DNA of 32,000 nt. Origin: Chlamydiales bacterium (GTDB taxonomy: Bacteria > Chlamydiota > Chlamydiia > Chlamydiales > JAAKFR01). Under the pieces are notes generated by a model. It had not been told where the DNA came from. It made no database searches and saw nothing but the letters and a program-made list of their open reading frames with translations. Positions 1 through 32,000 of this stretch are shown here, piece by piece; position 1 is the first letter of the stretch; each line of letters opens with the position of its first letter. Location of the stretch: positions 1,200,001-1,232,000 of the forward strand of contig JAWLBH010000001.1 of assembly GCA_041395025.1 (NCBI GenBank). Direction: 5' to 3'. The translations under genes were made by a program, and so were the position numbers.

Positions 1-2812
1 AAATGCTCGCTCTGTGATCATGCGTCTATTTTTTGATCCTAAGCGTTATAATTTAGGACGAGTTGGTCGCTATAAACTCAACCGAAAATTAGGTTTTGAA
101 ATCAATGATGATGCTCTGTCAATTATTACTCTTAGAAAAGAAGATGTTGTTGGTGCATTGAAGTATTTGATTCGTTTGAGAGATGGTGAAGAAAACATGC
201 AACTTGATGATATTGATCATCTTGCTAATAGGCGTGTGCGTTCTGTCGGTGAACTCATTCAAAATCAGTGTCGAGTGGGTTTAGCTAGAATGGAGAAAAT
301 CATTAAAGAACGGATGAATTTATTTGATTTTTCTTCTGACACATTAACCCCAGGTAAGATTGTTTCAGCAAAAGGATTAGCAGGGGTTTTAAAAGACTTT
401 TTTGGTCGTTCACAGCTATCTCAGTTTATGGATCAGACGAATCCAGTAGCTGAATTAACTCATAAAAGAAGACTTTCTGCTTTAGGGCCGGGAGGATTAA
501 ATCGAGAACGAGCTGGCTTTGAAGTTCGCGATGTTCATGCAAGCCACTATGGAAGAATCTGTCCGATTGAAACTCCTGAGGGGCCAAATATTGGTTTAAT
601 TACTTCTCTCTCTTCTTTTGCTAAAATTAATGAATTTGGTTTTATCGAAACGCCCTATCGTATTGTAAAAGATGGAGTTGTAACTGATGAAATTGAGTAT
701 ATGACTGCCGATATAGAAGAAAGATGTGTCATTGCTCAAGCTTCTGCGCCCTTAGATAAATACAACATGTTTGTAGAATCCATTTGTTGGGCTCGTTATA
801 GGGGAGAGTCTTTAGAAATTGAAACTGAGCGCGTCACTCATATGGATGTTTCTCCGAAACAACTCGTTTCAATTGTCACAGGCTTAATTCCTTTTCTTGA
901 GCATGATGATGCGAATCGAGCTTTAATGGGGTCAAACATGCAGCGTCAAGCGGTTCCTCTGTTAAAAACAGAAGCACCAATTGTAGGAACAGGTTTAGAA
1001 GCACGTGCAGCACGTGATTCAGGTGCTGTGCTTATTGCGGAAGAAGAGGGCGTGGTTGATTATGTTGATGGATTGAAAATTGTGATTGCCTCAAAAGCTA
1101 ATCCTTTGGAAAAGAAAGCCTATCAGCTAAAAAAATTTATGAGATCAAATGCTGGTACCTCGGTCAATCAACAACCTCTTTGCGGAATTGGTGATGAAAT
1201 TCAAGCAGGAGATGTCATTGCAGATGGACCCGCAACAGAGCAAGGAGAAGTGGCTTTAGGCAAGAATGTCCTTGTAGCATTTATGCCTTGGTTTGGATAC
1301 AACTTCGAAGACGCAATTATTATTTCTGAAAAATTATTACGTCAAGATGCCTACACATCAATCTATATTGAAGAGTTTGAACTGACTGCACGAGATACTA
1401 AACTCGGTAAGGAAGAAATTACACGTGATATTCCAAATGTATCTGAAGAAGCACTTCTTCATCTTGGAGAAGATGGGATTATTCGGATTGGGGCTGAAGT
1501 TAAGCCAGGGGATATCCTTGTTGGGAAGATTACACCAAAATCTGAAACAGAACTTGCTCCTGAGGAGCGGTTACTTCGGGCGATTTTTGGTGAGAAAGCT
1601 GCGGATGTTAAAGACGCTTCTCTGACTGTTCCTCCGGGTACAGAGGGAGTGGTAATGGATGTAAAGGTGTTTAGCCGTCGCGATCGTCTTTCTAAAACAG
1701 ACGATGAGCTTGTTGAAGAAGCGACTCATCTGAAAGATCTCCAAAAAGACTATAAGCAAAAGATGATGCATTTAGTCATAGAAAGGCATGAAAAATTAGG
1801 GGCACTTCTATTAAATGAACCATCTCCTGCTGCAATTATTCATCGCAGGACTGCAGAAGAAATTATTCCAAAAGGAATTGTGTTTAAGCAGGATCTAATT
1901 GAAAAACTGGAAGAAGAAGATCCAATTGATTTGATCATGCCTAGTAATGAAATCTATGACTTACTAAGAGTGATTTTGCGTGATTATGAAACTGAGTTAC
2001 AGAAACTTGAGATGCAGCATAAAACAGAATTAGAGCAATTGCGTAAAGGAGATGCTGATTTAGATCCAGGGGTGATTCGTCAAGTCAAAGTCTATATAGC
2101 TTCAAAAAGAAAGCTTCAGGTTGGGGATAAAATGGCAGGTCGACACGGAAACAAGGGAGTGGTCTCAAAGATCGTTCCAGAAGGAGATATGCCTTATTTG
2201 CCAACCGGAGATACAATAGAAATTATTTTAAATCCTCTTGGGGTCCCTTCTCGTATGAATATGGGACAAGTACTAGAGACGCATCTTGGATTTGCGGCTA
2301 AAAAGGCGGGGATTTACGTTAAGAGTCCTGTTTTTGAGGGTTTTCCTGAAGATCGTATTTGGGAAATGATGCGCGAACAAGGGCTTCCCGATGATGGAAA
2401 ATCATTTCTTTACGATGGAAAAACAGGAGAACGTTTTGATAGTCGTGTAGTCATTGGCTATATTTACATGTTGAAATTAAGCCATCTTGTTGCTGATAAA
2501 ATTCATGCCCGTTCAATTGGGCCTTATTCTTTAGTCACTCAACAGCCTTTAGGTGGTAAAGCTCAGATGGGTGGTCAGCGTTTTGGAGAAATGGAAGTAT
2601 GGGCTCTAGAAGCTTATGGAGCAGCTAATGTGTTGCAGGAAATTATGACTGTGAAATCTGATGATGTATTAGGAAGGACTCGTATTTATGAATCGATTGT
2701 AAAAGGAGAAAATTTACTTTATCCAGGAACTCCAGAGTCCTTTAATGTGTTAATAAAAGAGATGCAAGGATTGGCTTTAGATGCTCGTCCTTTAACAGTT
2801 CATGAAGGATAA
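1..2812 (+). CDS. rpoB: DNA-directed RNA polymerase beta subunit, 5'-partial (N-terminus upstream of window)
   Basis: The frame is open from the window edge (codon phase from nt 2), so the GTG at 14 in the ORF track is internal. Hallmark RNAP beta motifs are present: [78 protein letters not shown]. Stop TAA at 2810-2812. Confidence 0.97.
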
Positions 2813-2858
2813 ATTTGAGTAGTGATCTGTCTAAATAATCTATTGTGGAGAGCCGTGA

Positions 2859-5800
2859 ATGTTTGAAGAGTCTCAAAAAAATCGTTTTGATAAGTTAAAA
2901 ATCGGAATCGCATCGGATGCTGTTATTCGAGATAAGTGGTCCCTTGGAGAGATAAAAAAACCTGAAACTATTAACTACCGTACATTTAAGCCTGAAAAGG
3001 GAGGACTTTTTTGTGAAAAGATTTTTGGTCCCACAAAAGATTGGGAGTGTGCTTGTGGTAAGTATAAAAAAATCAAACACAAAGGAATTGTCTGTGATCG
3101 ATGTGGTGTAGAGGTGACTCTTTCAAAAGTTCGTCGAGAGAGGATGGCACATATTGAGCTTTCTGTTCCTGTTGTCCACATCTGGTTTTTTAAGTCAATG
3201 CCTTCGCGTATTGGTAATGTTTTAGGCATGTCTTCGAGTGATCTTGAACGGATTATTTATTACGAAGAGTATGTGGTTATTGAGTCTGGTCAAACTGATC
3301 TTGAACGTAAACAACTACTAAATGATGCAGAGTATCGAGATGCAATTGAGAAGTGGGGCCATGGAGCTTTTGACGCAAAAATGGGTGGAGAAGCGGTTGC
3401 TGATTTATTACGTAATGAAGATCTCGATGGGTTATTAATAGATCTCAAAGAAAAACTCAGAAGAACAAAATCTCAACAAGCTCGCATGAAATTGGCTAAG
3501 CGCCTTAAGATTGTAGAAGGATTTGTCACCTCTTCTAATAAGCCTGAATGGATGGTGATGCGATCCATTCCTGTCATTCCACCTGATTTAAGGCCACTAG
3601 TTCCTCTTGACGGGGGACGTTTTGCTACTTCAGATCTAAATGATCTTTATCGTCGAGTGATTAATCGCAATAATCGCTTAAAAGCTATTTTACGTCTTAA
3701 AACACCTGACGTAATTGTCCGAAATGAAAAAAGGATGCTACAAGAGGCAGTAGATGCTCTTTTTGATAATGGTCGTCATGGTCATCCAGTCATGGGAGCA
3801 GGAAATCGTCCATTAAAATCCCTCTCTGAAATGCTTAAAGGAAAGGGAGGACGCTTTCGTCAAAACCTTCTTGGTAAAAGAGTAGATTATTCAGGTCGCT
3901 CTGTGATTATTGTAGGACCTGAGTTGAAGTTTAATCAGTGTGGAATTCCTAAAGACATGGCTCTTGAGCTTTTTGAACCTTTTATTGTGAAACGATTAAA
4001 AGAATTAGGATATGTCTATACGATTCGTTCAGCTAAAAAAATGATCCAACGGGGAGCACCTGAAGTATGGGATGTCCTTGAAGAGATTATAAAAGGCCAT
4101 CCAGTCATGCTGAACCGAGCTCCTACTCTTCATAGACTTGGGATTCAAGCTTTTGAACCTGTGCTTATTGAAGGAAAGGCCATTCGGATACACCCTCTCG
4201 TTTGTTCCGCCTTTAATGCGGACTTTGATGGTGATCAAATGGCTGTTCACGTTCCCTTATCGATTGAAGCTCAGCTAGAAACAAAAATTTTAATGATGGC
4301 TCCTGATAATATTTTCCTGCCTTCTTCTGGTAAGCCTGTTGCGATTCCTTCTAAAGATATGACTTTAGGACTCTATTATTTAATGGCAGATCCTATTTAT
4401 TTTCCTAAAAAGACCAAAGTGTTTTCGGATCAAAATGAAGTGCTATTAGCTCTATCAGCTGCTGATAGTATGACTTTATTTAATGAAAGAGGTAAAAAAA
4501 GCAACAGATATGACACCACAGGTCGGGGTTTACATATTCATGAAAAAATTCAAGTAAGGATTGAAGGATCCATTATTGTTACGACACCAGGTCGAGTACT
4601 TTTTAATAAAATTGTACCAAAAGAACTTGGATTTCAGAATTACAACATGCCAAGCAAACGCATGAGTCAGTTGATTCTTGATTGTTATAGAAAGGTTGGA
4701 TTAGAAGCAACAGTTAAATTTTTAGATGATCTTAAAGATCTAGGTTTCTCTCAGGCTACAAAAGCAGCGATTTCCATGGGGATTACTGACGTACGTATTC
4801 CTAAAATTAAGCATAAAGTCATTAAGGATGCGTATCAGAAAGTAGAAGTTGTGCGTAAACAATATGAAGATGGAATTATCACTGATGGTGAGCGAGAGTC
4901 AAAAACAATTAGCATTTGGACTGAAGTCTCAGATTATCTTTCTGAAACTCTGTTTGAAGAAGTAAGTAAAGTCGAAGATTCTCGCCATAATCCTCTCTTT
5001 TTAATGATTGATTCTGGAGCAAGGGGAAATAAGTCTCAGTTGAAACAACTTGGTGGTTTACGTGGTCTGATGGCTAAGCCAACAGGAGAGATTATTGAAT
5101 CTCCAATTACCTCTAATTTTAGAGAAGGTTTAACAGTGATTGAATATTCAATTTCCTCTCATGGCGCGCGTAAAGGTCTTGCGGATACTGCTTTGAAAAC
5201 AGCAGATTCAGGTTATTTGACTCGTCGACTCGTTGATGTGGCTCAAGATGTCATTGTGACTGAGTTTGATTGTGGCACGTTGAATGCAATTGAAGTTTCA
5301 GGAATTAAACAGGGACAAGAAGAATTATTACCACTTAAAGATCGTATTTACGGTCGAACAATTGCTGATAATATTTATCAACCTGGTGATAAGAGTAAAC
5401 TGCTTGCAAAAGCTGGCGATATTCTAACAGCTCAACAAGCTGAATTGATTGATGATGCAGGAATTGAGAGTGTAAGAATTCGTTCTCCATTAACATGTGA
5501 AAGTCGACGAGGAGTTTGTGCAAATTGTTATGGAATGAATTTAGCTAATGGACGTCAGATTGGATTAGGAGAAGCTGTTGGAATTATTGCCGCGCAGTCC
5601 ATTGGAGAACCGGGGACTCAGTTGACAATGAGAACATTTCATTTAGGAGGGATTGCTGCAGCTACTTTTAGTCCTGAGATTGTTGTGGAAAATGAGGGAA
5701 TTGCTGTCTATATGGATTTAAGAACAGTTGAGGATTCGCATGGAAATTCTTTGGTTTTAAATAAAAATGGAGCATTACATGTTGTGCGTGATGAGGGACG

Positions 5801-7001
5801 TAAACTCCAAGACTATAAGAAACTTCTTAGCACAAAATCTATAGAATCTCTTCAAATAATTCCGCTTGAGCTTGGAGCTAAAATTCTTGTTAAAGATGGA
5901 GCATCTGTCCATCCTGGACAAAAAATTGTAGAAATTGAGCTTCATAACATTCCTATTATTTGCGATCGTTCCGGATATATTAAATACGAAGATCTTGTGG
6001 AAGGTATTTCAACTGAAAAAGAAATTAATAAACAAACTGGACTTATAGAATTAATCGTAAAACAACATCGAGGTGAGCTACATCCTCAAATTGCAATTTA
6101 TAATGATCCTGATTTTAAAGATTTAGTGGGTACTTATGCTATTCCAGCTGGAGCTGTTTTATCTGTAGATGAAAAGCAACACATTAAACCTGGTATGCTT
6201 CTTGCACGTCTTCCACGTGGTGCGATTAAGACGAAAGATATTACGGGTGGGTTACCACGAGTTGCAGAATTAGTTGAAGCACGTAAACCTAAGGAAGCAG
6301 CTGAGATTGCAAAAATTGATGGTTTAGTTGACTTTCGTGGTGTTCAGAAAAATAGACGCATTGTGATTGTACGTGATGAGACAACAGGAATGGAAGAAGA
6401 GCATCTTATTCCACTCACTAAGCATTTAATTGTACAGAGAGGAGATAATGTATTAAAAGGACAACAATTGACGGACGGACTTGTTGTTCCACACGAAATT
6501 CTTGAAATTTGTGGTGTACGTGAACTACAAAAATATCTTGTTAACGAAGTACAAGAAGTTTATCAACTTCAAGGTGTAGATATTAATGATAAACATATTG
6601 AGATCATTGTACGACAAATGTTACAAAAAGTTAGGGTCATTGATCCAGGTGATACCACTCTTCTTTTTGGAGAAGAGGTACATAAGAAGCAGTTTTACGA
6701 AGAAAATCGACGTACGATTGAAGAAGGTGGAAAGCCAGCTCAAGCTGCTCCTCTATTGCTTGGAATTACAAAAGCTTCACTTGGAACTCAGTCCTTCATT
6801 TCCGCAGCTTCATTTCAAGACACAACACGTGTTCTAACAGGCGCGGCTTGTGCAGGAAATACGGATTATCTTATGGGATTTAAGGAAAATGTGATTATGG
6901 GCCATATGATTCCTGGTGGAACAGGCTTTGACAATCATTATCGAGTGAAACAATATCTTGACTCTGAAGAACAAGAAGAACTTGCTTTTGATTTTGGTTA
7001 A
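2859..7001 (+). CDS. rpoC: DNA-directed RNA polymerase beta' subunit (1380 aa)
   Basis: ATG at 2859 is preceded by GGAG (2847-2850) with an 8-nt spacer. It has the Zn-finger [23 protein letters not shown], the catalytic [25 protein letters not shown] and [16 protein letters not shown]. It lies 46 nt downstream of rpoB. Confidence 0.98.
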
Positions 7002-7036
7002 TTCGGTAATATCAAATCTACTAGGGAAAGGTATTT

Positions 7037-8008
7037 TTATACAGCCGAAGCCATGTGTTTGAGAATGTGTTTTTCAAGCTTAAGAGTGTCTTTAACAAAA
7101 TTCCGAATTCCTTCAGAGAGTTTTTCAGTTGCCATTGCGTTGTTATTTAATTCGAAGCGAAAGACAGACTCGTCAATTTTTAATTCTTGGATAGACATTT
7201 TCTTAGATATCTCTTGAGAAAGTTTAGGTTTAATCATTCCTTGACTATTCTTTAAAATGTCCAATAGCTTTGGTGAAATGGTCAATAAGTCACAACCAGC
7301 TAGTTCCAAAATCTCATCGACATTGCGAAATGAAGCTCCCATAATTTGGGTTTTATACCCAAATTTTTTATAATAATTATAAATTTCTGTGACTGAGAGG
7401 ACACCTGGATCTTTTTCTGGTAAATAATTTATGACATCTTGATGTGCTTGATACCAATCGAGAATACGTCCGACAAAAGGAGAAATGAGTGTTGCACCAA
7501 CTTCTGCTGCTGCAACTGCTTGCACTAGGCTAAACATGAGAGTCATATTACAATGAATCCCCTCTTTTTCAAGAATTTGTGCAGCTTGAAAGCCTTCCCA
7601 AGTTGAAGCAAGTTTGATTAAAATACGTGCACGATCAATACCTTCTGCTTCATATAACTCGATTAAATGGATTGCCTTTTTTATACTTTTTTGTGCATCA
7701 AAAGAAAGACGAGCATCGACTTCTGTGGATACCCGTCCTGGGATAATTTTTAAAATTTCAAGACCAAAGTTAACAAAGAGCTTATCCATAATAAGATGGA
7801 GTCTTTCATTTTGATTGCATTTTTTACTCATTCCCCAATGGATGGCATCATGAATCAAGTATTGATAAGCTTCCTCAGAAGCAGCTTGAAAGATTAATGA
7901 AGGATTAGTCGTTGCATCAGTTGGTGCATATTTTTTAATGCTTTTGATATCACCTGTGTCACAAACGACTGTCGTTATCTGCTTTAATTGATCTAGTTTA
8001 GACAGCAT
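7037..8008 (-). CDS. tal: Transaldolase (TalB-type, 323 aa)
   Basis: Motifs DATTNPSLI, GRVSTEVDARLSFD, ILIKLASTWEG (Schiff-base Lys region) and ISPFVGRILDWY closely resemble E. coli TalB. The gene is convergent with rpoC across a 35-nt gap. Confidence 0.95.
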   Translation of the reverse strand: MLSKLDQLKQITTVVCDTGDIKSIKKYAPTDATTNPSLIFQAASEEAYQYLIHDAIHWGMSKKCNQNERLHLIMDKLFVNFGLEILKIIPGRVSTEVDARLSFDAQKSIKKAIHLIELYEAEGIDRARILIKLASTWEGFQAAQILEKEGIHCNMTLMFSLVQAVAAAEVGATLISPFVGRILDWYQAHQDVINYLPEKDPGVLSVTEIYNYYKKFGYKTQIMGASFRNVDEILELAGCDLLTISPKLLDILKNSQGMIKPKLSQEISKKMSIQELKIDESVFRFELNNNAMATEKLSEGIRNFVKDTLKLEKHILKHMASAV

Positions 8009-8245
8009 AGCACACCCTATTTATTGGCTTATTATGGCAATAAAAATACATATATTCTTACATTGTATAATAAAATCATTAAAAAATATCATTATTTAAA
8101 ATTTCTTAAATAGAAAAATAAAATCTTTTTAAAGATTTGAATATAAATTAGATGAAATTTTCAATTTTTCTATTCATGATGAGCAATAAAAAATTTTATC
8201 TAATTTTACCTTGTATTTGTTAAACAATCTCTGTTTATATCAATT

Positions 8246-8731
8246 CTAATGATGAATAGTTCCTTTGATCAAGCAATGAATATGAGCTGTTTTTTCATTT
8301 TCATTAAAAGCTTTTTGCTTTAAATAGGCAGCTCGATGTAGACCTTTTTTAGTCATGATCATCCGTACTAATTCATGTTCTCCCTTTGGAAAAAAACGTT
8401 CATAGATAACGTCATTTGGGTCATTTCTAATGATTTGCCACTTGACAAGAGGACTTTTCTTCTGTTCACTAATCATTGCTTCTTCAGCTGTTGACCCCTC
8501 AATGAGATGAGAATCTTTAAATTGAATTGTTAAAAGTTCTGGCCAATTTGCACCATTCTCTTCTTCTCCAATAAAATGAGAAATAGAGGATCCATTGTCA
8601 TCTGCAGATTCTTTCACTTTTTTCCAAATATTTTTTTCTTCAAATGGGATTAAAAACGTTTCATCGAAAGTATAGCTTGCTTCAAGATGAGAGATGAAAA
8701 CAAACAGAATGAATAAAATAAATCTTCTCAT
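8246..8731 (-). CDS. Hypothetical secreted protein (about 161 aa from internal ATG)
   Basis: This is a long ORF in stop-rich AT-rich DNA. The internal Met at 8731 begins MRRFILFILFVFISHLEAS, a classic signal peptide. The upstream extension to 8818 is Lys/Phe/Ile low-complexity sequence. The C-terminus is His-rich (HIHCLIKGTIHH). I recognise no family. Confidence 0.7.
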   Translation of the reverse strand: MRRFILFILFVFISHLEASYTFDETFLIPFEEKNIWKKVKESADDNGSSISHFIGEEENGANWPELLTIQFKDSHLIEGSTAEEAMISEQKKSPLVKWQIIRNDPNDVIYERFFPKGEHELVRMIMTKKGLHRAAYLKQKAFNENEKTAHIHCLIKGTIHH

Positions 8732-8808
8732 GGTATGAAAATATGATAAAACACCAAGTATATATTTTTTTATTCTTTTAATAAAGAAAATAAAAAATTT
8801 AACTTTGA

Positions 8809-8833
8809 AATTTATCAAAGAGTTTGATAAATT
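8809..8833. promoter_or_regulatory. Perfect 11-bp inverted repeat AATTTATCAAA-gag-TTTGATAAATT in a divergent intergenic region (candidate operator)
   Basis: Read directly: 8809-8819 is the reverse complement of 8823-8833. It lies 32 nt upstream of the ATG at 8865. The 9-mer GAGTTTGAT recurs at 8820-8828 and 8851-8859. The AT-rich context raises the chance expectation for such a match. Confidence 0.3.
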
Positions 8834-8864
8834 GAATGTGATTTTTAATTGAGTTTGATTGACG

Positions 8865-9239
8865 ATGCAAGTAGGACATAAACTTCAGATTCATTGCCAA
8901 GAATGTGAGGCTCCTATTTTTTTTTCTGTCCTTGATCAAGACCATTTTACTAAAATCCTCCTCTGTAATCAATGTGGTCAAAAATACGCATTTGAGGATA
9001 CCACTCTACTTAAACACCTCCACCAATTTGAATCTCTTTGTCATCAAATTCATGCATCGCAAGACATTTTAGGAGAAGCATCGATTGCAATAGATGTAGG
9101 TTCCCATCATGTGAAAGTCCCTTTTAACATTCTTTTAACTAGGCTCAGCTCTGTAATTGATTTAGAAGTGAAAGGAAAAAAAATCTCTGTTGCTTTTCGT
9201 ATTGAGCCTCTTAAAGATGTACCTGATGCATTCAATTAA
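8865..9239 (+). CDS. Hypothetical small zinc-ribbon protein (about 124 aa)
   Basis: ATG at 8865 (the ORF-track start at 8859 is TTG). Four Cys are arranged CQEC-x20-CNQC near the N-terminus, as in a Zn ribbon. There is no signal peptide. It is divergent from the 8246-8731 gene and is followed by a strong hairpin. Confidence 0.75.
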   Translation: MQVGHKLQIHCQECEAPIFFSVLDQDHFTKILLCNQCGQKYAFEDTTLLKHLHQFESLCHQIHASQDILGEASIAIDVGSHHVKVPFNILLTRLSSVIDLEVKGKKISVAFRIEPLKDVPDAFN

Positions 9240-9274
9240 AAAATAGTCTGTAGAACTATTGTGATTAAAAAAGA

Positions 9275-9313
9275 AGAAAGATCTATTGTTCATTATGAAC
9301 AATAGATCTTTCT
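9275..9313. terminator. Bidirectional intrinsic-terminator-like hairpin between convergent genes
   Basis: AGAAAGATCTATTGTTCAT (9275-9293) and ATGAACAATAGATCTTTCT (9295-9313) are exact reverse complements, giving a 19-nt palindrome arm. On the minus strand it is followed by TTCTTTTTT. On the plus strand the T-tract is weak (GGTTTGC). Confidence 0.55.
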
Positions 9314-9393
9314 GGTTTGCATAGGAACCATTTCTTTAATCATCATATTAAAAATTTTTAATAATATTAAGTTTGACTGTCTCTCCATTAGAA

Positions 9394-9864
9394 TCATTTT
9401 TTGTAGAGTTTAAAAAAATTTGAAGATAGAAGATCGGTCTGGTATCTATCTAGATAAATATGGATATTTTGATGGTTTTCTAACGAAGAGATGAGTTTTT
9501 CAGTGGCTTCTTCAGATAACAGAAATTTTTGTCCTCCTCTCATACGTGTGGCTTTGTAAGAAAATATCTTTTGTTCAATCAAAAATACAACAGGAACTTG
9601 GTTAGATCCATCTAGAGAGAGGGGAATTGGGTGAGCAGAAATAGTAAGATATACTACTGTTCCAAATGCTCCTTTTAATAATTCTACATTGATGCCATTG
9701 ATTGGATCTTTGGTTCGATGGAGGATACGATGTGAGTTCCATTGTCGATGTGTTGAAGAAGTCTGACTATATGACCATTCTTTATGTGCAATACAGGCTG
9801 GAAGGAGTAAAAGTAACCATATATAATTCGACTTATGGTGCAGTGTGGCTATGAACGACTCCAT
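9394..9864 (-). CDS. Hypothetical exported protein, possible lipoprotein (about 156 aa)
   Basis: ATG at 9864 gives MESFIATLHHKSNYIWLLLLLPAC, a hydrophobic core followed by a lipobox-like LPAC (Pro at -2 is atypical). The N-terminal mature region is His-rich (HKEW..THRQWNSHRILHR). It overlaps the upstream gene by 32 nt. I recognise no family. Confidence 0.65.
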   Translation of the reverse strand: MESFIATLHHKSNYIWLLLLLPACIAHKEWSYSQTSSTHRQWNSHRILHRTKDPINGINVELLKGAFGTVVYLTISAHPIPLSLDGSNQVPVVFLIEQKIFSYKATRMRGGQKFLLSEEATEKLISSLENHQNIHIYLDRYQTDLLSSNFFKLYKK

Positions 9865-10288
9865 TGTTTGATCCGATGATGAGGGTTGCTGCAGTAACGA
9901 TGACTGCAATGCCTAATCCCACATAGACAATATTTAAACCACACTGGGTAGAGGTAGAAGTAGCTGGTGGGGTGCAAGGATTTGGTTGAGGGTGTTCATC
10001 ACAACTACAAGGATAGCAGTTGCAACTAGGGCAATATCCGTGATTATAGTTTTGGTAGTCTAAAAAGGTATTACTACTTTCAGTACATGCGGGATTAGAT
10101 TTTGGTTGAGGGTCCTCATCAACACAACTCTCATCAACACAACTACAAGGATGGCAGTTGCAACTAGGACAGTATCCGTGATTATAGTTTTGGTAGTCTA
10201 AAAAGGTATTACTATCGGCATGAAGCAGTGAATGAGAACACATTAAGAAGATAATTAGTTTTGAAAAAAAAATACGCATGAATTTCAT
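9833..10288 (-). CDS. Small Cys-rich repeat protein with signal peptide and C-terminal TM anchor (151 aa)
   Basis: Signal peptide MKFMRIFFSKLIIFLMCSHSLLHA. Two copies of SNTFLDYQNYNHGYCPSCNC[H/Y]PCSC are each followed by an acidic/PQP..NP..C linker. I count 14 Cys in the mature part. The C-terminal hydrophobic helix is LNIVYVGLGIAVIVTAATLIIG, followed by the tail SNNGVVHSHTAP. It is a paralog of the next gene. Confidence 0.8.
   Translation of the reverse strand: MKFMRIFFSKLIIFLMCSHSLLHADSNTFLDYQNYNHGYCPSCNCHPCSCVDESCVDEDPQPKSNPACTESSNTFLDYQNYNHGYCPSCNCYPCSCDEHPQPNPCTPPATSTSTQCGLNIVYVGLGIAVIVTAATLIIGSNNGVVHSHTAP
9965..10213 (-). repeat. Intragenic tandem duplication (period 138 bp = 46 codons), with a nested 15-bp microduplication
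   Basis: Core copies 10001-10076 and 10139-10214 differ at 3 of 76 nt by manual alignment; two differences are synonymous and one is His/Tyr. The flanking TTTGGTTGAGGGT is also repeated (9981 and 10101). CTCATCAACACAACT occurs twice in tandem at about 10116-10145 and encodes SCVDESCVDE. Confidence 0.85.
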
Positions 10289-10308
10289 CTAACCATAATT
10301 AGGCTTAT

Positions 10309-10623
10309 TTAGATATGTTGATGTGTGGTACTAGATCCATTTCCAGAGACTAAAATAATAGCTGCTGCTCCAGCAATCGCTACTATGGCTACACCGATCG
10401 CACAAATAGAGATACCACATTTAGTTCCACAAATTGGAGCACACGGATCACATGAAATTTTCCGAGATGGATGGGAGCAATTGGATGAACAAGAAGAGCT
10501 ATTACATTCAGAAGAATGTTCATGAGGATAATGTTGGTCATGAGAATGAGGAGCATCAGCTCCTTTTACGGGCATTACAGATCCGATAATAAACACAGAC
10601 AAGAGCAAGACCATGGTTTTCAT
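10309..10623 (-). CDS. Small His/Cys-rich protein with signal peptide and C-terminal TM anchor (104 aa)
   Basis: GGAGA lies 7 nt upstream of the ATG at 10623. Signal peptide MKTMVLLLSVFIIGSVMPVKGA. A His cluster HSHDQHYPHEH is followed by 8 Cys, including SCDPCAPICGTKCG. The TM helix is ISICAIGVAIVAIAGAAAIILV, followed by the tail SGNGSSTTHQHI. The C-terminal 36 aa align with the 151-aa neighbour. Confidence 0.8.
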   Translation of the reverse strand: MKTMVLLLSVFIIGSVMPVKGADAPHSHDQHYPHEHSSECNSSSCSSNCSHPSRKISCDPCAPICGTKCGISICAIGVAIVAIAGAAAIILVSGNGSSTTHQHI

Positions 10624-10695
10624 AGTGCGGTCTCCATTTCTAAATTTTTTATCTTAAACATCGGAATGAGAAATCACTCCAAAACTAAGTAGCGG

Positions 10696-10724
10696 CTTAT
10701 AGCAGTTTTGAAATTTGCATGCAA
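10696..10724 (-). promoter_or_regulatory. Candidate sigma70/66-type promoter for the Cys-rich gene cluster
   Basis: The minus strand reads TTGCAT-17 nt-TATAAG, about 70 nt upstream of the ATG at 10623. The -35 match is only moderate. Confidence 0.3.
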
Positions 10725-10746
10725 CCCACAACAATGTGTTGTTTGA

Positions 10747-11223
10747 TTATTTAGTGATAGAAAAAGATTGAATCGATTTAAAGATACAAGGTGAAAGGGA
10801 AGCAAATTCTTCTTGTAGTGATGTTGCAGTAACAACATAAGCTTTACTATCCTTCAATATGACTGCTTGAATAAAACGGATATGACCCCATTGAGTCGTT
10901 TTGTCGATCTGGAGTAATTGAGCATTTCCTGCTTTCGTCTCAATCGTTCCTAATTGTTTGCATTGGCTATCTCCTTGTGCCTCATGATAGGATTTTGCGA
11001 GTGCTAAATATTTCTCAAGCTCAAGAGAAGTTTCTTCAGAAGCAATGTTCAGAGAGGGAGTAAATGGGGTTTTTCCTTTTCCAATATAGATTAAGGAGAC
11101 TTTTTGAGGAAGTTGTTCAGGATCACTCACACAATCCCAACCTTTTGGTGGAATGATAGAAAGATGTTCTGCTAAAAGCAGGCATTTTAAACAAAACAAA
11201 ATTAAAAAGAAAAAAAATCGCAT
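10747..11223 (-). CDS. Hypothetical secreted protein, possibly DcrB/PsbP-like (DUF1795-like) fold (about 158 aa)
   Basis: GGAGGA lies 7 nt upstream of the second ATG (11223), which gives MRFFFFLILFCLKCLLLAEH, a signal peptide. The mature region begins IPPKGWDCVSDPEQLP, and its alternating strand pattern resembles DcrB/PsbP-like periplasmic proteins. The family call is tentative. Confidence 0.7.
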   Translation of the reverse strand: MRFFFFLILFCLKCLLLAEHLSIIPPKGWDCVSDPEQLPQKVSLIYIGKGKTPFTPSLNIASEETSLELEKYLALAKSYHEAQGDSQCKQLGTIETKAGNAQLLQIDKTTQWGHIRFIQAVILKDSKAYVVTATSLQEEFASLSPCIFKSIQSFSITK

Positions 11224-11309
11224 CTTTATATCCTCCATTGTATTTCGAAATCATAAATATTTCATATCTAATTGAGCGACCTCATCATTTTTTTTGTGAG
11301 CATAAGTAT

Positions 11310-11338
11310 TTGAAACATAGAATAGACTTGAATATAAT
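11310..11338 (+). promoter_or_regulatory. Candidate sigma70/66-type promoter of the V-ATPase operon
   Basis: TTGAAA (11310-11315), an exactly 17-nt spacer, then TATAAT (11333-11338). It is on the plus strand, about 115 nt upstream of the atpE ATG, inside a 231-bp divergent intergenic region. Confidence 0.45.
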
Positions 11339-11454
11339 CCTATTTTTTGTAAAAACTCTTCTCTTTCTTTCAGAAAAACAAACTATTTGTTCAAAAAATA
11401 ATTTAGTGGATATTCTAAAGAAAAATCGAATAAATCGACTAAAGGTTTAAGATA

Positions 11455-12081
11455 ATGGAGAGATTAGAAACTGGCAAAGACAAAATTAAAAAGATTTGCG
11501 ACATTCTTAAGCATGAAACTTTGGAACCTGCTAAAAAAGAAGCTCAGCAGATTATAGAAGCTGCAGAAAAAGAAGCTCATCAGATCATTCGGGATGCGGA
11601 GATTAAATCTGAACAGATCCTCAGTGAAGCAAAAGCTAAAATTGAAAGAAAAAATGCCCTTTTTCACCATTCTCTTCTTCAAGCTCATCAGCAAAGTTTA
11701 GAAACATTAAGAGAAGAAATTTCTAATAATTTTTTTAATCATGAATTAGATGATTGGCTACAAAAAAATATAGTTGATCCAGAATTGGGGGCCAAATTAA
11801 TCAATGTCTTAATCAAAGCAATTGAGCAAGAAGGAATGAGTGTCGATTTTTCAGCCATCGTACCCACAAAAATTCCTGCAGAGAAGATTAATGCGATTTT
11901 AGGTAGAAGTATTTTGGAAAAATTGAGAGAGAATAGTGTGGTAGTTGGGGATTTTATTGGTGGGGTTCAAATTAAGCTTCATGATCGGAATTTGACACTT
12001 GATTTAAGTGATGAAGCTCTAAAAGAATTGATTGGAGGGTATATTCGAAAAGATTTCCGCGACATTCTCTTTGGGTCCTAA
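11455..12081 (+). CDS. atpE: V-type ATPase subunit E (208 aa)
   Basis: The N-terminal half is a Lys/Glu/Ala/Gln-rich coiled coil (KKEAQQIIEAAEKEAHQIIRDAEIKSEQILSEAKAKIERK), followed by a globular C-terminus typical of V/A-type peripheral-stalk subunit E. It is the first gene of the operon. Confidence 0.85.
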   Translation: MERLETGKDKIKKICDILKHETLEPAKKEAQQIIEAAEKEAHQIIRDAEIKSEQILSEAKAKIERKNALFHHSLLQAHQQSLETLREEISNNFFNHELDDWLQKNIVDPELGAKLINVLIKAIEQEGMSVDFSAIVPTKIPAEKINAILGRSILEKLRENSVVVGDFIGGVQIKLHDRNLTLDLSDEALKELIGGYIRKDFRDILFGS

Positions 12082-12090
12082 CGGAATAAA

Positions 12091-12885
12091 ATGACAGAGT
12101 ATTATTTTTTAGCAAGCCTTTTACCTCCTTTAGAAATAGGTCATCGTCCAGAACTAGGATTTTCTGATTTAAAAGAGCTATTATCAATGAATTTGACTCA
12201 AGAAGATCAAGGGCAAGTGCATCGGTTTCTTCGATTAATTGATATTGAAAATTTTCGTTCTTATTGGGCAGGAGAGACTTTAGACCCGAGGGGAAACCTC
12301 AATCAAGAAGAGATAGAAAGGGCTTTAGTCAATATGCAATGGTCTTTTGAGGAAGATTTTCCTTATTTCTTACAGGATTATTTAACTAAATACCATACCA
12401 ATGAGGAGAAGCTTCGCTATTTTTCTTTTCTTCTCAGTCAATTTTTTGAATTAAATATAAAAAACGAAGTTGGATTTCTAAAAGAATACTATCTTTTTCT
12501 CAAAGATCTTAGCCTAGTAATCGTTGGATTTCGAGCTAAAATATTAGGACGGAATTTAGCATTTGAACTTCAGTATGAGGATATATCAAATCCGATTGTT
12601 AGTGAAATTTTGGCACAAAAGGATGCAAAAACATATGAACCTCCTTTCGATTATAAAGAATTAAAATCCATTTTTGATAACAATAAGAACTCTCCTGAAA
12701 GTTTGCATAAAATGCTGATGGAATATCAATGTAATAAGATTATTGAGTTCTGGGGAGGAGCAGTATTTAATCTGGATCGTATTCTAAACTACATGGCCCG
12801 TTTGATTTTAGTAGAAAGATGGCTTGAACTTGATGTTCAAAACGGGATAGAGATAATAGACACCATTGAGAGGGAAATAGAATGA
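12091..12885 (+). CDS. V-ATPase operon protein, DUF2764-like (possible divergent C/d-subunit equivalent; 264 aa)
   Basis: It sits between E and A, and its stop overlaps the atpA start (ATGA at 12882-12885), which implies translational coupling. The position matches the uncharacterised ORF in chlamydial (CT309, from memory) and Bacteroidetes V-ATPase operons. The functional assignment is inferred from context only. Confidence 0.75.
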   Translation: MTEYYFLASLLPPLEIGHRPELGFSDLKELLSMNLTQEDQGQVHRFLRLIDIENFRSYWAGETLDPRGNLNQEEIERALVNMQWSFEEDFPYFLQDYLTKYHTNEEKLRYFSFLLSQFFELNIKNEVGFLKEYYLFLKDLSLVIVGFRAKILGRNLAFELQYEDISNPIVSEILAQKDAKTYEPPFDYKELKSIFDNNKNSPESLHKMLMEYQCNKIIEFWGGAVFNLDRILNYMARLILVERWLELDVQNGIEIIDTIEREIE

Positions 12886-14660
12886 TCAATGAAGAAAAAA
12901 TCGTTTCAAAAGCGACTGGTCATGTTGTACGTGCTTTTGGGAACTTGCTAAAAGTAAAATTCAAAGGTCATGTGCGACAAGGTGAAGTAGCTTTTGTTGA
13001 AGTTGGAGAGGCTCAACTTAAAGCTGAAGTTATTGAAATTTTAGGTGATGAGGTTAAAATTCAGGTTTATGAAGATACATGGGGAATAGAGTTAAACACT
13101 CCAGTTAGATTTACAGGAGAGCTTTTGGAAGCTGAATTAGGACCTGGTTTATTGAAGTCAATATTTGATGGTTTACAAAATCCTCTTGAAGTGGTTGCTG
13201 AGAAGTCTGGCTATTTTCTTCCACGTGGTCTTTATGCTCCTGCAATCGATCGTGAAAAAGACTGGGAATATCAACCTATTGCAAAAGTTGGGGCTGTTCT
13301 TAAGCGTGGAGATACTCTTGGAATTACCATGGAAGAGCGTTTTGAGCATCATATTATGATTCCTTTTTCTTTTTTTGGTAAAGTCACGCTAACTTGGGTG
13401 ATTGCCCCAGGTCGTTACCCTGTTGACACAACTGTTGCTCGTGGAAAAGGAGAGAGAGGGGAAGAACATCTCTTTAGTATGATTCAAAAGTGGCCAATCA
13501 AGATGGAGCTTTTTGAGGGTGAAAAAATCAAACCTAAAAAAATGATGAACACTGGATTGCGGATTATAGATACGCAAATTCCTATTATGAAAGGAGGCAC
13601 TTTTTGTACTCCTGGTCCATTTGGTGCAGGGAAAACAGTTTTACAACATCATCTTTCAAAATATGCAGCTGTGGACATTGTAGTTTTATGTGCATGTGGA
13701 GAGCGTGCTGGAGAAGTTGTAGAAGTTTTACAAGAGTTTCCTAAGTTAACCGATCCACACACAAATCAACCGCTCATTAATCGGACTTGTATTATTTGTA
13801 ATACCTCTTCTATGCCTGTATCAGCTCGTGAATCTTCGATTTATATGGGCATTACCATTGCTGAATATTATCGACAAATGGGGTTAGATATTCTCTTACT
13901 TACAGACTCAACTTCACGTTGGGCTCAGGCACTTAGAGAGATGTCTGGTCGTTTAGAGGAAATTCCTGGAGAAGAAGCTTTCCCTGCTTATTTATCTTCT
14001 AGGATTTCAGCTTTCTATGAAAGAAGCGGTGTTGTGGCATTAAAGAGTGGTAAATATGGTTCAGTAACAATTTGTGGGGCAGTTTCCCCTGCAGGTGGAA
14101 GTTTTGAAGAACCAGTGACTCAATCAACACTTGCCGTTGTTGGGGCGTTTTGTGGTTTGTCTAAGGCTCGTTCGGATGCACGTCGATATCCTTCCATTGA
14201 TAGTTTGATTTCTTGGTCTAAATATGTCAATGATGTGTCAAAACAAATTGAAGAAGAGACTGAGGGATGGGGAGCTATGGTTAAACAAGCTGATGAGATT
14301 TTAATTGAGGGAAGTGAAATTGGAAAACGTATGGAAGTTGTAGGTGAGGAAGGCGTTTCAATTGAAGATATGACAATTCATTTAAAAGCTGAGCTTTATG
14401 ATTTCTGTTATTTACAACAAAATGCTTTTGATCGAGTAGATGCTTATTGCCCTTTGAATCGTCAAATTTCCCTTTTTAAGTTAATGAATCATATTTTTGA
14501 GATGCCATTTGAGTTTAATAGTCGGGATAGAGCTCGAACATTTTTTCTTCAACTACAGAGTAAAATCAAATCTATGAATTCGATTATTTTTGAAACAGAT
14601 CGATACAAACAATCCCTTTCTGAAATCCAAGAATTGATTGAAACAGTAAGGAAAATATGA
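12882..14660 (+). CDS. atpA: V-type ATPase catalytic subunit A (592 aa)
   Basis: Walker [21 protein letters not shown], Walker B region [35 protein letters not shown], and the non-homologous insert typical of V/A-type A subunits. Confidence 0.97.
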
Positions 14661-15955
14661 AAACTGTGCATGATAGAATTAATAATATCCGTGGTAACTT
14701 AGTGACTGTAACAGCAGTAGGAGCTTTTTTAGGGGAATTGGCTCAAATTGAAAGAAAAGATAGAAGTCCTATCTATGCTTCTGTTTTGCAAATTGAAGGA
14801 GATCGAGTGACTCTACAGGTATTTGGAGGAACTCGAGGGATCTCAACAGGGGATAAAGTGGTTTTTTGTAAGCGACGCATGGAAGCCACATTTGGAGATC
14901 ATCTTTTAGGACGACGTCTGAACGGTACTGGTCAGCCCATTGACAAAGGTCCTAAAATTCAAGGAAAAAAAATAGCCATTGGCCAGTCTTCTTTTAATCC
15001 AGTGTGTCGTACCGTTCCTCATGAGATGGTACGTACTAATATTCCGATGATTGATGTTTTTAATTGTCTTGTTAAGTCACAAAAAATTCCCATTTTTTCT
15101 GTCGCAGGTGAACCCTACAATCAGTTACTGATGCGGATTGCAAATCAAACCGATGCTGATGTTGTAGTAATTGGAGGCATGGGTCTGACTTTTGCTGATT
15201 ATCAGATGTTTGTTGATCATGTGGAAAATTCAGGTTCAGCGGAGAAAACGGTCATGTTTATCCATAGAGCAGTTGATCCTCCTGTAGAATGCTTACTTGC
15301 TCCTGATATTGCTTTAACCACTGCTGAACAATTCGCCATTCAAGGCAAGGATGTGTTGGTATTGCTGACAGATATGACGGCTTTTGCTGATGCAATTAAG
15401 GAGATTTCAATTACGATGGACCAGATTCCTGCAAATCGTGGTTATCCTGGTTCTCTCTATTCTGATCTTGCTTCTCGTTATGAAAAAGCGGTAGATATTG
15501 CAGATAGTGGGTCGATTACCTTGATGAGTGTGACTACTATGCCTGGAGATGATGTGACACATCCGGTTCCTGATAATACAGGCTATATTACAGAAGGGCA
15601 ATTCTATCTCCGTGGTGGACATATTGACCCATTTGGCTCACTCTCTCGTTTGAAACAGCAAGTGATTGGAAAGGTAACTCGAGAAGATCATGGAGACATT
15701 GCTAATGCATTGATTCGTTTATACGCGGATTCTAAAAAAGCAAAAGAACGTCAAGCCATGGGGTTTAAAATTTTGCGTTGGGATGAAAAGCTGCTGAATT
15801 TTGCGAGTGATTTTGAAAAGAAAATGATGAATCTTGAAGTCAATATTACTCTTGAAGAAGCGTTGGATTTAGGATGGAAAATTTTATCAGATTGTTTTCA
15901 AAGGCATGAAGTTGGCATTAAGCAGAGTTTAGTCGATAAATATTGGGCAGGTTAA
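14657..15955 (+). CDS. atpB: V-type ATPase subunit B (432 aa)
   Basis: ATGA overlap with atpA. Motifs [14 protein letters not shown] (degenerate P-loop of the non-catalytic subunit), [19 protein letters not shown] and [16 protein letters not shown]. Confidence 0.96.
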
Positions 15956-16019
15956 TCTCTAGCATAAACATGAAACTAACTTATATTTTGGGATTTACGA
16001 AAAAATGATTTGTATTTAA

Positions 16020-16631
16020 ATGGCAGTAGTAAAATTAACAAAAAATCAGTTACGACTTGAACAAATTCAGCTATCTCAGCTCGAAAAGTACCTTCCTACT
16101 CTTCAACTAAAGAAAGCGATGTTACAGACAGTAGTGCAGGAGGTGCGTACAGAGATTTTATTATTACAGAATCATTTTCATGAGTCTCGTTTAATTGCGA
16201 CCCAATCCGCTGGGTTGTTAAATGAGCGGTTGGGCTTGAATTTTAAGTTAGCAGGCAAAGTGAAACAAGTTGAAAAGGTGTATGAAAATATAGCCGGAGT
16301 TGAGATACCTGTTTACAAAGATATTGAATTTGAGCCATTTGAGTATTCTCTTTTTGGTACACCAGCATGGATAGATGGAGTAGTTAATGAGTTGAGAATG
16401 ATGGTTATTGCGCGAATTAAAGTATTGATTGCTGAGGAAAAGAAGAGAGCTCTTGAAAAGGAATTGCAAGAAGTTTCTATTCGTGTCAATCTTTTTGAAA
16501 AAAGTCTGATTCCTAAAGCTAAAAAAAATATTAAAAGAATCAAGGTTTTCTTGGGAGACCAGGAACTGACAGCAATTGGACAGGCTAAAGTGGCTAAAGC
16601 TAAGCTAGAGCAGAGGAAAAATGCGCATTGA
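16020..16631 (+). CDS. atpD: V-type ATPase subunit D (central stalk, 203 aa)
   Basis: Long coiled-coil N- and C-termini (LTKNQLRLEQIQLSQLEKYLPTLQLKKAML ... RALEKELQEVSIRVNLFEK) typical of subunit D. Its position follows B, and it overlaps atpI by 11 nt. Confidence 0.9.
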   Translation: MAVVKLTKNQLRLEQIQLSQLEKYLPTLQLKKAMLQTVVQEVRTEILLLQNHFHESRLIATQSAGLLNERLGLNFKLAGKVKQVEKVYENIAGVEIPVYKDIEFEPFEYSLFGTPAWIDGVVNELRMMVIARIKVLIAEEKKRALEKELQEVSIRVNLFEKSLIPKAKKNIKRIKVFLGDQELTAIGQAKVAKAKLEQRKNAH

Positions 16632-18540
16632 TATTAATAAATATCTTTTGATGGGCCCTATGAGCATGCGAGACCAGTGTTTTCAAGAGATTCAAAAATT
16701 AGGAATCATGGATTTTATTGCTGACAAATCATCTCGATTACAGACTTCACCGGAAATTCAGAATTTCATAGATGCGCTTCATATCTTACATCGTATGGTG
16801 CCTGTGAAGCAAGAATCTGTTCATGATGATCGCTCAGCTCCTGTTTTAGCCCATCATGTGATTGAAAGAAACCGTGAGTTAGAAGCACTTCAAGAAAAAG
16901 TTCGTGTTTTAGAAAAAGAGATGAGTCGGATTGAAATTTTTGGGAATTTTTTACTCTCTGATCTTGCAGATATTACACAACAAACTGGATGGATTTTTCA
17001 GTTTTTTTTCGCTAAAACAAGTCAATCATTAGAGGCTCCTAAAGATTCTAGAGTCATTTTTATTGATCATGCTCATGGACTTGATTATTTCATTGCAATA
17101 AATAAACAACCTACGAGTTATCACGGTTTTGTCGAAATTATTATCGAGCATTCTGTTGGGGATCTTAAGGATGAGATTGCTCAAGCGAAGCGATACATTG
17201 ATGAGTATGAGACTGAATTAGCCATGCTTGCTCACAACAAAAAAGTATTGAAACGAGGACTCGTTACTGCTTTAAATCACTATCATCTTGAAGAAGCAAA
17301 AGCAGATCTCAAATCTCTTTTAGAGGGAGAGATGTTTGCAATTGAAGGATGGATTCCAAAGAACAAAATTGCAATTTTAAAAAAATTTGCTAACGAATTT
17401 AATATTTATATTGAGCCAATTCAGATTGAAGTAGAGGATAAAGTCCCTACCTATTTAGAAAATAAGGGATCTGCGCGTCTTGGTCAAGATTTAATCAGCA
17501 TCTATGATACTCCTTCAAGTACAGATAAAGACCCCTCGCTTTGGGTGTTTATTGCTTTTGGGGTATTTTTTTCTATGATTCTTGCTGATGCTGGATATGG
17601 ACTACTCTTATTTGGATTGTCGCTCTTTTGCTATTTTAAATTTGGGAAAAAAACCGCAGGTTTGACTAAGCGAATCACCTTATTAATGATGAGTTTATCG
17701 ATTGGAAGTATCCTCTGGGGAGTCATGTTAACTTCATTTTTTGGGATTGAACTTGAGTTTGATAACAAATTACGCCATCTCTCTCTTATCAATTGGATGG
17801 TTGAACAAAAAGCAGATTATCTACTTAGCCATCATCCAAAAGCTTATATGGATCTTATTGATGAATACCCTAATTTGAAGACAGCAAAGACACCTGAGCA
17901 GTTTTTGATTGGTGTTAAACGAGATCAAGAAGGGATGGGAAGATATTTAATTTATGATACTTTTAATAAAAATGTTTTAATTGAATTAGCAATTTTTGTC
18001 GGTACTATTCATATTATCCTCTCATTTGTACGTTATTTAGATCGAAATTGGGCGGGTTTAGGTTGGATTCTTTTTATGATAGGAGCTTATCTTTATTTTC
18101 CAATTGTTTTAGGTGCTTTATCAATGATTCATTATATCTTTCATATTCCCTATGAGGTAGGGGGAGAAGTTGGAAAATATATTCTTTTTATTGGTTTGGG
18201 TCTCACTGTAATTTTGGCTTTAATTCAAAAAAGATTGCAAGGTCTTGGCGAAATTATGCATGTCATTGAAGTATTCGCAGACGTGATGTCTTATCTGCGG
18301 ATTTATGCGCTTTCACTTGCAGGTATGATTATGGGAGCTACTTTTAATCAAATTGGAACCTCTATGCCCATCTATATCGGGATTTTTGTTATGATCGCTG
18401 GCCATGCGATTAATATTACTTTAGCAATTATGGGAGGAGTGATCCATGGGTTACGTCTGAATTTTATTGAATGGTATCACTATAGTTTTGATGGTGGAGG
18501 GAAAGAATTTTGTCCTTTAAAAATGATTAAATTAGATTAG
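16621..18540 (+). CDS. atpI: V-type ATPase subunit I/a (membrane stator, 639 aa)
   Basis: A soluble N-terminal half of about 300 aa precedes a multi-TM C-terminal half. It contains SYLRIYALSLAG (the essential Arg of a-subunits, cf. SYLRLWALSLAH in eukaryotic Vph1) and GVIHGLRLNFIEW. Confidence 0.93.
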   Translation: MRIDINKYLLMGPMSMRDQCFQEIQKLGIMDFIADKSSRLQTSPEIQNFIDALHILHRMVPVKQESVHDDRSAPVLAHHVIERNRELEALQEKVRVLEKEMSRIEIFGNFLLSDLADITQQTGWIFQFFFAKTSQSLEAPKDSRVIFIDHAHGLDYFIAINKQPTSYHGFVEIIIEHSVGDLKDEIAQAKRYIDEYETELAMLAHNKKVLKRGLVTALNHYHLEEAKADLKSLLEGEMFAIEGWIPKNKIAILKKFANEFNIYIEPIQIEVEDKVPTYLENKGSARLGQDLISIYDTPSSTDKDPSLWVFIAFGVFFSMILADAGYGLLLFGLSLFCYFKFGKKTAGLTKRITLLMMSLSIGSILWGVMLTSFFGIELEFDNKLRHLSLINWMVEQKADYLLSHHPKAYMDLIDEYPNLKTAKTPEQFLIGVKRDQEGMGRYLIYDTFNKNVLIELAIFVGTIHIILSFVRYLDRNWAGLGWILFMIGAYLYFPIVLGALSMIHYIFHIPYEVGGEVGKYILFIGLGLTVILALIQKRLQGLGEIMHVIEVFADVMSYLRIYALSLAGMIMGATFNQIGTSMPIYIGIFVMIAGHAINITLAIMGGVIHGLRLNFIEWYHYSFDGGGKEFCPLKMIKLD

Positions 18541-18550
18541 GAGAATAAAT

Positions 18551-18973
18551 ATGAATTATGATGTTGTTGGGCCAGCTCTTGTCCTTGGACTCGCAATGAT
18601 TGGCAGTTCATTTGGATGCGGAATTGCTGGAATGGCTTCCCATGCTATAATGGCTCGTATTGATGAGGGACATGGCAAGATGATCGGCATGTCTGCGATG
18701 CCATCATCGCAAGCAATTTATGGATTTATTCTGATGCTTCTTATGAATGGAGCCATTAAAGAGCAGTCTCTTTCTCCCTTAGGAGGTATTGCGATTGGAA
18801 TTTCAGTAGGTTTTGCTTTGCTCTTCTCATCTGTGATGCAAGGAAAATGTTGTGCAACTGGGATTCAAGCTTCAGCAAAACAGCCATCCATTTATGGAAA
18901 GTGTTATGCTGCGATTGGGATTGTCGAATCTTTTTCTCTTTTTTCCTTTGTATTCGCGTTACTTTTGATTTAG
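18551..18973 (+). CDS. atpK: V-type ATPase proteolipid subunit K/c (4-TM, 140 aa)
   Basis: It is a duplicated hairpin proteolipid. The first hairpin has Gln (MPSSQAIYGF) where a carboxylate would sit, and the second carries the ion-binding Glu (AIGIVESFSLF). It aligns by eye with Enterococcus hirae NtpK, recalled from memory. Confidence 0.93.
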   Translation: MNYDVVGPALVLGLAMIGSSFGCGIAGMASHAIMARIDEGHGKMIGMSAMPSSQAIYGFILMLLMNGAIKEQSLSPLGGIAIGISVGFALLFSSVMQGKCCATGIQASAKQPSIYGKCYAAIGIVESFSLFSFVFALLLI

Positions 18974-18977
18974 AACT

Positions 18978-19388
18978 ATGCGCCTGATCATTGGACTTAT
19001 GGGCTCTCTATTTCTTTATGGATGCTACCATTGTCCTTTAGATTGTCGTTCAGAATCTCTTTATCCTGAATATTTAGCGAGTCAACATATTCTGACTCCA
19101 GATCCATATGATCATTGTTTTTTTGGCCAGCAAATTGTTATTCGATGGAATATAAAAAAAGAAGATCCTCCTCTGAGATTACTCCTTCATGTTCGTTATG
19201 GAACACGAGAATACACAACTTTTAGTTACTCTCTCACAAAGTCATCAGGTTATCAAATTTATCGTTTGATTAATGAAGCATATTGGGATCATGAAGGAAT
19301 CATTTCTTATAAAGCTGAAATGTACAAAGAGGATAGGAAAATTGCTGATTGGGAACATCATCTTTGGACAGAAATTATTGAGATCTAA
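18978..19388 (+). CDS. Hypothetical lipoprotein-like protein appended to the V-ATPase operon (136 aa)
   Basis: It starts 4 nt after the atpK stop. The N-terminus MRLIIGLMGSLFLYGC looks like a signal peptide with a lipobox-like LYGC. The rest is Trp/Tyr/His-rich and soluble. I recognise no family. Confidence 0.7.
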   Translation: MRLIIGLMGSLFLYGCYHCPLDCRSESLYPEYLASQHILTPDPYDHCFFGQQIVIRWNIKKEDPPLRLLLHVRYGTREYTTFSYSLTKSSGYQIYRLINEAYWDHEGIISYKAEMYKEDRKIADWEHHLWTEIIEI

Positions 19389-19432
19389 TGATCTGTTTTT
19401 TAAAAAGATAATTTTTTCCCAAATCTTTAGTT

Positions 19433-20485
19433 TTAGACTGAGGTAAACGAATGAGATCTTATTTGATGATATGCTTCAAGAATGATTTTTCGAGTATTTT
19501 CCCAATCTAGGCAAGGGTCGGTAATAGAAATCCCATAGTCTAAATTGGATGAAATTGGTTGAGAACCCGCGTGCAGATAGCTTTCAACCATGAGTCCTAT
19601 AATGTTTTCATTTCCTTGTAAAATTTGATTAATGATTTTTTGAAAGACTAAAAGCTGGTTAAAAGTTTGCTTTTCACAATTATCATGAGAGCAGTCGACC
19701 AGAATTTTATTACAAACCCCTGCCTTTTTGCATTGTTCAGAGGCTTTTATCAAAATTTCTCGAGCATAATTGGGGCCATTGTATCCTCCTCGGACGATTA
19801 AATGGCATAATTTATTGCCATTTGATTGAATACGTGTGATCCTTCCACTTAAGGATAATCCTAGAAAGACATGCGGGGTTCCTGAAGCAATCATCCCATG
19901 AATTGCATGATCGATACAACCATCAATAGGATTTTTAAACCCAATTGGTAATTCAAGACTAGCTGCAAGTTGTCTATGAGGTGGCGAAGTGACTGTTCTT
20001 GCTCCAATACAACCCCATGAAAGCAAATCAACATAATATTGTGTTGTAGTAATTTCTAGAAACTCACTACCTGCGGGCACACCCATGTCAGCTAATTTTG
20101 CAAGAAAAGCACGTGTTAATTGAATCCCTTTTGAAAGGTTATATGAGCCATCTAAATTCGGGTCATAGATCAATCCCTTCCATCCATGAATTGTTCGAGG
20201 CTTTTCAAAATATGCTCGCATGATCATCAAAAATTCATTTGAGACTTCTTCAGCTAACTCTTTAAAATACCTTGCATACTCAAGCGCAGATGGAAGATCA
20301 TGAATAGAACATGGACCAACAATTAGGATTTTTCTTTTGTCTAAACCATTTAAGATATTTCGAATTGAAAGGCGTGTTTTTTTGATGAAAGCTGCACTTT
20401 TTTCTTTAAGAGGAATTGTCTTTTGAAGTTCTATGGGTGTTGGCACATTGCTATCAAAATCTTCAGTGAGGGAAATTAAAGTCAT
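19433..20485 (-). CDS. aroG: 3-deoxy-7-phosphoheptulonate (DAHP) synthase, class I alpha (AroF/G/H-like)
   Basis: ILIVGPCSIHD, MRAYFEKPRTIHGWKGLIYDP and IGARTVTSPPHRQLAS match E. coli AroG-type motifs. I chose the ATG at 20485 (MTLISL...), which gives an N-terminal length matching AroG. The ORF-track start at 20503 is TTG. The isozyme specificity is unknown. Confidence 0.92.
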   Translation of the reverse strand: MTLISLTEDFDSNVPTPIELQKTIPLKEKSAAFIKKTRLSIRNILNGLDKRKILIVGPCSIHDLPSALEYARYFKELAEEVSNEFLMIMRAYFEKPRTIHGWKGLIYDPNLDGSYNLSKGIQLTRAFLAKLADMGVPAGSEFLEITTTQYYVDLLSWGCIGARTVTSPPHRQLAASLELPIGFKNPIDGCIDHAIHGMIASGTPHVFLGLSLSGRITRIQSNGNKLCHLIVRGGYNGPNYAREILIKASEQCKKAGVCNKILVDCSHDNCEKQTFNQLLVFQKIINQILQGNENIIGLMVESYLHAGSQPISSNLDYGISITDPCLDWENTRKIILEAYHQIRSHSFTSV

Positions 20486-20611
20486 ATTTTGTGAGGAAAA
20501 CAATCGATGTTTTTTGCTCTTTCTTCATGAATAAGGCTCCAGGTATACATATTTTAGTATTTCCAGCATAGTCTTTATTCCACTTAGTTTAGTAAGATAT
20601 AGATGAATCAT

Positions 20612-20640
20612 TTGACATCAATTTTTTCTACACATATAAA
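20612..20640 (+). promoter_or_regulatory. Near-consensus sigma70/66-type promoter for the AGCS symporter gene
   Basis: TTGACA (20612-20617), an exactly 17-nt spacer, then TATAAA (20635-20640). The predicted start site is only about 7 nt before the ATG at 20654. Confidence 0.5.
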
Positions 20641-20653
20641 GCTTCCTTTTAAT

Positions 20654-22012
20654 ATGAAAGCGGTTATTTTTTGGCTTGAAGCTATTGATTCGTGGATATG
20701 GCAATCTTTATTTATCATTCTTTTAGCCACAGGTCTTTTCTTAACCTATCGTTTACGTGGATTGCAATTTCGCCATCTTATCTACGCTCTTAAACTTGTT
20801 TTTACCTATCGTGATCATCAAGGAGAAGGGGATATTTCTCATTTTCAGGCTTTAATGACGGCTTTAGCAGCCACCATTGGAATTGGAAATATTGCCGGGA
20901 TAGCTACAGCTATTGCAATGGGTGGGCTAGGTTCACTTTTTTGGCTTTGGATGACTGCATTAATTGGAATGGCAACTAAGTACAGTGAAGCAATTTTAGC
21001 AATTAAATACAGAATTGTCGATGCTCGTGGTGAAATGGCTGGTGGACCGATGTATTATATTAGGGATGGTCTTGGGTGGAAATGGTTAGCTATTTTTTTT
21101 GCTTTTTTTGGCAGTATTGCTGCTTTGTTAACTGGAAATTTTGTACAGTCCCATTCGATTGCTTCAGCAGTTTTAACAACTTTAGACATTAATGTTTGGA
21201 TTACAGGAGCAATTCTTGCTATTGCTACTGGTTTAGTCTTAATTGGGGGGATTCGTACCATTGGAAGGTTAACTGCATTACTTGTTCCTACAATGGCTCT
21301 TTTGTATATTTTTGGTAGCATCTGGATTCTGGTGGTGCGTTTTGCTGATATGGGTGGAGCAATGAAATTAATTTTTTCTACTGCTTTTACTGGTCAAGCT
21401 CTTTCTGGAGGATTTGCTGGTTCAACAGTAATGATGGCGATTCAAATGGGAGTCGCAAGAGGAGTATTTTCTAATGAATCAGGTTTGGGAAGTGCCCCTA
21501 TTGCAGCTGCAGCTGCAAAAACAGATCTACCTGGTAGACAGGCATTAATATCGATGACAGGTGCTTTTCTTTCTACTATTGTGTGCACGTTTACAGGGCT
21601 TGCAATCGCAGTCACAGGAGTATTAGGGAAGACAAGTTCTGATGGAATTATGCTGAATGGCATTCCTCTTACCATGGCGGCTTTTGATTGCACGATTCCT
21701 TTTGGGCGATGGATTGTGGTTATCGGGAGTATTCTTTTTGGGTATTCAACAATTTTTGGTTGGGCTTACTATGGAGAGAAGTGCTGTGAATATCTTTTTG
21801 GGATTCGATCGATTTTTAGCTATCGTGTGCTCTTCTCCATATTTGTTTTCCTTGGAGTTGGAATTCCCATCGAAGTGGTTTGGTCTATAGCTGATATTGC
21901 GAATGCTTTTATGGCTTTACCCAATTTAATTGGCATTGTCGCTCTATCTAATGTGGTTGTTTTACAGACTCAAATTTTTTTAAAACAAGTGAAGAAAGAA
22001 AAAATGTTCTAA
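20654..22012 (+). CDS. alsT: Sodium:alanine (amino acid carrier, AGCS family) symporter
   Basis: DISHFQALMTALAATIGIGNIAGIATAIAMGGLGSLFWLWMTALIGMATKYSEA is the AGCS signature region, and the protein has about 10-11 TM segments. I prefer the start at 20654 (MKAVIFWLEAID...) because it fits homolog N-termini (e.g. E. coli YaaJ) and lies downstream of the promoter. The alternative ATG is at 20603. Confidence 0.9.
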   Translation: MKAVIFWLEAIDSWIWQSLFIILLATGLFLTYRLRGLQFRHLIYALKLVFTYRDHQGEGDISHFQALMTALAATIGIGNIAGIATAIAMGGLGSLFWLWMTALIGMATKYSEAILAIKYRIVDARGEMAGGPMYYIRDGLGWKWLAIFFAFFGSIAALLTGNFVQSHSIASAVLTTLDINVWITGAILAIATGLVLIGGIRTIGRLTALLVPTMALLYIFGSIWILVVRFADMGGAMKLIFSTAFTGQALSGGFAGSTVMMAIQMGVARGVFSNESGLGSAPIAAAAAKTDLPGRQALISMTGAFLSTIVCTFTGLAIAVTGVLGKTSSDGIMLNGIPLTMAAFDCTIPFGRWIVVIGSILFGYSTIFGWAYYGEKCCEYLFGIRSIFSYRVLFSIFVFLGVGIPIEVVWSIADIANAFMALPNLIGIVALSNVVVLQTQIFLKQVKKEKMF

Positions 22013-22049
22013 TATTCAATGGCTTGAGATCTATGAAATTATGGTAAAC

Positions 22050-24851
22050 CTATTGCTGCAATGAATTGAGTTTACCTTCAAGCTCTTTTTTTGTTTGATT
22101 GTTTTGTGCAAGTGCTTCTTTTTTCTTTTGGATGAGCTCGGGTTTTGCGTGTTGTAAAAAATCGGAGTTTGAAAGCTGTCTTTCTAAACAGGAAATATTC
22201 TCAACAATTTTTGCTAATTCTTTTTTAAGCCTTTCGTTTTCTTTTTTGACAAGTGTATGAGGAAGAGGAATCACGACTTTGTAGTTTTCTACAATCGCTG
22301 TTGCATGGAAATTTAAATCAGGAGCTTGAGAAGCTATTTCCAATTTATCGATTTTCACTAAGGAAGAGATAATATGTATTTCTTTTTCAAGTCCTGATCC
22401 AATAAGATAGACGTCAGTTGCCATTTGAGGAGGAATATTCATTTCACCACGAATTTTACGAATCGTATAGACAATTTTTTCTAGAGTTGAAAAAGAGGTT
22501 TCCACATCAGCTCGAATATCTTCATAGACAATCACCTGTGGATAGGAAGCGATAGCACAAGCAGGAGAGAGGAGAGCTTCAATTGTAGTTTTAATATAGG
22601 GATCAGATTGGCTTCTATCGAGATCAGGAAAATAGGATTTTAGTTTTTGAAATAATTCTTCTGTAATGAAGGGAGCCATCGGATGGAGTAAACGGATGGC
22701 ATTTAAAAGAATAATCACAAGTAGCTTTTGTTTATTCTTTCTTGTGGCTATTTCCCCTAGAGGATTAAGTAAAGTCGGTTTGATGATCTCAAGATAATAG
22801 GAACAAAATTCTTTCCAGAAAAAATTGTAAGCTAAGTTAGCAGCTTGGTCAAACTGATAAGTCTCTAAATATTGATTGATTTCACGATTGATTCGATTCA
22901 ATACGGATAAAATCCATTGATCTTCAAGAGAAAGCATCGATTGATTTAACCCTTTAGAGAGTTCTTTTGAAGAAAGATCTTCAAGGTTCATAAAAACAAA
23001 ACGTGCTCCATTCCAAATTTTGTTTGCAAAATTTCTAAATTCTTCAAAACGACGACGGTCAAGATCAATTTGTGGAGATTGATTAGCAGATGCACATAAG
23101 GACATCCGTACAGCATCTGTCCCATATTCCTCAATCATCTCAATTGGATCAATTACGTTACCTTTTGACTTCGAGAGTTTTTCCCATTTATGGAAGATGT
23201 TTTGAGGAATTGGTTTTCCAAGATCATAATCTCGTTTCTCTTTTCCTGTGATATAAGAGATTTCTCCTTGCTTATTTTGAGACCAGTAAGATTTTCCATA
23301 GATTAAACCGTGTAAAAAAACTTCAGGAAATGGAGCTCTTCCTAAAGCTATTTTGCCCATAATAATCATCCGTGCTACCCAAAAAAAGAGAATATCATGT
23401 CCTGTCACTAAGACATTTATAGGATAAAATTTTTTTATATCAGGAGTTTGTTGTGGCCATCCAAGAGTGACTAATGGCCATAAAGCAGATGAAAACCATG
23501 TATCAAGAACATCAGGATCCTGCTCCCAAAGTTCGGGATCTTTGATAACTTCTTCTGGCAAACTCTCTCCATCATAACATACCATCAATTCAGGATGATC
23601 TTTGCGGTACCACACTGGGATACGATGTCCCCACCAGAGTTGACGGCTGATACACCAATCTCGTAAGTTGTTCACCCAATGAAAATAAGTACTTTCCCAA
23701 GATTTTGGAAGAATTTTGACTTCTCCATTTTTAATCACCTCTTGAAGAGGTTTGATGAGCGCCTCCATCTTGACAAACCACTGTTTAGAAAGATAGGGTT
23801 CGATGATGGCTTTTGAGCGATAGGAAAGACCAACACGTAATTTATAGGGTTCAATCTTTTCTAAAAGTCCTAGATTTTGCATTTGATTGACAATTGCTTG
23901 ACGTCCTTCCTGGAAGCTCATACCACAGAAAGGACCTCCATTTTCATTGATCAATCCTTCGGAATGAAGAATATTAATGACATCAAGTTTATGTTCAATT
24001 CCTATCCGATAGTCGTTTGGGTCATGGGCAGGAGTGATTTTTACAGCTCCTGTGCCAAATTCAGGATCAACATGATGGTCAGCAATAATCGGGATTTCTC
24101 GATTGAGAATAGGAAGACGTATTTTTTTCCCAATAAATTTTTTATAACGGGAATCATGAGGAGAGACGGCCACTGCTGTGTCACCTAGCATTGTTTCAGG
24201 ACGGGTTGTAGCAATACGGATATAATCAGATCCATCTGATAGATAATATTTGAAATACCAAAGATAAGAATCTCGCTCTTCATATTCAACTTCATCATCA
24301 GCAAGGGCAGTTTGAGTCACAGGATCCCAGTTAACAAGGTAATCTCCTCGATAAATTAACCCTGCATCGAACAGCTTCTTAAACATTATTTTTACAGCAA
24401 GATTATATTCTTTTTGCATTGTAAAATTTAAACGAGACCAGTCACAAGAAGCCCCTAGTCTTTCTAGTTGTTGAAAGATGGTCAATTCACTTTTTTCTTT
24501 CCACTTCCAGATAATTTTGAGAAATTCTTCGCGACTATAGTCTTTTCGTCGTTTGTTTTCTGTTGCTATCAGATGGCGTTCTACTACAGTTTGTGTTGCA
24601 ATCCCTGCATGGTCTGTACCAGGTATCCAGAGTGCTTCAAAACCACTCATACGTTTCCAACGAATTAAAACATCTTGCAATGTATTTACAAGAGCATGAC
24701 CCATATGCAATATTCCAGTGACATTTGGGGGAGGAATAACAATAGTATAGGGAGGTTTAATAGAAGAAGCATCAGCTTGAAAAAATTTTTTTTCTTTCCA
24801 AAATCGAGACCATTTAGCTTCTACATTTTTTGGATTATAAGCTTTATCCAT
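22050..24851 (-). CDS. valS: Valyl-tRNA synthetase
   Basis: Class I HIGH motif (PPPNVTGILHMGHAL), KMSKS motif (KLSKSKGN), the editing-domain region TTRPETMLGDTAVAV, and a C-terminal coiled coil. ATG at 24851 (MDKAYNPKNVEAKW); the ORF-track start at 24857 is TTG. Confidence 0.97.
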   Translation of the reverse strand: MDKAYNPKNVEAKWSRFWKEKKFFQADASSIKPPYTIVIPPPNVTGILHMGHALVNTLQDVLIRWKRMSGFEALWIPGTDHAGIATQTVVERHLIATENKRRKDYSREEFLKIIWKWKEKSELTIFQQLERLGASCDWSRLNFTMQKEYNLAVKIMFKKLFDAGLIYRGDYLVNWDPVTQTALADDEVEYEERDSYLWYFKYYLSDGSDYIRIATTRPETMLGDTAVAVSPHDSRYKKFIGKKIRLPILNREIPIIADHHVDPEFGTGAVKITPAHDPNDYRIGIEHKLDVINILHSEGLINENGGPFCGMSFQEGRQAIVNQMQNLGLLEKIEPYKLRVGLSYRSKAIIEPYLSKQWFVKMEALIKPLQEVIKNGEVKILPKSWESTYFHWVNNLRDWCISRQLWWGHRIPVWYRKDHPELMVCYDGESLPEEVIKDPELWEQDPDVLDTWFSSALWPLVTLGWPQQTPDIKKFYPINVLVTGHDILFFWVARMIIMGKIALGRAPFPEVFLHGLIYGKSYWSQNKQGEISYITGKEKRDYDLGKPIPQNIFHKWEKLSKSKGNVIDPIEMIEEYGTDAVRMSLCASANQSPQIDLDRRRFEEFRNFANKIWNGARFVFMNLEDLSSKELSKGLNQSMLSLEDQWILSVLNRINREINQYLETYQFDQAANLAYNFFWKEFCSYYLEIIKPTLLNPLGEIATRKNKQKLLVIILLNAIRLLHPMAPFITEELFQKLKSYFPDLDRSQSDPYIKTTIEALLSPACAIASYPQVIVYEDIRADVETSFSTLEKIVYTIRKIRGEMNIPPQMATDVYLIGSGLEKEIHIISSLVKIDKLEIASQAPDLNFHATAIVENYKVVIPLPHTLVKKENERLKKELAKIVENISCLERQLSNSDFLQHAKPELIQKKKEALAQNNQTKKELEGKLNSLQQ

Positions 24852-24972
24852 AAGCAAGTAAGTATACTAAATCAGACATTCAAAGAAAAGAAAGGAAGTC
24901 TCATAAGTAAATTAAACTTTTCGAATCCTTGAAAAAATGAGAGAATGAAGAAGCCTCTTGAAAGGAGTAGAT

Positions 24973-27819
24973 CTACTCAGGGATATAGACATATTCTTCA
25001 CGTTCGAGATGGCGGTAATATGCTTCTAAGTCTGGGTTCTCTCGACATTGATAATAAAGAGTCATATGCTGGTAGAGTCGACGTCTTTCCCATAGAAAAG
25101 AAGTGCTATACCAAGCCACTGATTCAGTAATTTTATTGGTTAGTTCATGACCAAGCAATGCCCATGAACGTGGGAAAGGAGTATCAATCACTCCAGAGAA
25201 ATAAATTTTTGAAATTTCTTCTCCCTCTGTAACATAGAGATAACATCCGTAAAGAGAATAGAGCAAAGTTCCTTCTTGGTTGAGCATTTCGAGTGGATAG
25301 GATTCAAAAAGTTTTCCTGCTGCTTCCCAATTTTTTTCTTTAAGATAAGCCCAAATCTCATAGGCATCAAGCATAATAGAATCCTCCCAAGCAAGAGGAA
25401 GAGGTCTGACTTTACTCACAACTTCATGTACAATTCCTAGTTGATCAGTCCGGAGGGCATATTGAAGTAGGTAACTTATAGTACGAAACTTACGCACTCC
25501 AATATCTTCATAGGGTATGGTAAAAGCTTCTGTTAATGTCCTTGTATGGCATATCCAAATTGGTTTTAACCAATCTAGAATTTGTTTAAATTCTGTCCCT
25601 TCCTCTATTTCGAGTCCTGATTTTAATTCTTCTGCCTCTTCAATGAGTCGATAAGCGAGTCGATAAGAACCGAGTTCAAAAAGAGCATATAGAAGATCTC
25701 CAATCGCTATAATGTCAAGTGGTCTGATTTTGATTAATTCTTGATAGATTTCTAATAAGGTATAGGGAGCACCTAACCAAAATGCCAGTGGAATAGCAAA
25801 ACGAATTTCACTGCTTTTTTCTTTTCCCATTAAGTTAAGATCAATTGGGCTTTCAAAAAAAGGAAGTTGTTCCCAGTGAGAGACTAAATGTTTAAAAAGA
25901 CGATTTGAATCACCACTTTGAACGACTTTAGGTAATAAGCGTAAGACAATGAGGATGAGCTGATAAGCTGAACGGCGATTTGTTTGTGATGCTTCATGCA
26001 TTCGATAGATAATTTGTTCACGAATTGCATTGATTAAAGGATGTTTTTTATAACGACGTAGCCCTAATTCAAGACATTTAATTTCTTCGGGATAGTCTCT
26101 AAGAGATTGATAAACAAGGGCTTTCCCAAGGTATTCTAAAGGTGCTCCAGTAGTTTTATGAAGCTTTGCAAATTCTTCAAGAGCTAAAGTGTAGTTTTCT
26201 TCTGCTTTTTTTTGAGTTCGCATAGCACGCGCTTGTTCAAGTAGGGTAATTCCAGCTCGAAAAAGTGCTTCTCGTCCTTCAGCATATCCAGGAAATGAAT
26301 ATCCAATTCTTCGGTACTCAGTTAAAGCACGTTTGTAATCTTTGCTTGCTAAAAAAGCATCAGGGATCGAAAGACAACTGACTTGTAAATTTTGACTTCC
26401 ACTTAAAACAACGAGAGATTCCATCTTAAAATTATGATCTCTTGAAATCAGACCTACACGAGTGCCAAAAAGTGGGAGATAGCTTAAATAAGTAAATTTC
26501 AATTCTTCATTGATAAAAAAATGGATATTGTGAGCAATTTTTTCGATCGTAATTGAATATAACTCATTTCTTTTCAAACAAAGATCTGGTCGATGCAATA
26601 CCTCAACCATATTACGAAAAAGTTGTAATCCAGATTGAGATGAAGAATCTAAATCAGAAGCAATCCATAAACAATATCCTTCAAAAAGAGTTTCTCTATC
26701 AGCTGCTTCAGGAATACTCAGTAAAAATCCAATTCCTTCTCCATGTTCATCAATCTGAATTTTTGTTTTAAGGCGTAGAGTTTCTGCAAATACCCCTTTT
26801 GAGACCATGATGCTGACCCAATCAGTTGTTTCAGTTGTCCTTGTAATAGCGATATATTTTGAAATAAGCACATTTTCCTGGAATTCCCAATGTTTTTTTA
26901 TCTTAGGATCCAAATGAGCCATCTCAAACCAATCTGAACGTCCTTCCATATGATTGATTAAATCATAAATGAGTTCATCCATTGTTTGATAGCGATCGAC
27001 TGGGTTTGCCTCAAGACACTTTTTCACTATTCGTGAAAGATGAGGAGGCACTTCACGATAAGGGGCTATCTCTTCTGGATCAATCAATTTTTCGTAGACA
27101 TGAGTTTTAGAAAATTCTTTGAGTGAGACCCGTTTGAAAGGGATTTGGAGGGTAAGAATTTGATAGAGGATTACACCAAGAGCATACAAATCAGTTTGTA
27201 CTGTTGCATGGGAGCCAAGCGCTCTTTCAGGTGCCATATAAGCAACTGTTCCAACTAATTTGCCAGGATTCGTCAATCCAGGATTTGATTCAATGATCTT
27301 TTCCTCAATTTCCTCAGAGGGTTCATTCATGAATTGAGCTAGCCCCCAATCGAGAATAATCACCTCACCAAATTTTCCAATCAAGATGTTTTCTGGTTTA
27401 AGATCACGGTGTAAAATTCCTTTTGAATGAGCATAAGCAACTGTCTGGCAGATGCTTTTAAAAATTTGTAAGAGTGCAGGAATGGAATGAATTCCCTCTT
27501 TTTGATTCTCCATATTTTGATAAGCATGTTTAAAAATTTGCTTTAGTGTTTCTCTTTTCACATAGGGCATGGTGTAGTAAATTTCATTTTCATCTTGATG
27601 AATTGAATAGATTGAAATAATCCCTGGATGAGTCAGTTGAGCTGTAATTCTAGCTTCTCGTAAAAATCTATTTCTTATGACAGCATGTTGTTGTAAATCA
27701 CGACGAATCCTTTTAATTGCAATGTGTCTTCCACATAGAGGATCATAAGCAAGTAAAATTTCCCCCATTCCTCCAGTTCCAACTACTTCAAGACATTCAT
27801 ATCTGCCAAGTTTATGCAT
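24973..27819 (-). CDS. pknD: Ser/Thr protein kinase, PknD-type, with a large helical-repeat C-terminal domain (948 aa)
   Basis: Hanks kinase motifs: VGTGGMGEILLAYD, AIKRI, HRDLKPENIL, DWG in place of DFG, and YMAPERAL. About 650 further residues have TPR-like helical-repeat character. It lies directly upstream of valS, as pknD/valS do in Chlamydia (CT301/CT302, from memory). Confidence 0.9.
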   Translation of the reverse strand: MHKLGRYECLEVVGTGGMGEILLAYDPLCGRHIAIKRIRRDLQQHAVIRNRFLREARITAQLTHPGIISIYSIHQDENEIYYTMPYVKRETLKQIFKHAYQNMENQKEGIHSIPALLQIFKSICQTVAYAHSKGILHRDLKPENILIGKFGEVIILDWGLAQFMNEPSEEIEEKIIESNPGLTNPGKLVGTVAYMAPERALGSHATVQTDLYALGVILYQILTLQIPFKRVSLKEFSKTHVYEKLIDPEEIAPYREVPPHLSRIVKKCLEANPVDRYQTMDELIYDLINHMEGRSDWFEMAHLDPKIKKHWEFQENVLISKYIAITRTTETTDWVSIMVSKGVFAETLRLKTKIQIDEHGEGIGFLLSIPEAADRETLFEGYCLWIASDLDSSSQSGLQLFRNMVEVLHRPDLCLKRNELYSITIEKIAHNIHFFINEELKFTYLSYLPLFGTRVGLISRDHNFKMESLVVLSGSQNLQVSCLSIPDAFLASKDYKRALTEYRRIGYSFPGYAEGREALFRAGITLLEQARAMRTQKKAEENYTLALEEFAKLHKTTGAPLEYLGKALVYQSLRDYPEEIKCLELGLRRYKKHPLINAIREQIIYRMHEASQTNRRSAYQLILIVLRLLPKVVQSGDSNRLFKHLVSHWEQLPFFESPIDLNLMGKEKSSEIRFAIPLAFWLGAPYTLLEIYQELIKIRPLDIIAIGDLLYALFELGSYRLAYRLIEEAEELKSGLEIEEGTEFKQILDWLKPIWICHTRTLTEAFTIPYEDIGVRKFRTISYLLQYALRTDQLGIVHEVVSKVRPLPLAWEDSIMLDAYEIWAYLKEKNWEAAGKLFESYPLEMLNQEGTLLYSLYGCYLYVTEGEEISKIYFSGVIDTPFPRSWALLGHELTNKITESVAWYSTSFLWERRRLYQHMTLYYQCRENPDLEAYYRHLEREEYVYIPE

Positions 27820-27903
27820 TAAACATTCCTTGAATTAGAAAAGCTAAGTAAACACTCATAATTCCAACGTAACGGATTGATTGAACTTTTACAACTGGAT
27901 ATG

Positions 27904-27959
27904 CTCGAATATTCATTGAGTGTGATCGTCTAGCCTATTTCGAATAAAAAATATTCGAG
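27904..27959. repeat. Three copies of a TCGAATA(TT) motif forming nested inverted repeats in the uvrA-pknD intergenic region
   Basis: CTCGAATATT (27904-27913) is the reverse complement of AATATTCGAG (27950-27959). TCGAATA (27940-27946) also pairs with TATTCGA (27952-27958) around a short A-loop. This is either a terminator-like hairpin for uvrA or an operator for pknD. Confidence 0.3.
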
Positions 27960-28046
27960 ATTGATGAGTATTTTGAAACTGTTTTTCTAAGTTTTTAAAA
28001 TGTGTTGGGATAATTTCTCTAATTTAAAAATATTTGAATCAGCTAA

Positions 28047-31000
28047 CTATAGATATTTTCCAGTTAAAGAATAGGGGTTTTTTGCAATCATCTTAGGTGT
28101 ACCGATTGCAACAATTTGACCTCCATTGATTCCTCCACTGGGCCCAAGATCAATGAGATAATCACAGTTTTTGATGATCTCCATGTTATGCTCAATAATC
28201 ACTATTGTATTGCCTTCATCCACAAGATGATGAAAGATTGGAAGTAGTTTTCTGATATCGTCAAAGTGGAGACCAGCTGTCGGTTCATCAAAAAGATAAA
28301 GAGTATTTCCTTTTTTATTTTTTCCTAGTTCACGACTTAGTTTTATTCTTTGAGCTTCTCCTCCAGATAAGGAGGTGATTCTTTGCCCAAGCTGAATATA
28401 GTCAAGTCCAACTGAAATCAATATATCTAAGATATGGCAAATTTTAGGGAGAATCTCAAATTGGACACGTGCTTCTTTAACAGTCATATCAAGTAATTCT
28501 CCAAAGCTTTTCCCTTGATATTTTACTTTAAGACTCAGAGGGTTTAATCTCAGTCCTTGACATTCTCTACAGATCACTTTTACAGGCGGCAGAAAAAGCA
28601 TTTCAAGTTTTTTATAACCAATACCAGAACAAGCAGTACACATCCCTTTTCTATGGTTATAGCTGAAATGTGAGGGTGTCAGTCCTTGAACAAGAGCAGT
28701 AGAAAGAGAAGCATAAAAAGTACGTAATAGGGGGAAGAGATCTAGGTAAGTTCCAATATCTGAACGGATGGTATAACCAATTGGGTTTTGAGTAATTATC
28801 ACAAGCTTATTAAATACTTCATTTTTTGCAATTAAGGTCTCAGCAAATGGCTTGAGTATATCGTACATTAGAGTAGATTTTCCAGAACCAGAAGGGCCTG
28901 TTAATCCAGTCATGAGTCCAATTGGAATTTTAAATGATAAATTCTTGAGATTGTGCTTAGTTGCATTTTCGATGAATAATGAATCCATCACCTTTCGATT
29001 TTTTTTTCTCTGAGGGATACAGTTCTTCCCTGATAGATATGATCCTGTAAGAGAGGAGGGATTGTTTAAAATCTCTTCGTAGGTCCCTTTAGCAGTAATC
29101 TGACCTCCATCACTCCCACTCCCAGGTCCAAAATCAAGAATATAGTCTGCTGTTGAAATAACTTGTGGATCGTGTTCAACGATCAGTAAAGTATTCCCAA
29201 GTGTTTTTAATTTTAAAAGCATTTGATTCAGTAGATGATTATCGTGGGGATGGAGGCCAATTGTTGGTTCATCGAGAATATAAAGAACACCTGTTAAACT
29301 ACTGCCAAGTTGGCGTGCAAGGTGGATTCTTTGCACTTCTCCGTTACTTAATGTTGAGAGGCGACGGTTGAGATGCAAATAGTCTAATCCAATTTCAATC
29401 AGAAAACTCAAGCGAGTTTCTAGCTGCTTAACCACTTCTTGCATATTCTGATTAAAAGGCAGTTTTTTGATAAAATCCCGGATTTGAGTAATGGGAAGAT
29501 TACAAATAGAGGAAATGGATTGTTCTAAAATACGCACATTACGGGCAAGAGGATTGAGTCTAGTACCAAGACAGGAGAGACATTCAATTTCATCTAATAA
29601 AGAAATAAGAGAAGAACGAATATGATGATGACCATTTTTTGCGAGTTTTGTTAAAGTGGGTTGAATCCCACGCCAACGGAAAGAAAAATTTTGTTCAGTG
29701 GCAATCCAACTTTTTTCTGGTGTCCCATTTAAAATGAGCTGCAATTGTCTTTGGTTTAGGTCATGTAATGGGAGATCTAAATCAATACTTTCCTTTTGCA
29801 GGAATCTTTGAAGCCTCGATAGAGGAAAGGGACCCCAAAATACTCGGAGTAAATCACCAGTAGATAGACTCATAATTTTCGGGTGTCGAGTTAAATTCAC
29901 CCCATATTGATATCCTAAACCTTTACAATCAGGACACATCCCCTTGAGTCCGTTAAAAGAAAAGGTTTGCGGAGTAATCTCTGGGTAGGATTTTCCAGTA
30001 CTCTGGACAGCAAATGATAGATTAAATAAAATTTCTTTTTCTCCTCGTATCACAAGAATCTTATCTTTTGAAAGATCAACCGCGTTTTCAATCGCATGAA
30101 GCAGCCGGTGTTCAGCTTGTGGATGGATTGTGATTCTATCGATGACTAAGGCAATGTTTTGTTTTCTTCTTTTATCAAAAGGGATTGGGGAGTCGAGTTC
30201 GTATATTTTCTTTTCAAGATAAATTCTTACATATCCCTTTTTACTATAATAGTTTAAAAGATTTTCAAAATCTTCGTTTTTATCGATATTAATTGGGGCT
30301 AAAAGGGTGATTTTTTCTCCTTCGGGATATTTTAATATCTCCTTAACCACATCATTTTTGGTAATGGCTTTAATAATTTCCCCCGTGTCTGGACAATAGG
30401 GAACTCCCAAATGTGCAAATAAAAGACGTAGATAATCATAAATTTCGGTTTTTGTTCCTACTGTACTACGAGAAGTGCCGGGAGTAGCTTTTTGTTCAAT
30501 GGCAATGGCAGGTGAGAGTCCTTCAATTTGGGAAACTTTTGGTTTATCCATCTGCTTAATAAATTGACGTGCATAAGGAGAAAGAGATTCAATGTAGCGT
30601 CTTTGTCCTTCAGCATAGACTGTATCGAATACAAGAGAACTCTTGCCTGCTCCTGAAGGACCAGTGCAAATAGTCAGCTTATTTTGTGGAATCTCTACAT
30701 CTATTCCTTTTAGATTATTCTGTTTTGCTCCTTTTATGATTATTTGATTCGTCGCTCTGCAAGGAGTTAAATCTTGTTTTTTAACTGAGTATTTTTTTTG
30801 TGAGAGAATGTTTTTAAGTACCCTTCCTGTAGGCGTATCTATTTGAGCACATTGCTCAGGAGAACCTTCAGCGATTACCTTGCCTCCTTGATCGCCACCT
30901 TCAGGACCTAGTTCAATCATCCAATCAGCTGTTTTGACAACATCCATGTTATGCTCAATGACTAAAATAGTATGACCAGAAGCAATGAGCTCCTGGAATA

Positions 31001-32000
31001 CATTGAGTAAGGCTTTTATATCATGAAAATGTAGTCCAGTTGTGGGTTCATCTAAAATATAGAAAGTTTTGCCTTTTTTAGGTCGAGCTAACTCTTTGGC
31101 TAATTTGATCCGTTGTGCCTCACCACCTGAAAGAGTTGTAGAAGATTGTCCAAGTTTAATATAATCTAATCCAACGCGTGCGACCAGGTCGAGTTTGCTT
31201 TTGAGAACAGGGATGTCAGCAAATAATTTTTGTGCTTCGCCAACAGTCATTTCAAGGATATCGTGGATACTATTTCCTTTGTATTGAATTGATAAGGTAT
31301 CATGATCAAATCTTTTTGATTGACAACTCTCACACGTCACCCATTGATCTTCTAAAAAATCCATATTGATACACACCATGCCAATCCCTTGACATTCTAG
31401 ACAAGAGCCCTCAGAGACGTTGAAACTAAAACGTCCTGGAGCATAACCACGGGCAATGCTGTCAGGCAGTTGACTAAACAGCTTGCGAATTTCATCAAAA
31501 ATATTAATATAAGTTGCTGGATTTGAACGAGGTGTACGTCCAATAGGTGTTTGATCAATTGCGATTACTCTATCGATATTATTATATCCTGTGATGGTTT
31601 TTATGTTTCCTGCGGAATATTTGGTATCGTGTAGTCTATTTGCAAGAGCTGGAAAGAGAGTATCGGATATGAGAGAAGATTTACCAGAACCCGATACACC
31701 CGTGATTGCAATCATTAATTCAAGAGGGAAAGTCACAGTGATTTTTTTTAAGTTATTATGAGTTGCTTCGATGATTTGAATAGCTTTCTTACATGGATAT
31801 TTTCGCATCACTGGAATATCAATCTTGGCTTTCCCACTTAAGTATTTTCCTGTTAATGAATGAGAATTTTCTAATATCTCTTTTAAAGAGCCATTAAAGA
31901 GGATATTACCCCCTAGAATTCCTGGTCCTGGTCCAAAATCAATTAATCGATCTGCTGCTCGTATTGTTTCTTCATCATGCTCAACTACGATGACAGTGTT
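28047..32000 (-). CDS. uvrA: Excinuclease ABC subunit A, tandemly duplicated (UvrA-UvrA fusion), 5'-partial (continues beyond window)
   Basis: The reading frame stays open upstream of the ORF-track GTG at 31811 to the window edge: ...NTVIVVEHDEETIRAADRLIDFGPGPG...LTGKYLSGKAKIDIPVMRKYPC. The window holds the end of NBD-I and all of NBD-II of copy 1 (GVSGSGKSS, LSGGEAQRIKLAKEL, VIEHN). A complete second UvrA follows from about nt 30750 (GPSGAGKSSLVFDTVYAEGQRRYIESLSPYARQF ... GPSGSGKST ... LSGGEAQRIKLSREL ... LTGKYL-stop). No stop codon separates the copies. Confidence 0.95.
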   Translation of the reverse strand, partial: NTVIVVEHDEETIRAADRLIDFGPGPGILGGNILFNGSLKEILENSHSLTGKYLSGKAKIDIPVMRKYPCKKAIQIIEATHNNLKKITVTFPLELMIAITGVSGSGKSSLISDTLFPALANRLHDTKYSAGNIKTITGYNNIDRVIAIDQTPIGRTPRSNPATYINIFDEIRKLFSQLPDSIARGYAPGRFSFNVSEGSCLECQGIGMVCINMDFLEDQWVTCESCQSKRFDHDTLSIQYKGNSIHDILEMTVGEAQKLFADIPVLKSKLDLVARVGLDYIKLGQSSTTLSGGEAQRIKLAKELARPKKGKTFYILDEPTTGLHFHDIKALLNVFQELIASGHTILVIEHNMDVVKTADWMIELGPEGGDQGGKVIAEGSPEQCAQIDTPTGRVLKNILSQKKYSVKKQDLTPCRATNQIIIKGAKQNNLKGIDVEIPQNKLTICTGPSGAGKSSLVFDTVYAEGQRRYIESLSPYARQFIKQMDKPKVSQIEGLSPAIAIEQKATPGTSRSTVGTKTEIYDYLRLLFAHLGVPYCPDTGEIIKAITKNDVVKEILKYPEGEKITLLAPINIDKNEDFENLLNYYSKKGYVRIYLEKKIYELDSPIPFDKRRKQNIALVIDRITIHPQAEHRLLHAIENAVDLSKDKILVIRGEKEILFNLSFAVQSTGKSYPEITPQTFSFNGLKGMCPDCKGLGYQYGVNLTRHPKIMSLSTGDLLRVFWGPFPLSRLQRFLQKESIDLDLPLHDLNQRQLQLILNGTPEKSWIATEQNFSFRWRGIQPTLTKLAKNGHHHIRSSLISLLDEIECLSCLGTRLNPLARNVRILEQSISSICNLPITQIRDFIKKLPFNQNMQEVVKQLETRLSFLIEIGLDYLHLNRRLSTLSNGEVQRIHLARQLGSSLTGVLYILDEPTIGLHPHDNHLLNQMLLKLKTLGNTLLIVEHDPQVISTADYILDFGPGSGSDGGQITAKGTYEEILNNPSSLTGSYLSGKNCIPQRKKNRKVMDSLFIENATKHNLKNLSFKIPIGLMTGLTGPSGSGKSTLMYDILKPFAETLIAKNEVFNKLVIITQNPIGYTIRSDIGTYLDLFPLLRTFYASLSTALVQGLTPSHFSYNHRKGMCTACSGIGYKKLEMLFLPPVKVICRECQGLRLNPLSLKVKYQGKSFGELLDMTVKEARVQFEILPKICHILDILISVGLDYIQLGQRITSLSGGEAQRIKLSRELGKNKKGNTLYLFDEPTAGLHFDDIRKLLPIFHHLVDEGNTIVIIEHNMEIIKNCDYLIDLGPSGGINGGQIVAIGTPKMIAKNPYSLTGKYL

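Follow-up and report, generated by a model that had tools for sequence, protein, structure and literature searches.

Genes A and B, two neighbouring genes in the 32,000-nucleotide stretch of Chlamydiales DNA analysed here (the window), encode members of an undescribed protein family that is found only in uncultured relatives of Chlamydia and is distinct from OmcA. The function we propose from the sequences, at a probability of about 0.35, is metal binding through thiolate and imidazole ligands on a membrane-tethered stalk; it is favoured over a close rival, disulfide cross-linking. Cys-rich proteins serve the Chlamydiae in building and remodelling their envelope, and the known set (OmcA, OmcB and MOMP) was defined in pathogens. 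The present family is strongly conserved, tandemly expanded and confined to uncultured lineages, among them the sister clade of Chlamydiaceae.

Genes A and B and their locus

The sequence-only reading had described two adjacent minus-strand open reading frames, and both were recovered exactly where it had placed them. The same proteins are present in NCBI for the 'Chlamydiales bacterium' MAG, annotated as hypothetical, with gene A starting at Met4 (148 aa). In window coordinates, the locus contains:

9275..9313, minus strand: terminator-like hairpin (18-bp stem, then a T run), 3' of the lipoprotein gene
9394..9864, minus strand: downstream lipoprotein gene R3E91_05585, 156 aa
9833-10288, minus strand: gene A, 151 aa from the first ATG, NCBI R3E91_05590
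10309-10623, minus strand: gene B, 104 aa, NCBI R3E91_05595
10747..11238, minus strand: upstream gene for a 163-aa signal-peptide protein, in the same strand block as A and B

The paralogy that had been proposed for the two genes was established by profile. Direct BLASTP between them was not significant (E 0.13); the family HMM matched gene A at 1.4e-50 and gene B at 3.5e-31, and one family representative (P0002) matched gene A as well as gene B. Judged from these comparisons, A and B are diverged paralogues of one small family. Gene A belongs to the subtype that stands last in the array, 'PPATxxxTQCGLNIxYVG ... GSNNGxxHxxAP', and has an orthologue in locus L010 (E 2e-35), while gene B belongs to the subtype 'CDPCAPxCGTxCGISICAIG ... 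SGNGSSxxHxH', with gene no. 2 of locus L008 as its orthologue (E 2e-12). Comparison of four paralogue types between two related MAGs gave dN/dS values of 0.03-0.14 at dS 1.0-1.7, indicating that the genes are under selection.

Family members lie in tandem at a single fixed locus, in arrays of 1-4 genes, and the 1-4 paralogue types hold a fixed order across genomes. On one side of the array lies a gene for a periplasmic protein, itself adjacent to the V-ATPase operon, and on the other an overlapping lipoprotein gene. The gene for the 163-aa protein directly precedes the array in 18 of 21 loci; its product gave weak PsbP_2 and LpqN-like hints and nothing in the PDB. The downstream lipoprotein, in which the lipobox Cys24 is invariant, starts within gene A, overlapping its 3' end by 32 nt (9833-9864). 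Profile searches found no relative of this lipoprotein, its single-sequence AlphaFold2 model was poor (pLDDT 55), and Foldseek returned no PDB match at E up to 0.001. The hairpin at 9275..9313 is the probable end of a four-gene unit.

Additionally, atpE was found in 17 of the 21 loci, and the array adjoins the V-ATPase operon wherever the contig extends far enough, running divergently from it with one other gene between. The order V-ATPase/tal/rpoBC forms a backbone shared generally by chlamydiae. The window's large genes comprise rpoC, V-ATPase subunits, DAHP synthase, a symporter, a class I tRNA ligase (valS-like), a protein kinase, a UvrA-like ABC ATPase and transaldolase. A scan of the window for sigma-28 late promoters returned one match, at position 688, far from A and B; a sigma-70 consensus scan showed no enrichment over shuffles, and the Rfam and tRNA scans of the window were empty.

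Protein architecture and family hallmarks

Both proteins consist of an N-terminal signal-like segment, a disordered Cys/Pro-rich middle, a single C-terminal helix rich in Ala, Ile, Val and Gly, and a polar tail of Ser, Gly, Asn and His. Their features are as follows:

10217..10288, minus strand: gene A signal-peptide-like segment (aa 1-24), likely cleavage LLHA↓D; hydropathy, AlphaFold2 helix 2-18
10139..10213, minus strand: gene A N-module copy 1, SNTFLDYQNYNHGYCPSCNCHPCSC (aa 26-50)
10001..10075, minus strand: gene A N-module copy 2, SNTFLDYQNYNHGYCPSCNCYPCSC (aa 72-96)
9938..9976, minus strand: gene A juxtamembrane segment, CTPPATSTSTQCG (aa 105-117), a degenerate counterpart of CDPCAPVCGTxCG
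9875..9937, minus strand: gene A C-terminal hydrophobic helix, LNIVYVGLGIAVIVTAATLII (aa 118-138); KD19 2.57, AlphaFold2 pLDDT about 90
9836..9874, minus strand: gene A tail, GSNNGVVHSHTAP, with HxH (aa 139-151)
10558..10623, minus strand: gene B signal-peptide-like segment (aa 1-22), likely cleavage VKG↓A; hydropathy peak 4-22
10474..10557, minus strand: gene B degenerate N-module, ADAPHSHDQHYPHEHSSECNSSSCSSNC (aa 23-50); co-linear BLASTP alignment
10414..10455, minus strand: gene B juxtamembrane motif, SCDPCAPICGTKCG (aa 57-70)
10348..10413, minus strand: gene B C-terminal hydrophobic helix, ISICAIGVAIVAIAGAAAIILV (aa 71-92); KD19 2.82
10312..10347, minus strand: gene B tail, SGNGSSTTHQHI, with HxH (aa 93-104)

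Hydropathy analysis (Kyte-Doolittle, 19-residue window) located hydrophobic segments at residues 6-24 (N-terminal) and 120-138 (C-terminal, score 2.57) of the gene A product and at residues 4-22 and 73-91 (score 2.82) of the gene B product. AlphaFold2, run with the family alignment, placed helices at residues 2-18 and 117-137 of the gene A product with pLDDT of about 90, and residues 49-89 were disordered (pLDDT below 50). The cleavage sites come from a simple, heuristic rule-based reading; its signal-peptide pattern fits 110 of 131 family members, and the hydropathy and AlphaFold2 helices agree with it. As had been noted earlier, an N-terminal lipobox is absent: both signal segments have AxA-type ends and lack a conserved Cys there.

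Residues Q30, H34 and C40 are invariant in both family alignments (A1 and A2), and C45 is invariant in A1 and nearly invariant in A2. Gene A carries an 81-nt repeat in two copies (9996-10076 and 10134-10214) that are 95% identical at a spacing of 138 nt, and by this similarity the second N-module is a recent intragenic duplication. The motif CPSCNCHPCSC had been reported twice in gene A; the first copy is correct, the second reads CPSCNCYPCSC, and the other quoted motifs are present. In gene B, the N-module stays in register with the DYQNYNHGYCPxCxCxPC of its orthologue, with 3 of 5 Cys changed to Ser and 5 His gained within 12 residues.

A profile search of 1.84 billion proteins yielded about 75 representatives of the family, and every located member came from uncultured Chlamydiae, the sister clade of Chlamydiaceae included. 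The architecture first seen in A and B, namely a signal peptide, a Cys-rich ectodomain, Cys-Gly before one helix and a polar His-bearing tail, is kept in about 130 members. Three hallmarks define them: the near-invariant 20-residue tip DYQNYNHGYCPxCxCxPCxC, the motif PxAPVCGTxCG directly before the helix, and His in the tail (112 of 130 members, with HxH in 55). CG occurs in 112 of 131 members and DPCAP in 38 of 131, and the C-terminal alignment has two registers, CGT and CGIS. Tails are composed of Ser (29%), Gly (15%), His (15%, the third commonest residue) and Asn (12%); Lys or Arg is found in 24 of 130, mostly as one residue, and some members carry poly-His tails such as SSHGSHHGHHK and SHNRGHHGH. 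Three GHCPxCDCSPCEC units were also observed in an unrelated 839-aa protein that has no signal peptide, which suggests a self-contained Cys knuckle.

The ectodomains contain 15.8% Cys and 18% Pro and are acidic (D+E 10%, K+R 2.3%). Compared with shuffled sequences, CxxC was enriched (381 observed vs 232 +/- 12), as was CxxxC (313 vs 228 +/- 13), CC was avoided (44 vs 240), and CxC was not enriched. The number of Cys per member was even in 73 and odd in 57; parity is thus unconstrained, which argues for no fixed set of intramolecular disulfides. Pro-rich or acidic spacers range from 10 to more than 100 residues, and in the tip, conservation is higher at the non-ligand positions DYQNYN and GY than at some of the Cys. 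Cys-free paralogues retain the helix and the HxH tail (dN/dS 0.036), so that what every member has in common is limited to the pre-helix motif, the helix (31% Ala, 9% Gly, 0.4% Phe) and the tail.

Neither Pfam nor NCBIfam held a model for the family when A, B and 60 members were scanned, and our literature search found no description of it, in agreement with the initial impression that no described family fits. The sub-threshold matches to Mating_C, YxzE, BimA_second, fdx_plant and LpqS in these scans were rejected as compositional. The sole match of the family profile in the PDB, on the Ala-rich helix, was the designed protein 8pjs 'SAKeCEref', which was set aside as low complexity.

Relationship to OmcA

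The sequence-only reading had cited an OmcA motif resembling the DPCAP of gene B. The motif was quoted accurately: in the alignment of real OmcA proteins (A3), FEDPC is invariant and P33 nearly invariant, and the corresponding motif near the anchor of gene B reads SCDPCAPIC. Kinship with OmcA, however, failed every test except the shared DPCAP pentapeptide, which alone does not establish homology. Real OmcA proteins carry PF03503 (Chlam_OMP3), and this model matched neither A and B (E up to 1) nor the 60 members (E up to 0.1). Alignment of family profile A2 with A3 by hhalign gave a probability of 3.6%, with only the signal peptides aligned, and local alignment of the mature regions gave 2.2% and 0.4%. 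OmcA also has an invariant LSSC lipobox (L16, S17, S18 and C19 in A3). OmcA homology of A and B was rejected on these grounds (no PF03503, hhalign 0.4-3.6%, no lipobox). The neighbours of A and B encode the signal-peptide protein and the lipoprotein, and omcB is not adjacent; no OmcB-sized reading frame of unknown function was present among the listed window ORFs of at least 100 aa.

Proposed function, rival explanations and known systems

On the favoured reading, A and B may be small type I inner-membrane proteins (N-out, C-in) of a Chlamydiae-specific family. A Sec signal peptide would be removed, leaving an acidic, disordered, Pro/Cys-rich ectodomain in the periplasm, anchored by a single helix rich in small residues that would probably pack with co-encoded paralogues; the 10-residue Ser/Gly/Asn/His tail would lie on the cytoplasmic side. 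The candidate ligands are the tip H-x2-C-x2-C-x4-C-x-C, a ladder at the membrane surface (C-x2-C-x3-C-x3-C) and the HxH tail. These could chelate soft or borderline metal ions, for example Cu or Zn, and the metal might be buffered or handed on in the envelope, the bacterium being one that lives within protists.

Several findings favour metal binding. The frequency of tail His and its poly-His expansions point to a ligand role, the invariant tip residue H34 accompanies Q30 and C40, and the loss of Cys to Ser with gain of His in the gene B N-module agrees with a switch between ligand types and not with a disulfide site being lost. Similarly, the CxxC/CxxxC enrichment, CC avoidance and acidity of the ectodomain fit cation binding, Cys parity is unconstrained, the Cys-free paralogues with an HxH tail are under strong purifying selection, and the units in the 839-aa protein suggest a self-contained knuckle. 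The tandem arrays and the freshly duplicated tip module are reminiscent of metallothioneins and their dosage-type evolution. Against this reading, every member comes from an uncultured organism, and the conserved neighbourhood holds no gene for a metal pump, regulator or chaperone. The NCBIfam match of gene B to the copper-linked LpqS family (E 0.018) scored 15 bits where the cut-off is 35, and it probably stems from composition. The conservation of DYQNYN and GY suggests an epitope that binds a partner rather than a metal sponge, and the long spacers suggest reach or a stalk, which metal binding does not need. Cys-based metal sites are also rarely seen in a periplasm that is oxidising. An active DsbA/DsbB pair is present in Chlamydia (PMC6752827).

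A possible alternative, somewhat less probable than metal binding, is that the proteins are Cys-rich stalks anchored in the inner membrane and disulfide-linked to one another or to outer-membrane-complex proteins in the infectious stage. Such links would make the envelope stiffer or tie its two membranes together, and the family would be a functional counterpart of OmcA that is fixed by its other end and to the other membrane. The disulfide-linked outer membrane complex of Chlamydiaceae is formed by Cys-rich proteins of small and large size, namely OmcA, OmcB and MOMP (PMC3561449). The disordered Cys/Pro-rich ectodomains, the common odd Cys counts (which permit intermolecular bonds), the spacers with a conserved distal tip (which fit a stalk reaching a partner) and the operon partners, a periplasmic protein and a lipoprotein, are consistent with cross-linking. 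DPCAP near the anchor is common to OmcA, and OmcA (PF03503) was found only in Chlamydiaceae, so that other lineages may use other small Cys proteins. However, cross-linking leaves unexplained the conserved His-rich cytoplasmic tail, the strong selection on Cys-free paralogues and the Cys-to-Ser change with His gain in gene B; homology to OmcA is undetectable, and a linker length that varies more than tenfold argues against a fixed-distance tether.

The features shared by all members, Cys-free ones included, are those expected if the core (PxAPVxGT, helix and tail) assembles a homo- or hetero-oligomer in the membrane, such as a small pore or an accessory subunit of, for example, the V-type ATPase, with the Cys-rich ectodomains as secondary decoration. 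We consider this unlikely. The helix composition is that of tightly packed helices, the paralogue types keep a fixed order and the array adjoins the V-ATPase operon. In eukaryotic V-ATPases, the type I single-helix accessory proteins Voa1 and Ac45 lie inside the c-ring, and by analogy, though improbably, the helices could plug the rotor ring of the adjacent V-type ATPase or serve it as accessory subunits. This explanation is weakened by the generality of the V-ATPase/tal/rpoBC order in chlamydiae, by the divergent orientation and intervening gene, and by the near-invariant N-terminal tip, which it does not explain; to our knowledge, Chlamydiaceae also keep the V-ATPase while lacking the A/B family. 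It is very improbable that, as had also been suggested, the Cys-Gly, helix and tail form a C-terminal sorting signal cut by a dedicated enzyme, with the ectodomain re-anchored or released. At the very C-terminal end, a conserved motif (CG), a hydrophobic helix and a short tail follow one another, a tripartite look that resembles such signals. No NCBIfam sorting model, however, was among the hits of A and B (E up to 0.1) or of the 60 members (E up to 1), the helix is not followed by the usual basic cluster, and Cys is dispensable in some members. Across the 1.84 billion proteins, the module was found only on proteins of 79-199 aa, and in the family as a whole it is confined to small proteins of 78-232 aa and never occurs on varied cargo; the one long hit, P0117, aligned with the Cys tip, not with the C-terminal module. 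In the three genomes with listed gene calls, none of the genes called within about 8 kb encodes a protease or a sortase-like protein.

If the proteins are metal binders, they would represent a membrane-tethered, periplasmic metallothionein-like protein relevant to the metal-stress survival of intracellular bacteria inside protists. If they are envelope cross-linkers, they would be an alternative solution to the role of OmcA, with a bearing on the evolution of the outer membrane complex. Either reading leaves a clean family definition and a fixed locus, usable for Pfam/NCBIfam modelling.

Among known systems, the MYXO-CTERM, GlyGly-CTERM, PEP-CTERM and LPXTG signals share with A and B a short motif, sometimes with Cys or Gly, followed by a C-terminal hydrophobic helix; A and B differ in matching no model and in having no basic tail, no varied cargo and no enzyme seen nearby. 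Ctr1-type copper transporters resemble the family in their ligand-rich ectodomain, small-residue helix for oligomer packing and short cytosolic H-x-H tail. Ctr1 is eukaryotic, with three helices per subunit, Met ligands and an HCH tail end, whereas the family has one helix per protein and no sequence relationship to it. It is improbable that the small-residue helices form a paralogue hetero-oligomer that passes metal ions across the inner membrane or senses them on both sides, in which rings of Cys on the periplasmic membrane surface would supply an HxH acceptor on the cytoplasmic side; we know of no single-helix Ctr1-like conduit in bacteria.

Metallothioneins and periplasmic metal sponges, such as SmtA, MymT, Csp1 and PcoE/SilE, are like the family in their high Cys content and His clusters, with CxxC and CxxxC enriched in the family, in having no stable fold predicted without ligand, and in modular and tandem duplication. 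The family differs from them in its membrane anchor, predicted cytoplasmic His tail, Tyr/Pro-rich composition, tip conservation that extends to non-ligand residues, and absence of a sequence match. OmcA, in turn, is a small, Sec-exported, Cys-rich, low-complexity periplasmic protein of Chlamydiae with (E)DPCAP within about 10 residues of its membrane anchor, as in the family. Its anchor is an N-terminal lipidated Cys, whereas that of the family is a C-terminal helix, and OmcA was found only in Chlamydiaceae, whereas the A/B family was found only outside them; the two may nevertheless act similarly, as thiol-rich envelope proteins.

Genes A and B and their conserved locus

The window carried a classic chlamydial gene backbone, within which the two minus-strand ORFs announced by the sequence-only reading were recovered with exact positions and lengths. 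Database look-up placed both on a 1.32-Mb contig of a 'Chlamydiales bacterium' MAG. The features were as follows.

14-2812: 932-aa ORF preceding rpoC, presumably rpoB, given the synteny of related loci
2859-7001: rpoC
7037-8008: tal
8246-8818, minus: 190-aa signal-peptide protein
8859-9239, plus: 126-aa Zn-ribbon-like protein with two CxxC pairs (weak Pfam hints)
9275-9313: strong hairpin with an 18-bp perfect stem
9394-9864, minus: conserved 156-aa lipoprotein R3E91_05585
9833-10288, minus: gene A, 151 aa, hypothetical protein R3E91_05590
10309-10623, minus: gene B, 104 aa, hypothetical protein R3E91_05595
10747-11238, minus: 163-aa signal-peptide protein
From 11455: V-type ATPase operon
Elsewhere in the window: class I tRNA ligase (valS-like), protein kinase and UvrA-like ABC ATPase

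Related genes occupied one and the same place in every locus. Where the contig reached, the order was divergent atpE, the gene of a roughly 160-aa signal-peptide protein, then one to four family genes with the paralogue types in fixed order, a lipoprotein gene of about 150 aa, a Zn-ribbon gene in opposite orientation, and tal. The window array was reduced to two genes. Gene A is the orthologue of the last array gene (C-terminal-module BLASTP, 71-87 bits to loci L004, L006, L007, L008 and L010), and gene B that of the preceding DPCAP type, which bears the Cys-rich N-terminal tip motif (81-88 bits to the best-matching counterparts in L001, L007 and L008).

In 18 of 21 loci the 163-aa protein was encoded immediately upstream of the array; it gave weak PsbP_2/LpqN-like hints (E about 0.04-0.06, 1-2 members), and by gene order it is possibly the counterpart of C. 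trachomatis CT311. The lipoprotein, whose gene start overlaps the end of the last family gene (here gene A), kept an invariant lipobox Cys, and family and structure searches assigned it no family or fold. The hairpin, between this gene and the convergent Zn-ribbon gene, is probably a bidirectional terminator. The 126-aa and 190-aa proteins, both uncharacterised, were syntenically conserved with the array. Local G+C fell to 27.8% at 8001-9000, where small genes lie between tal and the array, compared with 35-40% elsewhere.

Kyte-Doolittle hydropathy identified hydrophobic segments at residues 6-24 and 120-138 of gene A (NCBI start at Met4) and 4-22 and 73-91 of gene B; signal-peptide cleavage and topology are predicted for both. 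AlphaFold2, given a 60-sequence alignment, produced only three helices for gene A (2-18, a weak 24-33, and 117-137 with pLDDT about 90). Because helices were so few and residues 49-89 had pLDDT <50, the ectodomain is disordered, at least without ligand or disulfides. Gene A also contained an 81-nt direct repeat (9996-10076 and 10134-10214, 95% identical, 138 nt apart), a recent in-frame intragenic duplication of the tip module. BLASTP aligned the gene B N-terminus co-linearly with its orthologue's tip motif (FLDYQNYNHGYCPDCDCAPC versus HSHDQHYPHEHSSECNSSSC), with three of five Cys changed to Ser and five new His.

Family membership and consensus

Direct BLASTP of A against B was not significant (E 0.13). 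The proposed paralogy was nevertheless borne out by the family HMM (1.4e-50 for gene A, 3.5e-31 for gene B) and by single proteins such as the database representative P0002, which combine A's tip motif with B's DPCAPVCGTQCGISICAIG module. Word-indexed searches returned 4 relatives for B and 72 for A. Across 1.84 billion representatives, a full HMMER scan returned just 75 at E <=1e-3; apart from one long, spurious protein, their lengths were 79-199 aa. Pfam and NCBIfam scans of A, B and 60 members assigned no family, in agreement with the sequence-only reading, which had recognised no described family with this combination. The consensus was as follows.

Signal peptide
Tip: (S/D)NTF(I/L)DYQNYNHGYCPxCxCxPCxC, with Q30, H34 and C40 invariant
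Variable linker: Pro-rich, acidic or Cys-rich
(C)DPCAPVCGTxCG(I/V)S
Helix of about 21 residues: Ala 31%, Ile 21%, Val 16%, Gly 9%, Phe 0.4%
Tail, median length 10: Ser 29%, Gly 15%, His 15%, Asn 12%

Of 130 tails, 112 contained His and 55 HxH. The tip motif was missing from a subset of 80-110 aa, and a few members, including P0120 and P0129, had no Cys in the mature protein while keeping the helix, its preceding PxAPVxGT motif and a tail with HxH. Between two related MAGs, all four paralogue types, the Cys-free one included, showed dN/dS of 0.03-0.14 at dS 1.0-1.7. One 232-aa member (L015, 5281-5979) had a linker of Tyr/Pro/Asn/Gly repeats (YPPxxQAYPNG-like) rather than Pro/Cys. P0117, an 839-aa protein without signal peptide from a 12-kb JGI metagenome contig, contained three GHC(P/S)xCDCSPC(E/R)C copies. 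Because these units share the H-x-C-P-x-C-x-C-x-P-C-x-C spacing of the tip, it may be a stand-alone Cys knuckle that other proteins use too.

In the one-genome-per-species scan, all 21 loci lay in uncultured Chlamydiae MAGs and none in a cultured species. Chlamydiae Clade IV, which is sister to Chlamydiaceae, includes two of the family-bearing MAGs, K940_chlam_9 and KR126_chlam_2 (PMC11249467). The records of L022 ('MAG: Chlamydia trachomatis') and L018 ('Verrucomicrobia bacterium') look like mislabelled environmental Chlamydiae, because in both the family lies within this chlamydial gene order. We conclude that the family is real and conserved and had not been described before; the case is clear and open to testing, but confined to uncultured organisms.

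Possible functions

As to function, we infer metal binding as the favoured, still tentative reading (probability about 0.35). The His-rich tail is conserved and in some members expanded to poly-His, the tip combines an invariant His with four Cys, and gene B has exchanged Cys for Ser while gaining His. CxxC and CxxxC are enriched, CC is avoided, Cys parity is unconstrained, the ectodomain is acidic, and Cys-free, His-tailed paralogues are under strong selection. However, metal-homeostasis genes are absent among the neighbours, DsbA/DsbB are present in what is an oxidising periplasm (PMC6752827), non-ligand residues of the tip are strongly conserved, and the long spacers find no explanation. 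The other surviving reading, a disulfide cross-linked envelope role, has the stronger prior in Chlamydiae (PMC3561449) and accommodates the spacers, the conservation of the tip and the operon partners in the envelope. It leaves the His features unexplained, and we rank it as a close second to metal binding, with which it is compatible. A helix-centred oligomer or accessory subunit is less probable.

Relation to sorting tags and OmcA

The suggestion that the C-terminal helix and tail act as a sorting or processing signal is unlikely: A, B and 60 members matched no NCBIfam sorting-domain model, the usual basic tail is missing (Lys or Arg in only 24 of 130 tails), the module was never found on other cargo in the HMMER scan of 1.84 billion representatives, and the called genes listed for three genomes included no candidate enzyme nearby.

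The OmcA motif quoted in the sequence-only reading proved correct, with FEDPC invariant and P33 nearly so in 12 sequences of this small Cys-rich outer-membrane-complex lipoprotein. The CT444 sequence used as the OmcA query was 100% identical to a database protein carrying PF03503. Kinship with OmcA was not supported, since PF03503 matched none of A, B and 60 members and hhalign gave 3.6% probability, aligning only signal peptides (mature regions alone: 2.2% and 0.4%, with the DPCAP register not even chosen). Among the window ORFs of at least 100 aa that were listed, none was OmcB-sized. A and B were rejected as OmcA relatives, and the family is outside both OmcA and every known sorting-tag class. 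OmcA has an N-terminal lipobox, whereas this family has none; both are Cys/Pro-rich, and all that remains in common is the pentapeptide DPCAP near the anchor. Within the small, Cys-rich chlamydial envelope proteins, this architecture is a new variant.
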